In this document: in pieces, positions 1-64,000 of the stretch
Position numbering within the stretch: position 1 is the stretch's first letter
Layout of the letters: every line of letters starts with the position of its first letter
From: a virus
IMG/VR virus record: IMGVR_UViG_2974637116_000001
Length of the DNA: 64,000 bases
Strand: one strand, 5' to 3'
Position numbers and translations under genes: made by a program
Notes under the pieces: generated by a model
The model's database searches: none
What the model was told of the DNA's origin: nothing
The model's input: the letters and a program-made list of their open reading frames with translations, nothing else

Positions 1-609
1 TCCTTTAGAGTTATGATCAATGCGAAACTTTCATATGATGAAGGTGCTGGAGACTTCCCGATCGATAACGACTATCGTCGTATTGGTCTAATCACCAACC
101 CATTGAAGTTTGGTACGGAAGAACTTATTGCAGATTTAACAGTTTCTGCTGGTAAAGCAGTTATTTTCTCCCCCACATTCCAAGGTAATTATTCTCCTGA
201 TGAAATTATTACACAAACAAGAGTTGTTGGTGGTACAAACGTCACTGCTCGTGCTCGTGTTATCTCTTGGAATCCCACAACAAAAGTATTGAAATATTAT
301 CAAAATGATGTTGACGGTATCTTCCCAGAAGTTACTGGTACTCAAAATGAATTTGATGGTTCCAATGTTATTAGTGGAGCTACTTCTGGTGCTGCAGGTA
401 CACCAGATACAAACTTCCCTGCCGTTCCAAACACATCCTCTAGAACTATTAATGCGACAGAGTATGACTTGGGCATGAAATTTAATAATGGTTATGCGAA
501 ACCTGAGATCAAGTCAAACAGCGGCAACGTTGTTTATATAGATAATAGACGAGCAATTAGTCGTGCAAACGACCAAGTAGAAGACATCAAAATCGTAATC
601 GAGTTCTAA
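1..609 (+). CDS. gp8: Baseplate wedge subunit gp8, C-terminal part (5' end truncated by the window)
   Basis: Frame is open from base 1 (S-F-R-V-M...). The C-terminus 'YIDNRRAISRANDQVEDIKIVIEF' is typical of cyanomyophage gp8. Confidence 0.8.
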   Translation, partial: SFRVMINAKLSYDEGAGDFPIDNDYRRIGLITNPLKFGTEELIADLTVSAGKAVIFSPTFQGNYSPDEIITQTRVVGGTNVTARARVISWNPTTKVLKYYQNDVDGIFPEVTGTQNEFDGSNVISGATSGAAGTPDTNFPAVPNTSSRTINATEYDLGMKFNNGYAKPEIKSNSGNVVYIDNRRAISRANDQVEDIKIVIEF

Positions 610-3600
610 TGGCACAAAATACCAATCTTAACGTCTCCCCTTATTACGACGACTTCGATAAGGATAAGAATTTTTATCGAGTCTTGTTCCGTCCTGGATT
701 TCCGATTCAGGCAAGAGAACTTACTACGATGCAAAGCATCTTGCAGAATCAGGTAAAGAGCGTCGGCGCTCACCTGTTCAAAGATGGTGCAATGGTCATT
801 CCAGGTCAAGTAGGTTATGATCTGAATGTTGATGCTATCATGCTTCAGGAATCCTTCCTGGGTGCAAGTGTTGAGCAGTATAGAACTCAGTTGACAGGTA
901 AGATTATTGAAGGTCTTACTTCTGGTATTAAAGCAAAAGTATTATATAGTATCTCCGAAAGTGATTCTGAGAAAGGTTATATCACATTATATGTGAAATA
1001 TATTGAGTCTGGTGGAGAGGGTAATGCACAGACTACGTTCACAAATAATGAGCAGTTAATTACCAATGCAGAAATTACCTTCGGTAGTTCGCTGATTGAA
1101 GTTGGTTCTCCTTTTTCACAACTTCTTCCTACCAACTCTATCCAAACTGGTTCTGTTGCATATGTTCAGACTGGTGTTTATTTCATTAGAGGATTCTTTG
1201 TAGACGTTCCATATCAGTATATCCTTCTGGATCAATATGGTAGTTCTCCTCAATATAGGATTGGTCTCGATATTCTTGAGTCTATTGTTACTCCTGAGGA
1301 TGATGTATCACTCAATGATAACGCTGCAGGAACATCTAACTATGCTGCTCCTGGTTCGCATAGATTTAAAATTGGTACAAGATTAATCAAAAAACTGCTC
1401 AATGATGATGCAGATAAAGACTTTATCGAACTACTTCGTATCAATGGTAATAGGGTAGAAAACCTTGTCGATAGAAGTGCATATAGCGAATTAGAAAGAT
1501 CTTTAGCAACTAGAACTTACGAAGAGTCTGGTGACTACGTAGTTAGAGATTTCCAAATCACCATAAGAGAAAATCTTGATGATGGTTTTAACAATGGTGT
1601 ATATCAACTTAATGAGATTACTAGTAGCGGCAATGCATCTAGAGAATCTCTGTATTCAGTAGAACTTGGTCCTGGTGCTGCATATGTTAGAGGATATCGT
1701 GTTAAGACACTCTCCCCAACATATGTCGATTTAGAAAAACCAAGAGATACCAAGGCAGCACAAAATGCTATTGTTCCCTTTGAATTAGGAAACTTTAGTA
1801 TTCTTAATAATATCTATGGATTCCCCAACGTCTCAGGAACATCTCTTGGAAATGCATACCAAACTTTAGAGATTCGAGATAGATTTACAGCAACACCTGG
1901 TATTGCTGCGGGTAATATTATTGGTTATGCCAGAGCGGCATCAATGGAGTTCTATCAGAATCCTGATGGTACATACGGCAATACAGATGATGAGTATAAG
2001 ATAAACATCTTTGATGTCCAATTATTCACCGTTATTGAATTGGCATCAAATGCAACTATTTCTGCTGGTTCTATCGTAAAAGGAGTATCTTCTGGTGCAA
2101 GTGGTTTAGTTGTTGATGCTGAATCAGCAGACGATCACATTCAACTGTATCATGTTTCAGGTTATTTTGAATCTGGTGAAATGGTGACAGTTGATGGTAT
2201 TAATTTAGATACTATTGAAAAAGTATATGATTATGCTTATTCGGATGCAAGACAATTCCTTACTAGAGACGAAAATACTAATGCTATTGAGTTTACTGGT
2301 GATGTAGTTTTACAAGATGAACTACAACTTCAAGGTCTATCGTTTACATATCAAAATCTCGACGGTAATGTAACTGGCACATCTTTAGATGTTGCGGGTA
2401 CAGGATATATTAGCGGTACTAATATTACTGCCACTGGTGGTGACGGTACTGGGTTGACGGTTGATATTACTGCGAGCAGTGGCACGATTTCATCTGCAGT
2501 CGTTAATACTGCGGGTTCTGGATATTCAGTTGGCAATTCTGTTACTGTTGCAAACTCTAGAAGCACTGGTGTTAATACATTAGGTACTATTGCTACTGCA
2601 GGCACTGGATATACTGCTACTACTGGACTTGCAACAACTTCAGCTGGTTCTGGTACTGGTCTTATTGTTGATATTACTGCGGATGCTAGTGGTGCCGTTC
2701 AAACAGTAGCAGTCAATTCTTCATCATTGTCAGATGGTAGTGGATATGCAAATAGCGAAGTGATTACGATCACAAACGTTAATGCAAGTGGTATTGCTAC
2801 TATTGACACCATTGGTGCTGCAGATGCTTCAAGAACTGCTGGTACATATACAATCGGTGCTTCCGATTACACCACAGATTCTGCTTCTGGTACTGGAGCA
2901 GAATTCTCAATTGTTGTTGATGGTACAGGTGCTGCAACAGTTACTATCACCACTGATGGTTTGACTTATGTTGTAGATGATACTTTTACTGTACAAGATG
3001 CTCAACTTGGTGGCGGCGGTGGTGCTGCTCTGACCTTTGATGTTGCATCTCTGCATGGTAATGGATGTACAGTTCCTGTATCTGCGATTCATGGCAATGG
3101 ACAGACTCTACAAATTACTGCAATCGGAAATTCCAGTATCGTCGGTCTCAATTCAAATTTTGCTGCAGATCTTCGTCCTGGTGATAGAATTTTCTTTAGT
3201 AAAACTGAATATGTGGATGTTGATTTTGTTTCTACTAATAATCTTACTGGAACTGGACCAGAGTATATCTTCGACTACTCTGCACAAAGAGTAAACATTA
3301 CTCCCCCTTCTGCAAACTTTCCTACTGCTGGAGATTACAATACATTAATTCGTTATAGAGCACAACTTTCTGGAAATGAAGAAAACTCAGATCTTCTGAC
3401 CAGAATGCCTAAGGGATATATCAAATCAATTTCTGACGAGTCTATGACAGTTAGAAGAACTTTTGATTCTCAAACTGTCTCTGCGAACTCAGTATCTATT
3501 ACTCTACCAGAAAATGAACAATTCTCTGCGATCTCTGAGGTAAATTATTCATTCACGGTTCTTGCATCAACTAATGGTTCGTATCCAGTAGGTGCTCAAA

Positions 3601-6600
3601 TTCCTATTGATACTACCAATAGCGGAAATTTAGGATATACTATCTTCACTTCTTCTGATAGAACTACCATTCAGATTAATAATCTGACTAGTATCACATC
3701 AATTAAAGTTACTGCTACCATTTCTAAAAATGTTACTCAGAGAAAGACAAAATCTTCTCAGAAAATGTTTGTCTTGAAAGTTACAAGAACTATTCAAGAC
3801 TTAGATAAGCAAAATTATAACCTTGCTTATCTTAATATTTACGGTACTAGAATTGAAGACCAAGAAATATCTTTAGGTCTTAAGGATGCATTTAATTTGC
3901 ATGCTGTTTATGAGTCTTTGGACGATAATGATCCCGTAATTCCATCAGTAACCTTAGTAGAACCCAAGTTCTTTGAGGTAGGTTCAATTGTTACTGGTAA
4001 AACTTCTAAAGCTAGAGCAAAAGTAGTTGAATTTGCATCTGGTTCTTTACAACTTTCTGTTGTATATCTTAGTGGTCAATTTGTTTTGGGAGAAACTGTC
4101 ACTGGTTTTGATAGTAACGGTGATATCCTTACAGGTATTATTAACGATGCTGATGGTTCTGTAGTTGTAGGTTCTAAAGTAGTTACTGATAGATATTTCT
4201 TACAACCAGGACAGACTGGATTTATGTATGATTGTTCTAGAGTCATCCGTAAGAAAGGAACTCCCACTCCTATTAGAAAATTAAAAGTAGTTTTAGATTA
4301 TTACAGTCACTCTGCTACTGGAGATTATTTCGGTGGTCAGTCTTACTTAGACACTGTATATGAAGACATTCCTGATTTTGAAGATAAGTATCTTGCAGAT
4401 TACTTGGATTTCCGTCCTGGTATTAAAAACTTATTTAATGGTACTGGCACTGTTTCATCTCCAGCATTTGTAAACTGTTCTACGTTTGACTTTAAATCAA
4501 GAGTGTTTAACGTAAGTGGCACTCCTACAGCAACTGTATTTGATATTCCTAAGTTGAATAGCGACTTCCGTTGCGATTATGATTGGTATCTTGCTAGGGT
4601 TGATAAATTATATCTTGACGAGAATGGTGATTTCCAAGTAGTTAAAGGTAAGTCTGCAGAAGTTCCTAATGAACCAGATGATCTTCAGAATGCAATGCTA
4701 CTTGCAATTCTTCGTCACCAACCATATGGATTTAATCCAGAAAAAGATGTTGCCATTGAAAAGTCTGATAATAGACGTTATACAATGCGAGACATTGGTA
4801 AAATTGAGAATAGATTGAATCAAGTTGAGTATTATACATCACTTAACATGTTGGAAAGTGATACAATGAATCTTAGCATCACCGATGCTAATGGTAATAA
4901 TCGCCTTAAGAATGGATTCTTTGTAGATGACTTTACAAATCAGTCTATGTCAGCAATGAATCTAGAAGACTTTGGTGCTTCTCTAGATTTTGTTGAAGGG
5001 ACATGTCATCCTTCACATTACACAACCAATATTGCATTAGTTGTAAATGATAATTTAAGTTCTGGGACGCAGACAACTGGTCCTATCATTACTTTACCAT
5101 ACACAGAGTCGTTGATTATTGATCAACCCTATGCGTCTCGTGTAGAGAATGTCAACCCATTCAACGTCTTCACATATATTGGTCGTATTGATTTAACACC
5201 ATCTTCAGATGATTGGATTGATACAACTAGAGTTCCTGCTTTAGTTACTAATGTTGAAGGAAACTTTGAATCTACGCTCGTGGCACAAGGAGCAGGCAAC
5301 GATGGGTTTGCACCTGTTCAATGGGGTTCTTGGAGAACAACTTGGAGACGTAGAAGACGTAGAACCAGGACAGTTAACACTAGACGCCGTTCTAACTGGG
5401 GAAGAGGAAGAGCAACTGATAGAATTACAAGAGTTACGACTACCAGAAGACAAACTAGAGAGGGTATTAGAACTCAAGTTGTACCTAGAATTGATAATGT
5501 TTCTCAGGGTGATAGTATCATCGCACAGACATCGATTCCTTTCATTCGTTCTAGGAATATCGATGTAAATATTGCCAGAATGAAACCAAGAACTTCGTTC
5601 TATGCATTCTTTGATGGTAAAAATATCGATGATTACATTGTTCCTAAGATTCTTGAAGTTGTAAAAGATTCTTCAGTTGATGCTAGAACTAATGCTACCC
5701 CGTTTGTTGTTGGTGAAACTGTTACTGGACTAACTTCTGGTATTCAATTCAGAGTCTCTGCTCCTAATGATCATTACGTATTTAATCCATACGATGATGC
5801 AGATATGCCTTCGTCATATGCATCTACAACTAATTTTATTAACGTAGATAGTCTTGCTTTAGCAGCACAAGCTCAAGGTGAATATTATGGTAATGTTCAA
5901 GTCGGAGAAGTTCTTCAGGGGGCGTCTGGTGCTACGGCAGTTGTTGCTAACAGAAGAATTATCTCAGATAGATTGGGACAATTTAGAGGTTCGTTATTCA
6001 TTCCAGATCCCAGTGTAGATTCTAATCCTAGATGGCAAACTGGTGCTAGAACTCTTCGTTTCACAACTAATGAGAATGATAGCAGACTTGCTGGCGCAGT
6101 TGCTTCTTCTGCAGAAGTTGAGTATGAAGCATCTGGTACTTTGAATACATTAAGAGAAAACGTTCTTGCTGTTCGTAATGCTGATATCGTTCGTGATACA
6201 GTAACTCAAAGAAGAACTCTTCGTACAACTCGTACAAACCGCCGTCAAGTTGGTTGGTGGGATCCTCTAGCACAATCATTCCTTATTGAAGAGCAAGGTG
6301 GTGTATTCGTAACATCCGTTGAGGTTTACTTTAATGCTAAGGATGATAATATTCCCATCTCTATGCAGATTCGTACAATGGAAAATGGTTATCCAACAAC
6401 AACCATTCTTCCCTTCTCTGATGTTACTATTACACCAGTTGATATTCAAACATCAGAAACTGGTGCAATCGCAACCAAGTTTGTATTTAGAGCACCTGTT
6501 TACATCCCAGAATCCATCGAACATTGCTTTGTTCTATTCTCAGACTCTAACGAGTATCAGGTTTGGATTTCTAGAATGGGTGAACTAGATATTTCTGGTG

Positions 6601-8546
6601 ATAGAACAATCTCTGAGCAACCTTATGCTGGTGTATTGTTCAAATCACAGAACGCAACTACTTGGACAGCAGACCAGTACGAGGATCTTAAGTTCTCTCT
6701 GTATAAAGCAGCATTTGACACTACAACACAGTCTACTATTGTTTTAAATAACGCTGAGTTGAATATTGGTAATGCTGGCAGACTGAGACTCCCCGTTGAT
6801 CCTGTTCAAACATTCCAACCTGAATTGCAATTGGTTACTAATTCAACATCAATTAACTATACTATTGGTGCTAGAATTTACCAGAAGACGACTTTGGCAG
6901 AGGGTACTATTATCAAGTTTACCGAAAGTGCTGGTGGTAACATTGTTACTATCAATGATATTTCTGGTAGTTGGCAGCAAGGTTCTGATACTGGTGGTGC
7001 CATCCTTAATAGAATCGTTTCATCTAAGACATTAGCAACAATGATTGTTGCTGGTGCATCTGGTGACTTTGAAGTTGGTGAAACAATTACTGGTAACTCA
7101 GCAACTGCTCCTACTGCAGAAGTTGTTTCTTGGGATAGTGGAACTAATACGTTAACACTTAAGTATGTCTCTACAGTCTTTACTGTTAGTACTGAAACTA
7201 TTAGTGGTGGAAATACTACGGTAACTGCAACTGTAGATTCAATCACATATTCTGGTGATGCAACATCAGGTTCGCCTCTTGCTGTAAATGATGCCTTTGT
7301 AAGCACAAGTCCGACATATACCACAGGTCAAAGAAAGGTTAGAGTTCGCCACAGAAATCATGGTATGCATGATGTTGATAACAACGTCGAAATTATTAAT
7401 GTTCAATCTGAAGTTAGTGAGACGTATTTGACTTCTTCAATTTCCAATTCGGATACTACAATCTCGGTTAATGATGCTTTGGCATTCCACCAAAGAATCA
7501 ATGGTGGATCTGTTGGAACATCCAATCCTGGATTTATTAAAATTGAAAATGAAATTATTTCTTACTCAGCAATTAGTGGTGATGGTAAAACCATTACTGT
7601 ATATGAAAGAGGAGTTGGATCTACCACTGCTGCAGCACATGCCGATGAATCTATCGTTGAGTGCTATAATCTTGACGGCATTCCTCTAACAGAGATTAAT
7701 AAAACGCACATTGGAATCTCATCTCCAACTTTAGATTCTTACGATGTCACTACTACTTCTATTAGTAGTAGGGGTATAAATGCTGGTGGTATCAATGTAG
7801 TTGCTACGCAAAATATTCAATATGAAATTCTTGCTCCACAATTACAAACACTGGTTATGCCCAATACAAGTCTCAATGCTAGGGTTAATACTGTAAGTGG
7901 TTCATCTATTAATGATGGTGAAACTTCTACTCAAAATTCCTTTGTCAATGATGGATTGTTTAATGACATCTTATTAGAAGATGATAATTACTTTGATGCT
8001 CCTCAAATTATTTGTTCTAAGGCAAATGAAGATGCTGAACTTGGTGGTGCTAAGTCATTTAGAATGGATGTAGCAATGGCAAGTGAGAATCCTAATCTCT
8101 CTCCTGTTTTTGACACAGATCGGATGTCAGCAACTCTAATTAGTAGCAGAATTAATAGTCCTGCTAATGCTAACTCAGCATTGCTCCCAACAGGTGACGA
8201 ACATGATGCAGTTTACATCAGTAAAATTGCAGCACTAACAAACCCATCAACGTCAATTAAGTTGATGTTCTCTGGGTATCGTCCTCCTAACACATTCATT
8301 AAACCACTATATAGAGTGTTACCGAAAGGTTCGACTGAATCTATTGAAAATCTAGGATTCCAGTACTTCCCAACAACGGAAGCTACAATTCCTTCAACTG
8401 AGGAGGAAGAAGTCTATAGAGATTATGAATACGAGGTAACAGGATTGGATTATACTCAATATCAGATTAAAATTCTTCTGATATCTTCTAACCAAGCGTA
8501 TACACCAATCATTAAAGATCTTCGTGGAATCGCTCTTGCTGTATAA
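609..8546 (+). CDS. Large virion structural protein, DUF4815/VrlC-like (2645 aa)
   Basis: N-terminus 'MAQNTNLNVSPYYDDFDKDKNFYRVLFRPGFPIQARELTTMQSILQNQ', internal 'WDPLAQSF' and C-terminal 'PIIKDLRGIALAV' are family hallmarks. It follows gp8. Confidence 0.8.
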   Translation: MAQNTNLNVSPYYDDFDKDKNFYRVLFRPGFPIQARELTTMQSILQNQVKSVGAHLFKDGAMVIPGQVGYDLNVDAIMLQESFLGASVEQYRTQLTGKIIEGLTSGIKAKVLYSISESDSEKGYITLYVKYIESGGEGNAQTTFTNNEQLITNAEITFGSSLIEVGSPFSQLLPTNSIQTGSVAYVQTGVYFIRGFFVDVPYQYILLDQYGSSPQYRIGLDILESIVTPEDDVSLNDNAAGTSNYAAPGSHRFKIGTRLIKKLLNDDADKDFIELLRINGNRVENLVDRSAYSELERSLATRTYEESGDYVVRDFQITIRENLDDGFNNGVYQLNEITSSGNASRESLYSVELGPGAAYVRGYRVKTLSPTYVDLEKPRDTKAAQNAIVPFELGNFSILNNIYGFPNVSGTSLGNAYQTLEIRDRFTATPGIAAGNIIGYARAASMEFYQNPDGTYGNTDDEYKINIFDVQLFTVIELASNATISAGSIVKGVSSGASGLVVDAESADDHIQLYHVSGYFESGEMVTVDGINLDTIEKVYDYAYSDARQFLTRDENTNAIEFTGDVVLQDELQLQGLSFTYQNLDGNVTGTSLDVAGTGYISGTNITATGGDGTGLTVDITASSGTISSAVVNTAGSGYSVGNSVTVANSRSTGVNTLGTIATAGTGYTATTGLATTSAGSGTGLIVDITADASGAVQTVAVNSSSLSDGSGYANSEVITITNVNASGIATIDTIGAADASRTAGTYTIGASDYTTDSASGTGAEFSIVVDGTGAATVTITTDGLTYVVDDTFTVQDAQLGGGGGAALTFDVASLHGNGCTVPVSAIHGNGQTLQITAIGNSSIVGLNSNFAADLRPGDRIFFSKTEYVDVDFVSTNNLTGTGPEYIFDYSAQRVNITPPSANFPTAGDYNTLIRYRAQLSGNEENSDLLTRMPKGYIKSISDESMTVRRTFDSQTVSANSVSITLPENEQFSAISEVNYSFTVLASTNGSYPVGAQIPIDTTNSGNLGYTIFTSSDRTTIQINNLTSITSIKVTATISKNVTQRKTKSSQKMFVLKVTRTIQDLDKQNYNLAYLNIYGTRIEDQEISLGLKDAFNLHAVYESLDDNDPVIPSVTLVEPKFFEVGSIVTGKTSKARAKVVEFASGSLQLSVVYLSGQFVLGETVTGFDSNGDILTGIINDADGSVVVGSKVVTDRYFLQPGQTGFMYDCSRVIRKKGTPTPIRKLKVVLDYYSHSATGDYFGGQSYLDTVYEDIPDFEDKYLADYLDFRPGIKNLFNGTGTVSSPAFVNCSTFDFKSRVFNVSGTPTATVFDIPKLNSDFRCDYDWYLARVDKLYLDENGDFQVVKGKSAEVPNEPDDLQNAMLLAILRHQPYGFNPEKDVAIEKSDNRRYTMRDIGKIENRLNQVEYYTSLNMLESDTMNLSITDANGNNRLKNGFFVDDFTNQSMSAMNLEDFGASLDFVEGTCHPSHYTTNIALVVNDNLSSGTQTTGPIITLPYTESLIIDQPYASRVENVNPFNVFTYIGRIDLTPSSDDWIDTTRVPALVTNVEGNFESTLVAQGAGNDGFAPVQWGSWRTTWRRRRRRTRTVNTRRRSNWGRGRATDRITRVTTTRRQTREGIRTQVVPRIDNVSQGDSIIAQTSIPFIRSRNIDVNIARMKPRTSFYAFFDGKNIDDYIVPKILEVVKDSSVDARTNATPFVVGETVTGLTSGIQFRVSAPNDHYVFNPYDDADMPSSYASTTNFINVDSLALAAQAQGEYYGNVQVGEVLQGASGATAVVANRRIISDRLGQFRGSLFIPDPSVDSNPRWQTGARTLRFTTNENDSRLAGAVASSAEVEYEASGTLNTLRENVLAVRNADIVRDTVTQRRTLRTTRTNRRQVGWWDPLAQSFLIEEQGGVFVTSVEVYFNAKDDNIPISMQIRTMENGYPTTTILPFSDVTITPVDIQTSETGAIATKFVFRAPVYIPESIEHCFVLFSDSNEYQVWISRMGELDISGDRTISEQPYAGVLFKSQNATTWTADQYEDLKFSLYKAAFDTTTQSTIVLNNAELNIGNAGRLRLPVDPVQTFQPELQLVTNSTSINYTIGARIYQKTTLAEGTIIKFTESAGGNIVTINDISGSWQQGSDTGGAILNRIVSSKTLATMIVAGASGDFEVGETITGNSATAPTAEVVSWDSGTNTLTLKYVSTVFTVSTETISGGNTTVTATVDSITYSGDATSGSPLAVNDAFVSTSPTYTTGQRKVRVRHRNHGMHDVDNNVEIINVQSEVSETYLTSSISNSDTTISVNDALAFHQRINGGSVGTSNPGFIKIENEIISYSAISGDGKTITVYERGVGSTTAAAHADESIVECYNLDGIPLTEINKTHIGISSPTLDSYDVTTTSISSRGINAGGINVVATQNIQYEILAPQLQTLVMPNTSLNARVNTVSGSSINDGETSTQNSFVNDGLFNDILLEDDNYFDAPQIICSKANEDAELGGAKSFRMDVAMASENPNLSPVFDTDRMSATLISSRINSPANANSALLPTGDEHDAVYISKIAALTNPSTSIKLMFSGYRPPNTFIKPLYRVLPKGSTESIENLGFQYFPTTEATIPSTEEEEVYRDYEYEVTGLDYTQYQIKILLISSNQAYTPIIKDLRGIALAV

Positions 8547-8788
8547 TGAGTCAACTACCTGTAAAAGGGCATGATGATTGGTATCGAGACTCCCAGAAAG
8601 GGAGTTTTGATAATTCCAATAGTGCCGAATATAATAAATTTATGTCAGCATATCAAGCTAGACAAAAAGAGTCTGAAGAAAAAGAGGCTTTACAAAAGGA
8701 TGTTTATCAGTTAAAATCTGATATGAGTGAGATCAAGTCTCTCTTACTAACGTTAGTTCAAAATCGAGAAACACATTATGACAATTGA
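8546..8788 (+). CDS. Hypothetical protein with a coiled-coil C-terminus (80 aa)
   Basis: TAATG-coupled to the upstream gene; heptad-like C-terminus. Confidence 0.65.
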   Translation: MSQLPVKGHDDWYRDSQKGSFDNSNSAEYNKFMSAYQARQKESEEKEALQKDVYQLKSDMSEIKSLLLTLVQNRETHYDN

Positions 8789-8993
8789 AAAAGTATCTCA
8801 AGATGAAATGCTTGTGCAATTCAAAGAACGATATTCAAAACTGATTGATGAAAATCAGAAGATGGCATCACAAATTAAGGAAAACGAAGTTCAAGCATTG
8901 AAACTCCAAGGTGCTATTGAAACTCTTGAATACTATAATACTCAAGAAGAAACTGCTTCAAATCCTCCAGATGAAGACGAAACAGAAGAATAA
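8778..8993 (+). CDS. Hypothetical coiled-coil protein with an acidic tail (71 aa)
   Basis: Overlaps the previous gene and is followed by a terminator. Confidence 0.65.
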   Translation: MTIEKVSQDEMLVQFKERYSKLIDENQKMASQIKENEVQALKLQGAIETLEYYNTQEETASNPPDEDETEE

Positions 8994-8998
8994 TTACT

Positions 8999-9022
8999 AG
9001 GGGGACTACGGTCCTCTTTTTT
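8999..9022 (+). terminator. Rho-independent terminator
   Basis: AGGGGGAC-TACG-GTCCTCTT stem with a UNCG loop, followed by a T run. Confidence 0.85.
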
Positions 9023-9028
9023 ATTGCA

Positions 9029-9036
9029 TATAAATA
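9029..9036 (+). promoter_or_regulatory. T4-type late promoter (gp55-dependent)
   Basis: Exact TATAAATA about 33 nt upstream of the fibre ATG. Confidence 0.85.
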
Positions 9037-9068
9037 ACTCAGAAGCGTAATCTCTCACCTTTTCGGGA

Positions 9069-12000
9069 ATGGCAAATAGAATTCAGTTAAGACGTGGCTC
9101 GGCTACGCAGTGGAGCAATTCAAATCCTACGCTGGCGCAAGGCGAATTAGGAATTGAACTCGATACAGGCCGTATCAAAATCGGTGATGGTGTTACTGCA
9201 TGGAACTCACTTAGGTATGAAAGACCTATTGAATCAGTTTCTGCTACGGCAAATACATTGGTTCAGCGTGACGCTGATGGCAATTTTGCTGCAGGTACAG
9301 TAACAGCAACTCTTATTGGTAATGCTTCAACATCAGATCGTCTTTCTTCTACTAGACAAGTTTCACTTACGGGCGACTTAACTGGTTCTAATACCTTTGA
9401 TGGTGGTGCAAACCTTCCTATCAATGCAGAACTTTCACGTATTACTACGCTACCTCATTATTCTAGTGAAAATACTGAGGCAACAGGAACTTATACTAAA
9501 GTAGTAGTTGACTCTAAAGGTAGAATTACTAATGCTTCTAATCCAACTACTATTCAAGACTATGGTTTAGATACCAGCATTGCAGGATCAGGTGCTCAAC
9601 CATATGATTTAGACCTTGCTGCAATCACCAATCTTACTGACGGTGCTGCTGGTTTCGGTCTTATTTCTAGAACATCTACTGGCAATATTACTGTTAGAGA
9701 TATTGTAACCGCATCTACTCAACGTATTGTTGTTAATAATGGCGATGGTATTAATGGTAATCCAGAAATTGACTTAGGTCTTACTACGGTTGTTCCAGAT
9801 ACATCATCATTTTCTCAGGGTTTATATAATACAGAAAGTCTTACATCTGTAAATTCTGTTGGCGCAAATGGAGAACTTCTTGGTACTGAAACTGTAAACA
9901 CAATTAAATTTACAGTAGATAAGTACGGTCGTCTTCAAAGTGCAACAAATGTGCCTATCGCTACTGCTACCGAGGGCAGTAAGTATGCTAACTATGATGC
10001 AGGCACTGCTTATTCTAGATATGCAATCATTCAGAATGCATCAAAAGTCTACCAAGCGATTGCAGACATCGGTGCTGGTGTTGGTGCTCCTACTCATTCC
10101 AGTGGTGATACTGGATCATGGCGTTACCTCGCGGCTGAGGCAACGGAACAGAAGGGACTGGCTAGTTTTGCACAGGAAGATTTCGATGTTGACAGCAACG
10201 GGCATGTCACAATCGCCGCAGTAGGTGTTGATAATACACAATTACAAAATAATAGAATTTCTTTTGCTGATGGAACTACAAAAGAAGATTTTGAACTTGA
10301 TCAAGAACTTACTGCAACCTCTGGATACAGAGGATTCAATTATCTTAACTATATTAAAGTTAATGACGTTAGCGGTAATCTACTCGTTGGCGCTAATAAT
10401 ACGGGGGACAGCGGAGCTGGCGAACTTGATGTTAATGTACGGTCGTACTTCTCTGACGCTGATATTACTCTTGACGGCGCTCTTAATCAGACACTGGATA
10501 AGACTGGGGATGGTAACCTTACCTTCCAGTTAAGTCAGAATACTGCTACAGATAGAAACTTTAACATTCTGACAACTAATGCTGGTTCTGGATCCAGCAA
10601 CATTATTATTACTGCTGAAGATACTATACAGATTAGTGCATCAGAAGCAGCTGGTAAGGTACATGTAGAGGATGCAAGATTCCAAGATAATTACATCGCC
10701 ACAACCAATGCGACGATGAATCTGGATCCTGGTGATGATCGTGCTGCTACAGGAACAGTTAGAGTCTGGGGTAACCTTCAGATTGATGGCACTACCACCA
10801 CTGTAAACTCAACAACTGTCACAGTTGATGACCCCATCATTACTCTGGGTGGAGATACTGCACCTGCAACCGATGACAATTTAGATCGTGGTATTGAGTT
10901 TAGATACTACGACACTGAAGCACGTTTAGGTTTCTATGGTTGGGATACTAATTACACCGATTTGGGTGGTCATGGTGGCGGATATCGTTTCCTTCATGCT
11001 GCTACAAATACTACTGAGGTGTTTACTGGAACCGATTCTGGTATCATTGCAGGTAACGTAAAACTTACAACTGGCACCAACTCAACTACTAATACAACTG
11101 GTGATTTGGTAGTTGCTGGTGGTGTTGGTATTACTCAGGATGTAAACATCGGCGGTTTGTTGGATGTTGATAGTACATTCAGAGCAAATAGCACATCTCG
11201 TTTCGATGATACGATGGTGCTCCGTGGTGCTTCTAAGTCACTACAATTCCAGAATGGTGCAGGCACCGTTAAGTCCGAGATTCATACTACTACAGGTAAT
11301 GCTGAGTTTGGTGGTATCTTAACAGTTACTGGTGCTACTGACCTCAATAGCACATTGAATGTTGCTAGTTCTGTCCACTTTGAAGCAACTGATGAACCCA
11401 CCTTTGCATTGAATTCTGGCACTGGTATTTGGGAAATCCAATCCAATGATTATGGTTCATTCCGATTTGATGGTGGTGGATATATTGCTGGCGACTTTAT
11501 GTTCGACAGTGACGTTGTTATTAACGGTACTATTCTACAGAAAGAATCTGCTACAGAGGTCTTCAACGAGCAAAACTTCCTGAGAGTTCGTCGTAAGTTA
11601 GAATCTGGATCCGTTCAGGTTCTAACCCCTAGTTATGCTTCACATACTACCTCAAACGCTAGAATCTTTGGTGGTGCTGGTATTGGTACTAGTCTCCACA
11701 TTGGTGGCACATCTGCCAGCGAAGGTCTGTTTATTGGTAAGAAGGAGAGTGCCGATACGGTCAAATTCTCTGTCCTAGGTGCATCTGGTAACACTGATAT
11801 TGAAGGCACTCTCAATGTTGAGGGTGAAGTTACTATTCAAGATAGTGTAATTATCAATGCTGCCAACGAAGTATTCTCTATTAGAAATGGTTCTGGTGTT
11901 GCTAAGTTTGATGTTGATACTGATAACGGCAATACCTTAATTGAAGGGACGTTAAATGTTAATGGTACTGTCGATGTTGATGCAGACTTTGCTGTCAGAA

Positions 12001-14261
12001 ACGGCACAACGGATAAATTCTTCGTTGATAATGTAACTGGCAACACCGTAATTGAAGGCACTCTGAATGGTAAGGGGGACGCTGATTTTGATAGTGATCT
12101 CAATGTTGATGGTAATACAACTCTGGTTGGCACTCTAACAGTCACTAATACCACCGAGTTTAATAACACCGTTGATGTTGATGCTAACTTTGCTGTTAGA
12201 AGTGGTAGTACGGATAAGATGACCGTCGCCTCTTCTTCAGGTAACATTGCAACTGACGGTACATTGGTTGTTCAAGGTCAAACAACTATTAATGATTCTC
12301 TGATTGTTGATGCTTCTAATGAACTCTTCTCTGTAAGAAACGGTTCTGCAGTTGCGAAGTTTGAGGTTGATACTGATAACGGCAATACAAATATCATTGG
12401 CACACTAACTGTTGGTGATGCAACTCAAATTAATGACACCCTTGGCGTCTCTAATGTTGTAACCTTCACAAGAAATACACAGCAAACTCTGACTGGTTCT
12501 TATGCTGCTGATGGTGCATTCCGTCTGACTGGTGGTGCTGCTATTGGTAAGAATCTTGCTGTTGGTGGTGCTGCAAGAATCTATGGTGGCACTGAATTAA
12601 CAGGTGCTCTAGACCTTAATAGTAGTGCAGACATTTCTGGTGCTCTGGTAACTCACGATAATGTAACTATCACTGCAAATAACAAAACATTTGCTATCCA
12701 AAATGGATCTGCTGCTAACAAACTTACAGTAGATACTGATAATGGTAACACTGATATTCGTGGCACCCTAGATATTGGTGGTGATGTAACTGCTGAGTCT
12801 AATCTTACTGTTACTGGAAACCTTACTATCAATGGAACGACCACTACTGTCAATTCTACGGTCACAACTCTCGATGACCCTATTATTACTGTGGGTGGTG
12901 ACACAGCACCAGCGTCTAACGATGGTAAGGATCGTGGTGTTGAGTTCCGTTATTACGACGGCTCTGCGAAAATTGGTTTCTTCGGATACGACAGATCCGC
13001 CAACCAATTCGCATTCGTAACAGACGCGACTAATTCATCAGAAGTTCTTTCTGGAACTGATGGTCCTCTTCGTGCTGGTAGTCTTAATCTTACTGGTGCT
13101 GGTACATCACTTGATGTTGATGCCAATGCTAACATTGATGGCACTCTGACTGTAGATGGTCAAATCATCTCTCAAGTTTCTTCTGGTCCTGCACTGGTTA
13201 TTCCTAACACGACTAAGATTAACAACCTCAATGCTGACCTTCTGGACAGCATGACAACTGCTTCTGCAGCAACTGCAACTACTGTTGTTGCTCGTGACTC
13301 TAGTGGAGACTTTGCTGCAAATATCGTTACGGTTGCTTCTGGTGAAGGTGCTGCTGCGGGTATTCAAGGTAATTCTCTTACTGCAGATACACTTAAAAGG
13401 TCAAGGATAATCACTCTCGATGGTGTTGTTGACGGTAGTGTATCCTTTAACGGATCTGCTGATGTTACTATTAGCACTACTTACAATGATGCAGACATTA
13501 CTGCACTCGCCGCTATGGCAGGCACTGGTCTAGTAGCAAGGACTGCTGCCAATACTTACGCACAACGCTCTGTAACCGCCACAGCGTCCTCTGGTATCAC
13601 TGTTACCAATGCTGATGGTGTATCGGGCAATATCACCATTAACGTCGCTTCTGCAAGCACTAACGCAGCAAATAACCTTGTCCTTCGTGATGCTTCTGGT
13701 GATTTTGCTGCCAATGAAATTACTGCTGATTTGATTGGTGGTGTAACGGGTAACGTAACTGGTAACTTGACTGGTAACGTTACTGGTAATTCATCTACAG
13801 TCAGCACCTCAAGTTCTGGTTCTGCTACTGAAGTCTTTGTTGGAACAGTATTCAATCAGTCTGGTACTAATAGCATTACTACCAATCCTGGATTTAAGTA
13901 TGACAGAGCAACCGCTAAAATTCTTGGCAATCTCCAAGGTAATGTCACTGGCAATCTGACTGGTAGTGCATCTCAGGTTGATACCGTCACTGCATCCAGT
14001 GCCAATGCCGCTTATCATCTGACGATGGTTGACCAACATAATACTGTTGCGAATAACGAAACCATTAATACAGACCAAAGTCTGACTTATAATCCATCTA
14101 CTAATCGCCTAAAGACTAAACTTGAATTACAGACAGATGCTGCACCCGCCAGTGCAACAGCAACTGGTACTGTAGGCGAAATTCGTTATGACACCAACTA
14201 TATTTACATCTGTGTTGCTACTGACACCTGGAAGAGAGCAGCAATTTCTACCTGGAGTTAA
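9069..14261 (+). CDS. Long fibre protein (tail or collar fibre) with an Mtd-N-like N-terminus (1730 aa)
   Basis: N-terminus 'MANRIQLRRG..W...NPTLAQGELGIELDTGRIKIGDG', many beta-repeats, and C-terminus 'GEIRYDTNYIYICVATDTWKR'. Sits just before gp13, where T4 has wac. Confidence 0.75.
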   Translation: MANRIQLRRGSATQWSNSNPTLAQGELGIELDTGRIKIGDGVTAWNSLRYERPIESVSATANTLVQRDADGNFAAGTVTATLIGNASTSDRLSSTRQVSLTGDLTGSNTFDGGANLPINAELSRITTLPHYSSENTEATGTYTKVVVDSKGRITNASNPTTIQDYGLDTSIAGSGAQPYDLDLAAITNLTDGAAGFGLISRTSTGNITVRDIVTASTQRIVVNNGDGINGNPEIDLGLTTVVPDTSSFSQGLYNTESLTSVNSVGANGELLGTETVNTIKFTVDKYGRLQSATNVPIATATEGSKYANYDAGTAYSRYAIIQNASKVYQAIADIGAGVGAPTHSSGDTGSWRYLAAEATEQKGLASFAQEDFDVDSNGHVTIAAVGVDNTQLQNNRISFADGTTKEDFELDQELTATSGYRGFNYLNYIKVNDVSGNLLVGANNTGDSGAGELDVNVRSYFSDADITLDGALNQTLDKTGDGNLTFQLSQNTATDRNFNILTTNAGSGSSNIIITAEDTIQISASEAAGKVHVEDARFQDNYIATTNATMNLDPGDDRAATGTVRVWGNLQIDGTTTTVNSTTVTVDDPIITLGGDTAPATDDNLDRGIEFRYYDTEARLGFYGWDTNYTDLGGHGGGYRFLHAATNTTEVFTGTDSGIIAGNVKLTTGTNSTTNTTGDLVVAGGVGITQDVNIGGLLDVDSTFRANSTSRFDDTMVLRGASKSLQFQNGAGTVKSEIHTTTGNAEFGGILTVTGATDLNSTLNVASSVHFEATDEPTFALNSGTGIWEIQSNDYGSFRFDGGGYIAGDFMFDSDVVINGTILQKESATEVFNEQNFLRVRRKLESGSVQVLTPSYASHTTSNARIFGGAGIGTSLHIGGTSASEGLFIGKKESADTVKFSVLGASGNTDIEGTLNVEGEVTIQDSVIINAANEVFSIRNGSGVAKFDVDTDNGNTLIEGTLNVNGTVDVDADFAVRNGTTDKFFVDNVTGNTVIEGTLNGKGDADFDSDLNVDGNTTLVGTLTVTNTTEFNNTVDVDANFAVRSGSTDKMTVASSSGNIATDGTLVVQGQTTINDSLIVDASNELFSVRNGSAVAKFEVDTDNGNTNIIGTLTVGDATQINDTLGVSNVVTFTRNTQQTLTGSYAADGAFRLTGGAAIGKNLAVGGAARIYGGTELTGALDLNSSADISGALVTHDNVTITANNKTFAIQNGSAANKLTVDTDNGNTDIRGTLDIGGDVTAESNLTVTGNLTINGTTTTVNSTVTTLDDPIITVGGDTAPASNDGKDRGVEFRYYDGSAKIGFFGYDRSANQFAFVTDATNSSEVLSGTDGPLRAGSLNLTGAGTSLDVDANANIDGTLTVDGQIISQVSSGPALVIPNTTKINNLNADLLDSMTTASAATATTVVARDSSGDFAANIVTVASGEGAAAGIQGNSLTADTLKRSRIITLDGVVDGSVSFNGSADVTISTTYNDADITALAAMAGTGLVARTAANTYAQRSVTATASSGITVTNADGVSGNITINVASASTNAANNLVLRDASGDFAANEITADLIGGVTGNVTGNLTGNVTGNSSTVSTSSSGSATEVFVGTVFNQSGTNSITTNPGFKYDRATAKILGNLQGNVTGNLTGSASQVDTVTASSANAAYHLTMVDQHNTVANNETINTDQSLTYNPSTNRLKTKLELQTDAAPASATATGTVGEIRYDTNYIYICVATDTWKRAAISTWS

Positions 14262-14265
14262 TTAA

Positions 14266-15072
14266 ATGTCCGCTACAAGACCCGCTACTAAAACAGAACT
14301 AAAAAACTATGCTCTTCGTAGATTAGGTTTTCCTGCCATCGATATTAACGTATGTGATGAGCAATTGGATGACCTGATTGAAGAAGCAGTAGATTACTTT
14401 CAAGAGTATGCATATAACGGTAGTTATAAAGCATTCATCAAGATTGAAGTAACTGATGCTATTAAAACTGCTGCTAAAACTGGTAGTGCTCTAGGTTCTA
14501 CTGATTGGACAGAAGGAAATGAATATGTATCTCTTCCTCCTGGTGTCTTATCAGTAAATCACGTCTATAGTCAGATCGGTGCTTCTAGTGTTACTCCTGG
14601 TAATATTTTTAATATTAAGTATCAAATTTTCTTGAATGACATCTATGCAATGACGCATGGACAAATTCTTCATTACTTTATGACCTCTCAGTATCTTGAG
14701 ACTCTTGATTTTATTACTAACTCTGATAGAAACCGTAGAGTCAGATTCAATGAATATCAGGGAAGACTTTATCTAGATTTTGATTGGGCAAATTTGCAAG
14801 CAGGCAATCAAATTGTGGTAGAAGTTTTGATGCGTCAAGACCCTGATACTTACACTGCAATGTATAACGATTCCTGGTTGAAGGATTATGTAGAAGCATT
14901 ATTCCAACAGCAATGGGGTCGTAACCTCAGTAAGTATGATGGAATTCAAATGCTTGGTGGTGTGACTCTGAATGGTCGCCAGATTCTTGAGGATGGCAGT
15001 CAGTTCAAGAAAGACCTAGAAGATACTATTCGTAGCACATACGAACTCCCTCCAATGGATTTAATCGGTTGA
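14266..15072 (+). CDS. gp13: Neck protein gp13
   Basis: 'LKNYALRRLGFPAIDINVCDEQLDDLIEEA' and 'QWGRNLSKYDGIQMLGGVTLNG'. Confidence 0.92.
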   Translation: MSATRPATKTELKNYALRRLGFPAIDINVCDEQLDDLIEEAVDYFQEYAYNGSYKAFIKIEVTDAIKTAAKTGSALGSTDWTEGNEYVSLPPGVLSVNHVYSQIGASSVTPGNIFNIKYQIFLNDIYAMTHGQILHYFMTSQYLETLDFITNSDRNRRVRFNEYQGRLYLDFDWANLQAGNQIVVEVLMRQDPDTYTAMYNDSWLKDYVEALFQQQWGRNLSKYDGIQMLGGVTLNGRQILEDGSQFKKDLEDTIRSTYELPPMDLIG

Positions 15073-15073
15073 T

Positions 15074-16246
15074 ATGACTTACAGAAACGATCCCCCAGAA
15101 AATTGTATTCAGTCGGACTATACTAGTAGTTGCCGACTAAATCTAAACGGTTCTTCCCAAGAACAAATGTTCATGGGCAATCTGATCATTGAGAGTATTG
15201 AACTCTATGGTCAGGATATCTATTATCTGCCTAGAACGTATGTCAATAAAGACACAATTTTTCAAGAAGTAGAAAGTAGTAATTTCACACAAGCACTTGC
15301 TATCAGGGCATATGTTAATAATGTAGATGGGTGGGAAGGTCAAGGAGAACTTCTAAGTAAGTTTGGTGTTCGTATTGAAGATAAGACAACCTTTATCTTT
15401 TCTAGAACTAAATTTACTGAGAAGGTAGATGACAATGCAGTATTAAATGTGGAAGGTCGTCCTAATGAGGGTGACCTTATTTGGTTTCCAACAACAAAAC
15501 ATTTGTTTGAGATTAAGTTTGTAGAAGCAGAAAGACCTTTTTATCAGTTGGGTAAGGGTTATGTCTGGGAATGTCAGTGCGAACTCTTTGAGTACAGTGA
15601 TGAGCAACTTGATACTGGTGTCGCAGCAATTGATGCTATCGAAACTGCCTTTGCCAATTCCATTAAGTTGGTTATGGATGCTGGCGGTTCAGGAGACTTC
15701 ACAGTTGGTGAAGAAATTGTAGGTGATCTATATCTTGCTGCAGCAACAGCAGCAATCACTGGGGACGCAGTAAGTTCCTTTACAATCACTGATGGTGGTG
15801 AGCACTATAAATCAGCATTGCCACCTACCGTTACTATCACAGGAGGTGGTGGAAGTGGAGCAACAGGCACGGCTGTTGTATCGGCTACAGGTATTGTTAC
15901 TGGCATTACTGTCACAGCTGGTGGTACTGGTTATACTAGTGCCCCATCTGTTGCGATTGACTACTCACCAAAAGACTCTAGAGCAGAAGTCAAGTCCTGG
16001 AATAGTTCTTCAAGAGAACTCCAAGTCATTAATAGAACAGGAACCTTCAATACTTCAGAAACTATTAAGGGATTGACATCGGGTGCTCTCTGGAGTCCTG
16101 AATCCTATAACACTCTAAATAATACTAATACCGCCGATAGCATTGACCAGAACTATAGTTTTGAAACTGCTGATGACGATATTATAGATTTCACTGAGGG
16201 GAATCCCTTCGGTACTATTGGGTCCATTACTGATACTACAATCTGA
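15074..16246 (+). CDS. gp14: Neck protein gp14 with an internal G/T-rich insert
   Basis: 'LIIESIELYGQDIYYLPR', 'RPNEGDLIWFP', 'FYQLGK', 'DFTEGNPFG'. Confidence 0.9.
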   Translation: MTYRNDPPENCIQSDYTSSCRLNLNGSSQEQMFMGNLIIESIELYGQDIYYLPRTYVNKDTIFQEVESSNFTQALAIRAYVNNVDGWEGQGELLSKFGVRIEDKTTFIFSRTKFTEKVDDNAVLNVEGRPNEGDLIWFPTTKHLFEIKFVEAERPFYQLGKGYVWECQCELFEYSDEQLDTGVAAIDAIETAFANSIKLVMDAGGSGDFTVGEEIVGDLYLAAATAAITGDAVSSFTITDGGEHYKSALPPTVTITGGGGSGATGTAVVSATGIVTGITVTAGGTGYTSAPSVAIDYSPKDSRAEVKSWNSSSRELQVINRTGTFNTSETIKGLTSGALWSPESYNTLNNTNTADSIDQNYSFETADDDIIDFTEGNPFGTIGSITDTTI

Positions 16247-17031
16247 TGTTAGGCACATATTCATATCACGAGATTTTTAGAAAAACTATTGTAGCGTTTG
16301 GAACGCTCTTCAATAATATCGAACTTCGTCGTTCGACTGAAGTGATGAAAGTGCCTCTGGCATATGGTCCAAAACAAAAGTTTTTAGCACGTCTCGATCA
16401 AAATCCTGACCCTACAAACAAAAGAACTCAGATTACTCTTCCTAGAATCTCTTTTGAGATTAATGGTATCACTTACGATTCTTCTAGAAAGGTATCACCA
16501 ACTCAAAAAATTAAATTCCCTAAGGATACAGATGAAAATAAGAACGTGTATATGCCCGTTCCTTATAATCTATCATTTGAGTTAGCAATTATTTCTAAAA
16601 ATCAAGAAGATGGACTACAAATTTTAGAACAGATTCTTCCATATTTTCAACCTCATTTTAATCTGGCAGTTAAACTGCTTCCTAGTGTTGATGAAACTAA
16701 GGATGTTCCTGTTATTTTGACTAGTGTTGATTATGAAGATGACTATGAGGGAGATTTTGCTACTCGCAGATCAATCACTTACACTCTTCAATTTACTTGT
16801 AAGACATACCTCTATGGTCCTGTTACCGATGCGAAGACCATCAAAAAGGTCATCACAGATATGTACACAGATACCAATACTTCTACTGCACCCAGAGAAG
16901 TACGTTATACTATTCAACCAGATCCTATCTCAGCAGATGCTGATGATGACTTTGGATTTGGTATTGTTGATGAAGACTTTACAGATAACAAGAAACGTAA
17001 TCCCACCAGCGGAGCAGACGAAAATATCTAA
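16246..17031 (+). CDS. gp15: Tail sheath stabilizer / tail terminator gp15
   Basis: 'YHEIFRKTIVAFGTLFNNI', 'VPLAYGPKQKFLARL', 'LPRISFE', 'QILEQILPYFQP'. Confidence 0.92.
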   Translation: MLGTYSYHEIFRKTIVAFGTLFNNIELRRSTEVMKVPLAYGPKQKFLARLDQNPDPTNKRTQITLPRISFEINGITYDSSRKVSPTQKIKFPKDTDENKNVYMPVPYNLSFELAIISKNQEDGLQILEQILPYFQPHFNLAVKLLPSVDETKDVPVILTSVDYEDDYEGDFATRRSITYTLQFTCKTYLYGPVTDAKTIKKVITDMYTDTNTSTAPREVRYTIQPDPISADADDDFGFGIVDEDFTDNKKRNPTSGADENI

Positions 17032-17040
17032 TTTTTAATT

Positions 17041-17616
17041 ATGTTTACTGAAAGAATTTTTAGTATTGGTATTAGCAAGTTTAAACTTAATGGACTTGAT
17101 AATGAAACTCTGTGTGAACAGATAAGATATTTCTCGTCAAATCCAAATGATCGGATTCATGGGCAGAGAGATATGAATGTAAATAATCCACATCTAACAT
17201 CATTGACGGATGTGGTATTAAAGGAGTCTCAAAAAATTACAGATTCTATACTTGCAAATTCAAAAGCAAGTGTTAGATGTTCCGTGACAAGAGTATGGGG
17301 GAATCATAATTTAAATTGTGATATTTGCATTCCTCATGTTCATAGAGATAGTTTTTTATCTGCGGTTTACTATCCCAAAGCATCAGAAGATTCTAGATTA
17401 CATTTCCAATCACCATTTACAGATGCTTTACTATCTAAAATTCCAATTTTAGCATCAGAGGTATATGATGAATTCAATAGTTCATATCATCAAATACATG
17501 CTGAAACTGACATGTTAGTAATTTTTCCTGCAAATTTATTACACTTCGTTCCTCCCACTAGGGGCGAAAGATATTCTATCGTTTATGATATAGGAGTTAA
17601 AGATGAATCCATTTGA
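17041..17616 (+). CDS. 2OG-Fe(II) oxygenase family protein (TIGR02466-like)
   Basis: 'PHVHRDSFLSAVYYP' and 'LVIFPANLLHFVPP....RYSIVY' supply the HxD...H...R motif. Confidence 0.8.
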   Translation: MFTERIFSIGISKFKLNGLDNETLCEQIRYFSSNPNDRIHGQRDMNVNNPHLTSLTDVVLKESQKITDSILANSKASVRCSVTRVWGNHNLNCDICIPHVHRDSFLSAVYYPKASEDSRLHFQSPFTDALLSKIPILASEVYDEFNSSYHQIHAETDMLVIFPANLLHFVPPTRGERYSIVYDIGVKDESI

Positions 17617-18028
17617 AGGTCTGGACAATGCTTTTGGCACAGAACCAGCAGAGATACAGAAGCATGAAAATATAAAACCTGAGTTGAAAAAAAGTGATAC
17701 TGAGGATGTTAAGCAGGATTATGAAACAACTCGTGCTCAGTTACATAATCTAGTAATGAAAGGTCAGGAGGCAGTAGATGGAATACTTGATGTGGCACGA
17801 GCGTCAGATCATCCTCGTGCTTATGAAGTTGCAGGTCAACTTATTAAAAACGTTGGAGATGTAGCAGATAAATTGATTGATTTACAAAAGAAGATGAAGG
17901 AGTTAGATGCAGACGATAAGAAGTCGAGCCCGTCTACTGTTAATAACACGATGTTTATTGGCAGTACTGCGGACTTACAAAAGATGTTAAAGAAGCAAAA
18001 GGAGATAAATAATACTGACACGAACTAA
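17603..18028 (+). CDS. gp16: Terminase small subunit gp16
   Basis: 'DYETTRAQL', 'SDHPRAYEVAGQLIK', 'FIGSTADLQKML'. Confidence 0.9.
   Translation: MNPFEGLDNAFGTEPAEIQKHENIKPELKKSDTEDVKQDYETTRAQLHNLVMKGQEAVDGILDVARASDHPRAYEVAGQLIKNVGDVADKLIDLQKKMKELDADDKKSSPSTVNNTMFIGSTADLQKMLKKQKEINNTDTN
18005..18011 (+). promoter_or_regulatory. Late promoter
   Basis: ATAAATA about 24 nt upstream of the ATG at 18035. Confidence 0.65.
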
Positions 18029-18034
18029 CACGAC

Positions 18035-18571
18035 ATGACAGTATTAAATGTTTTAAGCACAAATGCAATTGCTGCTGCTGCTACCGAATATCAAGTTGTA
18101 CAGACTGGATACTATCGCGTAGTCGCAACTGCAGGTGACGCAACAGTTTCATTCAATGGCGGTCCTGCAATCACCCTTATTCAAGACCAAGCACTTCTAC
18201 TCAAAGGTGGCAAACCTGGTCAAGCAAGAATTGTAAAAGGCGTCGATGATTCGACTGCAGATTATCAACTCGGAACTAATCTTGGTGAGTTGTCAAACAC
18301 TCATCCATTCTCAGTAGATGACTTCATTGCTGTAGAGGATGCTAGCACATCTCCTGCAATCAATGCTGCTTTCTTGTCAGCAGGAACAGCAGGTAAGAAA
18401 GTTACTGCTGCAACAGGAAATACAATCAGCACTGATATTGATTCTTCTGCTGCATCTGCCGATTACACCTATGCTTACAGCGGACCTCAGGCAGTTGTTA
18501 AGCGTTGCGTAAGTATTGCTGCAACTGGCAATGCAATTGTTGTTGAAGAAGTACAAGTTGTAGGCGGTTGA
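18035..18571 (+). CDS. Hypothetical, probably virion-associated, beta-rich protein (178 aa)
   Basis: ORF with a late promoter; Ala/Thr/Val-rich. Confidence 0.65.
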   Translation: MTVLNVLSTNAIAAAATEYQVVQTGYYRVVATAGDATVSFNGGPAITLIQDQALLLKGGKPGQARIVKGVDDSTADYQLGTNLGELSNTHPFSVDDFIAVEDASTSPAINAAFLSAGTAGKKVTAATGNTISTDIDSSAASADYTYAYSGPQAVVKRCVSIAATGNAIVVEEVQVVGG

Positions 18572-18572
18572 T

Positions 18573-19928
18573 ATGGCACAAGGTTTTGCATCAGATATTC
18601 CACCTGCCCTTAATGGCACCGCTAAGAAATATATTAGGGGTATGATGAAGGGTAAGAATAGGTGGAATAAACTCTATGGAAATCGTTCCAAAGAGGTGAT
18701 GCATAAAACTGCAAACAAGATGGCTATGGGAGAGATGTCTAAAATGCCACCAACATATAAAGATGTATTCGGAGAAGCAAATAAGTCTGGAGATAATTCT
18801 CTTCGTGACTGGTTTGGAAAGAGTAAGTCATCTGATGGAACACCTGGTTGGGTACAACTTGGTGGTAAGTTTGCAGGAAAACCTTGTGCAAAGCAACCTG
18901 GTCAGACTACTAAACCTAAATGCGGGTCTAGTAAGATGAAGAGAAACCTAAATAAAGGCGAAGAGGAAGCAGCATTCCGTCGTAAGAATGCTGAAGACCC
19001 AAATCCAGATAGAAAAGGGAAGGCAAAAAACGTGAAGACAGAAGATCTCGACCTTAAAAAAATGTCTAAAGAACTGGATGGTGCATCTAAGATGCATAAA
19101 GGTCAGTCCGAACGTATTAAAAAGCATCTTAAAAAAATGAATGTTGCAGAACGTGCTGACATGTGGCATCCAGATCCTGAGAAGGATAAGAAACTGGGTG
19201 GACCTGGTGCTAATGCTCGTGCCCGTGAAGATGGTGCTGCCGCTTCTAAACCAAAGGCAGACCCTAAGAAACTGAAACCAGGTGAGTCCTACATGGACTA
19301 TTCCAAACGTCAGAAGGCATCAAGGCCAAAGTCTGGTACTGCTGTCAGTAGATTGAATGCAATGGGTGCCAATATCAAACCTAAGAAAAAATCTTTATTG
19401 GGTAGATTAGGTCTTAAAAAAGAAGATGTTGTTAGTGAGAAAGCGGGCGAGAAGGATGCTTGCTATAAGAAAGTAAAAGCAAGTGCAAAGGTATGGCCTT
19501 CTGCATATGCTAGTGGTAGATTAGTCCAGTGCCGTAAGAAAGGTGCTGCTAACTATGGTAACAAGTCTGAAGGAATGACATTCCAACAGGTCCAAGAGAA
19601 GTGTTGGCAGGGATATAAGCGTGTTGGGATGAAGAAAAAGGGTAATAAGATGGTTCCTAATTGTGTTCCAGAGGAAGTGCAAACTGAAGGAGCAGCCTGG
19701 ACAAAAAAGTCAGGAAAGAACTCCGAGGGAGGACTCAATGAAAAAGGACGAAAGTCTTACGAAAAGGAAAATCCAGGATCTGACCTCAAAGCACCAAGCA
19801 CAAAGGTTGGAAATCCCCGCAGGGCATCCTTCTGCGCTCGAATGAAAGGCATGAGGAAGAGACAGAAAGCATCTAACAACACTGGAGATGACCGTCTGTC
19901 GAAGTCCTTAAGGAAGTGGAACTGCTAA
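18573..19928 (+). CDS. Lys-rich modular protein, probably an internal head protein (451 aa)
   Basis: Basic modules ('LRDWFGKSKS', 'KDACYKKVK', 'CWQGYKRVG', 'AAWTKKSGKN') separated by V/F-x-(x)-E sites. Confidence 0.65.
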   Translation: MAQGFASDIPPALNGTAKKYIRGMMKGKNRWNKLYGNRSKEVMHKTANKMAMGEMSKMPPTYKDVFGEANKSGDNSLRDWFGKSKSSDGTPGWVQLGGKFAGKPCAKQPGQTTKPKCGSSKMKRNLNKGEEEAAFRRKNAEDPNPDRKGKAKNVKTEDLDLKKMSKELDGASKMHKGQSERIKKHLKKMNVAERADMWHPDPEKDKKLGGPGANARAREDGAAASKPKADPKKLKPGESYMDYSKRQKASRPKSGTAVSRLNAMGANIKPKKKSLLGRLGLKKEDVVSEKAGEKDACYKKVKASAKVWPSAYASGRLVQCRKKGAANYGNKSEGMTFQQVQEKCWQGYKRVGMKKKGNKMVPNCVPEEVQTEGAAWTKKSGKNSEGGLNEKGRKSYEKENPGSDLKAPSTKVGNPRRASFCARMKGMRKRQKASNNTGDDRLSKSLRKWNC

Positions 19929-19932
19929 TCAA

Positions 19933-19965
19933 TTGACAAATTGTATCAACATGGTACAATAAATA
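19933..19965 (+). promoter_or_regulatory. Overlapping sigma70-like and late promoters
   Basis: TTGACA (19933-38), 16 nt, then TGG-TACAAT (19955-60), overlapping AATAAATA (19958-65). Confidence 0.7.
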
Positions 19966-19996
19966 GGTAAAACTATACCACGAGGATACTGCAGCA

Positions 19997-20290
19997 ATGA
20001 CTGATCCAAAAGAAGTCTCATCTTTTTCTATAGAAAGAAAAGAGTGTGAGAAGTGTGGTGCTGTTTGGTTAAATGGGCAGCACATGTGGACTGGTACTGG
20101 AAAGACGGGGAATGAATTAGATCTTGCTGGTTTGGTTTGCAACAATATTAGTAGAGAAAATCCAGATTATAATAAGTGTATTAACTCCAAGAGGGGCGAA
20201 ATTGGTGGTCAAACTTGGGAGTATAGAAGAGGATATGTTGAGGGTCAATTGGATGGTCTGATGAAGAAGTCAGCGATGCCTGACAGTTAA
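19997..20290 (+). CDS. Hypothetical Cys-containing protein, possible Zn ribbon (97 aa)
   Basis: CEKC plus two further Cys; downstream of the dual promoter. Confidence 0.65.
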   Translation: MTDPKEVSSFSIERKECEKCGAVWLNGQHMWTGTGKTGNELDLAGLVCNNISRENPDYNKCINSKRGEIGGQTWEYRRGYVEGQLDGLMKKSAMPDS

Positions 20291-20340
20291 AAGACATGCA
20301 CTAAAAGTCTAGTCATAGATAGTGTAGTTGCATATTTTTT

Positions 20341-20664
20341 ATGAGGATTCTAATTGCTTTCATTGCTTCATTTTTCATCGCTTTACCCGCATGGGCAGTA
20401 GATGTACAAATGGGTGCTGGCGGCAACCTAGTATTTGAACCGAATGAGATTACAATCTCTGCAGGTGATACTGTGCATTTTATTAATCAAGCACTACCTC
20501 CTCACAACATTATTGTTGAGGCACGTCCAGATCTCTCTAGAGAATCATTACTATTTGCTCCAGGAGAATCGCAGGATGTTGTATTTGCTGACGCAGGGGA
20601 CTATAATTTCTTTTGTGGTCCTCACCAGGGCGCAGGCATGACTGGCGTTGTTCACGTAAATTGA
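20341..20664 (+). CDS. petE: Plastocyanin (auxiliary metabolic gene)
   Basis: Signal peptide 'PAWA|VDV' and intact Cu ligands: H in 'PPHNI', and C, H, M in 'FFCGPHQGAGM'. Confidence 0.95.
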   Translation: MRILIAFIASFFIALPAWAVDVQMGAGGNLVFEPNEITISAGDTVHFINQALPPHNIIVEARPDLSRESLLFAPGESQDVVFADAGDYNFFCGPHQGAGMTGVVHVN

Positions 20665-20673
20665 GTTAATTAA

Positions 20674-21150
20674 ATGAAAGTTGGAATGATTGGTTTAGGT
20701 CGTACTGGCGAAGGCATGTCCCGCCGTATGATGGAAAAGGGAATTGAAGTCTGGGGTTACAGTAGTACTAACTACGAGAATGCCTGTGGACAATATGAAG
20801 CAGGACATATCAGTGGATGTGTAACTTCAATAGAGTATCTTGTTCAAGCAGTTAAATCTGATAGCAAGCAATACACTAGTGCGGGTAGAATTCCTGGTAT
20901 TTTTCAGATGACATGTCCAGAGCAAAAAGCAGAAGACACTCTAGATGAGTTACTACCATTACTCGAAGAGGGTGATATTATTATTGATCATAGCACCAGT
21001 GACATCTCAAAATGTCAGGAACTAGAAAAGTATTGTAGTAAGTTAGGTATCTCATATATCTTCTCTGGAGTATATGGGGCAACCCATGCTGTCAATGCAT
21101 GTTCTAAAATTTTCCAATCGCTATCACCAGGTAATGCCACACGAATTTGA
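20674..21150 (+). CDS. Truncated 6-phosphogluconate dehydrogenase-like protein (NAD(P)-binding domain only)
   Basis: 'MKVGMIGLGRTGEGMSRR' and 'LLEEGDIIIDHS' match the Gnd Rossmann domain. It is only 158 aa and has no C-terminal domain. Confidence 0.75.
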   Translation: MKVGMIGLGRTGEGMSRRMMEKGIEVWGYSSTNYENACGQYEAGHISGCVTSIEYLVQAVKSDSKQYTSAGRIPGIFQMTCPEQKAEDTLDELLPLLEEGDIIIDHSTSDISKCQELEKYCSKLGISYIFSGVYGATHAVNACSKIFQSLSPGNATRI

Positions 21151-21328
21151 TCCATGCGAAGCACCTGTAGAAGGTGAAGTTGATAAGTGGGGGTTTACTA
21201 TTAAACCTACTATTAGTGATGATGAATTAATTCTTATGTGTCTTAAGAATGCTCCTTGTGGTAGTGATAGAAAACAGGCAATAAAGTTAATTAAAATTTA
21301 CGAGGAAAAAATCAATGACTTTATCTGA
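21134..21328 (+). CDS. Hypothetical protein (64 aa, MPHEFDPCE...)
   Basis: The ATG at 21134 overlaps the end of the gnd-like gene and is a more likely start than 21074. Confidence 0.55.
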   Translation: MPHEFDPCEAPVEGEVDKWGFTIKPTISDDELILMCLKNAPCGSDRKQAIKLIKIYEEKINDFI

Positions 21329-21446
21329 TGTCCTACTTTTCGGATCACTACCATTCATATGTGCCACCATTTATTTCGGGCACAGAAAAGGTGAAAATGT
21401 CTATTATGAAAGTGACAAATATGACGGAAACGGAACAGCGCATTAA
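21315..21446 (+). CDS. ndhP: NdhP-like microprotein (NDH-1L small subunit homolog), 43 aa, absent from the ORF track
   Basis: MTLSDVLLFGSLPFICATIYFGHRKGENVYYESDKYDGNGTAH: one TM helix plus 'FG.R.G...Y.[ST]D.Y.GNG[ST]AH', the NdhP C-terminal signature. GAGG RBS at 21302-05. Confidence 0.85.
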   Translation: MTLSDVLLFGSLPFICATIYFGHRKGENVYYESDKYDGNGTAH

Positions 21447-21636
21447 GATGAGACATGCGTTTGCCATGTCATCATTTGCTAGAATGTTCACCCCAAACAG
21501 ATTAACAAGTGAAATGAGGAGTCTTTGTCATGAATGGTCTAAGATTGAAGAACAACCACCTACAGGTGATTTGTATCAAGTAGATCGTTATTTTTTAGAA
21601 CTTTGGAAAACATGGTCATTGAAATCAGCATTATAG
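21421..21636 (+). CDS. Hypothetical protein (start at 21421 or 21448)
   Basis: The 5' extension to 21328 overlaps ndhP. In-frame ATGs lie at 21421 and at 21448 (TAAG-ATG after ndhP). Confidence 0.55.
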   Translation: MTETEQRIKMRHAFAMSSFARMFTPNRLTSEMRSLCHEWSKIEEQPPTGDLYQVDRYFLELWKTWSLKSAL

Positions 21637-21692
21637 TAATCTATTGTTTATTTGGATTAATTCTATTCACCTTATCGGTTTTACAAGAATGA
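21612..21692 (+). CDS. Single-TM microprotein (26 aa)
   Basis: MVIEISIIVIYCLFGLILFTLSVLQE; its TGA overlaps the next ATG (ATGA). Confidence 0.45.
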   Translation: MVIEISIIVIYCLFGLILFTLSVLQE

Positions 21693-21841
21693 TGTTGCAA
21701 TTTGCTAGGTTTTGTGGGACTGTACTTAACAACCCATATGGATTAGGAATCATGGCATGGTGCCTGGTTTTCGTTCCCATTATAGGAATGTGGGCAGTTC
21801 ACAAATATGATTGGCAACATTGGGAACCTTTCAAAAAATGA
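21689..21841 (+). CDS. Single-TM microprotein (50 aa)
   Basis: MMLQFARFCGTVLNNPYGLGIMAWCLVFVPIIGMWAVHKYDWQHWEPFKK; ATGA-coupled at both ends. Confidence 0.6.
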   Translation: MMLQFARFCGTVLNNPYGLGIMAWCLVFVPIIGMWAVHKYDWQHWEPFKK

Positions 21842-22047
21842 ATTTATTATTACGACCTCTAGATAATGTTGCTGATCCTGTGTGGTCAGTAATTATCTGT
21901 GTGATACTTGCCGTTGCTGGTGCTTTGTTTGTAGTTATATACATACTAAGAGAAGCATTTGCAGAGTTAGAAGATGGGAGCGTTGACACCACCGAGCAGG
22001 AAGAGCTGCTACAACTTCCGAGTGACGGAGATCAATCGTGTTCTTGA
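21838..22047 (+). CDS. Single-TM small protein (69 aa)
   Basis: MNLLLRPLDNVADPVWSVIICVILAVAGALFVVIYILREAFAE...; ATGA-coupled. Confidence 0.55.
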   Translation: MNLLLRPLDNVADPVWSVIICVILAVAGALFVVIYILREAFAELEDGSVDTTEQEELLQLPSDGDQSCS

Positions 22048-22435
22048 TGGTGATACTATCGATGTCACTATTGACCTCGGGTTTGATTTATACAAGAAAG
22101 AAAGAGTTAGAGTTGCAGGCGTTGATACACCAGAGAAAAGAACGAGAAACTTAGAGGAGAAGGCTCTTGGAATCGACGCAACAAACTGGCTCAAAGAAAA
22201 ACTCGAAGGCACGTTGGCTGGTGATGATGAGTTGTCTGTTAGGACTGAACTTGTTGGTGGCACTGGCAAATACGGGCGTCTTCTGGGTTGGCTTTACATT
22301 GGGGACGACAGTGTGTCCCTTAACGAGCAAATGATTACCGAAGGGTATGCTCACGCATACGATGGTGGCACCAAGGATATGAATCTGGAAAAACTAAAAG
22401 AGATTCGTAGAGCACACGGAACATTAGTAGAATGA
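21974..22435 (+). CDS. Staphylococcal-nuclease-like (thermonuclease) endonuclease
   Basis: 'RVLDGDTIDV', 'RVRVAGVDTPE', 'KYGRLLGWLY', 'MITEGYA'. Confidence 0.85.
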   Translation: MGALTPPSRKSCYNFRVTEINRVLDGDTIDVTIDLGFDLYKKERVRVAGVDTPEKRTRNLEEKALGIDATNWLKEKLEGTLAGDDELSVRTELVGGTGKYGRLLGWLYIGDDSVSLNEQMITEGYAHAYDGGTKDMNLEKLKEIRRAHGTLVE

Positions 22436-22518
22436 TGAGCGGTTTATTTGTATTTGGATTTATTATATTGCTTACAATAGGAATGGAAATTACTTTGCCT
22501 GTGAAGAATAGAAGATGA
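22432..22518 (+). CDS. Single-TM microprotein (28 aa)
   Basis: MMSGLFVFGFIILLTIGMEITLPVKNRR; ATGA-coupled to both the nuclease and gp17. Confidence 0.5.
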   Translation: MMSGLFVFGFIILLTIGMEITLPVKNRR

Positions 22519-24164
22519 GTACAACTGAACAGTATCTTGGTAATCCCAATCTAAAGAAAGCAAACGTTGCTACAGAGTTTTCTCCTGAAGAAGTGCAGGA
22601 GTATCTTAAGTGTGCGGATGATCCTGTATATTTTATCCAGACATACATTAAAATTGTTTCTCTGGATAAGGGTTTGATTCCTTTTGACATGTATGACTTT
22701 CAGGTTGATATGACCAGGAAGTTTCATGACAATAGATTTAATATTGCAAAGTTACCTCGTCAGTCTGGTAAGTCCACTATCGTTACATCATACCTTCTTT
22801 GGTATGTACTTTTTAATGCGAATGTTAATGTCGCTATTCTAGCAAACAAAGCAGCAACCTCCCGCGAGATGCTGCAAAGATTACAACTAAGTTATGAAAA
22901 TCTCCCCAAATGGCTCCAGCAAGGTATCCTCCAATGGAACAGGGGCAGTCTGGAATTGGAGAACGGCAGTAAAATCATGGCTGCCTCTACTAGTTCTAGT
23001 GCCGTCAGGGGCATGTCTTTTAATGTCATATTTCTGGACGAGTTCGCGTTTGTTCCGAACCATATTGCTGACCAGTTCTTTTCATCTGTCTATCCTACTA
23101 TATCTTCTGGTAAAAGCACAAAGGTAATTATCATCTCCACGCCACACGGGATGAATATGTTCTACAAGTTATGGCATGATTCTGAGAGAGGTAAGAATGA
23201 ATATATACCAACAGAAGTTCATTGGTCTGCTGTTCCTGGTAGAGATACTGCGTGGAAAGAACAGACTATCAAGAACACTTCAGAACAACAGTTCAAGGTT
23301 GAGTTTGAATGTGAGTTCCTTGGTTCTGTTGATACCCTTATTAGTCCTAGTAAGTTGAGGACTATGCCGTACATAGATCCCATTGCACAAAACAAAGGAC
23401 TTGCAATTTATAAACGTGTTGAACCTGAACATAATTATATCATAACAGTTGACGTTGCTCGTGGCACAAGTCAAGATTACTCGGCGTTTTGTGTTATGGA
23501 TACTACGACAGTACCATATGAACTAGTTGCTAGATATAGGAATAATGAAATCAAACCTATCATCTTCCCCAATGTTATTATAGATGTGGCGAGAAATTAT
23601 AACTATGCGTATATTTTATGTGAGGTAAATGACATTGGTGGACAGGTTGCAGATATTATCCAGTTTGATTTAGAGTATGAAAATCTTCTGATGGTAGCAA
23701 TGCGTGGTCGTGCTGGTCAACAACTTGGTCAAGGTTTCTCTGGCAAGAAAACACAACTGGGTGTCAAGATGTCTAGTGCGGTTAAGCAGGTTGGATGCTC
23801 TAATCTTAAAGCATTGATTGAGGAAGACAAACTCATCATTCCTGATTATGAAACTATTGCAGAACTAACTACTTTTATTGTTAAAGGTCAATCATTTGCT
23901 GCAGAAGATGGATGTAATGATGACCTTGCTATGTGTCTTGTCATTTTTGCCTGGATGGCGATGCAAGAATACTTTAAACAGATGCACGATAATGATATAA
24001 GACAACGTATCTATGATGACCAAAGAGAAAATATTGAACAGGATATGGCACCGTTTGGATTTATGTCAGACGGATTAGAAGATGATCATATTATTGATGC
24101 TCAGGGTGAGGTGTGGCAGGTTGCGGAATACGGCGATAAATCCTATATGTGGGAGTTTAGGTAA
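22515..24164 (+). CDS. gp17: Terminase large subunit gp17
   Basis: Walker A 'LPRQSGKST', Walker B 'IFLDEFAF', 'STPHG', and nuclease motif 'DDLAM'. Confidence 0.97.
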   Translation: MSTTEQYLGNPNLKKANVATEFSPEEVQEYLKCADDPVYFIQTYIKIVSLDKGLIPFDMYDFQVDMTRKFHDNRFNIAKLPRQSGKSTIVTSYLLWYVLFNANVNVAILANKAATSREMLQRLQLSYENLPKWLQQGILQWNRGSLELENGSKIMAASTSSSAVRGMSFNVIFLDEFAFVPNHIADQFFSSVYPTISSGKSTKVIIISTPHGMNMFYKLWHDSERGKNEYIPTEVHWSAVPGRDTAWKEQTIKNTSEQQFKVEFECEFLGSVDTLISPSKLRTMPYIDPIAQNKGLAIYKRVEPEHNYIITVDVARGTSQDYSAFCVMDTTTVPYELVARYRNNEIKPIIFPNVIIDVARNYNYAYILCEVNDIGGQVADIIQFDLEYENLLMVAMRGRAGQQLGQGFSGKKTQLGVKMSSAVKQVGCSNLKALIEEDKLIIPDYETIAELTTFIVKGQSFAAEDGCNDDLAMCLVIFAWMAMQEYFKQMHDNDIRQRIYDDQRENIEQDMAPFGFMSDGLEDDHIIDAQGEVWQVAEYGDKSYMWEFR

Positions 24165-24175
24165 GGTTTCAAAAA

Positions 24176-24183
24176 TATAAATA
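24176..24183 (+). promoter_or_regulatory. Late promoter for gp18
   Basis: Exact TATAAATA. Confidence 0.85.
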
Positions 24184-24226
24184 ATCTTAGACAACCGATG
24201 TTGAAATCACCTAGGAGCATTTAAAC

Positions 24227-26491
24227 ATGGCAGCCAACCAATCCTCGCCAGGGGTAGTCTTTCAGGAAAGAGACCTGACGACTATCACAACACTATCGAC
24301 CGCTAATGTCGGTCTACTTGCAGCACCATTTGCTGATGGTCCAGTAGAGCAAATTGTAGAAATTGCTAATGAGAGAGAACTTGCCAATGTTTTTGGTAAG
24401 CCAAATGAAAATAACTATGAGTATTGGTTTACTGCATCGCAGTTCCTTGCTTATGGCGGAACACTGAAGACTGTTCGCGTTGCATCATCTTCTCTTAAAA
24501 ACGGAGTATTTGATCACACTGGTTCTGTTGATACCATTCTGATTAAAAACTTGGACGAGTATGAGGGAACTCATGAAACGTCTGGTAGCAATACCTTTAC
24601 TTGGGCAGCAAGAACTCCTGGTTCTTTAGGTAACTCCATCGGTATTTTTGTAACCGACGCTGGTGCAGATCAAATTTTGGCGCTTACTGCTCCTTCAACT
24701 GGTAACGAGCATGAGTTTGTTGCTGATGAAGCGGTAACTGCTACATCTGGTGCCGCAGGTAAAGTCTTCAAGTACAGCATTGTTCTGTCGATTGATACCA
24801 TTGTTGGTTCTTTCTCTCCAGGAGTAGCAACTACCATTAATATTGGTGGTTCTGAAGAATCAGTTACTGTTCTTTCATACGATGCTCCTAATAAGAAACT
24901 GGAAATTGCTCTTCCTGGTGGCGGTGTTACTGGCATTCTTGGTGATGGTCAAGTAATTACTCAGGGAACTAATACTGCAGCAATTAATACAACGATTAGT
25001 CGTCGTCTGTTCGTTGGTTTAAACAACGGTAGTATTGAATTCGCTGCTTCTGATAGCGTTGAAGATACCAACTCAACTGCAGTTGTAGCTACATCTGTAG
25101 TCGATGAGTATACAGAGCGTGAGTATCTTCCTGGTTTGAAGTGGATTAATGTTGCTGGTCGTCCTACTACTACTAATTGGGCATCTAATGCTGGCGGTAG
25201 TAATGATGAACTGCATGTTTTAGTTCTTGACATTGATGGTAAAATTACTGGCACAACTGGTGCTGTACTTGAACGTTTCATTGGTCTTTCTAAAGCAAGT
25301 GATGCTAAGACAACCATTGGCGAAACTAACTATTACGCCACTGTTATTAAGCAGCGTTCTCAGTATATTTACTGGGGATCTCATGAGACTCAAGTATTCG
25401 CTGCAACTTCTACAGCAGCTGATGGTAACTGGGGTCTGACTGCATCATCCAGATACTTCAATCGTCTTCGTAGTGCTTCTGGTACTACATCGTATCCTAC
25501 TAATGCAATTACATTAAATAGTACGAATAACGCCACCTACTACTATCGTCTTACTTCTGGTGCTGACTACGCTACTGGCGCTGGTCAATATACTGTCACT
25601 AATACCGATTTGGTAAGTGCGTATGAATTAGGAGAAGATCCTGAATCCCAAGTTGTAGATTTCATCTTAACAGGTCCTTCTGGTGCTGATGATGCAGCTG
25701 CAATTGCTAAGATTACTTCGCTGGTAAATATTGCCGAAGAGCGTCGTGACTGCATGTTGTTTGTATCTCCCCGCAGAGGTAACATTGTTGGTGTAAGTAG
25801 TGCTACTACTGCTACCGATAACATCATCGATTTCTTCAATCAGTTACCTAGTTCTTCTTACGTAGCATTTGATTCTGGTTATAAGTACATCTACGATAAG
25901 TACAATGATGTCTATCGTTATGTTCCTTGTAACGGTGACGTTGCTGGTCTTTGCTTGCAGACAACCGAAGTCGCAGAACCTTGGTTCTCTCCTGCTGGTT
26001 TCCAACGTGGTAACTTGAGAAATGCAATTAAACTTGCATTTACTCCCACCAAGTCTCAACGTGATCGTCTCTATGGTGCTCGCGTTAACCCGATTGTTTC
26101 CTTCCCTGGTCAAGGTGTTGTTCTTTACGGAGACAAGACTGCTCTCGGATTTGCTTCTGCATTCGATAGAATCAACGTTCGTCGTTTGTTCTTGACTCTG
26201 GAGAGAGTTATTAGTGGTGCTGCTAAGTCACAACTGTTTGAACAGAATGATGAATCACAGCGTTCACTCTTCCTGAACATTGTCGAACCTTATCTGCGCG
26301 ATGTTCAAGGTCGTCGTGGTGTTACTGACTTCCTTGTCAAGTGTGACACTGACAACAACCCTCCTGAAGCCGTTGATCGTGGTGAGTTCTATGCAGAAAT
26401 CTTCGTAAAACCAACCCGTACAATCAACTATATCACACTGACGTTTGTTGCAACCAGAACTGGTGTTGCATTTACTGAAGTTGCTTCCTGA
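24227..26491 (+). CDS. gp18: Tail sheath protein gp18
   Basis: 'SPGVVFQERDLT', 'PWFSPAG', 'DRINVRRLF', 'KPTRTINYI'. Confidence 0.97.
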   Translation: MAANQSSPGVVFQERDLTTITTLSTANVGLLAAPFADGPVEQIVEIANERELANVFGKPNENNYEYWFTASQFLAYGGTLKTVRVASSSLKNGVFDHTGSVDTILIKNLDEYEGTHETSGSNTFTWAARTPGSLGNSIGIFVTDAGADQILALTAPSTGNEHEFVADEAVTATSGAAGKVFKYSIVLSIDTIVGSFSPGVATTINIGGSEESVTVLSYDAPNKKLEIALPGGGVTGILGDGQVITQGTNTAAINTTISRRLFVGLNNGSIEFAASDSVEDTNSTAVVATSVVDEYTEREYLPGLKWINVAGRPTTTNWASNAGGSNDELHVLVLDIDGKITGTTGAVLERFIGLSKASDAKTTIGETNYYATVIKQRSQYIYWGSHETQVFAATSTAADGNWGLTASSRYFNRLRSASGTTSYPTNAITLNSTNNATYYYRLTSGADYATGAGQYTVTNTDLVSAYELGEDPESQVVDFILTGPSGADDAAAIAKITSLVNIAEERRDCMLFVSPRRGNIVGVSSATTATDNIIDFFNQLPSSSYVAFDSGYKYIYDKYNDVYRYVPCNGDVAGLCLQTTEVAEPWFSPAGFQRGNLRNAIKLAFTPTKSQRDRLYGARVNPIVSFPGQGVVLYGDKTALGFASAFDRINVRRLFLTLERVISGAAKSQLFEQNDESQRSLFLNIVEPYLRDVQGRRGVTDFLVKCDTDNNPPEAVDRGEFYAEIFVKPTRTINYITLTFVATRTGVAFTEVAS

Positions 26492-26510
26492 TAAAAACTA
26501 ACATAATTAG

Positions 26511-26535
26511 GAGACCCTACGGGGTCTCTTTTTTT
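26511..26535 (+). terminator. Rho-independent terminator after gp18
   Basis: GAGACCC-TACG-GGGTCTC followed by T7. Confidence 0.9.
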
Positions 26536-26555
26536 GTCTGAAAATATTGTTTCTA

Positions 26556-26562
26556 ATAAATA
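26556..26562 (+). promoter_or_regulatory. Late promoter for gp19
   Basis: ATAAATA about 31 nt upstream of the ATG. Confidence 0.75.
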
Positions 26563-26592
26563 CTAGCGACGGAGACACTGAGCATAAAAACC

Positions 26593-27174
26593 ATGGCAAA
26601 AAGAGGAACAATTGACGATTTTAAAGCAAATGTCGTAGCGGATTTTGCACGTCCCAATCTATTCCAAGTAGACCTCAACTTTCCTACTGGAATCATCAAC
26701 AATTCAGCATTGATTGAACTTGGTAAGTTTACTGTTCGTGCAGCAAATCTTCCTGCCTCTAACATCGGTGTTATTGAAGTTCCTTTCAGAGGAAGAGTCC
26801 TGAAGATTGCAGGCGATAGAACGTTTGAACCCTGGACTATCACTGTTCAGAACGATAGTAGATTTGTGTTGCGTGATGCATTTGAAATCTGGGCATCCAG
26901 TATTCAAGCATACAACGAGAACTTTACTTCTGCTGCTGGTCTTGGTGATCAAGATGACGCAACAGGTTACTTCGCTGACATGACTGTTCACCAGTTAGCA
27001 CGCGATGTTAAAGATGGCGACCAACCCAAAATTCTTAAGTCTTACAGATTCTATAACGTATTCCCCAGCAATATTGCTGCAATCGATCTTGATTTCGGTA
27101 GCAATGATGCGATTGAAGAGTTTACTGTTGAACTTCAGACTCAATATTGGACTCCTGTTAATGCCAATTCCTAA
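26593..27174 (+). CDS. gp19: Tail tube protein gp19
   Basis: 'ARPNLFQV', 'PFRGRVLKIAGDRTFEPW', 'IEEFTV'. Confidence 0.96.
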   Translation: MAKRGTIDDFKANVVADFARPNLFQVDLNFPTGIINNSALIELGKFTVRAANLPASNIGVIEVPFRGRVLKIAGDRTFEPWTITVQNDSRFVLRDAFEIWASSIQAYNENFTSAAGLGDQDDATGYFADMTVHQLARDVKDGDQPKILKSYRFYNVFPSNIAAIDLDFGSNDAIEEFTVELQTQYWTPVNANS

Positions 27175-27180
27175 TGGTTG

Positions 27181-27187
27181 ATAAATA
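27181..27187 (+). promoter_or_regulatory. Late promoter for gp20
   Basis: ATAAATA about 28 nt upstream of the ATG. Confidence 0.7.
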
Positions 27188-27214
27188 GAACAGGACCAAT
27201 AACTCAAGAATATA

Positions 27215-28822
27215 ATGTCTCAGCTCTTCGGTTTTTCACTGGAAAGAGCAAAGAAGGTCCCCAAGGGGCCTTCTTTTGTTCAGAAGGATAACATGGATGG
27301 TTCGCAACCTATTGTAGGTGGCGGATACTATGGATACTCCATCGATATTGATGGTACTGTCCGTAATGACTACGAACTAATTTCTCGTTACAGAGAAATG
27401 GTTCTACAACCAGAGTGCGATAGTGCAGTTGACGATATTGTCAACGAGACTATTTGCGGAAACTTTGATGATGTACCTGTTGAGTTAGAACTTTCCAACT
27501 TGAAGGTATCGGATAAAATTAAAAAATTAATGCGTCAAGAATTTTCGGAAGTTCTCCGTCTTCTTGATTTTGAAAATCGTTCTTACGAAATCTTTCGTAG
27601 GTGGTATGTTGATGGAAGACTATTTTATCATAAAATTATTGACCCTAAAAATCCTGCTGATGGGTTGTTGGAACTTCGTTATATCGATCCTCGTAAGATT
27701 CGTAAGGTTACTGAGTATGAGCAGAAGAAACCTGAGCAAATGCGTGGAGCGGATTTAAATACTCAACTGACACAAAAGTCGGCAGAATATTTCTTATACA
27801 ATCCAAAGGGATTAAAGAATTCTCAGAATCAGGGTATGAAAATTACCCCAGATTCTATTACATATTGCCACTCTGGAATTCAAGACTTAAACAAAAACAT
27901 GACTCTTAGTCACCTGAATAAGGCGATTAAGGCAGTCAACCAACTGAGAATGATTGAAGATTCTCTGGTCATCTATCGTTTAAGTAGAGCACCAGAACGT
28001 AGAATTTTCTACATTGATGTTGGCAATCTTCCTAAGAATAAAGCGGAGCAATATCTTCGCGAAGTTATGGGTCGCTATCGTAATAAGATGGTTTACGATG
28101 CAAACACTGGTGAGATTAAAGACGACAAGAAGTTTATGTCCATGATGGAAGACTTCTGGTTACCTAGACGCGAAGGCGGTCGTGGTACAGAAATCTCCAC
28201 ACTCCCTGGTGGTCAGAACCTTGGAGAACTGGAAGACGTTAAGTATTTCCAGAAGAAACTCTACAAAGCACTCAACGTTCCTGGTTCACGTTTAGAAACA
28301 GAAACGACTTTCAACATTGGTCGTGCTGCTGAAATTACTCGTGATGAAGTTAAGTTCCAGAAGTTTATTGCTAGATTGCGTAAGCGTTTCTCAGAACTGT
28401 TCATTGATTTACTAAAAACTCAACTCATTCTAAAGGGTGTTATTACACTAGAAGAGTGGGAAGAGATGAAAACTCATATCCAATTTGATTATATTGCGGA
28501 TAACTACTTCACAGAACTGAAGGAGATTGAAATTCGTAATGAGCGTATGAATCAAATTAACGTTATGGATCCCTATGTTGGTAAATATTTCTCTGTCGAA
28601 TATATGCGTCGTCAGGTTCTCAAGCAAACTGAGCAGGAGATAATGGAAATTGACGAGCAAATCGCCTCTGAAATGGAAGCAGGTATTATTGCTGATCCTG
28701 CAGCGGAAATGGATCCTGCTATGGATACTGGCGTTGAAGGAGGAGGAGCACCAGCAGCAGAGGTAGCATCCAACGAAGAATCCGCACCTGAACCTAGTGA
28801 TGCACGTAGGGGAGAATTCTAA
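27215..28822 (+). CDS. gp20: Portal protein gp20
   Basis: 'RRWYVDGRL', 'IYRLSRAPERRIFYIDVGNLPK', 'EDFWLPRREGGRGTEISTLPGG'. Confidence 0.98.
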   Translation: MSQLFGFSLERAKKVPKGPSFVQKDNMDGSQPIVGGGYYGYSIDIDGTVRNDYELISRYREMVLQPECDSAVDDIVNETICGNFDDVPVELELSNLKVSDKIKKLMRQEFSEVLRLLDFENRSYEIFRRWYVDGRLFYHKIIDPKNPADGLLELRYIDPRKIRKVTEYEQKKPEQMRGADLNTQLTQKSAEYFLYNPKGLKNSQNQGMKITPDSITYCHSGIQDLNKNMTLSHLNKAIKAVNQLRMIEDSLVIYRLSRAPERRIFYIDVGNLPKNKAEQYLREVMGRYRNKMVYDANTGEIKDDKKFMSMMEDFWLPRREGGRGTEISTLPGGQNLGELEDVKYFQKKLYKALNVPGSRLETETTFNIGRAAEITRDEVKFQKFIARLRKRFSELFIDLLKTQLILKGVITLEEWEEMKTHIQFDYIADNYFTELKEIEIRNERMNQINVMDPYVGKYFSVEYMRRQVLKQTEQEIMEIDEQIASEMEAGIIADPAAEMDPAMDTGVEGGGAPAAEVASNEESAPEPSDARRGEF

Positions 28823-28855
28823 TCTACTAAATAATAGGACAGTGGGAACATTATT

Positions 28856-29167
28856 ATGCCTAGTGATATTGCAAAACAAATCGTTCAACAAATTTATAGT
28901 AACGATAAAGCAGCAGCAATAGATTCAATGAATGATGCATTAGCTGCTTCTACATATGATGCTATCCAACAGCAAAAAGTTAATTTTGCTAAACAGATGG
29001 GATTTGAGTTGGATGATACTGGTCAGAAAACTGCAGATGAAGTTGCGGATCAAATTCCCGACAACACTGAAGTAGCCCAAGAAGTTGAAGTTGATGAACG
29101 CCAACCTCACGAACCACCTACTGAAGAACAACAAGAGGAACCTGTAACCGATGAAACTGATAGCTGA
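28856..29167 (+). CDS. Probable prohead core protein (gp67/68 position), acidic
   Basis: Between gp20 and gp21; CTAAATA late promoter at 28827-33. Confidence 0.6.
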   Translation: MPSDIAKQIVQQIYSNDKAAAIDSMNDALAASTYDAIQQQKVNFAKQMGFELDDTGQKTADEVADQIPDNTEVAQEVEVDERQPHEPPTEEQQEEPVTDETDS

Positions 29168-29798
29168 AGAAATCACATCTGTTGACTTTATTACTGAAGC
29201 AACTGAAGATGGTAAAAAGAATCACTTTATTGAAGGTATCTTTTTGCAAGCCGAAGTAGAAAATCGCAACAATCGTAAGTATATGTTTAAAACATTACAA
29301 CGCGAAGTTGCTAAATATGATGAAAACTTTATTCAAAAAGGGCGGGCCCTTGGTGAATTAGGTCATCCCGATGGTCCTTCTATCAACTTAGATAGAGTAT
29401 CACACAAGATTGAATCTCTCAAAGAAGATGGAAACAACTTCATTGGTAGAGCAAAAATCCTTGATACTCCTATGGGGAACATTGCTAAGAGTCTTATCGG
29501 AGAAGGTGTCAGACTTGGCGTTTCTTCAAGAGGTATGGGTTCTTTAATTAAAAGGGAAGGATGTAGTGTCGTTGCAGACGACTTCATGCTTGCCACTGCT
29601 GCTGATATTGTAGCAGATCCTTCTGCTCCTGATGCATTTGTTGATGGAATTATGGAAGGAAAGGAATGGGTTTGGGATAATGGCATCCTCAAAGAGGCTG
29701 CAATTGCTCAAATCAAAACTGAAATTGATCAAGCAACTCTTATTAACTTGCAGGAACGAAAAGTTTCCGCGTTTTCCCAGTTTCTTAAGAGTCTGTAA
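29151..29798 (+). CDS. gp21: Prohead protease gp21
   Basis: 'NRNNRKY', 'ALGELGHP', 'LGVSSRGMGS', 'DIVADPSAPDAFV'. Confidence 0.96.
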   Translation: MKLIAEEITSVDFITEATEDGKKNHFIEGIFLQAEVENRNNRKYMFKTLQREVAKYDENFIQKGRALGELGHPDGPSINLDRVSHKIESLKEDGNNFIGRAKILDTPMGNIAKSLIGEGVRLGVSSRGMGSLIKREGCSVVADDFMLATAADIVADPSAPDAFVDGIMEGKEWVWDNGILKEAAIAQIKTEIDQATLINLQERKVSAFSQFLKSL

Positions 29799-29800
29799 TT

Positions 29801-29808
29801 TATAAATA
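29801..29808 (+). promoter_or_regulatory. Late promoter for gp22-gp23
   Basis: Exact TATAAATA. Confidence 0.85.
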
Positions 29809-29846
29809 AATAAAGACAACGCTAATGCATAACGGAGTTCAAACAA

Positions 29847-30872
29847 ATGGCTGAGACCTCACTCGATAAAGAGTTAGATAACATGGAAGAAGTGACCGAA
29901 GGTTCTAACGCAGTTACTAAAGATGCCAAACCTGGCGAGAAGATGGATTCTTCTGGCGGTGGTGCAGCAAAAGTAGTTGATGTTACCTCGGATTCCATGG
30001 AAGGTGCAAAGGGCACCAAAAATGCAGGAGCATCTGCTGCTAAGGCAGTAGGTAAAGCACCTGTTCCTGGCACCAAGCCAAGTGACGCATCTGCTAAAAT
30101 GGAGGACGTAGAGGAAGATGGCGAAGAAACGATCGCTGAAACCGAGTACGACTTTACTGAAGATGTTGACGCTCTTGTCGCTGGTGAAGAACTCTCAGAA
30201 GAGTTCCGTTTAAAAGCAGCAACTATTTTTGAAGCGGCAGTAACCTCTAAGGTTAATGCTGAAGTTGCAGCGTTACAAGAAGCATTTGAATCTACACTGA
30301 CTGAAGAAGTCGAAAAGATTCAAACAGAATTGGCCGAGAAGGTAGACGATTACCTCACTTATGCCGCTGAATCATGGATGAAAGAAAATTCTCTCCAGAT
30401 TGAGCATGGCATTAAGACTGAGATGGCAGAGTCTTTCTTCAACGGCCTAAAAGGTCTTTTCTTAGAGCACAACTTTACGGTGCCCGAAGAAAAGTTCAAC
30501 CTGCTTGACGGCATGGTTGAAGAGATTGATGATATGGAAGCTAAACTCAACGAGCAAATCGACGCTAACGTCTCCTTGAATAAGAGAATTGGCGAGTTTG
30601 TCAAAATGGAAATTGTGAACGAATGCGCTACTGGTCTTGCCGAAACCCAAAAGGAAAGGCTTCACCAACTAGCAGAGGGTGTTGAGTTTGAAACTGAAGA
30701 AGACTTTCAAAAGAAGGTCGAAACGATTAAGGAATCCTACTTCACTAGAAAGGCTGAACTTGCAGAGTCTGTAAGCGACCCCAGTGTAGAAGCAGCGGAA
30801 CCCCTTGTCGAAGAAACAACGAGCGGCTCGATGTCGAAATACGTCGATGCAATTGCCCGTTGGTCCAAATAA
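29847..30872 (+). CDS. gp22: Prohead scaffold protein gp22
   Basis: Acidic coiled coil with 'KAATIFEAAV', 'LAEKVDDYL', 'IKESYF'. Confidence 0.95.
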   Translation: MAETSLDKELDNMEEVTEGSNAVTKDAKPGEKMDSSGGGAAKVVDVTSDSMEGAKGTKNAGASAAKAVGKAPVPGTKPSDASAKMEDVEEDGEETIAETEYDFTEDVDALVAGEELSEEFRLKAATIFEAAVTSKVNAEVAALQEAFESTLTEEVEKIQTELAEKVDDYLTYAAESWMKENSLQIEHGIKTEMAESFFNGLKGLFLEHNFTVPEEKFNLLDGMVEEIDDMEAKLNEQIDANVSLNKRIGEFVKMEIVNECATGLAETQKERLHQLAEGVEFETEEDFQKKVETIKESYFTRKAELAESVSDPSVEAAEPLVEETTSGSMSKYVDAIARWSK

Positions 30873-30906
30873 TTGTAAACTCTATCTACTAAAACTGGAA
30901 ATTAAA

Positions 30907-32280
30907 ATGTCTATTAAACACCTCCAGGAGAAGTGGGCACCCGTTCTGAATCACGATGCTCTTCCTGAGATCACCGATTCCCACAAGCGCGGCGTTGTTG
31001 CACAACTCCTTGAAAACCAAGAAAGAGCACAAGTTGAAGAGTCCCAGATTCTTAACGAAACTCTCCAAACAACTGGCTACACTGGTGGCGCTACAGCAAC
31101 TGGTCCTGTTGCAGGTTTCGACCCTGTACTGATCAGTCTCATCCGTCGCTCCATGCCTCAGCTTATCGCTTATGATATTGCTGGCGTTCAACCGATGACT
31201 GGTCCTACTGGACTTATCTTCGCAATGCGTACCAACTACGGTAGCGAGCGTGCTCCTGCTGCATCTGGTTACGACGAAGCATTCTTCAACGAGCCTAACG
31301 CTGGTTTCTCTGGCGGTCCTGGTGCATACGATCCTGGTGCGTCTGACGCAACCAACGACGCCCAAGGCAACAACCCTGCACTTCTCAACGATTCCCCTGC
31401 TGGAACCTACGAGCAAGCAGACGACGCCACTGGCATGACCACGGCAACTGTTGAAGCACTTGACGATGGTTCATCCAGCACGGCATTCCGTGAGATGGGT
31501 TTCTCCATCGAGAAGGTTACAGTAACTGCTCGTGCTCGCGCCCTGAAGGCTGAGTACAGTTTAGAACTGGCACAAGACCTCAAGGCAATTCATGGTTTGG
31601 ATGCCGAGCAAGAGCTCAGCAACATCCTCTCCACTGAGATCCTTGCTGAAATCAACCGTGAGGTTGTTCGTACCGTCTACACAAACGCTGTTGCTGGTGC
31701 TCAGAACAATACCGCTAACGCTGGTATCTTTGACCTTGACGTTGACTCCAACGGTCGCTGGTCTGTTGAGAAGTTCAAAGGACTTCTGTTCCAAATCGAG
31801 CGCGATTCTAACGCTATCGGACAGCAAACTCGTCGTGGCAAGGGCAACATCCTGATCTGTTCTGCCGACGTTGCTTCTGCACTGGGCATGGCTGGTGTAC
31901 TTGACTACACTCCTGCTCTTGCTGGTAACAACGGTCTTGCAGGTGTTGATGATACCTCCAGCACACTGGTTGGTACTCTCAACGGCAAGATCAAGGTCTA
32001 TGTTGATCCTTACTCTGCTAACGTTGCTGACAAGCACTTCTACGTTGCTGGTTATAAGGGCACTTCACCTTATGACGCTGGTCTGTTCTATTGCCCATAC
32101 GTTCCTCTTCAGCAGGTTCGTGCAATCAACCCTGACACCTTCCAACCAAAAATTGGATTCAAGACTCGCTACGGCATGGTCTCCAATCCTTTCTCTGGTG
32201 GTCTTACCCAAGGCAGTGGCGCTCTTACCGCCAACGCTAACAAGTACTACCGTCGTGTACAGGTTACGAACCTTATGTGA
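30907..32280 (+). CDS. gp23: Major capsid protein gp23
   Basis: 'LQEKWAPVL', 'AGVQPMTGPTGLIFAMR', 'RALKAEYS', 'FQPKIGFKTRYG'. Start re-assigned to MSIKHL at 30907. Confidence 0.98.
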   Translation: MSIKHLQEKWAPVLNHDALPEITDSHKRGVVAQLLENQERAQVEESQILNETLQTTGYTGGATATGPVAGFDPVLISLIRRSMPQLIAYDIAGVQPMTGPTGLIFAMRTNYGSERAPAASGYDEAFFNEPNAGFSGGPGAYDPGASDATNDAQGNNPALLNDSPAGTYEQADDATGMTTATVEALDDGSSSTAFREMGFSIEKVTVTARARALKAEYSLELAQDLKAIHGLDAEQELSNILSTEILAEINREVVRTVYTNAVAGAQNNTANAGIFDLDVDSNGRWSVEKFKGLLFQIERDSNAIGQQTRRGKGNILICSADVASALGMAGVLDYTPALAGNNGLAGVDDTSSTLVGTLNGKIKVYVDPYSANVADKHFYVAGYKGTSPYDAGLFYCPYVPLQQVRAINPDTFQPKIGFKTRYGMVSNPFSGGLTQGSGALTANANKYYRRVQVTNLM

Positions 32281-32302
32281 TCCATCAGGATACACAACTA
32301 CT

Positions 32303-32325
32303 GGACCCTTCGGGGTCCTTTTTTT
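32303..32325 (+). terminator. Rho-independent terminator after gp23
   Basis: GGACCC-TTCG-GGGTCC followed by T7. Confidence 0.9.
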
Positions 32326-32369
32326 ATGCCTAGGTATAAGTTAGTAGGCAATAATATTCGTTGCATAAA

Positions 32370-32409
32370 GTCAGTAATTCCTGACATACTAACCTAGATA
32401 GTATAGAAT
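32370..32409 (+). promoter_or_regulatory. Host-type sigma70 promoter with an inverted repeat over the -35
   Basis: CTGACA (32381-86), 17 nt, TAGAAT (32404-09). GTCAG-N6-CTGAC palindrome at 32370-85. Confidence 0.6.
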
Positions 32410-32475
32410 TACGAGGTGAACAAATGACCCCAAATTTGAACTACATTATGAATCGCAGTTACACACAGAAAAACC

Positions 32476-32634
32476 ATGAACAATCTCGCTTCTAGAAATC
32501 AATTATACGAATGGTCACACTTTGAGGATTCTACCGAATTAGAAAAAATAAACGATTACTACGAATGTCTAATTGAATGTACCGATACACACCAAGCATC
32601 ATGTAAACGAATCTGTAAGGAAGTGCTTATGTAA
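32476..32634 (+). CDS. Cys-rich microprotein (52 aa), not in the ORF track
   Basis: MNNLASRNQLYEWSHFEDSTELEKINDYYECLIECTDTHQASCKRICKEVLM, with two Cx3C motifs and its own promoter and terminator. Confidence 0.75.
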   Translation: MNNLASRNQLYEWSHFEDSTELEKINDYYECLIECTDTHQASCKRICKEVLM

Positions 32635-32670
32635 ATTGCATACATACTATACCGTGTGAAGGAAGTGAAC

Positions 32671-32697
32671 GAGGTCTCTATTGGGACCTCTTTTTTT
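32671..32697 (+). terminator. Rho-independent terminator
   Basis: GAGGTCTC-TATT-GGGACCTC followed by T7. Confidence 0.85.
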
Positions 32698-32731
32698 GCA
32701 CCTAAATACTATTGTTGAATATCGGAATTGA

Positions 32732-33280
32732 ATGGCCAATTGGTACGAAGACCAAATTACAAATAGAAATTTTCTTTCTCCTATTGGATTTTTGTTTATC
32801 CTTGATAAGGCACAGAAAGTTTCATTTTTATGCCAGAGAGCAGAGATTCCAACCATCCAACTAGGAGATGTTCAGATTCCAACTAGAGGATTGGTTCCTA
32901 TTCCAGTAGAAGGGAACATGAGATATAGTGATTTCAGTATTGAATTTATTGTAGATGAAGACCTTGAAAACTATATGCAAATTCATAATTGGATGCGAGC
33001 ATTAGGTACTCCCCAAGAACTTAAAGAAAGAAAAGTTTGGAGAGAGAAGCATGCACTTACCGCAACTCAAGATCCAAGATTTTCAGATGCAACACTTCAA
33101 GTTTTAAACAATAACAATATTGCAAACTTTGATGTTGTCTTTAAAGATTTATTCCCATCAGACTTATCTACACTAGCATTTGATGTTACTGGGAGTGATA
33201 ATGATTACTTTACAGCAACGGCAACATTTAAGTATACTCTATATGAAATCAGAAACGTCAACAGTCAGACTAGAAGATGA
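32732..33280 (+). CDS. gp3: Tail tube terminator / tail completion protein gp3
   Basis: 'NFLSPIGF', 'FIVDEDLENY..IHNW', 'FSDATL', 'FKDLFP'. CTAAATA at 32702-08. Confidence 0.85.
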   Translation: MANWYEDQITNRNFLSPIGFLFILDKAQKVSFLCQRAEIPTIQLGDVQIPTRGLVPIPVEGNMRYSDFSIEFIVDEDLENYMQIHNWMRALGTPQELKERKVWREKHALTATQDPRFSDATLQVLNNNNIANFDVVFKDLFPSDLSTLAFDVTGSDNDYFTATATFKYTLYEIRNVNSQTRR

Positions 33281-33450
33281 ATAGTTGGAAGACAAGAGCA
33301 TTAGCAGACCCCAATTTAAAATACAAATATGCTAGACTAATAATGAACGGACCCAAGTCCTTATCACAGGCTTGGATTTTACAAGGACTTAAATTTAAAT
33401 ATTGTCATGAATTTGGAAACACTACAGGAACAGTGGAGAACGGATTGTAA
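33277..33450 (+). CDS. Small hypothetical protein (57 aa)
   Basis: ATGA-coupled to gp3: MNSWKTRALADPNLKYKYARLIMNGPKSLSQAW...; its tail overlaps uvsY. Confidence 0.5.
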   Translation: MNSWKTRALADPNLKYKYARLIMNGPKSLSQAWILQGLKFKYCHEFGNTTGTVENGL

Positions 33451-33835
33451 ACTAGATGATGATTTGCATGACAATGACTCTATAGCAATTCCACAACTTC
33501 ATATGAAATATATGGAGTTTCATAATATGTTTTCTCTTATGAAAAAGGAGAGGGCGATTGAAATGAAACGTCTCATTAAAGATAAATGGTTGTATTACAA
33601 AGGTAAAGCACCCTCAACCATATACAAAGAGATGCCGTTTGATCTCAAACTTACAACTAAAGAAGAAATCTCAATGTTCATCGAAGCAGATGAAGAGATT
33701 GGAAAACTACAATTTAAAATAGACTATATAGAGCAAGTCCTCTTCTTTCTAGATGGTGTGCTGCGGATGATTAACAACCGTACATATCATATTAAAAATG
33801 CTATTGAATGGAAAAGGTTTCAATCTGGTATGTAA
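33407..33835 (+). CDS. uvsY: Recombination mediator UvsY
   Basis: 'PQLHMKY', 'KWLYYKGKA', 'FIEADEEI', 'IKNAIEW'; next to uvsW. Confidence 0.9.
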   Translation: MNLETLQEQWRTDCKLDDDLHDNDSIAIPQLHMKYMEFHNMFSLMKKERAIEMKRLIKDKWLYYKGKAPSTIYKEMPFDLKLTTKEEISMFIEADEEIGKLQFKIDYIEQVLFFLDGVLRMINNRTYHIKNAIEWKRFQSGM

Positions 33836-34386
33836 TGAATTACGGTCTATATTATAAAGAAGTTTCTTTTAATCGCCAGTCGATGCAGGTAGTCAATACT
33901 GCATTAACTGGCAGTTCTTTTAAGTGGGAAGATGGTCGGTTGTACGACCAAAGAAATGAAACAAAACGAAAATCTAAAATAGCATGGGTAAAAGACGAGC
34001 AGTTATATATCATGCTACTGAAGATGGTCAAGCAGGTTAATAGAAACGCTGGATGGAACTTTAATATTACTGGAGTTGAACCTATTCAATATGGATTATA
34101 TGAACCAGGAGGTACATATAATTGGCACGTAGATCAACACCCAAGACCTGTTAGAGGTAACGTAAGAAAGATTAGTATGTCACTCTTCCTAAACGATGAC
34201 TACGAGGGAGGAGAGTTTGATTTGGAGATATATAGTCCAGGGGTAGAACCTAGGTATAAATCGTTTAAAACAAAACCAGGAACTGCCGTCTTTTTTCAAG
34301 GTGATCAATGGCACAGGGTTAGACCTGTATCATCAGGATTGCGTAAATCTCTTGTAGCATGGTTTTATGGACCTCCGTATTCGTAA
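33835..34386 (+). CDS. 2OG-Fe(II) oxygenase
   Basis: 'YNWHVD', 'RKISMSLFLNDDYEGGEF', 'WHRVRPV...RKSLVAW'. Confidence 0.88.
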   Translation: MNYGLYYKEVSFNRQSMQVVNTALTGSSFKWEDGRLYDQRNETKRKSKIAWVKDEQLYIMLLKMVKQVNRNAGWNFNITGVEPIQYGLYEPGGTYNWHVDQHPRPVRGNVRKISMSLFLNDDYEGGEFDLEIYSPGVEPRYKSFKTKPGTAVFFQGDQWHRVRPVSSGLRKSLVAWFYGPPYS

Positions 34387-35833
34387 AAAGAATGAAGTTT
34401 ATCTTAAGATTGAGGCAGAACCTCACATTAATTATGAACTAGCAGATTATTTTTGTTTTGAAGTTGAGTCTGCAAAGTATATGCAGAAGCAACGCCGTTG
34501 GAAAGGGTGGGACGGAAAGATTCGTTTATACTCACCTGCAACAGGAGAAATCTATTGTGGTCTCTTAGACTATCTTTTAGAGTGGGCAGATGAAAAGAAG
34601 TACAAATATAAATTTGATGACTGTAAGTTCTTTGGTCACCCATTAGAACAGAATGAGATGATCACTCCTCGGGGCGTTGCAGGTTTTGTAAAATCTCTTC
34701 GCTTACCATATCCCGTTCGGGATTATCAATATAAAGCAATATACGAGGCACTAAAATATAATAGGCGACTTTTATTGTCACCAACAGCTTCTGGAAAGTC
34801 TCTGATGATTTATGCATTAGTACGCTTTCATGCAAATGCAGACAGAAATATTTTAATTGTTGTTCCAACTACATCTCTAGTAGAGCAGATGTACAAGGAC
34901 TTTCATGAATACGGATGGATGTGTGCCGAAAACTGCCACAAAATATATGCGGGGGCAGAAAAATATACGGACCATCAGGTGGTAATTACCACTTGGCAAT
35001 CTATCTATAAGGAACCTCGTAAGTGGTTTGACAGGTTCGATGTAGTCATCGGTGACGAGGCACACCTTTTCAAAGCTAAATCTCTTACGTCTCTGATGGG
35101 TAAGTTGCATGAATGTAAATATCGTATTGGATTTACAGGAACTCTTGACGGTGCAAATGTCAATCAGTTAGTTCTGGAAGGTGTGTTCGGTAGATGCTCA
35201 CAAGTGACACGAACTGCACAACTAATGCAAGAAGGGCATGTTGCTAAGTTGAAGGTAAAGATTGTTCTATTGAAGCATGAAGAGAAACTGTTTGAAGGTT
35301 ATCAAGATGAGATCGGATATCTTGTAGAACATGAAGGTAGAAATAAATTTATTCGCAATCTTGCCTGTGATTTAAAGGGAAACACTCTAGTCCTTTTCAA
35401 CTATGTAGAACGCCATGGAGTGCCTCTTTACGAGATGATAAATAGTTACACCGAAAGACCAGTACATTTCGTACATGGTGGAGTAGATGTTAATGACCGT
35501 GAAGACATCAGACTATTAACCGAACAATCTGATAATGCCATCATCGTTGCTTCATATGGTACGTTTTCTACAGGAATCAACATCAAAAGATTACACAACG
35601 TTATCTTCGCAAGTCCTTCAAAGTCCAGAGTTCGCAACCTACAATCTATTGGTCGTGTTCTAAGGAAAGGCGAAAATAAATCTCAAGCAACGTTATACGA
35701 CCTTGCAGATGATATCTCTACTGACAGAGGTAACAACTATACACTCAACCATTTAATGGAAAGAGTTAAAGTCTATAACGAAGAAAAATTTAACTACGAA
35801 ATCATAGATGTAAAAGTAAAAACTTATGATTAA
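34367..35833 (+). CDS. uvsW: RNA-DNA/DNA-DNA helicase UvsW
   Basis: 'SPTASGKS', 'IGDEAH', 'GFTGTL', 'LQSIGRVLR'. Confidence 0.96.
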   Translation: MDLRIRKKNEVYLKIEAEPHINYELADYFCFEVESAKYMQKQRRWKGWDGKIRLYSPATGEIYCGLLDYLLEWADEKKYKYKFDDCKFFGHPLEQNEMITPRGVAGFVKSLRLPYPVRDYQYKAIYEALKYNRRLLLSPTASGKSLMIYALVRFHANADRNILIVVPTTSLVEQMYKDFHEYGWMCAENCHKIYAGAEKYTDHQVVITTWQSIYKEPRKWFDRFDVVIGDEAHLFKAKSLTSLMGKLHECKYRIGFTGTLDGANVNQLVLEGVFGRCSQVTRTAQLMQEGHVAKLKVKIVLLKHEEKLFEGYQDEIGYLVEHEGRNKFIRNLACDLKGNTLVLFNYVERHGVPLYEMINSYTERPVHFVHGGVDVNDREDIRLLTEQSDNAIIVASYGTFSTGINIKRLHNVIFASPSKSRVRNLQSIGRVLRKGENKSQATLYDLADDISTDRGNNYTLNHLMERVKVYNEEKFNYEIIDVKVKTYD

Positions 35834-36272
35834 CTACGCAAAACATGATGAAGAATTCCATGCAGTGATCAAACTTCTTAATGGTGAAGAAGTTCTAGGT
35901 AAAGCAGTTCTCACTGAAGATGCAGGTGAAAGTCTGTGCTTCATTTCTAGACCTGTACAAATACAAAGTGTAACCAAAGAACTTCCTGATGGTAAAATTA
36001 TCAAGGGAATGGGATTTGCTGAATGGATGCAACTTTCTGATGAAGACTTTTTTATTATTAGAGAGAAAGATATCGTTGCCGTTGCTTCTATGAGCAAAGC
36101 GGTTCAAATGATGTATCAATCTTATATTGATGATGAAGAAGATCTTACAGAGAGTGTCAGACAAAAAAACTTAAGAGAGAATAAACTTCATGTAGATCCT
36201 GATACCAAAATGGGTTATCTAGGAAAGATTAATGAAGCAAGAAAACTCTTTGAAAGAATCTATAAGAGCTAG
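35826..36272 (+). CDS. Hypothetical Sm/SH3-like barrel protein (paralog 1)
   Basis: 'VIKLLNGEEVLG' and 'GFAEWMQLSDEDFFII' are shared with three other ORFs in this window. Confidence 0.6.
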   Translation: MINYAKHDEEFHAVIKLLNGEEVLGKAVLTEDAGESLCFISRPVQIQSVTKELPDGKIIKGMGFAEWMQLSDEDFFIIREKDIVAVASMSKAVQMMYQSYIDDEEDLTESVRQKNLRENKLHVDPDTKMGYLGKINEARKLFERIYKS

Positions 36273-36298
36273 ATCAACCTCTGAACCCTTACAGTGTT

Positions 36299-36339
36299 AT
36301 TCTACAGGCATTTGACAAACTTGTCAAGTGTGTTATAAT
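36299..36339. promoter_or_regulatory. Overlapping divergent sigma70-like promoters upstream of gp55
   Basis: Plus strand: TTGACA (36312-17), 16 nt, TGT-TATAAT (36334-39). Minus strand: TTGACA (36327-22), 17 nt, TAGAAT (36304-299). Confidence 0.7.
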
Positions 36340-36359
36340 GTATATAAAGTAAAGTACAT

Positions 36360-36824
36360 ATGAAACCTTCTAAAAAACAACACTACGTAAACAACCAAGA
36401 TTTTTTGGAAGCAATCATAGTGTACAAATCAAAAGTAAAAATCGCTAAAGAGAAAGGTCTTCCTAAACCTAGAGTGAATAATTATATTGGTGGATGCTTT
36501 TTAAAGATCGCAACTCATCTCTCATATCGTCCTAACTTTATTAACTACATGTATAAAGATGATATGGTATGTGATGGTATTGAAAACTGTATTCAATACA
36601 TAGATAACTTTGATCCAGAAAAATCAAGAAACCCCTTTGCATATTTTACTCAAATTGTATATTATGCTTTCTTAAGAAGAATTGCAAAAGAGAAAAAGCA
36701 ACTAGAAATCAAGGATAAAATTCTTGAGAAGTCTGGATATGACCATGTATTTACTGTTGACGGCGACGTAGATTCAGGGTATAATCAAATCAAATCTCGT
36801 GTAGAAATGAATTCCAAACGATGA
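36360..36824 (+). CDS. gp55: Late transcription sigma factor gp55
   Basis: 'HYVNNQDFL', 'HLSYRPNFINY', 'NFDPEKSRNPFAYFTQI'. Confidence 0.96.
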   Translation: MKPSKKQHYVNNQDFLEAIIVYKSKVKIAKEKGLPKPRVNNYIGGCFLKIATHLSYRPNFINYMYKDDMVCDGIENCIQYIDNFDPEKSRNPFAYFTQIVYYAFLRRIAKEKKQLEIKDKILEKSGYDHVFTVDGDVDSGYNQIKSRVEMNSKR

Positions 36825-36961
36825 CTAAGAAAAATGATCGGGAACGACTGCAAGATGCAGTTCAAAGAGATAGTCCCTGTAGAGATGACAATGAGCGCGG
36901 TTACTGGCGCAAGAGACTTCGTGATTTAGAACCTAAGAATGAAAATCCTTCTGATAACTGA
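36821..36961 (+). CDS. Small hypothetical protein (46 aa)
   Basis: ATGA-coupled to gp55: MTKKNDRERLQDAVQRDSPCRDDNERGYWRKRLRDLE... Confidence 0.5.
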   Translation: MTKKNDRERLQDAVQRDSPCRDDNERGYWRKRLRDLEPKNENPSDN

Positions 36962-37973
36962 TCAACACTTTGGTGTTCGTAATGACAATCAAAATTTCAT
37001 CGATCACTATAAAAGATTTTATGGTGAAGTAGTTCTCCCATACATTGATGCACATAACATTAAAGATGTTATTTGTCTGGGTGATACCTTTGACAAGAGA
37101 CGATCCATTAACTTTATGTCTCTTGAGGCAGCAAAGGACATGTGGTTCACACCTCTCCAAGATAGGGGTGTTACGATGGACATGCTTGTAGGAAATCATG
37201 ATATTTATTACAAGAATACTCTACGAGTTAACGCCCCAAGTGAGTTACTTGGAGAATACAACAACATCAACGTCATCACAGAACCTACCACTTCTGTTTA
37301 CGATGGTCTTCCTATACTCCTTCTCCCTTGGATTTGCGATGAAAATCGTGCAGAGGTTCTGGAAAAAGTAGGAACTACTGAAGCAAAAGTATGCATGGGT
37401 CATCTTGAACTCAATGGATTTGAGGCACACCCTGGTCATATAATGAATTCGGGTATGGATGTGAATGTCTTTTCTAAATTTAAAAAGGTATTCTCTGGAC
37501 ACTACCATATGAAATCAACCAAGAAAAATGTTACGTATCTTGGTAATCCATATCAGTTGTACTGGAATGATTATGGATGTAAGAGAGGATTCCATGTCTT
37601 TGATACGGATACTCTAAAGACATCTTTTTATCGTAATCCATTTGATATTTTTCATAAGTTGTACTATAATGGTGGAGTTACTTTACCCGATGAAAAAAAT
37701 ATTAAAGGAGCATATGTAAAACTTATCGTAGAACAAAAACAAGACTACGCTAAGTTTGATTATGTTGTGAATCAACTTCAAGATATGGGTATTGGTGATT
37801 TAAAAATCATCGAAGATCTTAGTATTGAACTTGAATCTGGTAAAGGAGTTCTGGAAACCGAAGATACTATGACTCTTCTAGATAACTACATAGATGAAAT
37901 AGATTTAAAAGTTAGTAAAACTAATGTTAAATCTGTAATGAGGTCTTTGTATATGGAAGCTTCCGAACTCTAA
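36939..37973 (+). CDS. gp47: Recombination endonuclease subunit gp47 (Mre11/SbcD-like)
   Basis: 'ITDQHFG', 'LGDTFD', 'VGNHD', 'SGHYH'. Confidence 0.96.
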   Translation: MKILLITDQHFGVRNDNQNFIDHYKRFYGEVVLPYIDAHNIKDVICLGDTFDKRRSINFMSLEAAKDMWFTPLQDRGVTMDMLVGNHDIYYKNTLRVNAPSELLGEYNNINVITEPTTSVYDGLPILLLPWICDENRAEVLEKVGTTEAKVCMGHLELNGFEAHPGHIMNSGMDVNVFSKFKKVFSGHYHMKSTKKNVTYLGNPYQLYWNDYGCKRGFHVFDTDTLKTSFYRNPFDIFHKLYYNGGVTLPDEKNIKGAYVKLIVEQKQDYAKFDYVVNQLQDMGIGDLKIIEDLSIELESGKGVLETEDTMTLLDNYIDEIDLKVSKTNVKSVMRSLYMEASEL

Positions 37974-38230
37974 TGTACGTCCTAACAGAAAAAGAAAGCG
38001 GTGGAGTATATGCCGCACAAACTAAATCTGGTGTGCAAGCAGTACAAGTCTTTGAAAAGGAAGACGATGCTGTCAGATACCATGAGCAATTAAAAGCAGA
38101 GAGTTATTTTAAAGAATTGGAAATTCTTGAAGTAGATCCAAAAATAATTGCTTTAAATTGTGAGACCTATGGTTACGCTTTTTCTATCATTAGTTCTGAT
38201 GAATTAATTATTCCACCTTCAATTTTATGA
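37973..38230 (+). CDS. Hypothetical protein (85 aa)
   Basis: Coupled ORF between gp47 and gp46. Confidence 0.65.
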   Translation: MYVLTEKESGGVYAAQTKSGVQAVQVFEKEDDAVRYHEQLKAESYFKELEILEVDPKIIALNCETYGYAFSIISSDELIIPPSIL

Positions 38231-39948
38231 TTACGTTTGAAACTATCCGCTGGAAAAACTTCCTTTCGACAGGAGACCAGTGGACTGAGATTGATTTTTG
38301 CGAATCATCCTCAACACTTATTATAGGTTCTAATGGCGCAGGGAAGTCTACTATGTTAGACGCCCTGTGTTTTGCTTTGTTTGGGAAAGCATTTCGTAAA
38401 ATTAATAAACCCCAACTAGTAAACAGTATTAATGAAAAGGATGCCAAAGTAGAAGTTACCTTTACTATTGGTAAAGATTCTTATCGTGTATTCAGAGCGA
38501 TTAAACCAAATGCATTTGAACTTTACAAAAATAATAAACTGGTTGACCAGGACGCAGCAACCAAAGACACCCAAAAATATCTTGAGCAATCCGTACTCAA
38601 ACTTAACTATAAGTCATTTACCCAAGTCGTCATTCTTGGGTCCAGCACCTTTGTTCCCTTCATGCAACTCCCTGCCGCCCATAGACGGGAGGTAATAGAA
38701 GATTTGTTAGATATCAATATCTTCTCTAATATGAATAGTCTCTTGAAAGATCGTATTCGTACAGCTCAAAATCAGAGTACTGATTGTGGGCATATGCTTC
38801 GCCTAACAAAAGAAAAGGTTGATGGGCAGCAGAAGTTAATTAATTCTTTAAAAGAAGTAAATCAAAATCGTCAAGAAGAAAAACGAGATACTTATAATGC
38901 AAATGTAGAACGTATTCAAGAACTGCATACACACCATAAATTAAAAAAAGATGAAGTTGTTATCCTAGAAGAGCAAATGGGTGACATTGAATCACAGAAA
39001 AAATTTGTTCGTAAACTTCGTCAAGGTCAATCAGATAGAAAGTCTGAACTAAAATTGATTGCAAGAAACATGAAGTTCTTTAAGGACCATGATGTTTGTC
39101 CTACTTGTAGTCAAGATATAAACACTGAGTTTAAGAAGGAGAAAGTTACTCTGATGTCTTCATCAGGTAAAATTCTTGCAAGTGAGATTGAAGGTTTTAC
39201 TAAAGATATTACTGATGCAGTAGATGTTGTTACTAAGATGGAGGATACATCTGCTCAACTCTATGAAGTTCGTAGTGATGCATCTGCATTTGAACGAGAG
39301 ATTGTTCGTGTTGAAATGGAGAATCTTCGTGTTTCCAATGAAATTCTTGAACTTCAAAAGAGTACGCCCAATATTGATCAAGAAGATAATATTTTACTTG
39401 AATATCAAAAGGAGCATAGTAAAACTGAGGAGGACTGTTCTGCAGTTAGTATGCAACTAGATGAGTTTCACATTGTTAGTTCTCTTCTTAAAGACTCTGG
39501 TATCAAGAGTCAAATTATTAAAAAATATATTCCAATCTTTAATCAACTAATTAACAAGTATCTCCAATCGATGGACTTCTTTGTTAACTTTACACTGGAC
39601 GAAGAGTTCAATGAAGTTATTAAGAGTCGCTTTAGGGATGAGTTTTCCTATGCATCATTTTCTGAAGGTGAGAAACAGAAGATTGATCTAGCACTGCTCT
39701 TTACTTGGCGCGAAGTTGCTCGCATGAAAAATAGTGTTGCTACCAACCTACTCATTCTCGATGAAGTTTTTGATAGTTCTCTTGATTCTTCTGCTACAGC
39801 AGAACTCCTGAGTATTCTTAGAAGTCTCGGACACGAAACTAATGTCTTTGTTATCTCACATAAAGGAGACATTCTTGTTGATAAGTTCTTGCGAACACTG
39901 AAGTTTGAAAAGATTAATGATTTTTCCAAGATGTCTGATGAGTCATAA
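38227..39948 (+). CDS. gp46: Recombination ATPase subunit gp46 (Rad50/SbcC-like)
   Basis: 'GSNGAGKST', Zn-hook 'CPTC', signature 'FSEGEK', Walker B 'ILDEVFD'. Confidence 0.96.
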   Translation: MITFETIRWKNFLSTGDQWTEIDFCESSSTLIIGSNGAGKSTMLDALCFALFGKAFRKINKPQLVNSINEKDAKVEVTFTIGKDSYRVFRAIKPNAFELYKNNKLVDQDAATKDTQKYLEQSVLKLNYKSFTQVVILGSSTFVPFMQLPAAHRREVIEDLLDINIFSNMNSLLKDRIRTAQNQSTDCGHMLRLTKEKVDGQQKLINSLKEVNQNRQEEKRDTYNANVERIQELHTHHKLKKDEVVILEEQMGDIESQKKFVRKLRQGQSDRKSELKLIARNMKFFKDHDVCPTCSQDINTEFKKEKVTLMSSSGKILASEIEGFTKDITDAVDVVTKMEDTSAQLYEVRSDASAFEREIVRVEMENLRVSNEILELQKSTPNIDQEDNILLEYQKEHSKTEEDCSAVSMQLDEFHIVSSLLKDSGIKSQIIKKYIPIFNQLINKYLQSMDFFVNFTLDEEFNEVIKSRFRDEFSYASFSEGEKQKIDLALLFTWREVARMKNSVATNLLILDEVFDSSLDSSATAELLSILRSLGHETNVFVISHKGDILVDKFLRTLKFEKINDFSKMSDES

Positions 39949-39973
39949 ATAAACTTGATTGAGGAGAAAACTC

Positions 39974-40288
39974 TTGCTTTCTACACAGTACAGACTGCGC
40001 TTAGAATTTATTTGTAAACGTATCGCAAATAATGATGATGTGAAACTAGATGACATGATCTGGGCACAGAAACTTGCAAAGGCAAATACATCTGCTAACG
40101 AGATGTTAAAAATGGCAAGACGCCAAGCATCCCAAAACATTGAGGAGGGTAGCACAGACGATTTTCTGAATAGGATGGGTTTAGGCGATCCCGACCCATC
40201 CAATCATAAAAAGGGATTCACTGATGCTGACGATATCAAAAGTTGGTTTCAGCAAGACAAACCTGATGACTGGAGACAACGTGACTGA
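39974..40288 (+). CDS. Hypothetical protein with a probable TTG start
   Basis: ATAAATA at 39945-51, GAGGAG at 39961-66 and TTG at 39974 give (M)LSTQYRLRLEFIC... Confidence 0.6.
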   Translation: MLSTQYRLRLEFICKRIANNDDVKLDDMIWAQKLAKANTSANEMLKMARRQASQNIEEGSTDDFLNRMGLGDPDPSNHKKGFTDADDIKSWFQQDKPDDWRQRD

Positions 40289-40412
40289 TTATGTCTGTAT
40301 CCCCATGTGGGATCCTATTTACGAGATGATGCGCTATCATTGGGTACATAAGTCAGAAAAGGACCCTGAGCAATTCGTGGAAAATCTTAACCCAGAGCAA
40401 GAACTGCTATGA
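40281..40412 (+). CDS. Small hypothetical protein (43 aa)
   Basis: GTG start overlapping the upstream gene end; ATGA-coupled to the next gene. Confidence 0.5.
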   Translation: MTDYVCIPMWDPIYEMMRYHWVHKSEKDPEQFVENLNPEQELL

Positions 40413-40708
40413 GTACAAAGATGCTATTCCTAGTTGACATTGGTAATGGTAGATGTGTCAGTCACGATGGATACATTCAAATTGGTATTTTCTCTCATAG
40501 TGTAGAGAAGCATCTTGAGTTATGTCCTGAACAAGAATGGCAAGTAACATACTGGATGCCTGATCCATTTTGTATCCGATATCCTAGAGCAAACTATCAG
40601 CATACAATGAAGGCGAATGAAGGTTCACCTAAGACTGATAATGCTACTGATAGTCGTCCTAGAGACTTCCCAGACCAAGCAACGAATAGACTTGAGAGAA
40701 CATTATGA
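40409..40708 (+). CDS. Hypothetical protein (99 aa)
   Basis: Coupled ORF in the gp46 downstream cluster. Confidence 0.6.
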   Translation: MSTKMLFLVDIGNGRCVSHDGYIQIGIFSHSVEKHLELCPEQEWQVTYWMPDPFCIRYPRANYQHTMKANEGSPKTDNATDSRPRDFPDQATNRLERTL

Positions 40709-40854
40709 AAATGTGGGAGACTGAGTGTATTGAGTGCGGTAAGATGGTGCCAGCAAATCAATGTCCTCAAGTCGGATGCTATGTTCCATCTGATAATAAA
40801 TATAAAAATTCACTATGCAAACCCTGTTGGTTAAAACAAAAATGCAAGCAGTAA
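40705..40854 (+). CDS. Cys-rich microprotein, possible Zn finger (49 aa)
   Basis: MKMWETECIECGKMVPANQCPQVGC...SLCKPCW, with CxxC at both ends; ATGA-coupled. Confidence 0.5.
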   Translation: MKMWETECIECGKMVPANQCPQVGCYVPSDNKYKNSLCKPCWLKQKCKQ

Positions 40855-41084
40855 TCTATTCTAACGGTAGTCAAGAGTGTGAGCGTATGGCAGCACTATT
40901 AGATTCTCTTGGTGGAGAGTTTTTAGAGTATAAACTCAATCATCACTTCACTCAAAGATCATTTGAAAATGAATTTGGCGAAGGGGCGACTTATCCTCAA
41001 GTATCTTTGGGTTACAAGCATGTTGGAAATATGCACGACACGCTACATTTCATGCAAGAGAAAGGGATGCTTGTAGGACAGTGA
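40842..41084 (+). CDS. Glutaredoxin-like protein lacking CxxC
   Basis: 'VIYSNGSQECERM', 'ATYPQV' and 'HVG' follow the Grx pattern, but there is only one active-site Cys. Confidence 0.65.
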   Translation: MQAVIYSNGSQECERMAALLDSLGGEFLEYKLNHHFTQRSFENEFGEGATYPQVSLGYKHVGNMHDTLHFMQEKGMLVGQ

Positions 41085-41131
41085 CGAAAGTGTCCCATCG
41101 GTTGTCCAGCAGCAGGAATCTCTGCTATAAT
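41076..41131 (+). promoter_or_regulatory. Early-type promoter with an upstream GGACAG-N-AAAGTGTCC box
   Basis: GGACA...TGTCC inverted repeat, TTGTCC, 18 nt, extended -10 TGC-TATAAT. Confidence 0.7.
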
Positions 41132-41154
41132 TACAGGGTAACCAAGAGAGACGG

Positions 41155-43266
41155 ATGAACACTCAGGAAGTCAAAGGCACTCTTGCCAAACTGCTTGCTA
41201 CGGAGAATCTCACTGTAGAGCATCGTAAGGTCAGTACTGCCTGCTTTGATGTTGATAGTAGGACTCTCATCCTTCCTATTTGGAAGACTGCCTCTAACAC
41301 GGTGTATGACCTTCTGGTAGGGCATGAGGTAGGACATGCTCTCTACACACCTAATGTGGACTTCGGTAATGTATCAAAGGCGTTTGTGAATGTCTTAGAG
41401 GACGCTCGTATTGAGCGTATGATGAAAGTAACATATCCTGGTCTTCGACGTTCTTTCTTTGAAGGTTATAGACAACTATGGGATGCAGATTTCTTTGGAG
41501 TTAAAGGTGAAGATCCTGAAACTCTTGCACTAATTGACCGTATCAACCTTTACTTTAAGGGTAACCCCAACATTCCATTTAAACCTGAGGAGATGGTATG
41601 GGTTGAACGTACAGAAAATACTAAAACGTTTGAAGACGTTACTACTCTGGCTAAAGAACTGTTTGAATATTGCTCTGAAAAGCAAGAAGAAAAAGAAGAA
41701 GATATGATGATGCCATCATCATCTGATGGTAGTAACCAAGCAGACCGTCAAGAAACAGTTGATACATGTTCTGAAGACGGTGAGGAGAAAGATGAGTATA
41801 TGACCCATGAAGAGATGCTTGAAGAAGCATCTAAACGGGAAAAGGATAATTCGGACCTTGAAACACCTTCTTATCAAGGTGGTGCTGATGAAACTAAATC
41901 CGTTACTGATGATGCATTGACAGAGGCACTAGAAACTCTTGTAGATGACAATTCTAAGGAGTGGGTATATCTTACAATTCCCGATCCTAAAGTAGAAGAC
42001 TATATTGTTCCGTTCAAAACCATTCAAGAAAATCTTGAGGGTCATTTTTACAATCCTATTGTAGATAGTCAGTGGCAAGAGCATGTTCATTATTCTGTAG
42101 TTCACTATCAAGAATTTAAAAAATCTGCTCAGAAGACTGTTAACTATCTGTGCAAGCAATTTGAAATGAAGAAGTCTGCTGATGAATACAAACGTGCGGC
42201 AACTTCTAAGACAGGTGTTCTTGATACTAACAAACTACATACTTATAAATTTAATGATGATATCTTTAAAAAGATAACTACTGTCCCTGAAGGTAAGAGT
42301 CATGGTCTAGTAATGTATCTTGACTGGTCTGGTTCAATGCAGAATCAATTACTTGATACTCTAAAGCAAACTTATAATTTGATTTGGTTTTGTAAAAAAT
42401 GTGGCATTCCTTTTAGAGTATATGCTTTCCAGTCTGGATTTGGGTACAGTGATATCAATTCAGATCCTCCTTCAGAAGTAAAGAATGAACTGAGTCTTGC
42501 TTCGGACTTTCGTTTGTTTGAGTTCTTTTCTTCTCGTCAAAACAAACAGTCTCTAGACAAGTCTATGCAACTTGTATATACTCAAGTGTTTGCTATGCGT
42601 GGGTGGAGACTTACTCACTACAGTCCATATACTCTTGGTGGTACTCCTCTTGCTGAAGCGATCTACTGTACACGCAGTATCGTAGATAATATTAAACGTG
42701 TTGAGCGTATTAGTAAAGTAAATGTTATCTGTTTGACTGATGGTGAAGCAAATCCAATAAGTTATATCCAGAAGTTTCCTGAAGATCATTCATATTATCC
42801 TGGTCAATATCGATATCAGTATCTTTGTCATACTCGGGGACTTATATTTTTTCTCCGTGATCCTAAAACAGGTTACACTCGTAAACTCTCAAATGACCCT
42901 AGGATTACCACGAAAGAAATTGTGTCTTTCTATCGTGAGATTACAGATTATAATTGGATTGGTATTCGTATTTGTGCAAAAACTGACTTAACAATACTAG
43001 TGCGTCAGTTTGCTATTGATCAAGTTGATGAAATTGACAGGCAATGGAAGAAGGAAAGATTTGCTTCCATTAAAGGTAATATGGGATTTACTGAAGCATT
43101 CTTTATGCCTGATAAAAATATTGGTGATGGGACTCAAGATATTGAGGTTAAAAATAAAAAAGAAGTTGCAACTAAAGCAGAACTCACTCGTGCATTTAAA
43201 AAGCACATGGGTTCTAAAATGACAAACAAGACCATCCTTAACGCATTTATTGAGCAAATCGCATGA
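41155..43266 (+). CDS. Zincin-motif plus VWA (MIDAS) protein, CobT-like partner of the MoxR ATPase
   Basis: 'GHEVGH' and 'NVLEDARIE' at the N-terminus, an acidic linker, then MIDAS 'DWSGS', 'GGTPL', 'LTDGE'. Confidence 0.8.
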   Translation: MNTQEVKGTLAKLLATENLTVEHRKVSTACFDVDSRTLILPIWKTASNTVYDLLVGHEVGHALYTPNVDFGNVSKAFVNVLEDARIERMMKVTYPGLRRSFFEGYRQLWDADFFGVKGEDPETLALIDRINLYFKGNPNIPFKPEEMVWVERTENTKTFEDVTTLAKELFEYCSEKQEEKEEDMMMPSSSDGSNQADRQETVDTCSEDGEEKDEYMTHEEMLEEASKREKDNSDLETPSYQGGADETKSVTDDALTEALETLVDDNSKEWVYLTIPDPKVEDYIVPFKTIQENLEGHFYNPIVDSQWQEHVHYSVVHYQEFKKSAQKTVNYLCKQFEMKKSADEYKRAATSKTGVLDTNKLHTYKFNDDIFKKITTVPEGKSHGLVMYLDWSGSMQNQLLDTLKQTYNLIWFCKKCGIPFRVYAFQSGFGYSDINSDPPSEVKNELSLASDFRLFEFFSSRQNKQSLDKSMQLVYTQVFAMRGWRLTHYSPYTLGGTPLAEAIYCTRSIVDNIKRVERISKVNVICLTDGEANPISYIQKFPEDHSYYPGQYRYQYLCHTRGLIFFLRDPKTGYTRKLSNDPRITTKEIVSFYREITDYNWIGIRICAKTDLTILVRQFAIDQVDEIDRQWKKERFASIKGNMGFTEAFFMPDKNIGDGTQDIEVKNKKEVATKAELTRAFKKHMGSKMTNKTILNAFIEQIA

Positions 43267-43406
43267 AGTGTAAAGTACAACTATTCAAGGCAGGAACAGT
43301 TTTTGACGAAATTGTTATTGCTACAGACTATGACGATGCTAGGAAAGTTGCCTTGGCACGAAACCCTGGAGCAACTATTATGGGAGTAACGGCAGTATTT
43401 GAATGA
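43263..43406 (+). CDS. Small hypothetical protein (47 aa)
   Basis: MKCKVQLFKAGTVFDEIVIATDYDDARKVALARNPGATIMGVTAVFE; ATGA-coupled at both ends. Confidence 0.6.
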   Translation: MKCKVQLFKAGTVFDEIVIATDYDDARKVALARNPGATIMGVTAVFE

Positions 43407-43915
43407 ACATCTTTGTCACCGACGAATCTCCTTGGCGGTCTGCCTCTGTCCTACCAGACAAGCACATTGTCAAGATGCCCCTGGAGACCTGCCAGATGCT
43501 CGCTATAGTCGCCTCAGACAAGTGGGGACATGGTTATGGTACTTTGCCTAAGGCAGACGGTACACCTTATGCTACAGAGAAGGGAGCATTCCGTAATCAC
43601 CCTTGCACCAAGTGGGCAAATGAGACTGTAGCAAACTCTAGATGGTTGCTTGAGCATGGTATGGCATTATGTGAAGAGTACTTTACTCGGTACGGTAAAA
43701 TCCATACTTGCTTTAAGACTCTCCTTGCTGCTGATGAAATCATTCCTTATGTAAAATATAAAGATCATACTCCTTTTGTCTTTGCAGGACCTGACGAGTA
43801 TAAGTATGATACCAGCATTGATATCTTCACTGCTTATAAGATGTATGTTGCATCTAAACCATGGGTGGCATCCAACTATCTGCGTGTGCCAGATAAAAAA
43901 CCGTCCTGGGTTTGA
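43403..43915 (+). CDS. Pyrimidine-dimer DNA glycosylase (DenV-family)-like protein
   Basis: 'MNIF...LPDKHIVKMPLETCQML' and 'NHPCTKW' resemble this family. Confidence 0.6.
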   Translation: MNIFVTDESPWRSASVLPDKHIVKMPLETCQMLAIVASDKWGHGYGTLPKADGTPYATEKGAFRNHPCTKWANETVANSRWLLEHGMALCEEYFTRYGKIHTCFKTLLAADEIIPYVKYKDHTPFVFAGPDEYKYDTSIDIFTAYKMYVASKPWVASNYLRVPDKKPSWV

Positions 43916-43943
43916 CCTAAAACGACCCCAAACCTGCTATAAT
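43886..43943 (+). promoter_or_regulatory. Early-type promoter for cobS
   Basis: GTGCCAG-ATAAA-AAA-CC-GTCC box, TTGACC, extended -10 TGC-TATAAT. Confidence 0.65.
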
Positions 43944-43966
43944 TACAAAGTAAACAAAGGAACCCA

Positions 43967-45037
43967 ATGCCTCGTAAGTCTGAAGTCACTACAGCAACCC
44001 TTGTCAATCATCTGACTGAACTGTATGGTTGTGAAGTTGATACTATGCAGGTTCGTAGTTCTGCAGAATCTCTTGGTGTATCATACGCTACTGCTGCTAA
44101 ACGACTTGACTCTTATAAATCTGGTAGGGGCAAATGGAACCTGACGGTTCAAGAAATTGAGCAAGCATATGAAGCACCCTCTGCAATACCCGTAGATAAT
44201 TACATTCCTGCAAAAGATGATTCCTATGTCCCTTTTGGTAACTATGCATCTGTTCGCAAAGTTATCACCTCTAATAAATTTTATCCTGTCTTTATCACAG
44301 GTCTTTCAGGTAATGGTAAGACCCTTTCTGTTGAGCAGGCATGTGCAACAGCAAAGCGAGAGTTGATTCGTGTCAACATCACAATCGAAACTGATGAAGA
44401 CGATCTTATTGGTGGTTTTCGTCTTGTCAATGGTGACACTGTTTGGCATAATGGTCCAGTCATCGAAGCTCTGGAACGTGGAGCTGTACTTCTTCTAGAT
44501 GAGATTGACCTAGCATCTAATAAAATCTTGTGCCTGCAATCTGTGCTGGAAGGTAAGGGTGTCTTCTTGAAGAAGACTGGTAAATATGTAACTCCTAAGG
44601 AAGGATTCAATGTTATTGCAACTGCAAATACTAAAGGTAAAGGCAGCGATGACGGTCGCTTTGTTGGAACCAATATTCTCAACGAAGCATTCCTCGAACG
44701 TTTTCCAATTACATTCGAGCAAGATTATCCAACTGCATCGGTAGAAGAAAAAATTCTACGAAATATGGGTTGTGATACTATTTTTGCAGAGAACCTTGTG
44801 AAGTGGGCAGGTGTCATTCGCAAGACTTTCTTTGACGGTGGTGTTGATGAAGTAATCACAACACGTCGTTTAGTGCATATTGCACAAGCGATGGAGATTT
44901 TTAGTGACCGTCTTACTGCTGTCAACATGTGTATCAATCGTTTTGATGACGACACTAAACAATCTTTCCTGGATCTCTATACAAAGGTTGACGCTGGAGA
45001 AGATTCAGAGTACAATGAAGACGAAGAAACCATTTGA
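43967..45037 (+). CDS. cobS: MoxR-family AAA+ ATPase ('CobS')
   Basis: Walker A 'GLSGNGKT', Walker B 'LLLDEID', 'ANTKGKGSDDGRF', 'LNEAFLERF'. Confidence 0.9.
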   Translation: MPRKSEVTTATLVNHLTELYGCEVDTMQVRSSAESLGVSYATAAKRLDSYKSGRGKWNLTVQEIEQAYEAPSAIPVDNYIPAKDDSYVPFGNYASVRKVITSNKFYPVFITGLSGNGKTLSVEQACATAKRELIRVNITIETDEDDLIGGFRLVNGDTVWHNGPVIEALERGAVLLLDEIDLASNKILCLQSVLEGKGVFLKKTGKYVTPKEGFNVIATANTKGKGSDDGRFVGTNILNEAFLERFPITFEQDYPTASVEEKILRNMGCDTIFAENLVKWAGVIRKTFFDGGVDEVITTRRLVHIAQAMEIFSDRLTAVNMCINRFDDDTKQSFLDLYTKVDAGEDSEYNEDEETI

Positions 45038-45039
45038 TT

Positions 45040-45321
45040 ATGAAGTACAATGAAGATGCGCTTCTCAAGGAGTTGCGCGATTACATTTCTGGAACTTACG
45101 GTCAGCACTATTCTGCTGGCAATGATGAGATTCAAACGTTAGATTTGATTGAGTCCTGTGGTGATGCTGAAGCATTCTGTAGAAGTAACATCTTAAAGTA
45201 TGCCTCACGATATGATCGCAAGGGCACTGCCCGTCGTGATATCATTAAGATCTTACACTACGGATTACTCCTCCTACATTTTTCCGATAAAACTAAAGTT
45301 ACCGAAACCTACCCTCAATGA
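45040..45321 (+). CDS. Hypothetical protein (DUF3310-like)
   Basis: 'TYGQHY', 'AFCRSNILKYASRYDRKG'. Confidence 0.6.
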   Translation: MKYNEDALLKELRDYISGTYGQHYSAGNDEIQTLDLIESCGDAEAFCRSNILKYASRYDRKGTARRDIIKILHYGLLLLHFSDKTKVTETYPQ

Positions 45322-45986
45322 CAGTAATTTCACGTCCAACAATTGAAGTCCTTAAGAACTTCTGTTCTATTAACAAGTCTATTGTCATCAAACCTGGCAA
45401 CCAAGTTTCTACTCTGAGCATCAACAAGAACATTCTTGCTATTGCTGATGTTGAAGAATCGTTTGATTCTCAAATTTCTATTTACGATCTGGGTGTATTC
45501 TTAGGTGGTCTGTCTCTGTTCGACGCACCAAAAATTGATACTACTCAGTCTAATTACGTCACTGTGAGTGATCAGATTGGAAGGTCAAAGACTCGTTTCT
45601 TTTATGCAGACCCCGACATTATCACTCAACCTCCAGAGAAAGAGATTACACTTCCCTCTGTCGATTGTGATTTTGAACTGAGTGCAGATATTCTTCAGCA
45701 ACTTCAACGTGCTGCTGCTGTGTATCAACTACCAGACTTGTGTCTTTTTGGGCATGAAGGTTCTGTTCAAATTATGGTTACTGATAAAAAGAACGATACC
45801 TCTAATAGTTACTCTGTCGAACTTCCTAGTGCTGTAATTGGTGATGAGGAATTCTGCTTCTGCTTTAAGGTTGAGAACTTGAAACTACTTCCTGGTTCTT
45901 ATCATGTTATGATTAGTAAGAAGAATGTTGCTGAATTCCGAGGCAACGGCATCAAGTATTTTATTGCTCTCGAACCTAACAACTGA
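45318..45986 (+). CDS. gp45: Sliding clamp gp45
   Basis: 'LKNFCSINKSIVIKPG', 'IYDLGVFL', 'KVENLKLLPGSY', 'YFIALE'. Confidence 0.95.
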   Translation: MTVISRPTIEVLKNFCSINKSIVIKPGNQVSTLSINKNILAIADVEESFDSQISIYDLGVFLGGLSLFDAPKIDTTQSNYVTVSDQIGRSKTRFFYADPDIITQPPEKEITLPSVDCDFELSADILQQLQRAAAVYQLPDLCLFGHEGSVQIMVTDKKNDTSNSYSVELPSAVIGDEEFCFCFKVENLKLLPGSYHVMISKKNVAEFRGNGIKYFIALEPNN

Positions 45987-46927
45987 TGAATGATTTTTTA
46001 TGGGTAGAGAAGTATCGTCCTCAGACTGTTGAGGAATGTATTCTTCCTGCCAATGTGAAAGAAACCTTCCAGAGTTTCATTGACCAAGGTGAGATTCCTA
46101 ATCTTCTCCTTTCTGGCACTGCTGGCGTTGGTAAGACTACCATTGCTAAAGCACTATGTAAAGAATTGGGTGCTGACTACTATGTTATCAATGGATCTGA
46201 TGAAGGTAGATTCCTGGACACTGTACGCAATCAGGCAAAATCCTTTGCTTCTACTGTGTCTCTCACTGCTTCTGCTCGTCACAAAGTTCTTATCATTGAT
46301 GAGGCAGATAACACAACCCCAGATGTCCAACTTCTACTTCGTGCAAGTATCGAAGAGTTCCAAAAAAACTGTAGGTTCATATTCACTTGTAACTTCAAAA
46401 ACAAGATTATTGAACCACTACATAGTAGAACGACGGTTGTAGAGTTCAATGTCCGTGGACAAACAAAACAAGAACTTGCTGGTGCGTTTTTTAAAAGGTG
46501 TCAGGATATCCTCAGGCGCGAGGAGGTCTCCTTCGCTCCTAGAGTTCTTGCAGAAGTCGTCCAGAAATACTTCCCAGACTTCCGAAGAACTCTCAATGAG
46601 TTGCAGCGATATGCCAGCACAGGGTCTATCGACACTGGTATTCTGGCGGCGTTAGGTGATGCTAATCTAGATACTCTTGTAGCAGCATTGAAAGATAAAA
46701 AATTCAATGATGTTAAGAAGTGGGTAACACAAAATCTAGATGCTGACCCAACATCTATCATGCGTAAACTTTATGATAGTTTGTCCAATGTGATGGATGG
46801 TCCTAGTGTTGCTGCTGCTGTTTTAATTATTGCTGAGTATCAATATAAGTCTGCTTTTGTTGTAGATCAAGAAATCAATCTGCTCGCTTGTCTTACTCAA
46901 CTAATGCTGGAGTGTAATTTTAAATGA
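45986..46927 (+). CDS. gp44: Clamp loader large subunit gp44
   Basis: 'LWVEKYRP', 'GTAGVGKTT', 'IIDEAD', 'PLHSR'. Confidence 0.96.
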   Translation: MNDFLWVEKYRPQTVEECILPANVKETFQSFIDQGEIPNLLLSGTAGVGKTTIAKALCKELGADYYVINGSDEGRFLDTVRNQAKSFASTVSLTASARHKVLIIDEADNTTPDVQLLLRASIEEFQKNCRFIFTCNFKNKIIEPLHSRTTVVEFNVRGQTKQELAGAFFKRCQDILRREEVSFAPRVLAEVVQKYFPDFRRTLNELQRYASTGSIDTGILAALGDANLDTLVAALKDKKFNDVKKWVTQNLDADPTSIMRKLYDSLSNVMDGPSVAAAVLIIAEYQYKSAFVVDQEINLLACLTQLMLECNFK

Positions 46928-47217
46928 TTGATGTAAAACTGATTCGCCTTATCAGTGGTGAAGAAATTATTGCAGAAGTTACTGATTGGAGTAATGGTAT
47001 TCTTACTGTAAAGAATGCCTTGGTAGTCATTCCCCAACAAGGTCAGGTTGGATTTGCTCCATGGGCAACCGTCATTGATCCTGAGCATCCTGAAATTGCT
47101 CTTGATATGAAGCATGTAATTTATTCTGTTGAAGTTGCACCCGATGTAATCAGACAGTATTCTAAACTATTTGGTGGTCCTGATATTATTACTCCTGATA
47201 AGAAACTGATTCTATGA
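46924..47217 (+). CDS. Hypothetical Sm/SH3-like barrel protein (paralog 2)
   Basis: 'VKLIRLISGEEIIAEV', 'GFAPW'. Confidence 0.65.
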   Translation: MIDVKLIRLISGEEIIAEVTDWSNGILTVKNALVVIPQQGQVGFAPWATVIDPEHPEIALDMKHVIYSVEVAPDVIRQYSKLFGGPDIITPDKKLIL

Positions 47218-48041
47218 CATCGTTAAAGACACCTCTTCGTTATCCTGGTGGCAAGTCTCGTGCTACCAAAAAGATGGCAGAGTTCTTTCCACTATTCAAA
47301 GACTATACCGAGTTTCGGGAACCCTTTGTTGGTGGAGGTTCTGTTGCTCTTTATATCACTCAGATGTATCCTCACCTGGATATCTGGGTGAATGATTTGT
47401 ATGAACCATTATATAATTTCTGGAAAGAACTTCAGTATGATGGGCGCAAACTTCGTGATGAGTTGGTTCAACTTAAGAATCGTCATCCAGAACCTGTATC
47501 AGCAAAACTATTATTTCTAGATGCCAAGGAGAAAATAAACGATGATTCGATATCCAACCTATCTCGTGCTGTTAGTTTTTACATTGTTAATAAGTGCTCT
47601 TTCTCTGGTCTCACTGAGTCCAGTTCCTTCAGCAAACAGGCGTCAGAGTCTAACTTTAGTATGCGAGGAATTGACAAACTCCCTTACTACGGAGAACTTA
47701 TCCAAGACTGGAGAATTACTAATCTGTCATACGAAGAACTTCTAACTGACAAGAAGGAATCATTTGTATATCTTGATCCTCCTTATGAGATTAAGTCTAA
47801 TCTCTATGGTAGGAAAGGTGGGATGCATAAAGGATTTGACCATGATGAGTTTTTCTTTGCATGCGATAGACATGTCTGTGACCAGATGGTATCATATAAT
47901 TCTTCTAATCTAATCAAGTCTCGATTCATAGATTGGAAACCATATGAGTATGACCATACTTATACTATGCGTTCAGTTGGAGAATATATGAAGGACCAGC
48001 AACAACGTAAAGAACTACTTCTTTTAAATTATGTCGTATGA
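47214..48041 (+). CDS. dam: DNA adenine methyltransferase (Dam / D12 class)
   Basis: 'LRYPGGKS', 'EPFVGGGS', catalytic 'YLDPPY'. Confidence 0.92.
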   Translation: MTSLKTPLRYPGGKSRATKKMAEFFPLFKDYTEFREPFVGGGSVALYITQMYPHLDIWVNDLYEPLYNFWKELQYDGRKLRDELVQLKNRHPEPVSAKLLFLDAKEKINDDSISNLSRAVSFYIVNKCSFSGLTESSSFSKQASESNFSMRGIDKLPYYGELIQDWRITNLSYEELLTDKKESFVYLDPPYEIKSNLYGRKGGMHKGFDHDEFFFACDRHVCDQMVSYNSSNLIKSRFIDWKPYEYDHTYTMRSVGEYMKDQQQRKELLLLNYVV

Positions 48042-48435
48042 TGAAAGGTATCCTCTTAAGGATTATCTAAACACTATCAATCTTACCAAAAAGAACTTGT
48101 TGCAAGGTGAGGATCCTGCATGGGAAAAAAATTATCCTCCATATATTATTAATAAATGTATGTCGCATCACATGGATACTGTGATGCTTTCTAATGAGAT
48201 GAATCAATATTCAAACTTGGATAAAAAATTACAGTATGATTTCTTTATAAATACCGTCAGGTCCCGTAAGAGATTTTCTCCTTGGGGTAAAAAAGAAAAG
48301 GTGAAGGATATTGAACTTGTTAAAGAGTTCTATGGTTATTCAACCGAGAAAGCAATTCAAGCACTCAGGATTCTTACCGAAAACCAACTTATGGTTATTA
48401 AAGATAAATTGAATAAAGGTGGTAAGAAACGATGA
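48031..48435 (+). CDS. gp62: Clamp loader small subunit gp62
   Basis: 'YPPYIINK', 'QYDFFINTVR.RKRFSPW', 'YGYSTEKA'. Confidence 0.92.
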   Translation: MSYDERYPLKDYLNTINLTKKNLLQGEDPAWEKNYPPYIINKCMSHHMDTVMLSNEMNQYSNLDKKLQYDFFINTVRSRKRFSPWGKKEKVKDIELVKEFYGYSTEKAIQALRILTENQLMVIKDKLNKGGKKR

Positions 48436-48860
48436 ATGAACCCAAAGAAGTTCAATGGACAAAAGCAGATATGGTAGAAGTGAATTTGAAGGAACCTGAT
48501 GACTTCCTGAAAGTTCGTGAAACTCTTACTCGTATTGGTGTTGCTTCTAGAAAGGAGAGAAAATTATTTCAGTCCTGTCATATCTTACATAAGAAAGGTC
48601 AATATTATATTGTACACTTCAAAGAATTATTTGCACTTGATGGTAAGAAAGCAAATTTATCTGAGAACGATGTGCAAAGACGCAATCGTATTATTAAACT
48701 ACTATCTGATTGGGGTCTAGTAGAGATTGTAAAAGAAGATGTTGTGACAGATGCAGCACCACTTAGTCAGATCAAAGTTATTGCATATAAAGAAAAGGGT
48801 GAATGGGCACTTGAGTCTAAGTATAATATTGGTAAGAAAAGACCACCTACAGAATCCTAA
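48432..48860 (+). CDS. regA: Translational repressor RegA
   Basis: 'DDFLKVRETLTRIGVAS', 'QSCHILHK', 'HFKELFALDG'. Confidence 0.97.
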   Translation: MNEPKEVQWTKADMVEVNLKEPDDFLKVRETLTRIGVASRKERKLFQSCHILHKKGQYYIVHFKELFALDGKKANLSENDVQRRNRIIKLLSDWGLVEIVKEDVVTDAAPLSQIKVIAYKEKGEWALESKYNIGKKRPPTES

Positions 48861-48863
48861 ATA
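48857..48863 (+). promoter_or_regulatory. Late promoter for the membrane-protein cluster
   Basis: CTAAATA about 22 nt before the ATG at 48885. Confidence 0.65.
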
Positions 48864-48884
48864 GAGCTGCCTAACTCTTTACTT

Positions 48885-49178
48885 ATGGATAACCCAAAGA
48901 AAGAGGAAGCCAAAACGGAAAATAAATTTGAGTGGGCGGATGAGGGTGTATCAACTCTCGTCCGAGTTATTATTCTTGGTTGGTCAGCAGCAATTCTGAC
49001 TCTTAATTATGTAACTGTTCCTGGCGTTCCTCAAAAAAACATCGATCCAACTTTTATTGCCAGTGTGTTCACTGGAACTTTAGCTACGTTCGGGGTCATG
49101 CCTTCTAAGAAAAAGAAGGATGATGAAGAACCAAAACAAGCACCTACAGTGGAGAAGAAAGATGCAAAAAATGATTAA
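48885..49178 (+). CDS. Small two-TM membrane protein (97 aa)
   Basis: Two hydrophobic segments flanked by charged termini, with a basic 'KKKKDDEE' tail. Confidence 0.7.
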   Translation: MDNPKKEEAKTENKFEWADEGVSTLVRVIILGWSAAILTLNYVTVPGVPQKNIDPTFIASVFTGTLATFGVMPSKKKKDDEEPKQAPTVEKKDAKND

Positions 49179-49395
49179 TGGTGTCGCATTATTATCTGGT
49201 CTAGTTTCTTTATCTATCGTAGGGGGTGGTGCTTATCTATACACACAAAAGGATGCACTCATTGAGAGTGCTACAGCAGCAGCAACAAAGGCAGCAACCG
49301 AAGCAGTAACTAGTGCCCTTCCTGGGATGCTAGACGCTGCAATGCCAGAAGTACCTGAACTGCCTGGTGCAACTGGTGGCGCATTGCCATTCTAA
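49162..49395 (+). CDS. Signal-anchored membrane protein (77 aa)
   Basis: MQKMINGVALLSGLVSLSIVGGGAYLY..., then an Ala/Pro-rich region. Confidence 0.7.
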   Translation: MQKMINGVALLSGLVSLSIVGGGAYLYTQKDALIESATAAATKAATEAVTSALPGMLDAAMPEVPELPGATGGALPF

Positions 49396-49397
49396 TC

Positions 49398-50042
49398 ATG
49401 GATATATTTAATCCTAAGAAAAAAGAGACCGAGCAAGTTACCGAGCAAGTCACCGTGCAAGTACCGAGCAAGTCGCCCGTCAAGGGTATTGCACTTGCAC
49501 TAGGAGCATTGGTTGGTATTTCTCATATTGGACTTTTAGGATATGTGGTCAGGGACAATACTCCTAAACTGAGAGAAGTCCCTACTATCAATATTCCTAG
49601 AGGAGACTATTCATCCTATACTATCAAAGCAGGTAAGGATGGATATGAGATTGAATACCGAGCAAACGATCCTGCTATCTTAGAATCACAGAGGTCATTA
49701 TCTTCTGATGTTAATAAGAAAGGATTCTTTGGTGGTGGCACTGAGTCTCGTCGTGAGTGGCGTGTTGACCAGTTCACTATGGACGGCACACGCAACCTAG
49801 GAGGTGCCGTAGAAGACGGCGAGGGAAAGTCTGCGAAAGATATAGAGTGCATCGTGGCGGACGCTGGAGCACGGTCTCAAGGTGCAATGGCAGGTAGTGC
49901 CCTTGCTGCTGGTGTTGCTGTTCCTGCCCTTGCTAGCATCCCCTACGTGGGTTGGTTAGCAGGTGGATGGGCATTGCTACTAGGACAGAAAGCAGGGTCG
50001 AGTCTTGGATCTCAAGTTGGTAGTGTATTTAATGACTGCTGA
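49398..50042 (+). CDS. Membrane protein with a C-terminal glycine zipper (214 aa)
   Basis: N-terminal TM 'GIALALGALVGISHIGLLGY'; C-terminal 'GAMAGSALAAG...AGSSLGSQVG'. Confidence 0.7.
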   Translation: MDIFNPKKKETEQVTEQVTVQVPSKSPVKGIALALGALVGISHIGLLGYVVRDNTPKLREVPTINIPRGDYSSYTIKAGKDGYEIEYRANDPAILESQRSLSSDVNKKGFFGGGTESRREWRVDQFTMDGTRNLGGAVEDGEGKSAKDIECIVADAGARSQGAMAGSALAAGVAVPALASIPYVGWLAGGWALLLGQKAGSSLGSQVGSVFNDC

Positions 50043-50830
50043 TGGACATTCAGAGAATAGGGACGAGTAAAATTACAGTAGGTAAACTAAACATACCTGA
50101 GGTTAGGACATATCCAGAACCTGTAACCTCACAGTTTAGTGCTCCACCTGTCACTGTTAATATAGGACTCCCTATTGTCAATATACCAGGATGCGTTGAA
50201 GCAAACTCTGCTAATAATAAAAACGAAAGTTTATTAATAGATGATGATCCTGTAATTATTTGTGATGCTGGAACTCCTAGTTTCAATCCAATTAACTACG
50301 AACCAAATCAAATGGTTATGACTGGACCACCACCAGTGAATCCAGTTAAACCTAAGAAAGAAGCAACAGATACAAAAGCACCAGGTACACCACCACCGCC
50401 ACCTACTCCACCACCACCAAACATTCAGTGTCCTACTCAAGAACAGTTATCTAAAGAACCCGTGGGGTTCCTGTTTGATGGTGGACGCAAAGAAGTATTA
50501 GGATACAAGTTGGTTGGAGACCAATGTATCCGAGAGGTAGGTGATGTACCTATCATTACACAAGTAATAAATGGATTACCCCCAACTGGTGTTGTGATCA
50601 CCACTGGGGGTATTGCTGTAGTTGCTACTACATCAGCATTGCTTGCTAAACCATTTGCTGACATTCTTCTGAAGGTAATCAAACCTACAGTGAAGAAAGT
50701 TATTAAAAAGATTGCTGCTATCCGTGGTAAGAAAGTTAAGGTCTTGTCTCTAAGGGAGCGCCAAGTAGAGCAGCGTCATCGGAATCAGGCAATACGGGTA
50801 TTGAAGTCGGCACTGAAACCGAAGGGATAG
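50042..50830 (+). CDS. Pro-rich protein with a C-terminal TM and basic tail (262 aa)
   Basis: 'TPPPPPTPPPP', several Cys, hydrophobic 'GVVITTGGIAVVATTSALLA', then a K/R-rich end. Confidence 0.7.
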   Translation: MDIQRIGTSKITVGKLNIPEVRTYPEPVTSQFSAPPVTVNIGLPIVNIPGCVEANSANNKNESLLIDDDPVIICDAGTPSFNPINYEPNQMVMTGPPPVNPVKPKKEATDTKAPGTPPPPPTPPPPNIQCPTQEQLSKEPVGFLFDGGRKEVLGYKLVGDQCIREVGDVPIITQVINGLPPTGVVITTGGIAVVATTSALLAKPFADILLKVIKPTVKKVIKKIAAIRGKKVKVLSLRERQVEQRHRNQAIRVLKSALKPKG

Positions 50831-51632
50831 AGTGACGATGTTGCTTGACAGTAGTTACATTTTGCACCACAACGTCAGCACATATTTTATAGTAAGGACT
50901 TCTGGGGTGGAAACTGATTCCTTCTTTCATTAGATTTCCACAATTCTTAAGACGAGCAATCTCAAAATCCAATCTTTTATTGGCAGTCAGTTGTTTCATC
51001 ATCTCAATGTTAGAAGTTGCTGCTTCTTTACAAAGGTCTTGCAGTTTCTTATCAGTGGGTGTGCTCCATGTCATAGAGAAACCTACACCCAGACTGTAGT
51101 TATCTTTCTGTCCTGTTCTAGTCTTTTTGTAGAAACTTATATCACCAGGATTATCTAAGATACCATCTCCCATTGGATTCCCGTCAGAATCGTAGGCACC
51201 AAAGTTATCGGTGACATCGTATACTGGATCGTCGTAATAGTCTTCGTATGGTTTAGAAGCAGAGACACTTCCTGTTACATACGGTGTGAAATTGCGAGTG
51301 GGACCTTGACATTGTATACCTCCACCGTAGGTATTTGTAATGTATGGTCCCTGTAAAACCTGAATAGCTTGGTTTGTAACGGAGCCTGAACTATTAGCGA
51401 CAGGATTAGCAGTAGCAGACACACCACCAACAGTTTCAGCATAAGAAGGATTAGCGAATAATAAAGTTACTGCGAGAAGATACTTGTAGTGTCGGTTATG
51501 CTTGTAACCTCGGTTGTTCTCTGGATAATCGTTTGGTTGCTTAAACCAGGTCCGCTGTAAGTTTCTGTGAACTGAAACGCTCCTCCTGGTGTCGTCTGTG
51601 TGTATGTCGGTTTGCTTGTTACACCCGTCCAT
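50736..51632 (-). CDS. Exported hypothetical protein; start uncertain
   Basis: Signal peptide 'KYLLAVTLLFANPSYA|ETVGG' begins near 51485. The only upstream in-frame canonical start is the ATG at 51632, inside the previous gene. Confidence 0.7.
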   Translation of the reverse strand: MDGCNKQTDIHTDDTRRSVSVHRNLQRTWFKQPNDYPENNRGYKHNRHYKYLLAVTLLFANPSYAETVGGVSATANPVANSSGSVTNQAIQVLQGPYITNTYGGGIQCQGPTRNFTPYVTGSVSASKPYEDYYDDPVYDVTDNFGAYDSDGNPMGDGILDNPGDISFYKKTRTGQKDNYSLGVGFSMTWSTPTDKKLQDLCKEAATSNIEMMKQLTANKRLDFEIARLKNCGNLMKEGISFHPRSPYYKICADVVVQNVTTVKQHRHSIPSVSVPTSIPVLPDSDDAALLGAPLETRP

Positions 51633-51904
51633 GATGATGTCACTCCGTCAATAGTTACATTAGTTGCACCAACACCTGGTGAGAGGTTGCCCGATGCATT
51701 GACACCAGAACCAGTAGCAGAATACTGATACCCAGTGTTATAGTCCATGCTATTTATTGTCTCAGTTATGGTCTGAGTTGTCTCCGTTCTTGATGTCATA
51801 CTTCCCTGAGTGAAGTTTGGGACCACGGGGACCGCCAGGGCAGGAACAAGTGTGACACTTGCACCCACCACAGCAAGGGCAGACCAACGAATCATCTTGA
51901 TCAT
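51467..51904 (-). CDS. Exported Thr-rich beta protein (145 aa)
   Basis: AGGAG RBS; signal peptide '...VPALA|VPVVPNF'. Confidence 0.75.
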   Translation of the reverse strand: MIKMIRWSALAVVGASVTLVPALAVPVVPNFTQGSMTSRTETTQTITETINSMDYNTGYQYSATGSGVNASGNLSPGVGATNVTIDGVTSSWTGVTSKPTYTQTTPGGAFQFTETYSGPGLSNQTIIQRTTEVTSITDTTSIFSQ

Positions 51905-51915
51905 TGCTCCTATCC

Positions 51916-52419
51916 TCAGTCAATTACAGTGATCTCAGCTACATATTGGCCAGTTGCAGTCGTGCCAGCACCACCAGCAGTCACGGTGAGAAGACCTGCA
52001 GAGGTGACTGTACCTGCTAATGTACCTGCTGAACCAGCAGTATAAGAAGTGGTATTGGAGAAGTTAGGAACATCTCCTACAGTAGGAGCAGCAGTTGGGA
52101 TTGCATCACCTTGAGTATAAGACTGAGAGAATGTGAAAGCAGATTCTGCAGTTCCTTGGACTGCTTCAATAGTACCAGGAGAATAAATTCCATTGGTAAT
52201 AGTGCCAGTAGAAACAGCATCTGCTGTGGTGCCATCAGTAGTGCCGATGTTTGTTCCTGAGATACTAAATGAGGAACCAATTCTCGTTGCCTGAGTTCTA
52301 GCAGCATCAACCGTCAGTTGAACACTAGCGGAATGTGAACTCACCAATCCACCTGCATTTGCTGCACTTGCAGTCACTAATAGCATAACGATAGGTAAAA
52401 ATTTAGTCATTTTTTCCAT
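51916..52419 (-). CDS. Exported Thr/Gly/Ala-rich beta protein (167 aa)
   Basis: Signal peptide 'MTKFLPIVMLLVTASAANA|GG'; ends in the beta-strand 'GQYVAEITVID'. Confidence 0.75.
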   Translation of the reverse strand: MEKMTKFLPIVMLLVTASAANAGGLVSSHSASVQLTVDAARTQATRIGSSFSISGTNIGTTDGTTADAVSTGTITNGIYSPGTIEAVQGTAESAFTFSQSYTQGDAIPTAAPTVGDVPNFSNTTSYTAGSAGTLAGTVTSAGLLTVTAGGAGTTATGQYVAEITVID

Positions 52420-52503
52420 CGAGTTTTGTCTAATACTATGTAGGTGAGGTATTCCTTACATAGAGGTTCGGGATATTACACAATGCATTAAACTATAGAC
52501 TTG

Positions 52504-52532
52504 TTAAATAATATTGGTTGCCTTCGGGGACC
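52504..52532 (+). promoter_or_regulatory. Late promoter plus 5' cUUCGg hairpin of the hsp20 leader
   Basis: TTAAATA (52504-10), then GGTTGCC-TTCG-GGGACC (52516-32). Confidence 0.6.
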
Positions 52533-52567
52533 ACACAACAAACTCGCTTTAATTAGGAGCATAACAA

Positions 52568-53062
52568 ATGACGGGACTTAGAAAGTTCACGACGAAAGAT
52601 CTTAATGCAGTGGTAGATGCTGCAGAAAAATACTCAGTAGGATTCGATGATCTGTTTTACAGACTACATTCCTACGGGATGGGAAGTGTTAATGAAGCAT
52701 ATCCTCCATACAATATTGTACAAGAATCTAATATTAAATGGAGAATTGAATTAGCACTGGCAGGGTGGGCACCAGAGGAAGTTGAAGTTACTACTGAGAG
52801 TAATGTTCTTTTAATCAGATCGATTGCACCAAAGAATAAAGGTGAGGAGGAATATGTACATAGAGGCATCTCCACTCGCACTTTTGCTAGAGGGTTTAAT
52901 CTTTCAGATGATGTAGAAATCGGCACAGTCAGTTTTAATAATGGGTTGCTTGTGGTAGAATTACGGAAGATCATTCCTGAGCATCAGCAATTAAAGGTTT
53001 ATGAAATCCAAAGTTCTCAACTACCTGAAAGTGATAGTGTGCCATCCAGCGACACACTATAA
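52568..53062 (+). CDS. hsp20: Small heat-shock protein
   Basis: 'YPPYNI', 'IELALAG', 'YVHRGISTRTFARGF', 'NGLLVVEL'. Confidence 0.95.
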   Translation: MTGLRKFTTKDLNAVVDAAEKYSVGFDDLFYRLHSYGMGSVNEAYPPYNIVQESNIKWRIELALAGWAPEEVEVTTESNVLLIRSIAPKNKGEEEYVHRGISTRTFARGFNLSDDVEIGTVSFNNGLLVVELRKIIPEHQQLKVYEIQSSQLPESDSVPSSDTL

Positions 53063-53222
53063 TCTGATTACTATTGGAATTCTGATTACAATAGGAGCAT
53101 TACATAACCATGCTCACTTCACAATGACTAAGGATGCAGATGCTTATGTTAGACAGTGGTGTAGATCATCAGCAGAAAATAAAAAGACCTGTATCCGTTA
53201 TGGTGGAAACATGGACTACTAA
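53001..53222 (+). CDS. Small membrane protein (73 aa)
   Basis: Hydrophobic 'NLITIGILITIGALH'; followed by a terminator. Confidence 0.55.
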   Translation: MKSKVLNYLKVIVCHPATHYNLITIGILITIGALHNHAHFTMTKDADAYVRQWCRSSAENKKTCIRYGGNMDY

Positions 53223-53244
53223 TCAACCTATATAATTTACAACC

Positions 53245-53276
53245 AAAGAGACTACCTGATAGGGGGTCTCTTTTTT
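53245..53276 (+). terminator. Rho-independent terminator, possibly bidirectional
   Basis: AAAGAGAC..CCT-GAT-AGG..GTCTCTTTTTT. Confidence 0.75.
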
Positions 53277-53289
53277 GTATGGGGAAATT

Positions 53290-53817
53290 ATGAATTTTTT
53301 AGACTATGCACGTTTGTATGACATTGAAAATGAAGCACTATGTGATTCTTTAGTTAAAGAATATTCTTCTAACGATTGGGAAGACCATCGGTGGGGACAT
53401 AATGATGGTGAAACTCATCACACAGAAGATGATAATACTGAAATTTTATTTCCTGAAAATCAAATTATATTTGATATTTGTGGTAAAGTATTTGCTGATT
53501 ATTCTCGTCACTTCGACATTGGATTGGTTGACCATACTCATGCAAGATTGAGCAAGTATAGAGAAGGAGCATATCTTCGTCCTCACACAGATCATATTAA
53601 AGATATGTTTGATGGAGAACGTAAAGGTATTCCTATTTGTACAGTTGTTGGATTGTTGAATGGTGATTTTGAAGGCGGAGAGTTCTTTCTTTGTGGTGAA
53701 GATATGGAACTAGAAAGGGGACACGTTATTGTATTTCCTTCCATCTTCATGTATCCTCATGAAGTTAAAAGAGTGACAAAGGGCACTCGCTACTCATTTG
53801 TATCGTGGGCATGGTAA
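53290..53817 (+). CDS. 2OG-Fe(II) oxygenase (prolyl-hydroxylase-like)
   Basis: 'PHTDH', 'FEGGEF', 'VFPSIFMYPHEVKRV..GTRYSFVSW'. Confidence 0.88.
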   Translation: MNFLDYARLYDIENEALCDSLVKEYSSNDWEDHRWGHNDGETHHTEDDNTEILFPENQIIFDICGKVFADYSRHFDIGLVDHTHARLSKYREGAYLRPHTDHIKDMFDGERKGIPICTVVGLLNGDFEGGEFFLCGEDMELERGHVIVFPSIFMYPHEVKRVTKGTRYSFVSWAW

Positions 53818-53818
53818 C

Positions 53819-54052
53819 ATGAATGTTTATCTAAATTTAAAACCAAATAATTATGACGGTGATTCGGATCTCTTGACAGTAGAGGTTCCTGCATCTTATA
53901 CTGAAGAACTTCTGCGATATGTCAGACCTATTGCAGAACAAAAGAATACTACCGAAGATAAAATCCTTAAGGATATTATCAAAGAATCTATTTTAGAAAT
54001 TGAAAGGAGGAATTATGAGCGTAAGAATCGTTCGACTAAAAAGCGGAGATGA
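53819..54052 (+). CDS. Hypothetical protein (77 aa)
   Basis: ATG just after the oxygenase stop codon. Confidence 0.6.
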   Translation: MNVYLNLKPNNYDGDSDLLTVEVPASYTEELLRYVRPIAEQKNTTEDKILKDIIKESILEIERRNYERKNRSTKKRR

Positions 54053-54383
54053 TATTATCTCTGACATTTATGAGGTGACATCCACTGAGGATAAAGGAGA
54101 AGAAAAAGATCCGATTGCATATCAATTGAGATTCCCATATGCTATTTGGATTAGTGAGGGGATGAATGCAGAAGTTGATGGAGATATCCAAAAAATTTCT
54201 GACCCAGAAGTTTCTATGGAACCATGGTTGCCGCTTTGTAAACATGAACATATTTTTCTGAAACTTGATGAAGTATCCGCTGCATATGAAACGCATGATA
54301 CAGTTATCGAACAATACACAAAACTAATTGAGGCACAAATGAATGGAAAACGTGAAACTGATTCTCCTCAGGGAGAGGAATGA
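54015..54383 (+). CDS. Hypothetical Sm/SH3-like barrel protein (paralog 3)
   Basis: AGGAGG RBS; 'VRIVRLKSGDDIISDI', 'MEPWLPL'. Confidence 0.65.
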   Translation: MSVRIVRLKSGDDIISDIYEVTSTEDKGEEKDPIAYQLRFPYAIWISEGMNAEVDGDIQKISDPEVSMEPWLPLCKHEHIFLKLDEVSAAYETHDTVIEQYTKLIEAQMNGKRETDSPQGEE

Positions 54384-54582
54384 AGTTCTACTGGGTTCAG
54401 TAACTGAACTAGATGAAGAACCAAGTTTATTAGTTACAAATTGCATGGAGATACTCAAGGATGGAACACTAGAACCGTTCCCTCGCTTTGCTGCACAACG
54501 TGACTTGTTCTTGACATCTGAGGCAGTTTTGACTATAGTGGATCCAAGTCCTGAAATTGTGGAGACATACTCTAAAGAATGA
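54343..54582 (+). CDS. Hypothetical Sm/SH3-like barrel protein (paralog 4)
   Basis: 'VKLILLRERNEVLLGSV', 'LEPFP', 'IVETY'. Confidence 0.6.
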   Translation: MENVKLILLRERNEVLLGSVTELDEEPSLLVTNCMEILKDGTLEPFPRFAAQRDLFLTSEAVLTIVDPSPEIVETYSKE

Positions 54583-57077
54583 GTTCTTTCTATACCAACA
54601 TTCAACTTGCTGGTGACACCATCCTTTACCGAGGATACGAAGATGGGCAACCTGTTTCCTATCGTGCAAATTTTTCTCCAACTTTATATGTTCTCTCTCG
54701 TAAGAATGAGGACTTCAAGACCCTAGATGGGAAGAATGTATCACCTGTCAAGTTTCAAACTGCTCGCGAAGCAAGAAACTTTATTAAGCAGTATGATAGT
54801 GTTGAGGGGTTTGAAGTACATGGATACGAGAGATTTGTATATCAATACATTCGTCAAGAGTTTCCTGGTGAGGTTGATTATAATATCAATCAAATGAAAA
54901 TCTTTGCACTGGATATTGAGGTTCAGTGTGAGAACGGATTTCCTAATGTTGAAGAAGCAGCAGAAGAGATGTTGTCTATCACCATTAAGGATATGGTGAC
55001 CAAGCAGTATTATTGTTGGGCGACTCGTGAGTTTGAAGCACCCGAGGGTGTAGAGACTCACATCTTTTGGACAGAACATGAAATGCTAAACCATTTTTTA
55101 CAATGGTGGGTGCAAAATACTCCAGATATCCTTACGGGTTGGAATGTCAATTTGTATGACGTTCCATACATTGCCCGTAGGGTTAGTCGTGTGCTTGGTG
55201 AAAAATGGATGAAGAGTTTGTCGCCTTGGAATCGTGCTAATGAGAGAGAAGTCTACGTTATGGGACGTAAGAATTATGCTTACGATATCTCTGGTGTCAA
55301 TATTCTTGACTATCTCGATCTTTATCGGAAGTTTACTTATAGTAACCAAGAATCATATCGATTGGACCATATTGCTTTCGTCGAACTGGGTCAAAGAAAA
55401 GTTGACCATAGTGAGTATGAAAACTTCAAAGACTTCTACACTAGTGATTGGCAGAAGTTTATGGAGTACAACATCCAAGACGTTGAGTTGATTGACCGAC
55501 TGGAAGATAAGATGAAGTTGCTTGAACTTGCCATCACTATGTCTTATGATGCAAAGGTAAACTTTGAAGATGTTTATAGTCAAGTCCGTATGTGGGACAC
55601 TATGATCTATAATTATCTTACGGATAGAAACACAGTTGTTCCTCAGAAAAAAGGTGAAAAGAAAGATGAGAAGTATGCGGGGGCCTATGTTAAGGAACCG
55701 ATTCCAGGAAAGTATGATTGGGTTGTGTCTTTTGACCTTAACTCTCTCTACCCTCATCTTATTATGCAGTACAACATCTCACCCGAGACATTACTCGATG
55801 CGAGACACCCAACAGCAACTGTTGATAAGATACTTAATCAGGAACTAGATATTGATGGGAAGTATTGTGTATGTGCTAACGGTGCTCAGTATCGTAAGGA
55901 CATACTTGGGTTCCTACCAGAAATGATGCAGAAGATCTACGATGAACGGACCATATACAAGAAGAGAATGCTTAAGTCTAAGCAAGCTCTTGAACATGCC
56001 ACCACACCTACAGAGACCACATCACTACAAAAGGATATTTCAAAATTCAACAATATCCAAATGGCAAGAAAAATCCAACTTAACAGCGCCTATGGTGCCA
56101 TCGGTAACCAATACTTCCGATACTACAATCTGGCAAATGCTGAAGCGATTACCCTCTCAGGTCAAGTCTCGATTAGGTGGATTGAGAGCAAGGTAAATAC
56201 TTACCTAAACAAATTACTCAACACAGAGGACCACGATTATGTCATCGCTTCTGATACTGATAGCATCTACATCTGTCTTGATCTACTTGTCCGTTCTGTA
56301 TTTCCTTCACAAGATGTTCGTACAGAGAGGATTGTCAACTTCCTCGACACTGCTTGCAAAGAACGAATCGAACCATTCATTGAAAGATCATACCAAGAAC
56401 TAGCAGATTACGTTGGTGCTTATGACCAGAAGATGGTTATGAAGCGAGAGAATATTGCTAACACAGGTATCTGGACTGCTAAGAAAAGGTACATCTTAAA
56501 TGTATGGGATAGTGAGGGTGTTCGCTATGAGAAACCTAAACTAAAAATCATGGGGTTAGAGGCAGTTAAGTCATCTACTCCTGGTGCATGTCGTGCTGCT
56601 ATTAAGGAATGTATGACGGTTATTGTAAATGAAGATGAAGTGTCAGCGCAGGCATTTATCACCAAATTTAGAAATGAATTTTCATCGTTACCAGTCGAAG
56701 ATATTTCATTCCCTCGTGGTTGTAATAATCTAAATAAGTGGTCCCATCCAGCAACAATCTATAGTAAAGGAACACCTATTCATGTTCGTGGTGCGTTGCT
56801 GTATAACTTCTATAATAAGAAGAATAAACTTACCCATAAGTATCCGTTGATTCAAAACGGAGAAAAGGTTAAGTTTGTTTATTTGAAGACTCCTAACAAA
56901 ATTAATGAGAATGTTATCAGTTATCTGGGAACATTCCCGAAAGAGTTTGGACTTGACAAACAGGTAGACTATGATTTACAATTCTCGAAGAGTTTCCTAG
57001 AACCTATCAAAGTTATTATGGACACGATTGGATGGCAAGCAGAAAAAGTACCGTCACTGGAGTTCCTATTCGGATGA
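54579..57077 (+). CDS. gp43: DNA polymerase gp43 (family B)
   Basis: Exonuclease 'ALDIEV', 'SFDLNSLYP', 'KIQLNSAYG', 'SDTDS'. Confidence 0.98.
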   Translation: MSSFYTNIQLAGDTILYRGYEDGQPVSYRANFSPTLYVLSRKNEDFKTLDGKNVSPVKFQTAREARNFIKQYDSVEGFEVHGYERFVYQYIRQEFPGEVDYNINQMKIFALDIEVQCENGFPNVEEAAEEMLSITIKDMVTKQYYCWATREFEAPEGVETHIFWTEHEMLNHFLQWWVQNTPDILTGWNVNLYDVPYIARRVSRVLGEKWMKSLSPWNRANEREVYVMGRKNYAYDISGVNILDYLDLYRKFTYSNQESYRLDHIAFVELGQRKVDHSEYENFKDFYTSDWQKFMEYNIQDVELIDRLEDKMKLLELAITMSYDAKVNFEDVYSQVRMWDTMIYNYLTDRNTVVPQKKGEKKDEKYAGAYVKEPIPGKYDWVVSFDLNSLYPHLIMQYNISPETLLDARHPTATVDKILNQELDIDGKYCVCANGAQYRKDILGFLPEMMQKIYDERTIYKKRMLKSKQALEHATTPTETTSLQKDISKFNNIQMARKIQLNSAYGAIGNQYFRYYNLANAEAITLSGQVSIRWIESKVNTYLNKLLNTEDHDYVIASDTDSIYICLDLLVRSVFPSQDVRTERIVNFLDTACKERIEPFIERSYQELADYVGAYDQKMVMKRENIANTGIWTAKKRYILNVWDSEGVRYEKPKLKIMGLEAVKSSTPGACRAAIKECMTVIVNEDEVSAQAFITKFRNEFSSLPVEDISFPRGCNNLNKWSHPATIYSKGTPIHVRGALLYNFYNKKNKLTHKYPLIQNGEKVKFVYLKTPNKINENVISYLGTFPKEFGLDKQVDYDLQFSKSFLEPIKVIMDTIGWQAEKVPSLEFLFG

Positions 57078-57229
57078 AAACAAAATTTATGGTTACATAT
57101 CAAAAAGCATTCGGTGCTGGTGCAGCAAGAGAAGAAAAGACTTTTAATGATCTACAAGATGCACAATGGTTTGAACGTGCCATGAAACGTTCACAACATA
57201 TCACAACATTATTAGAGGTCAAAGAGTGA
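57074..57229 (+). CDS. Small hypothetical protein (51 aa)
   Basis: ATGA-coupled to gp43; its stop overlaps the uvsX GTG. Confidence 0.55.
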
Positions 57230-58236
57230 ATTTTCTACAAGACGTAGCAAAGGAGATCAAAAATGAATACGCAGGATTGGTCAGCGATGGTGTTGCTGCA
57301 GGAGATACCAGTGGTTTCATTGATACTGGCAGTTATATCTTTAACGCTCTGGTATCTGGCTCAATCTACGGTGGTGTCCCTGGAAATAAGATTACCGCTA
57401 TTGCAGGAGAGTCTTCTACTGGCAAAACTTTCTTTTGTCTTGGGATTGTACAGCATTTTCTCGACAGTAATCCTGACTCAGGTATAATTTATTTTGAATC
57501 TGAGTCTGCTATCTCTAGGCAGATGATTGAAGACAGGGGTATTGCATCTGACCGTATGATGATTGTTCCTGTTGCAACCATTGAGCAGTTTCGTACTCAG
57601 TCTTGTAAGATTCTGGACAAGTACATGGAGCAGAAAGAGGAAGATCGCAAACCTCTGATGTTTGTACTGGACTCTTTGGGTATGCTTTCTACAGAGAAAG
57701 AGATTGCTGATGTGGCAGCAGATAAGCAGGTTCGTGACATGACTAAGAGTCAATTGATTAAGGGTGCCTTCAGGGTGCTCACACTCAAACTAGGGAAGGC
57801 AAACGTGCCTATGCTGGTCACCAACCATACGTATGATGTGATTGGGTCTTATGTTCCCATGAAAGAAATGGGTGGTGGTAGTGGTCTGAAGTATGCATCT
57901 TCTACTATCATCTATCTGTCTAAGAAGAAAGAGAAGGATGGCACTGAGGTTGTTGGTAATATCATCAAATGTAAGGCACAGAAGTCACGTCTGACCAAAG
58001 AGAATAGTCAGATTGAAACTCGTTTGTATTATGATCGTGGTCTTGACAGATACTATGGACTACTAGAACTCGGTGAGAAGTATGGGATGTGGAAAAACGT
58101 TGCTGGTCGCTACGAAATTAATGGTAAGAAAGTCTATGCTAAGGCAATCTTAAAAGAACCTGAGGAATACTTTACTGATGATGTGATGCAAGCACTCGAT
58201 GAAGCAGCAGCACAGGAGTTCCGTTATGGCAGTTGA
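57226..58236 (+). CDS. uvsX: RecA-like recombinase UvsX
   Basis: 'AGESSTGKT', 'VLDSLGML', 'MGGGSGLKY'; GTG start. Confidence 0.96.
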
Positions 58237-58792
58237 ACTTAAGGACTATATCAGAACGTATGATGATGTAGTTGACTATGACTTCTGCCAAAAAGTTATT
58301 GAAGCATTTAATACTTCTGAATTTAAATATCTTGATAGAGAGCAGAGACCTTCATTCAATGAGTTGAATATTTCTCAAAAGTATCTTGCTAACGATCCTA
58401 AATGGATGAACCTACAGAATGATTTGCAGAATAGTTTTATAGATGCTATTGAACTTTACATGAAAGAGTTGGATTTAGGTCCAGACTTTCCATCAAACTA
58501 TGCTTTTGAAGAGTATCGTATCAAAATGTACAATGCAAATCAATATGATCAATTCAAAGACCATGTTGATGTAGGTAATTACAACTCTGCTCGTAGATTC
58601 TTAGTCTGTTTTCTTTATCTTAATACTGTTGTTGCTGGTGGAGAAACAAATTTTCCTAAAATTTCTCATGCAGTTTCCCCAAAGTGTGGTAGAATACTTC
58701 TGTTCCCTTCCACTTGGCAGTACCGTCATGCAGGATTAATCCCTCTCTCGGATAAAAAGTATATTGTCGGAACTTATCTACACTACGTATGA
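58226..58792 (+). CDS. 2OG-Fe(II) oxygenase
   Basis: 'DHVD', 'FLYLNTV..GGET.F', '[12 protein letters not shown]'. Confidence 0.88.
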
Positions 58793-60168
58793 ATCTAGAA
58801 GTAACTATTATCAGCAATCTCATTTATAATGAGAAGTATGCTAGAAAAGTTTTGCCTTTTCTAAAGTCCGATTACTTCACTGCTCGTGAGCATAAGATTA
58901 TCTTTTTGGAAATTCATGAATACATTAGTCAATATGATGCCTGCCCCAGTCTCAATGCAATTGGTATAGAATGTCAGGAACGAACTGACCTTACTGAAGA
59001 CCAGTTTAAAGAAATTATTCAGGTATTAAATGTCCTTTCCGATGATCCCGCAGACTACGATTGGCTCGTTGATACTACAGAAAAGTGGTGTCAAGAGCGT
59101 GCGATCTACTTATCTCTTATGGAGAGTGTCAAGATTGCTGACGGGCAAGATACCAAGAGGGACAAAGGCGCTATTCCTTCGATTCTTTCGGAAGCACTTG
59201 GAGTATCCTTCGACCAACATGTAGGACATGATTATGTTTCAGATGCACAGGAACGCTACGACTTCTATCACCGCAAAGAAGATAAGATACCTTTCGACTT
59301 ATCGTTATTCAACAAGATTACGAAGGGTGGTCTTCCTAATAAAACTCTTAACATCGCACTCGCTGGCACTGGTGTGGGCAAATCTTTGTTTATGTGTCAT
59401 TGCGCTGCAGCGGCACTTCTGCAAGGTAAAAATGTCCTCTATATCACGATGGAGATGGCAGAGGAAAAAATCGCTGAACGTATTGATGCAAACCTTTTAA
59501 ACGTTCCGATTCAACAACTTGGAGATCTTCCACAGGTAATGTTTGAAAAGAAGATTGCAAATCTTGCTAAGAAAACTCAAGGCAAATTAATCATCAAAGA
59601 ATATCCTACGGCATCTGCTCATGTTGGACATTTTAAGTCTCTTGTTTCTGATCTTGCTCTTAAGCGGAGCATTAAACCCGATATTATCTTTGTGGATTAC
59701 CTTAATATCTGTGCTTCCGAGAGATATAAAGGGAGCATTGTCAACTCCTACACATACGTCAAAGCAATCGCAGAAGAACTTAGGGGTTTTGCTGTGGAGT
59801 GTAACGTTCCTATTATCAGTGCTACGCAGACCACTCGTTCAGGTTATGGTAGCACTGATGTTGACCTTACTGATACTAGTGAATCCTTCGGCCTCCCTGC
59901 TACTGCTGATCTTATGTTTGCCCTTATTAGCACGGAGGAGCTTGAGGGAATGAATCAAATCATGGTCAAGCAATTGAAGAATAGATATAACGACACTACT
60001 TCCTTCAAAAGATTCTGTGTAGGTATTGACAGAGCGAAGATGAGGTTGTATGATGTTGAGGAATCTGCACAAGACGATCTCGTTGATTCGGGTCAACCTG
60101 AGCAGCAGATTGATTTAGTTCAAAAGTTCACCGCAAAGAAAACATTTCAAGATTTAAAGTATGACTAA
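58789..60168 (+). CDS. gp41: Replicative helicase gp41
   Basis: 'AGTGVGKS', 'IIKEYPT', 'IFVDYL', 'SESFGLPATAD', 'KNRY'. Confidence 0.97.
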   Translation: MNLEVTIISNLIYNEKYARKVLPFLKSDYFTAREHKIIFLEIHEYISQYDACPSLNAIGIECQERTDLTEDQFKEIIQVLNVLSDDPADYDWLVDTTEKWCQERAIYLSLMESVKIADGQDTKRDKGAIPSILSEALGVSFDQHVGHDYVSDAQERYDFYHRKEDKIPFDLSLFNKITKGGLPNKTLNIALAGTGVGKSLFMCHCAAAALLQGKNVLYITMEMAEEKIAERIDANLLNVPIQQLGDLPQVMFEKKIANLAKKTQGKLIIKEYPTASAHVGHFKSLVSDLALKRSIKPDIIFVDYLNICASERYKGSIVNSYTYVKAIAEELRGFAVECNVPIISATQTTRSGYGSTDVDLTDTSESFGLPATADLMFALISTEELEGMNQIMVKQLKNRYNDTTSFKRFCVGIDRAKMRLYDVEESAQDDLVDSGQPEQQIDLVQKFTAKKTFQDLKYD

Positions 60169-60571
60169 AAGAGTAAACACTGATGCCTATTTGGAGTTCG
60201 TTAATGCAGTCACATCGAACGAAAGTAAAGATTATGGTTTCTTTAACTGTCGCCTCCTTGAGTTACAAGAACAGGGTTTTGAAACACAAAGACTTCTAAC
60301 TGCTGCTGTAGGAATGTCTGCTGAAGCAGGTGAGTTTACTGAGATTGTAAAGAAGATTATCTTCCAAGGTAAACCTGTTAATGAAGAAAATCTATTTCAC
60401 ATGAAGCGTGAACTTGGAGACATCATGTGGTATGTTGCACAAGCATGTATGGGACTCAATATTTCTCTCGATGAAGTCATTGAGATGAATGTGGACAAAC
60501 TCAAGGCACGTTATCCTGGTGGAGAGTTTGATGTCCATTATTCCGAAAACCGTGTTGAGGGAGACTTATGA
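60161..60571 (+). CDS. mazG: MazG-like nucleotide pyrophosphohydrolase
   Basis: 'GMSAEAGEF' and 'RELGDIMWY' (ExxE...ExxD motif). Confidence 0.92.
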   Translation: MTKRVNTDAYLEFVNAVTSNESKDYGFFNCRLLELQEQGFETQRLLTAAVGMSAEAGEFTEIVKKIIFQGKPVNEENLFHMKRELGDIMWYVAQACMGLNISLDEVIEMNVDKLKARYPGGEFDVHYSENRVEGDL

Positions 60572-60930
60572 AAACGGATTTTACACAAGATGCACTTTGG
60601 GATCAAATTGCAACCCTTGGGTGGGATGTAAGACATGATGATATTGTACTTGAGGTTGGTGGTACAGTAGTCTCTGGTATCCATCAAGGTAAAGAGTATA
60701 ATAAGAAGTGGGCAACACCTTATGGTGTTCGTAAGTATAACAACGATGCATTCATTGTTATTAAGAACCTTTCGCGTACTCCATTTGAATCATCTAAACC
60801 TATGGATAGAGAACATAACCCTCCTCATTCAAATGAAACTGTCGAACCTAAAACTGTCGAACCTCAAGATATTACAGTCAATATGGATGGCGGTGTAGGT
60901 GGATCATGGGAAGTCAAGAAAGAAGCATAA
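60568..60930 (+). CDS. Hypothetical protein (120 aa)
   Basis: ATGA-coupled to mazG. Confidence 0.65.
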   Translation: MKTDFTQDALWDQIATLGWDVRHDDIVLEVGGTVVSGIHQGKEYNKKWATPYGVRKYNNDAFIVIKNLSRTPFESSKPMDREHNPPHSNETVEPKTVEPQDITVNMDGGVGGSWEVKKEA

Positions 60931-60936
60931 CTTATC

Positions 60937-61143
60937 GTGTTTAGTCTCTGGATTCACATACGAGCATTCTTTGCTGTTGTAGTTGTTGGTTGTGCTCAAC
61001 CTGTCAACTGGGCACAGTGTGTTCGTGTGGACCAATGGTTATTGCCTGAGGTTGTCCAGGGTTATAAACTCTGGACAGGACAGGAAAAAATATATGAAAA
61101 AGAAAAGGATTATCTAAATAGTTTGGATGATTCCATAGAGTAA
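60937..61143 (+). CDS. Small hypothetical protein with a hydrophobic N-terminus (68 aa)
   Basis: GTG start; 'FFAVVVVGC' could be a lipobox-like segment. Confidence 0.5.
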   Translation: MFSLWIHIRAFFAVVVVGCAQPVNWAQCVRVDQWLLPEVVQGYKLWTGQEKIYEKEKDYLNSLDDSIE

Positions 61144-61144
61144 G

Positions 61145-62413
61145 ATGGCAAGTAAGAATCCTGATGTTCAGGAAGTCACTAAACTTATTAATACTCTTAA
61201 GAAAGATAAGATCTTTTTGAGAAAGACTGAGGGTGTTTCTAAGATCAAATTATTTGTTGAAGCAGAAGGAGATAGAGATTCGGCAAAGGAAAAGATGGAT
61301 AAACTCTTAAAGTCTAAAGGATATCCTACAGAAACTACAAGAGTGTCTGGACACTCTGCAGACGCATCTGCTATTAAAGGAAAAAATATTACCATCATCT
61401 ATAAGAATAAGAAAGGTGGTATGGCAGAGACTACTATTAACTCTACTATTACAGAGTTGTTTCCTTGTATTGCATTCTTAGGTAATATTACAGAAACTAA
61501 CAAACAAAAGTTTTACGAAAAAATTAAGCAGAGTAACAATCCAAGTATTGGATGTTATGTGAATGCTAAAGATGCTGAGAAAGGTTCTGAGTTCATTAGT
61601 TCTGCAGCAGAGTCTAGTAAGTTTGATGAGAAAGTAAATAATGCTCTTGGTATTCTGAAGTTTTTAAAAGAACAAGATGCAGGTAAAAAAATTAGAGATG
61701 TGTATTGGGGATATCGTGCTAAACCTCAGGGTGTTATGAATAATCATCCTGGTGATATATTCATCAAGTATACTGATGGTAAAATGGTGGGTGTTTCTTT
61801 GAAGGCAGGTGGTGCTGGAACAATGGAACCAAAACTCAACACATATGTAAATCCTATTGTCGAATTTTTTGGTAAGCAGAGTGAGTATAAGAAGTGGCAG
61901 CAAGAATCTTATGACAAATACTATGCTGGTATTCCTGGTATTGCCGATTTTCAAGCATATGGAAAGTCTACTATGGTTCCTGCTATAGCAAAATTTGAAA
62001 AAGATAATAGCAAATTGTATGAGCAATATTATGATGAGCAACTAGAGTGGTTGCGTGATAAAATAATTGAAATGATGAATGCAGACCAAAACAAGGTCAA
62101 GAAATTCTTACTTGAGAAAGTTGCAGGTGAGCAAAAGGATGTGCCACTGGTTGTTATCAAAGCAGTGCAAGCAAACTATCAAGAATTGAATGATGATGAT
62201 ATTGTAAAAGAGTGTGTGCAGAGATCTAGAAAAACTAATGGTGTGAAGGTTACTAAGTCTCCAAGATCTAAACAAACTTTTTTTGTTGATTTGATTTGTA
62301 ATAATAAAACTACCAGACTTAATTTTACAATTAGGACAAACAAGTCTGGTGCCGAGCATAAGTTGGGACAGTTTATCAACTTGGCAGTAAAGTTTAACGG
62401 TGTGCAGGACTAG
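61145..62413 (+). CDS. Putative PD-(D/E)xK-fold nuclease-like protein (422 aa)
   Basis: 'TELFP' ... 'HPGDIFI' ... 'GVSLK'; CTAAATA late promoter at 61114-20. Confidence 0.55.
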   Translation: MASKNPDVQEVTKLINTLKKDKIFLRKTEGVSKIKLFVEAEGDRDSAKEKMDKLLKSKGYPTETTRVSGHSADASAIKGKNITIIYKNKKGGMAETTINSTITELFPCIAFLGNITETNKQKFYEKIKQSNNPSIGCYVNAKDAEKGSEFISSAAESSKFDEKVNNALGILKFLKEQDAGKKIRDVYWGYRAKPQGVMNNHPGDIFIKYTDGKMVGVSLKAGGAGTMEPKLNTYVNPIVEFFGKQSEYKKWQQESYDKYYAGIPGIADFQAYGKSTMVPAIAKFEKDNSKLYEQYYDEQLEWLRDKIIEMMNADQNKVKKFLLEKVAGEQKDVPLVVIKAVQANYQELNDDDIVKECVQRSRKTNGVKVTKSPRSKQTFFVDLICNNKTTRLNFTIRTNKSGAEHKLGQFINLAVKFNGVQD

Positions 62414-62459
62414 AAACTGTCACACCCCTGGTTGCGACTGCCTTCTGCCATGCTATAAT
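62403..62459 (+). promoter_or_regulatory. Early-type promoter
   Basis: TGCAG-N6-AAA-CT-GTCAC box, TTGCGA, 16 nt, extended -10 TGC-TATAAT. Confidence 0.65.
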
Positions 62460-62480
62460 ATGTGTATAGACAGAGGACGA

Positions 62481-63377
62481 ATGCCAAACAAACACCTTGA
62501 GCACCTAGAGGATTCCATCTTTGATGGTCGTCGTGTTGCTCTTGCTGCTGTCAAGCAGGCACTGACTGTCAAGAAGGTCAGCGTCAAGTGGGACGGTGCT
62601 CCTGCTATCGTGTTCGGCACTAACCCTGCCAATGGTCAGTTCTTTGTGGGCACCAAGTCTGTATTCAACAAAAAGAAAGTTCTAATCAACTACACCTATG
62701 AGGACATTGAGACGAATCATAAAGGGAACGTTGCAGATATCCTTCGTTTATGTCTGCGCCATCTTCCTCGTATCAGTGGTATTGTCCAAGCTGATTGGAT
62801 CGGTGTCGGTGGCGGGTCTGTTTATCGCCCTAATACTGTGGAGTATAAATTTTCCACTCCGATTGCTCAACAAATTATTCTAGCACCACACACTTCATAC
62901 ACTGAGGTATCACCTACAGCAGAGGCAAGCATTGGTGTTACCCTACAGTCTACTAACAGTGTTTGTTTCATTGATACTAATGATGCCATTGTTGGTAAGT
63001 GGTCTGCAGTAAAACTTGTTGCTGAGATTCTTGTTTTGATTCCGTTCTGTAAGGTTGCTAAGAGTGCAGAACTCAAGAAGCATGTCAATACATTCATTCG
63101 TATGGGTGAGATACCTAGTCCCGAATTATTGTTCAATGTCTTCAATGCTAAATATAAGGGTGAGGTTAATGTGACTACCTTTGTTGTGTGGCATAAAATC
63201 TTCCAACTGAAACAGCGTCTACTCGATGCGGTTGTACCTAATGGAAATGTTGAGTGTTTCATTGACGACAAACCTTCCCTTCATGAAGGATTTGTTATTC
63301 CTTCTAGCAACCCGTACAAACTTGTAGATAGACTGACTTTTAGTAAAGCAAACTTCAACTTAAATAAAAATTGGTAG
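62481..63377 (+). CDS. DUF6267-like protein with a KxDG motif
   Basis: 'HLEHLED', 'VKWDGAPA', 'FFVGTKSVFNK', 'HEGFV', 'KLVDRLTFS'. Start at MPNKHL, after a GAGG RBS. Confidence 0.65.
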   Translation: MPNKHLEHLEDSIFDGRRVALAAVKQALTVKKVSVKWDGAPAIVFGTNPANGQFFVGTKSVFNKKKVLINYTYEDIETNHKGNVADILRLCLRHLPRISGIVQADWIGVGGGSVYRPNTVEYKFSTPIAQQIILAPHTSYTEVSPTAEASIGVTLQSTNSVCFIDTNDAIVGKWSAVKLVAEILVLIPFCKVAKSAELKKHVNTFIRMGEIPSPELLFNVFNAKYKGEVNVTTFVVWHKIFQLKQRLLDAVVPNGNVECFIDDKPSLHEGFVIPSSNPYKLVDRLTFSKANFNLNKNW

Positions 63378-63378
63378 A

Positions 63379-64000
63379 ATGAAAAAGTTCAGTGCTTTCC
63401 TAAATGAAGCCGAAAGATCATTTGCATCAAAGAGTGCAGAGCAATTAAAACTTAAGCATATTGGGTATGGTAGATATGCGGACCCTTCGGGGAACATTAC
63501 CCATATGTCTAAGGATGGAAAACTTGTAAGAATTAGTAAGAATGATGACACCACACCACAGCAATCAGCAGGCGGAGAAGAAACTGCAGATGGCGAAGGT
63601 AAGGTCGATCAAGGCACAATATCTATTACATTTGGAAGATTTAATCCACCGACAGTTGGCCATGAAAAACTTCTAGACAAAGTAGCTAGAGAGGCAAAAT
63701 CCAGTGGAGGAGAGTATAGAATATACCCCTCAAGGTCGGAGGATCCTAAAAAGAATCCCCTTGACGCAGGGACTAAAGTTAAGTATATGCGGTTGGCGTA
63801 TCCCGATCACTCGAACGCAATTGTTGATAATGCCGACATGCGTACTATTTTTGATGTTCTCACCGCTCTCGATGCTGACGGGTATAGTTCAGTTAATATT
63901 GTGGTGGGAGGTGACAGGGTTAGCGAGTTCAACAGTCTTGCTGCGAAATACAACGGAGACCTATACACATTCGACGAAATCAAAGTAGTTAGTGCAGGTG
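63379..64000 (+). CDS. Cytidylyltransferase-like (HxGH superfamily) nucleotidyltransferase; runs off the window end; not in the ORF track
   Basis: MKKFSAFLNEA...'ITFGRFNPPTVGHEKL'...'KNPL'...'IVVGGDRV'. Frame is open to base 64000; TTAAATA at 63360-66. Confidence 0.85.
   Translation, partial: MKKFSAFLNEAERSFASKSAEQLKLKHIGYGRYADPSGNITHMSKDGKLVRISKNDDTTPQQSAGGEETADGEGKVDQGTISITFGRFNPPTVGHEKLLDKVAREAKSSGGEYRIYPSRSEDPKKNPLDAGTKVKYMRLAYPDHSNAIVDNADMRTIFDVLTALDADGYSSVNIVVGGDRVSEFNSLAAKYNGDLYTFDEIKVVSAG

Follow-up and report, generated by a model that had tools for sequence, protein, structure and literature searches.

A small cyanomyovirus gene, often missed in annotation, encodes a homologue of the NDH-1L subunit NdhP

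Introduction

The window examined in this study, a 64,000-nucleotide stretch of viral DNA from IMG/VR record IMGVR_UViG_2974637116_000001, contains a 43-codon open reading frame (ORF) that is crossed in another frame by a longer one, ORF 21328-21636. A preliminary description of the locus proposed that the short frame encodes NdhP, a subunit of the cyanobacterial NDH-1L complex, which raises the questions of whether so short a frame is a gene at all, which of the two overlapping frames is under selection as protein-coding sequence, and what a phage might gain from carrying it. In the phototrophs that are most abundant in the ocean, NDH-1L drives both respiration and cyclic electron flow. Within the complex, NdhP and NdhQ sandwich NdhD at the distal end, with contacts to NdhD, NdhF, lipids and a carotenoid, and NDH-1L disassembles when either NdhP or NdhQ is deleted (PMC6992706; PMC4131877).

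As a kind of gene, phage ndhP is already known from papers that appeared from 2013 onward and cite work of 2011-2013. One of these (PMC3877843) stated in 2013 that metagenomic studies had suggested cyanophages harbouring ndhI, ndhD and ndhP, another (PMC6596454) relays from Schwarz et al. 2013 that homologues of sml0013/NdhP occur in all cyanobacteria "and some cyanophages", and a third (PMC10452541) lists ndhP among cyanophage genes. A 2025 paper annotated ndhP in phage S-SCSM2R, gave P-TIM68 as its only previous occurrence and called it "uncommon" in cyanophages (PMC12801897). The copy described here is the same kind of auxiliary gene as in these reports; the present analysis adds that ndhP is common, that an insertion is diagnostic of its main Synechococcus-phage form, and that neighboring genes have been given false 5' ends in several public annotations.

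Results and Discussion

Reading frame and identity of the encoded peptide

The 2.2 kb surrounding the ORF share 90.7% identity with Synechococcus phage S-CAM8 and about 86% with S-MbCM6, and the large terminase (22515-24164) is 97.5% identical to that of S-CAM8; the window is therefore assigned to a T4-like cyanomyovirus (Kyanoviridae) closest to S-CAM8. Its genes run in the order petE, truncated gnd, a PHROG 1201 gene, the 43-aa ORF, a PHROG 593 gene, small membrane ORFs, an endonuclease gene and terL (Table 1).

Table 1. Features at and around the ndhP-like gene in the window
Feature	Coordinates	Strand	Evidence
petE (plastocyanin)	20341..20664	+	Pfam PF00127, E 9.5e-21; PetE label in S-CAM8 and S-MbCM6
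Truncated gnd, NAD(P)-binding domain of 6-phosphogluconate dehydrogenase only	20674..21150	+	Pfam PF03446, E 6e-16
Upstream small gene, PHROG 1201	21134..21328	+	Match covers residues 21-79 of ORF 21074-21328; end overlaps ndhP start by 14 nt
GAGG, possible Shine-Dalgarno sequence	21302..21305	+	9 nt before ATG 21315, read from the sequence
ndhP-like gene, 43 codons plus TAA	21315..21446	+	ORF, translation, PHROG 2173, PDB NdhP, hhalign, dN/dS
Single transmembrane helix, residues 3-24	21321..21386	+	AlphaFold2 model
Phage-specific insertion E27-N28-V29, cytoplasmic tail	21393..21401	+	Alignment with phage and cellular copies
Conserved C-terminal NdhP motif YYESDKYDGNGTAH	21402..21443	+	Aligns to [FY]YD[ST]D[KQ]Y[DH]GNG[ST]AH of cellular NdhP and 6khi_P
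Spurious 5' extension of ORF 21328-21636	21328..21447	+	dN/dS 1.15; variation peaks at ndhP codon position 3
Downstream gene, PHROG 593 core	21448..21636	+	dN/dS 0.21 from ATG 21448; ATG in most relatives; PHROG 593 match

From ATG 21315 to the TAA at 21444-21446, the short frame translates exactly to MTLSDVLLFGSLPFICATIYFGHRKGENVYYESDKYDGNGTAH (43 aa), as the preliminary description had quoted it, and the GAGG that it named as a ribosome-binding site is present upstream. This GAGG is not kept in relatives, where AGGA/GGAA-type sequences or no obvious Shine-Dalgarno sequence are found instead. The frame shares 14 nt with the ORF upstream, whose stop codon lies at 21326-21328. Since dozens of ORFs of 25-60 aa occur within the same 3 kb, a length of 43 codons is by itself not beyond chance, and it is conservation and homology that set this frame apart.

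When the single peptide was searched against all PDB chains (phmmer, E up to 10), only two matches were returned, and both were NdhP of the Thermosynechococcus (T.) elongatus NDH-1L complex (6khi_P, E 2.9e-4; 6hum_P, E 2.6e-3). A profile of six phage sequences found NdhP in the PDB at E 1.9e-5, with the next match at E 0.059. Comparison of the phage profile with a cyanobacterial NdhP profile (hhalign) gave a probability of 99.6%, an E-value of 2e-23 and 62% identity. Among prokaryotes, a degenerate-pattern scan of one genome per species identified 262 loci encoding relatives. All 80 of the 80 cellular loci retained carried an NdhP-type cyanobacterial sequence, a few of them in metagenome-assembled genomes with non-cyanobacterial labels, and a profile of the cellular peptides matched NdhP chain 6khi_P at E 2.6e-22, which identifies these peptides as NdhP. 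The window's peptide shares up to 63% identity with NdhP of Cyanobium, Synechococcus and Prochlorococcaceae, and within a picocyanobacterial sample a match was present in 148 of 151 genomes, as a single match in all but two of the 148.

The proposal of a phage-encoded NdhP homologue is thus borne out by single-sequence, profile and profile-profile searches together with the identity of up to 63% to picocyanobacterial NdhP. The T. elongatus sequence given in the preliminary description agrees with PDB chain 6khi_P, the search for NdhP homology that it had called for is significant, and the frame is conserved across the phages in which it was found. Judged from the sequence comparisons, the 43-codon frame is a real, conserved gene of marine cyanophages and a copy of host NdhP. 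As a separate observation, the cyanobacterial NdhP profile weakly matches the plant chloroplast NDH subunit NDF6/PnsB4 (7wff_d, E 0.0034; 9grx_4, E 0.056), which fits the "weak similarity to plant proteins" mentioned for NdhP (PMC6596454).

Selection on the two overlapping frames

Pairwise dN/dS (NG86) was 0.19 in the 43-aa frame, compared to 1.15 in the overlapping frame inside ndhP and 0.21 in that same frame from ATG 21448 onward. By codon position, variation within ndhP was highest at position 3 (0.158) and lowest at position 2 (0.025) across 84 copies, which represent 53 different nucleotide sequences and were drawn from the window, from the three phage records closest to it and from 80 IMG/VR contigs. 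These substitution patterns indicate that the 43-aa frame is the frame under purifying selection. Because dN/dS is 1.15 in one frame and 0.19 in the other, the first 40 codons of ORF 21328-21636 are spurious, as had been suggested when the locus was first described. The true start of the downstream gene is probably ATG 21448, one base past the ndhP stop.

It is also conceivable that the locus is dual coding, with both the ndhP frame and the frame from ATG 21328 translated and the downstream protein truly possessing a 40-residue N-terminal extension. The overlapping frame is open in 59 of 59 distinct relatives and its ATG is present in 58 of the 59, the PHROG 593 match extends along the whole of the long ORF, and synonymous divergence is lower in ndhP than in the next gene. 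However, enumeration from the window's codons showed that no adjacent pair of NdhP residues yields TAA, TAG or TGA in the overlapping frame. The NdhP amino-acid sequence itself thus forces the absence of stops, openness of the frame is uninformative, and its use as proof of dual coding was rejected. ATG 21328 is likewise a by-product, arising from a GAT or CAT codon followed by a G-initial valine codon, and the full-length PHROG 593 match is attributable to members whose annotation carries this false start. In addition to the dN/dS of 1.15, variation peaks at the second codon position of the overlapping frame, and other phages have zwf or ndhI after ndhP in place of the PHROG 593 gene. Translation of both frames is therefore very unlikely. 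An even less probable explanation, and one that can hardly be maintained, is that the 43-codon frame is a chance ORF or a host-gene remnant that is not translated. ORFs as short as this often arise by chance, and the peptide has no NdhP match in Pfam or NCBIfam. However, a genuine cyanobacterial NdhP searched against Pfam and NCBIfam likewise has no match, which indicates that these libraries contain no NdhP model, and in hundreds of divergent phages the frame is intact, unchanged in length and subject to purifying selection.

Within 21315-21636 of the window, dS among relatives was 0.31 inside ndhP versus 0.72 over codons 1-28 of the gene that follows. Possible causes of the low value are sampling by NdhP similarity, codon bias in a short gene in which two-fold codons abound, or constraint at the RNA level.

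Peptide architecture and the phage-specific insertion

The AlphaFold2 model consists of the single helix and a flexible tail, and residues 1-20 have pLDDT values above 90. A basic pair (R24-K25) directly follows the helix, and the tail is basic, then acidic and aromatic. GFP tagging has placed the N-terminus of NdhP in the lumen and its C-terminus in the cytoplasm (PMC4131877), and under the positive-inside rule the R24-K25 pair of the modelled phage peptide fits the same predicted topology.

Compared to cyanobacterial NdhP (Sml0013 of Synechocystis 6803; T. elongatus chain P in PDB 6KHI/6KHJ/6NBY/6HUM), the phage peptide is alike in its size of approximately 40-45 aa, its one transmembrane helix, its significant sequence similarity and its C-terminal motif, FG-x-[RK]-x-G-[FY]Y-[DE]-[ST]-D-x-Y-x-GNG-[ST]-AH. 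The broader membership motif, FG-x-[RK]-x-G-[FY]Y-[DE]-[ST]-D-x-Y-x-G-[ND]-G-[STC]-A-H, is present as YFGHRKG-ENV-YYESDKYDGNGTAH, and the columns invariant in 51 phage and cellular sequences are all kept (F14, F21, G26, Y31, D34, Y36, G38, G40 and H43). The phage copy differs in being virus-encoded, in carrying ENV between the conserved G and YY, and in having K25 and E32 in place of the cellular N/G and D; its association with NDH-1L is a prediction from this likeness. The substitutions around the insertion are phage-specific (T to H/Y before R, N/G to K, and D to E).

The three-residue insertion relative to T. elongatus NdhP, noted in the preliminary description, is confirmed in the alignment with 6khi_P. 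It reads EN[VI] in 83 of the 83 close phage copies tabulated and ENN, END, ENY or NNF in more distant phage copies, while none of the 80 cellular loci has an insertion of this type. In the 148 picocyanobacterial genomes, matches of 114-120 nt are likewise too short to contain it, with a single 126-nt match as the exception. Cyanophages S-RIM8, S-RIM50, S-B64, S-SZBM1, P-SSM2 and P-TIM40 carry insertion-free copies. In the window, the copy is of the insertion-bearing Synechococcus-phage type; the tail in P-SSM2 and P-TIM40 is instead of Prochlorococcus type and ends GDGCAHDVKR, where cellular Prochlorococcus has GDGCAHDVQR. In the sequences compared here, the three extra residues after the helix are a feature of the phage lineage.

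Distribution and phylogeny

The ORF was identified by tblastn in 374 phage records, all of them cyanophages, with coverage of at least 80% in 372, and a pattern scan of IMG/VR found it in 407 viral contigs. PHROG 2173, a 43-position profile of unknown function, matches the peptide end to end (E 2.6e-27). A TerL with 60% or more identity to that of the window phage is present in approximately 442 records, compared to 374 with the ORF, or roughly 85%, a figure that is only indicative since the collection is very redundant and the TerL and ORF record sets were counted separately. From these counts, ndhP is carried by most sequenced T4-like cyanophages and is common, not rare, in contrast to its description as "uncommon" (PMC12801897). 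The window's ORF is a full-length member of the cyanomyovirus cluster known as T4-GC 248 or PHROG 2173; neither cluster has a functional name, and homology adds the NdhP assignment.

In a tree built from 41 alignable columns, which are too short to fix the number of host-to-phage transfers, the phage sequences group with picocyanobacterial NdhP. The tree is poorly resolved, with only one inner branch reaching 95% support. Insertion-bearing sequences form a phage-only group (SH-aLRT 88), and the P-SSM2 and P-TIM40 copies nest, with weak resolution, among Prochlorococcus-type cellular copies. This arrangement suggests more than one acquisition or exchange of ndhP. The best explanation of the sequence data is that ORF 21315-21446 is a host-derived auxiliary metabolic gene (AMG), the cyanomyovirus orthologue of NdhP.

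Two kinds of unusual copy were observed in IMG/VR. The 45.8-kb contig IMGVR_UViG_2619619257_000003 contains two ndhP copies (L021 and L028) approximately 9.5 kb apart on opposite strands and encoding the same peptide, which may be an inverted duplication or an assembly artefact. In three other contigs (L015, L016 and L035, 1501-1701), the NdhP stop is lost and the ORF runs on for 21-23 residues (PVLFEKTTCER...) into a different downstream gene.

Genomic context

The usual setting of ndhP is a cluster in which genes of electron transport and of the pentose-phosphate pathway lie together (petE, PTOX, gnd, zwf, ndhI). In the window, ndhP lies about 650 bases downstream of petE, from which two small genes separate it, in S-RIM8 ndhP is two small genes downstream of petE, and in S-B64 it is approximately 1.4 kb downstream of petE and a ferredoxin gene. 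The homologue sits between gnd and zwf in Bellamy, S-SM2 and P-RSM1, with PTOX annotated two genes upstream of it in Bellamy and S-SM2. The P-TIM40 homologue, labelled hypothetical (gp027), directly precedes the annotated ndhI and overlaps its start. The P-TIM40 locus (L165, 1504-2207) thus presents two NDH-1 subunit genes as a pair, with CP12 approximately 0.6 kb upstream past three small genes and speD after ndhI. In environmental relatives, mosaic joints fall exactly at 21314, at the ndhP start, as would be expected if ndhP moves as a unit.

The truncated gnd of the window is annotated in relatives as 6-phosphogluconate dehydrogenase, of which only the N-terminal domain is found here. Its 158 aa align to residues 1-170 of the 345-aa Bellamy Gnd with 51% identity and an internal gap of 15 aa. 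This remnant seems to be kept in the S-CAM8/S-MbCM6 lineage, and any activity is putative. The 84-aa ORF that follows it was considered as the lost C-terminal half of Gnd and rejected, as it has no similarity to that half; the records of S-CAM8 and S-MbCM6 label the PHROG 1201 gene within it hypothetical. In the window, ndhP is intact despite a truncated gnd and the absence of zwf, which indicates that a functional link to the pentose-phosphate genes is not obligatory.

Between ndhP and terL, the window contains small single-transmembrane ORFs of 29, 65, 78 and 28 aa (21603-22047 and 22432-22518). None of these ORFs (21603-21692, 21644-21841, 21811-22047 and 22432-22518) has an NdhQ match in the PDB at E up to 10, and none resembles any solved chain by sequence.

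Proposed role during infection

Contigs from marine RNA libraries that derive from relatives (85-95% alike) cover 21303-21488, with one contig spanning 21303-21416 (record 10, run X16) and another spanning 21314-21488 (record 27, run X20), and a further library (run X15) has depth over 21336-21409. This coverage, from three runs of three studies whose contigs may include DNA carry-over and are silent on translation, is compatible with transcription of ndhP in relatives.

The reading that best accounts for the observations as a whole, and which is considered quite probable, is that the peptide is a cyanomyovirus NdhP orthologue that takes the host NdhP site and keeps NDH-1L assembled. During infection, the peptide would insert into the thylakoid membrane with its N-terminus in the lumen and its C-terminus in the cytoplasm, and would sit at the NdhP site on host NdhD1/NdhF1. 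The NDH-1L form would thereby be kept or increased while host gene expression is shut down, and electron flow from ferredoxin to plastoquinone, both cyclic and respiratory, would be sustained along with ATP for phage replication. Stabilization or biasing of host NDH-1L by phage NdhP, as the preliminary description had put forward, is a reasonable proposal. A viral version of a subunit on which the integrity of NDH-1L depends also fits the view of cyanophages sustaining ATP production while redirecting carbon metabolism. Like other small photosynthetic AMGs of cyanophages (hli, psbA/psbD, petE, petF, PTOX and ndhI), ndhP encodes a host-derived electron-transport component that presumably sustains energy supply. 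However, NdhP differs from these in being an assembly or stability subunit with no cofactor or catalytic role, and in being far smaller, which explains why it escapes gene callers and HMM libraries.

Since the tail that carries the insertion packs against NdhD/NdhF, the three residues could alter or abolish normal binding, and the main rival to simple replacement of host NdhP is accordingly a peptide with tuned or antagonistic activity. According to this explanation, the insertion-bearing peptide is neofunctionalised, such that the NdhD/NdhF module remains its target but is altered by it; NDH-1M might be locked into NDH-1L at the cost of the CO2-uptake forms, or the peptide might weaken host NDH-1L as a competitor. 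Such a change would be in keeping with an E-N-[VIND] insertion that is fixed in the main clade of phage copies and was absent from every cellular copy examined, with the phage-specific substitutions around it and with the phage-only grouping of the insertion clade in the tree (SH-aLRT 88). However, the invariant NdhP residues are all retained, and the existence of insertion-free, host-like copies in P-SSM2, P-TIM40, S-RIM8 and S-B64 suggests that the ordinary function is selected, so that neofunctionalisation is judged unlikely. A broader version, in which ndhP is an overlooked near-core gene of T4-like cyanophages (approximately 85% of cyanomyovirus records) and its insertion form is tuned to shift the host NDH-1 pool toward NDH-1L, is regarded as rather doubtful. 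Viral infection shuts down carbon fixation with photophosphorylation maintained, and if ndhP were such a near-core, tuned gene, cyclic electron flow and ATP would be favoured over CO2 uptake, adding to that shutdown.

Annotation of ndhP in public phage genomes

The expectation that so small a gene would be missed by annotation is supported by a range of public records. In S-MbCM6 (S-MbCM6_098) and P-SSM2 (PSSM2_253), the ORF is annotated as hypothetical and placed in cluster T4-GC 248, whereas the S-CAM8 RefSeq record leaves it unannotated and S-B64 has no annotation at its position. In S-SKS1, S-RIM2 and ACG-2014d, the overlapping long ORF is annotated in place of ndhP, and in S-SM2 and P-RSM1 zwf is annotated across it. 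The name NdhP appears in none of 120 records listed from the 374 (the 60 best and 60 spread down the ranking). The "hypothetical protein" labels are attributable to the lack of an NdhP model in Pfam and NCBIfam. In most of the 374 records, ndhP is hypothetical, skipped or overwritten by the false 5' extension of a neighbor. With a simple NdhP profile and the ENV-type insertion, viral and host ndhP would be separable in metagenomes and the starts of downstream genes could be corrected. In S-SM2 (L169, 1508-2947) and P-RSM1 (L174, 1511-2950), the 5' end of zwf crosses ndhP in another frame, while in Bellamy ndhP is followed directly by zwf, whose start is approximately 120 nt further on; the extended 5' ends of zwf in S-SM2 and P-RSM1 are probably annotation artefacts.

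Follow-up and report, generated by a model that had tools for sequence, protein, structure and literature searches.

Several phage genes are overprinted, on the same strand, by another gene. Examples are B within A and E within D of phiX174, the L gene of MS2, and Rz1 within Rz of phage lambda. In type V autotransporters, the ESPR (Pfam PF13018) is a conserved motif of approximately 25 residues with a small hydrophobic stretch of its own. Internal initiation in another frame is a textbook mechanism, and the overlap at the start of the gene that we call gene C fits this known kind of arrangement. Same-strand, out-of-frame overlapping phage genes have been reviewed (PMC8227390).

The window analysed here is a 64,000-nucleotide stretch of viral DNA (IMG/VR record IMGVR_UViG_2974637116_000001). 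Across the locus it is 97% identical to Synechococcus phage S-MbCM6 / ACG-2014c, a T4-like cyanomyophage. Genes A, B, and C form a trio on the minus strand, and the flanks are hsp20 and a convergent membrane-protein gene set. All features are listed in Table 1. In a comparison of cyanomyophages, T4-GCs 218, 219, 234, 235, and 237 were described as a mobile cluster of hypothetical proteins, with the cassette found in every genome compared but that of S-PM2 (Sullivan et al. 2010, PMC3037559). A scan for sigma-70 promoters and terminators, between positions 50500 and 52700 and upstream of A, B, and C on the minus strand, gave nothing above the shuffled expectation. Gene A matches phrog_564 (E 2.7e-79) and is labelled 'OMP1' in some GenBank records.

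Gene B belongs to Pfam family DUF6322 (PF19847; E 2.5e-41, 140.7 bits against a gathering cut-off of 30.6) and to phrog_650 (E 6.4e-71). The Pfam match spans profile positions 1-100 and reaches the last residue of B. Similarly, B is kept to its C-terminal end in 50 relatives. The protein has a predicted N-terminal signal peptide of its own, of the cleavable type, followed by a body that is rich in Thr, Ser, and Gly. The last 55 codons of B double, in the -1 frame, as the leader region of gene C. In its long form, gene C comprises a basic leader of 49 amino acids, a signal-like segment of 16, and a mature part of 233. It is a member of the Syn9 gp165 family, T4-GC 235, and phrog_848 matches residues 1-296 (E 6.5e-152). 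The T4-GC 235 assignment is noted in the NC_019444 and P-SSM2 records.

Table 1. Positions of the genes and sequence features discussed (numbered from the first letter of the window)
Feature	Position	Strand	Description
Gene A	51916..52419	-	First of three co-oriented genes for predicted exported proteins; T4-GC 237; from ORF list
Gene B	51467..51904	-	145 aa; ATG at 51904, TAA 51469-51467; T4-GC 236
GGAGTG, Shine-Dalgarno-like	51641..51646	-	B codons Gly-Val; GGAG ends 10 nt before ATG
Gene C ATG start	51630..51632	-	Spans B codons TCA-TGG, Ser91-Trp92; Trp codon 51629-51631
Dual-coded overlap B/C	51467..51632	-	166 nt; C is in the -1 frame of B
Leader	51486..51632	-	Pre-C residues 1-49; hydrophilic, basic; from translation
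Signal-peptide-like segment KYLLAVTLLFANPSYA	51438..51485	-	C residues 50-65, with signal peptidase I predicted to cleave behind Ala65
GTG, start in some GenBank records	51420..51422	-	Not conserved as start
Gene C, long form	50736..51632	-	298 aa; ATG 51632-51630, stop 50738-50736; -1 frame relative to B
Gene C / gene D tail-to-tail overlap	50736..50830		95 nt; from ORF list
Gene D	50042-50830	+	Convergent to gene C; T4-GC 234

As with other overprinted phage genes, the second gene starts internally and in another frame, both frames are kept open, and synonymous codons that would create stops are depleted. The overprinted part is also basic and probably disordered. Unlike in those genes, the overprint in C is not a new protein or domain. 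Rather, it is an N-terminal extension that precedes an existing signal peptide. A further difference is that the C start varies by clade, lying 64, 112, 166, or approximately 310 nt inside the upstream gene, and always on a Trp codon of that gene.

The arrangement is also reminiscent of the overlapped spanins Rz and Rz1. Two proteins are predicted to be targeted to the envelope, and C starts inside B, out of frame, and ends beyond it. Unlike Rz1, C is without a lipobox Cys at or near the predicted cleavage site, which instead has a signal peptidase I-type motif (SYA/ET, with the slash marking the cut). The predicted signal of B is cleavable, not an N-terminal membrane anchor, and the Thr/Ser/Gly-rich body is not a coiled-coil. 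Note also that Rz1-type genes begin right at the signal peptide; C does not. Neither B nor C has a named spanin match in Pfam or PHROGs and there is no lipobox. We therefore rejected membership of the spanins. Like proteins with an ESPR, C has an extra N-terminal extension, ahead of the Sec signal, and a presequence of at least 50 residues. In contrast, the C leader is 49 to approximately 105 residues long, weakly conserved, and shaped by the frame of B. Pfam returned no match to the ESPR, and membership was rejected.

The original prediction, made from the window, was that gene C encodes a signal peptide with no start codon nearby. It stated that ATG, GTG, and TTG are all absent, in frame, from the ATG at 51632 to the GTG at 51422-51420. 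It also stated that the signal peptide is partly dual-coded with the last codons of B (ACT ACA AGT ATC TTC TCG CAG TAA) and that a classic slippery site is lacking. Each of these statements is correct for the window, whose overlap lacks any X_XXY_YYZ heptamer. Three explanations were put forward: a long dual-coded leader, a -1 frameshift making a fusion, or re-initiation at an unusual codon. It was further proposed that a normal ATG in orthologs would point to a sequence error or private mutation.

We compared the junction across relatives. Using mature C as the query, 80 IMG/VR loci were fetched first, with 69-94% protein identity. The layout seen in the window is found in 73 of these, and it recurs among reference phages from many genera of the Kyanoviridae. 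The others are truncated contigs or two architectural variants. From the 73 loci we drew 69 distinct sequences, including the window, and we refer to this set as the proximal clade. Start-type codons between 8 and 35 codons ahead of the cleavage site occur in 0 of the 69. Hence, the lack of a nearby start is conserved, and no distinct relative has a normal ATG at this spot.

The overlap between B and C is 166 nt long in most proximal relatives and 169 or 172 nt in a few. In the 69 sequences, the C frame has stops at 0 of 3805 overlap codons versus 331 of 6230 (5.3%) in the rest of B, although such counts overstate the number of independent events, since the relatives are not phylogenetically independent. 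Stops make up 5.4% of codons in the third frame inside the same overlap. We define stop-prone sites as those where a B codon ending in T would stand ahead of a B codon beginning AA, AG, or GA. At these sites, T occurs in 0 of 724 cases within the overlap versus 29.9% of 1106 outside. The stop-free zone opens at the ATG: in 43 of 69 relatives the closest upstream in-frame stop is 5 codons away, and the 48 codons ahead of the ATG contain between 1 and 8 in-frame stops (mean 3.9). The entropy of four-fold degenerate sites in B is 1.17 bits in the overlap versus 1.35 bits outside (p = 0.03). Synonymous sites in the overlap appear slightly more constrained. The amino acid sequence of the leader seems only weakly constrained, besides stop avoidance and charge.

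In an out-of-frame overlapping pair, both frames should be open and conserved, and there should be a conserved start with selection at synonymous sites. Both features are found here. Note that a codon in the C frame begins with the last base of a B codon and is completed by the first two bases of the B codon that follows. Because of this geometry, NTG in the C frame requires TGN in B, which encodes Trp, Cys, or a stop. Cys is absent from mature B, and Trp occurs there just once (Trp92). Hence, with Trp92 the only TGN codon in mature B, there can be no nearer standard start for C upstream of the B stop. Among the relatives, mature B has no TGN codon other than the Trp at the C start in 63 of 69 proximal loci and 52 of 53 loci from a second, distal clade described below.

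The preceding codon of B, number 91, is TCA in 40 relatives, ACA in 17, AAA in 7, AGA in 4, and CAA in 1, so that the third base is A in 69 of 69. The encoded residue can be Ser, Thr, Lys, Arg, or Gln, yet the C ATG is always retained (69/69). We scored the third position in the 91 columns of the B alignment that had enough four-fold degenerate codons, and it is invariant in only two. These correspond to the A of the C ATG and the GTG of the upstream GGAGTG element. Within this element, the Val codon is GTG in 69 of 69 and the Gly codon is GGA in 60 of 69; other Val and Gly columns of B vary freely. Two codons further upstream, GTA is nearly fixed (56/57). The comparison shows that the open C frame, the start codon, and the region upstream are under selection.

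RNA around the C start folds more weakly than shuffled sequences (z = +1.6 in the window), and the site sits in a zone of low RNA structure in both clades. This fits a start site and is not discriminating. Since other parts of B also fold weakly, we take the RNA structure to be consistent with the model.

The distal clade, which serves as an internal control, consists of P-SSM2, S-SSM7, S-SM2, and 56 distinct P-SSM2-like IMG/VR loci. Here, the proximal ATG is absent and the C frame is open for approximately 105 codons, to another ATG, giving an overlap of 307-328 nt. This ATG is also on a Trp codon of B (GGA-TGG in 48 of 48). Stops in the C frame number 0 of 5821 in the overlap, and T is found at 0 of 1154 stop-prone sites versus 31% outside. 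An in-frame stop lies 2-4 codons before the ATG in 54 of 56. Hence, this stretch of B is free of -1-frame stops in just the clade that needs it to be. Starts at further positions are also apparent. In S-H38, C starts at ACA-TGG, with a 64-nt overlap with B. A homologous pair is present in P-RSP2, a T7-like podovirus, where the only start is a GTG, at CCG-TGG, 112 nt inside the upstream gene. The product of that gene ends SVFSQ before the stop, resembling the SIFSQ end of B. Because a -1-frame start is possible only on a Trp or Cys codon, the C start has moved between Trp codons across clades. This is an instance of one frame limiting another: as the C start shifts, it drags along a leader of 13 to approximately 105 residues.

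Downstream of the leader, the hydrophobic core of the signal-like segment (LLAVTLLFA) is followed by SYA/ET, and the N-terminus of mature C is predicted to be ETVGGVSAT. Sec signals typically have a hydrophobic core and, after it, residues at -3 and -1 that are small and uncharged, and both are present in C. In the 69 proximal relatives, the -1 residue is Ala in 64, Ser in 4, and Gly in 1, and position -3 is Ser, Ala, Val, or Thr in 68. Over 129 sequences, all have Ala, Ser, or Gly at -1 and 99% have Ser, Ala, Val, or Thr at -3. The sequence of the hydrophobic segment is variable; on the mature side, hardly any residue of pre-C varies between G69 and G103. From these patterns we infer that the segment acts like a working Sec signal peptide, with export and cleavage as the predicted outcome. 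Sec signals should also lie at the extreme N-terminus, have a short positive n-region, and total approximately 20-30 residues. This is not so for C, where the presequence has 65-74 residues in proximal relatives and 116-136 in distal ones. With the cut at its predicted site, the presequence of this putatively exported protein would far exceed the length of a normal Sec signal peptide. A Tat signal, which has an S/T-R-R-x-F-L-K motif immediately ahead of the core, was considered and rejected; the nearest resemblance in the window is TRRSV, approximately 30 residues ahead of the core, and most relatives have RS instead of RR.

We conclude that gene C very probably initiates in the ordinary way, at the ATG at 51632 inside B, and that this is a selected out-of-frame overlapping start. 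Of the three explanations proposed originally, this is the long dual-coded leader, and it is strongly supported by the invariant ATG, the stop-free zone, and the fixed synonymous sites upstream. Ribosomes would initiate at this ATG, in the -1 frame of B, with GGAGTG upstream in weakly structured RNA. The first 49 codons translated, shared with B residues 92-140, would yield a basic and probably disordered leader. The hydrophobic segment would follow; its first six codons share DNA with the last five codons of B and the stop. Together, these parts would make a presequence of 65 residues, with the positive leader remaining in the cytoplasm and the hydrophobic segment engaging Sec. Signal peptidase I would then cut after Ala65 and free the mature 233-residue C (ETVGG...) outside the cytoplasm.

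Alternatively, translation of C could begin at a non-canonical codon by the signal peptide, for example the AAG at 51485, or by re-initiation after the B stop, with the upstream frame left untranslated. The presequence would then be of textbook length, and the position of the B stop, within the signal-peptide codons, suggests coupling. We consider such a start very unlikely. It leaves unexplained why 55 upstream codons, or approximately 105 in the distal clade, have been cleared entirely of stops, with an ATG as the boundary. Nor does it explain why that ATG is invariant, and synonymous sites ahead of it fixed. Furthermore, we saw no conserved near-cognate codon ahead of the hydrophobic segment, where several loci have LH, FN, or IN in place of KY.

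A programmed -1 frameshift, in which ribosomes translating B slip into the C frame, would give a B-C fusion exported via the signal peptide of B. Logically, this requires C to be in exactly the -1 frame of B, and open throughout the overlap, which is the case. Even so, the data make a frameshift highly improbable. An X_XXY_YYZ heptamer is absent from 68 of 69 overlaps and the sole match is private to one locus. The downstream frame of such a fusion should have no start of its own, and none is needed for frameshifting, yet a selected ATG opens the -1 frame in every clade and is retained (69/69 and 48/48) despite amino acid changes in B. In addition, in each clade only a few codons separate the ATG from the start of the stop-free zone. 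A variable hydrophobic segment, with a conserved small-x-small cleavage motif, would be pointless inside a fusion. The two architectural variants are also informative. One (L014) has approximately 560 nt inserted between B and C, and a degenerate copy of the B 3' end, and the other (L065) has no B upstream of C. In both, C would be expressed independently of an upstream B, using an ATG of its own.

Downstream of the B stop, the first standard start codon is the GTG at 51422, and the resulting short form of C is used in several GenBank records (KJ019027 and similar) and in phrog_1755. Here, C would be a cytoplasmic protein and the 'signal peptide' a relic. Translation from this position, allowed for in the original prediction as a contrary outcome, is barely credible. 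In the 69 relatives the codon is GTG in 23, GTA in 21, GTT in 15, and GTC in 10; only the first of these can start translation, and the position behaves as a freely drifting Val codon. Moreover, the hydrophobic segment upstream and its -3/-1 motif are maintained in every lineage despite sequence variation. Loss of a normal start by sequencing or assembly error, or by private mutation, has practically no chance of being correct, and error is excluded by the breadth of conservation, with the architecture shared by 73 of 80 and approximately 56 independently assembled metagenomic relatives, as well as isolates of many genera.

We return to internal initiation at the ATG, and to the leader that results. 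In the two variants that lack the overlap, the ATG of C is only 8-12 codons ahead of the hydrophobic segment, and the signal peptide is thereby an ordinary one. Since these variants manage without it, the long leader is probably dispensable and owed to the overlap. It may have no function of its own. The pLDDT of the leader is below 40 and there is no confident predicted structure. The mean net charge of the leader is +7.5, versus +4.3 for stop-free synonymous resampling of B, and is higher than the resampled value in 96% of loci. Among these related sequences, the excess is suggestive of a positive n-region.

It is possible, but unlikely, that the dual-coded basic leader (49 residues, or approximately 105 in P-SSM2-type phages) is a functional part of the protein and not a passive by-product. 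If so, the leader could slow or gate export, or affect whether the protein is sorted to the plasma membrane or the thylakoid membrane of the cyanobacterium. The start internal to B could set a low ratio of C to B. After cleavage, a basic, membrane-anchored, cytoplasmic peptide could also persist as a second product. A hint that the leader is selected comes from its excess of charge relative to the stop-free synonymous null. The two leaderless variants argue against an essential role.

Public annotations of gene C disagree because the start is hidden inside B in another frame. Records differ in at least five mutually incompatible ways: long C, short C, C missing, B missing, and B truncated. The long form, with the same ORF and ATG, appears in GenBank for S-CAM8 (gp165, SXFG_00195), S-RIM2 (RW340905_158), P-TIM68 (AIR93553), and P-SSM3 (PRAG_00052). 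The S-RIM12 record also carries long-form C with the overlap, and several records already annotate a 166-nt overlap. In the KJ019027, P-SSM2, and S-WAM1 records, the C start is placed after the signal peptide. B is omitted from the S-SSM7, S-SM2, and SynMITS9220M01 records, and C from that of S-T4. Similarly, PHROGs contains the long-form family 848 alongside the short-form family 1755. Our literature searches, which covered the overlap, gp165, and proteomic evidence, found no description or test of the B/C overlap. The same searches returned no ribosome profiling, N-terminal peptides, or immunoblot for gene C. The comparative evidence settles the gene model, and the protein, cytoplasmic under the short form, is now predicted to be exported. 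If export is true, few bacterial Sec signals would be longer than these presequences, at 65-136 residues, and they would offer a way to study the handling of long basic N-terminal extensions by cyanobacterial Sec.

A Pfam search with gene C found no significant family, and a PDB profile search gave 0 hits. In the protein Atlas, C matches only viral clusters, named 'Gp165 family'. The AlphaFold2 model of the long form is poor (mean pLDDT 46.5). Using mature C, and a more diverse alignment, the pLDDT rose to 64.3, and the model has a beta-rich region followed by a 40-residue helix. Comparison of this model with the PDB, using Foldseek, gave no match at E <= 0.001. A wide VIA fold search gave only matches with Z < 4, all to the long helix. 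At its other end, gene C also overlaps a neighbour. The convergent overlap with gene D is found in nearly all relatives and varies in length between 20 and 233 nt.

A diverged version of the pair formed by B and C, adjacent genes for predicted exported proteins, is also present in the Prochlorococcus podovirus P-RSP2, a T7-like cyanopodovirus (L090:1433-2298). Here, the two genes have the same out-of-frame overlap, and the B counterpart ends with SVFSQ*. The sole start in the C frame is a GTG that sits at a Trp codon of the upstream gene, with 112 nt of overlap. The annotated start of C in this phage falls past the signal peptide. Hence, the B-C module is common to myo- and podoviruses. In one relative (L014:1860-2500), an insertion of approximately 560 nt separates the B stop codon from the C signal peptide. 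This locus also has a degenerate second copy of the B 3' end (HNRYSKSLLAV), and C has gained its own ATG. In this arrangement, the B/C overlap seems to have been uncoupled naturally.

Two short elements within B lie upstream of the C start (listed below). The first includes a Val codon for which 56 of 57 relatives use GTA. Read in the third frame, together with the preceding AAT, this becomes ATG-TAA, 24 nt 5' of the C start. The conserved GTA might terminate third-frame translation shortly before C begins. Alternatively, it might be a component of an AU-rich ribosome-binding region.

The second element is an ATAAATA box, positioned 119 nt 5' of the C ATG. Among loci with this type of ATG, a box was found in only 21 of 69. 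In the P-SSM2-type clade, which has a more distal ATG, ATAAATT occurs 26 nt ahead of that codon (38 of 57 loci, for example L091), and one further locus has the ATAAATA variant. Such boxes could be internal late promoters for C in some lineages. Equally, they could simply be codons for Ile-Asn.

Features in and around gene C
Feature	Coordinates	Strand	Note
ATAAATA box, T4-late-promoter-like	51751-51757	minus	inside B, codons for ETINS
AAT plus Val codon GTA (51658-51656)	51656-51661	minus	within B
C/D tail-to-tail overlap, 95 nt	50736-50830	C minus, D plus	D spans 50042-50830

At its 3' end, C overlaps the convergent gene D. Nearly all relatives have this overlap, which ranges from 20 to 233 nt and is mostly between 92 and 125 nt. 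Hence, C has DNA in common with its neighbours at both ends. More broadly, in the region from 48885 to 52419, the minus-strand genes A, B, and C, all for predicted exported proteins, face several plus-strand genes encoding membrane proteins; nothing in this interval was recognisable as a holin, endolysin, or spanin. The region corresponds to a conserved mobile cassette described by Sullivan et al. 2010 (PMC3037559), with T4-GCs 218, 219, 234, 235, and 237.
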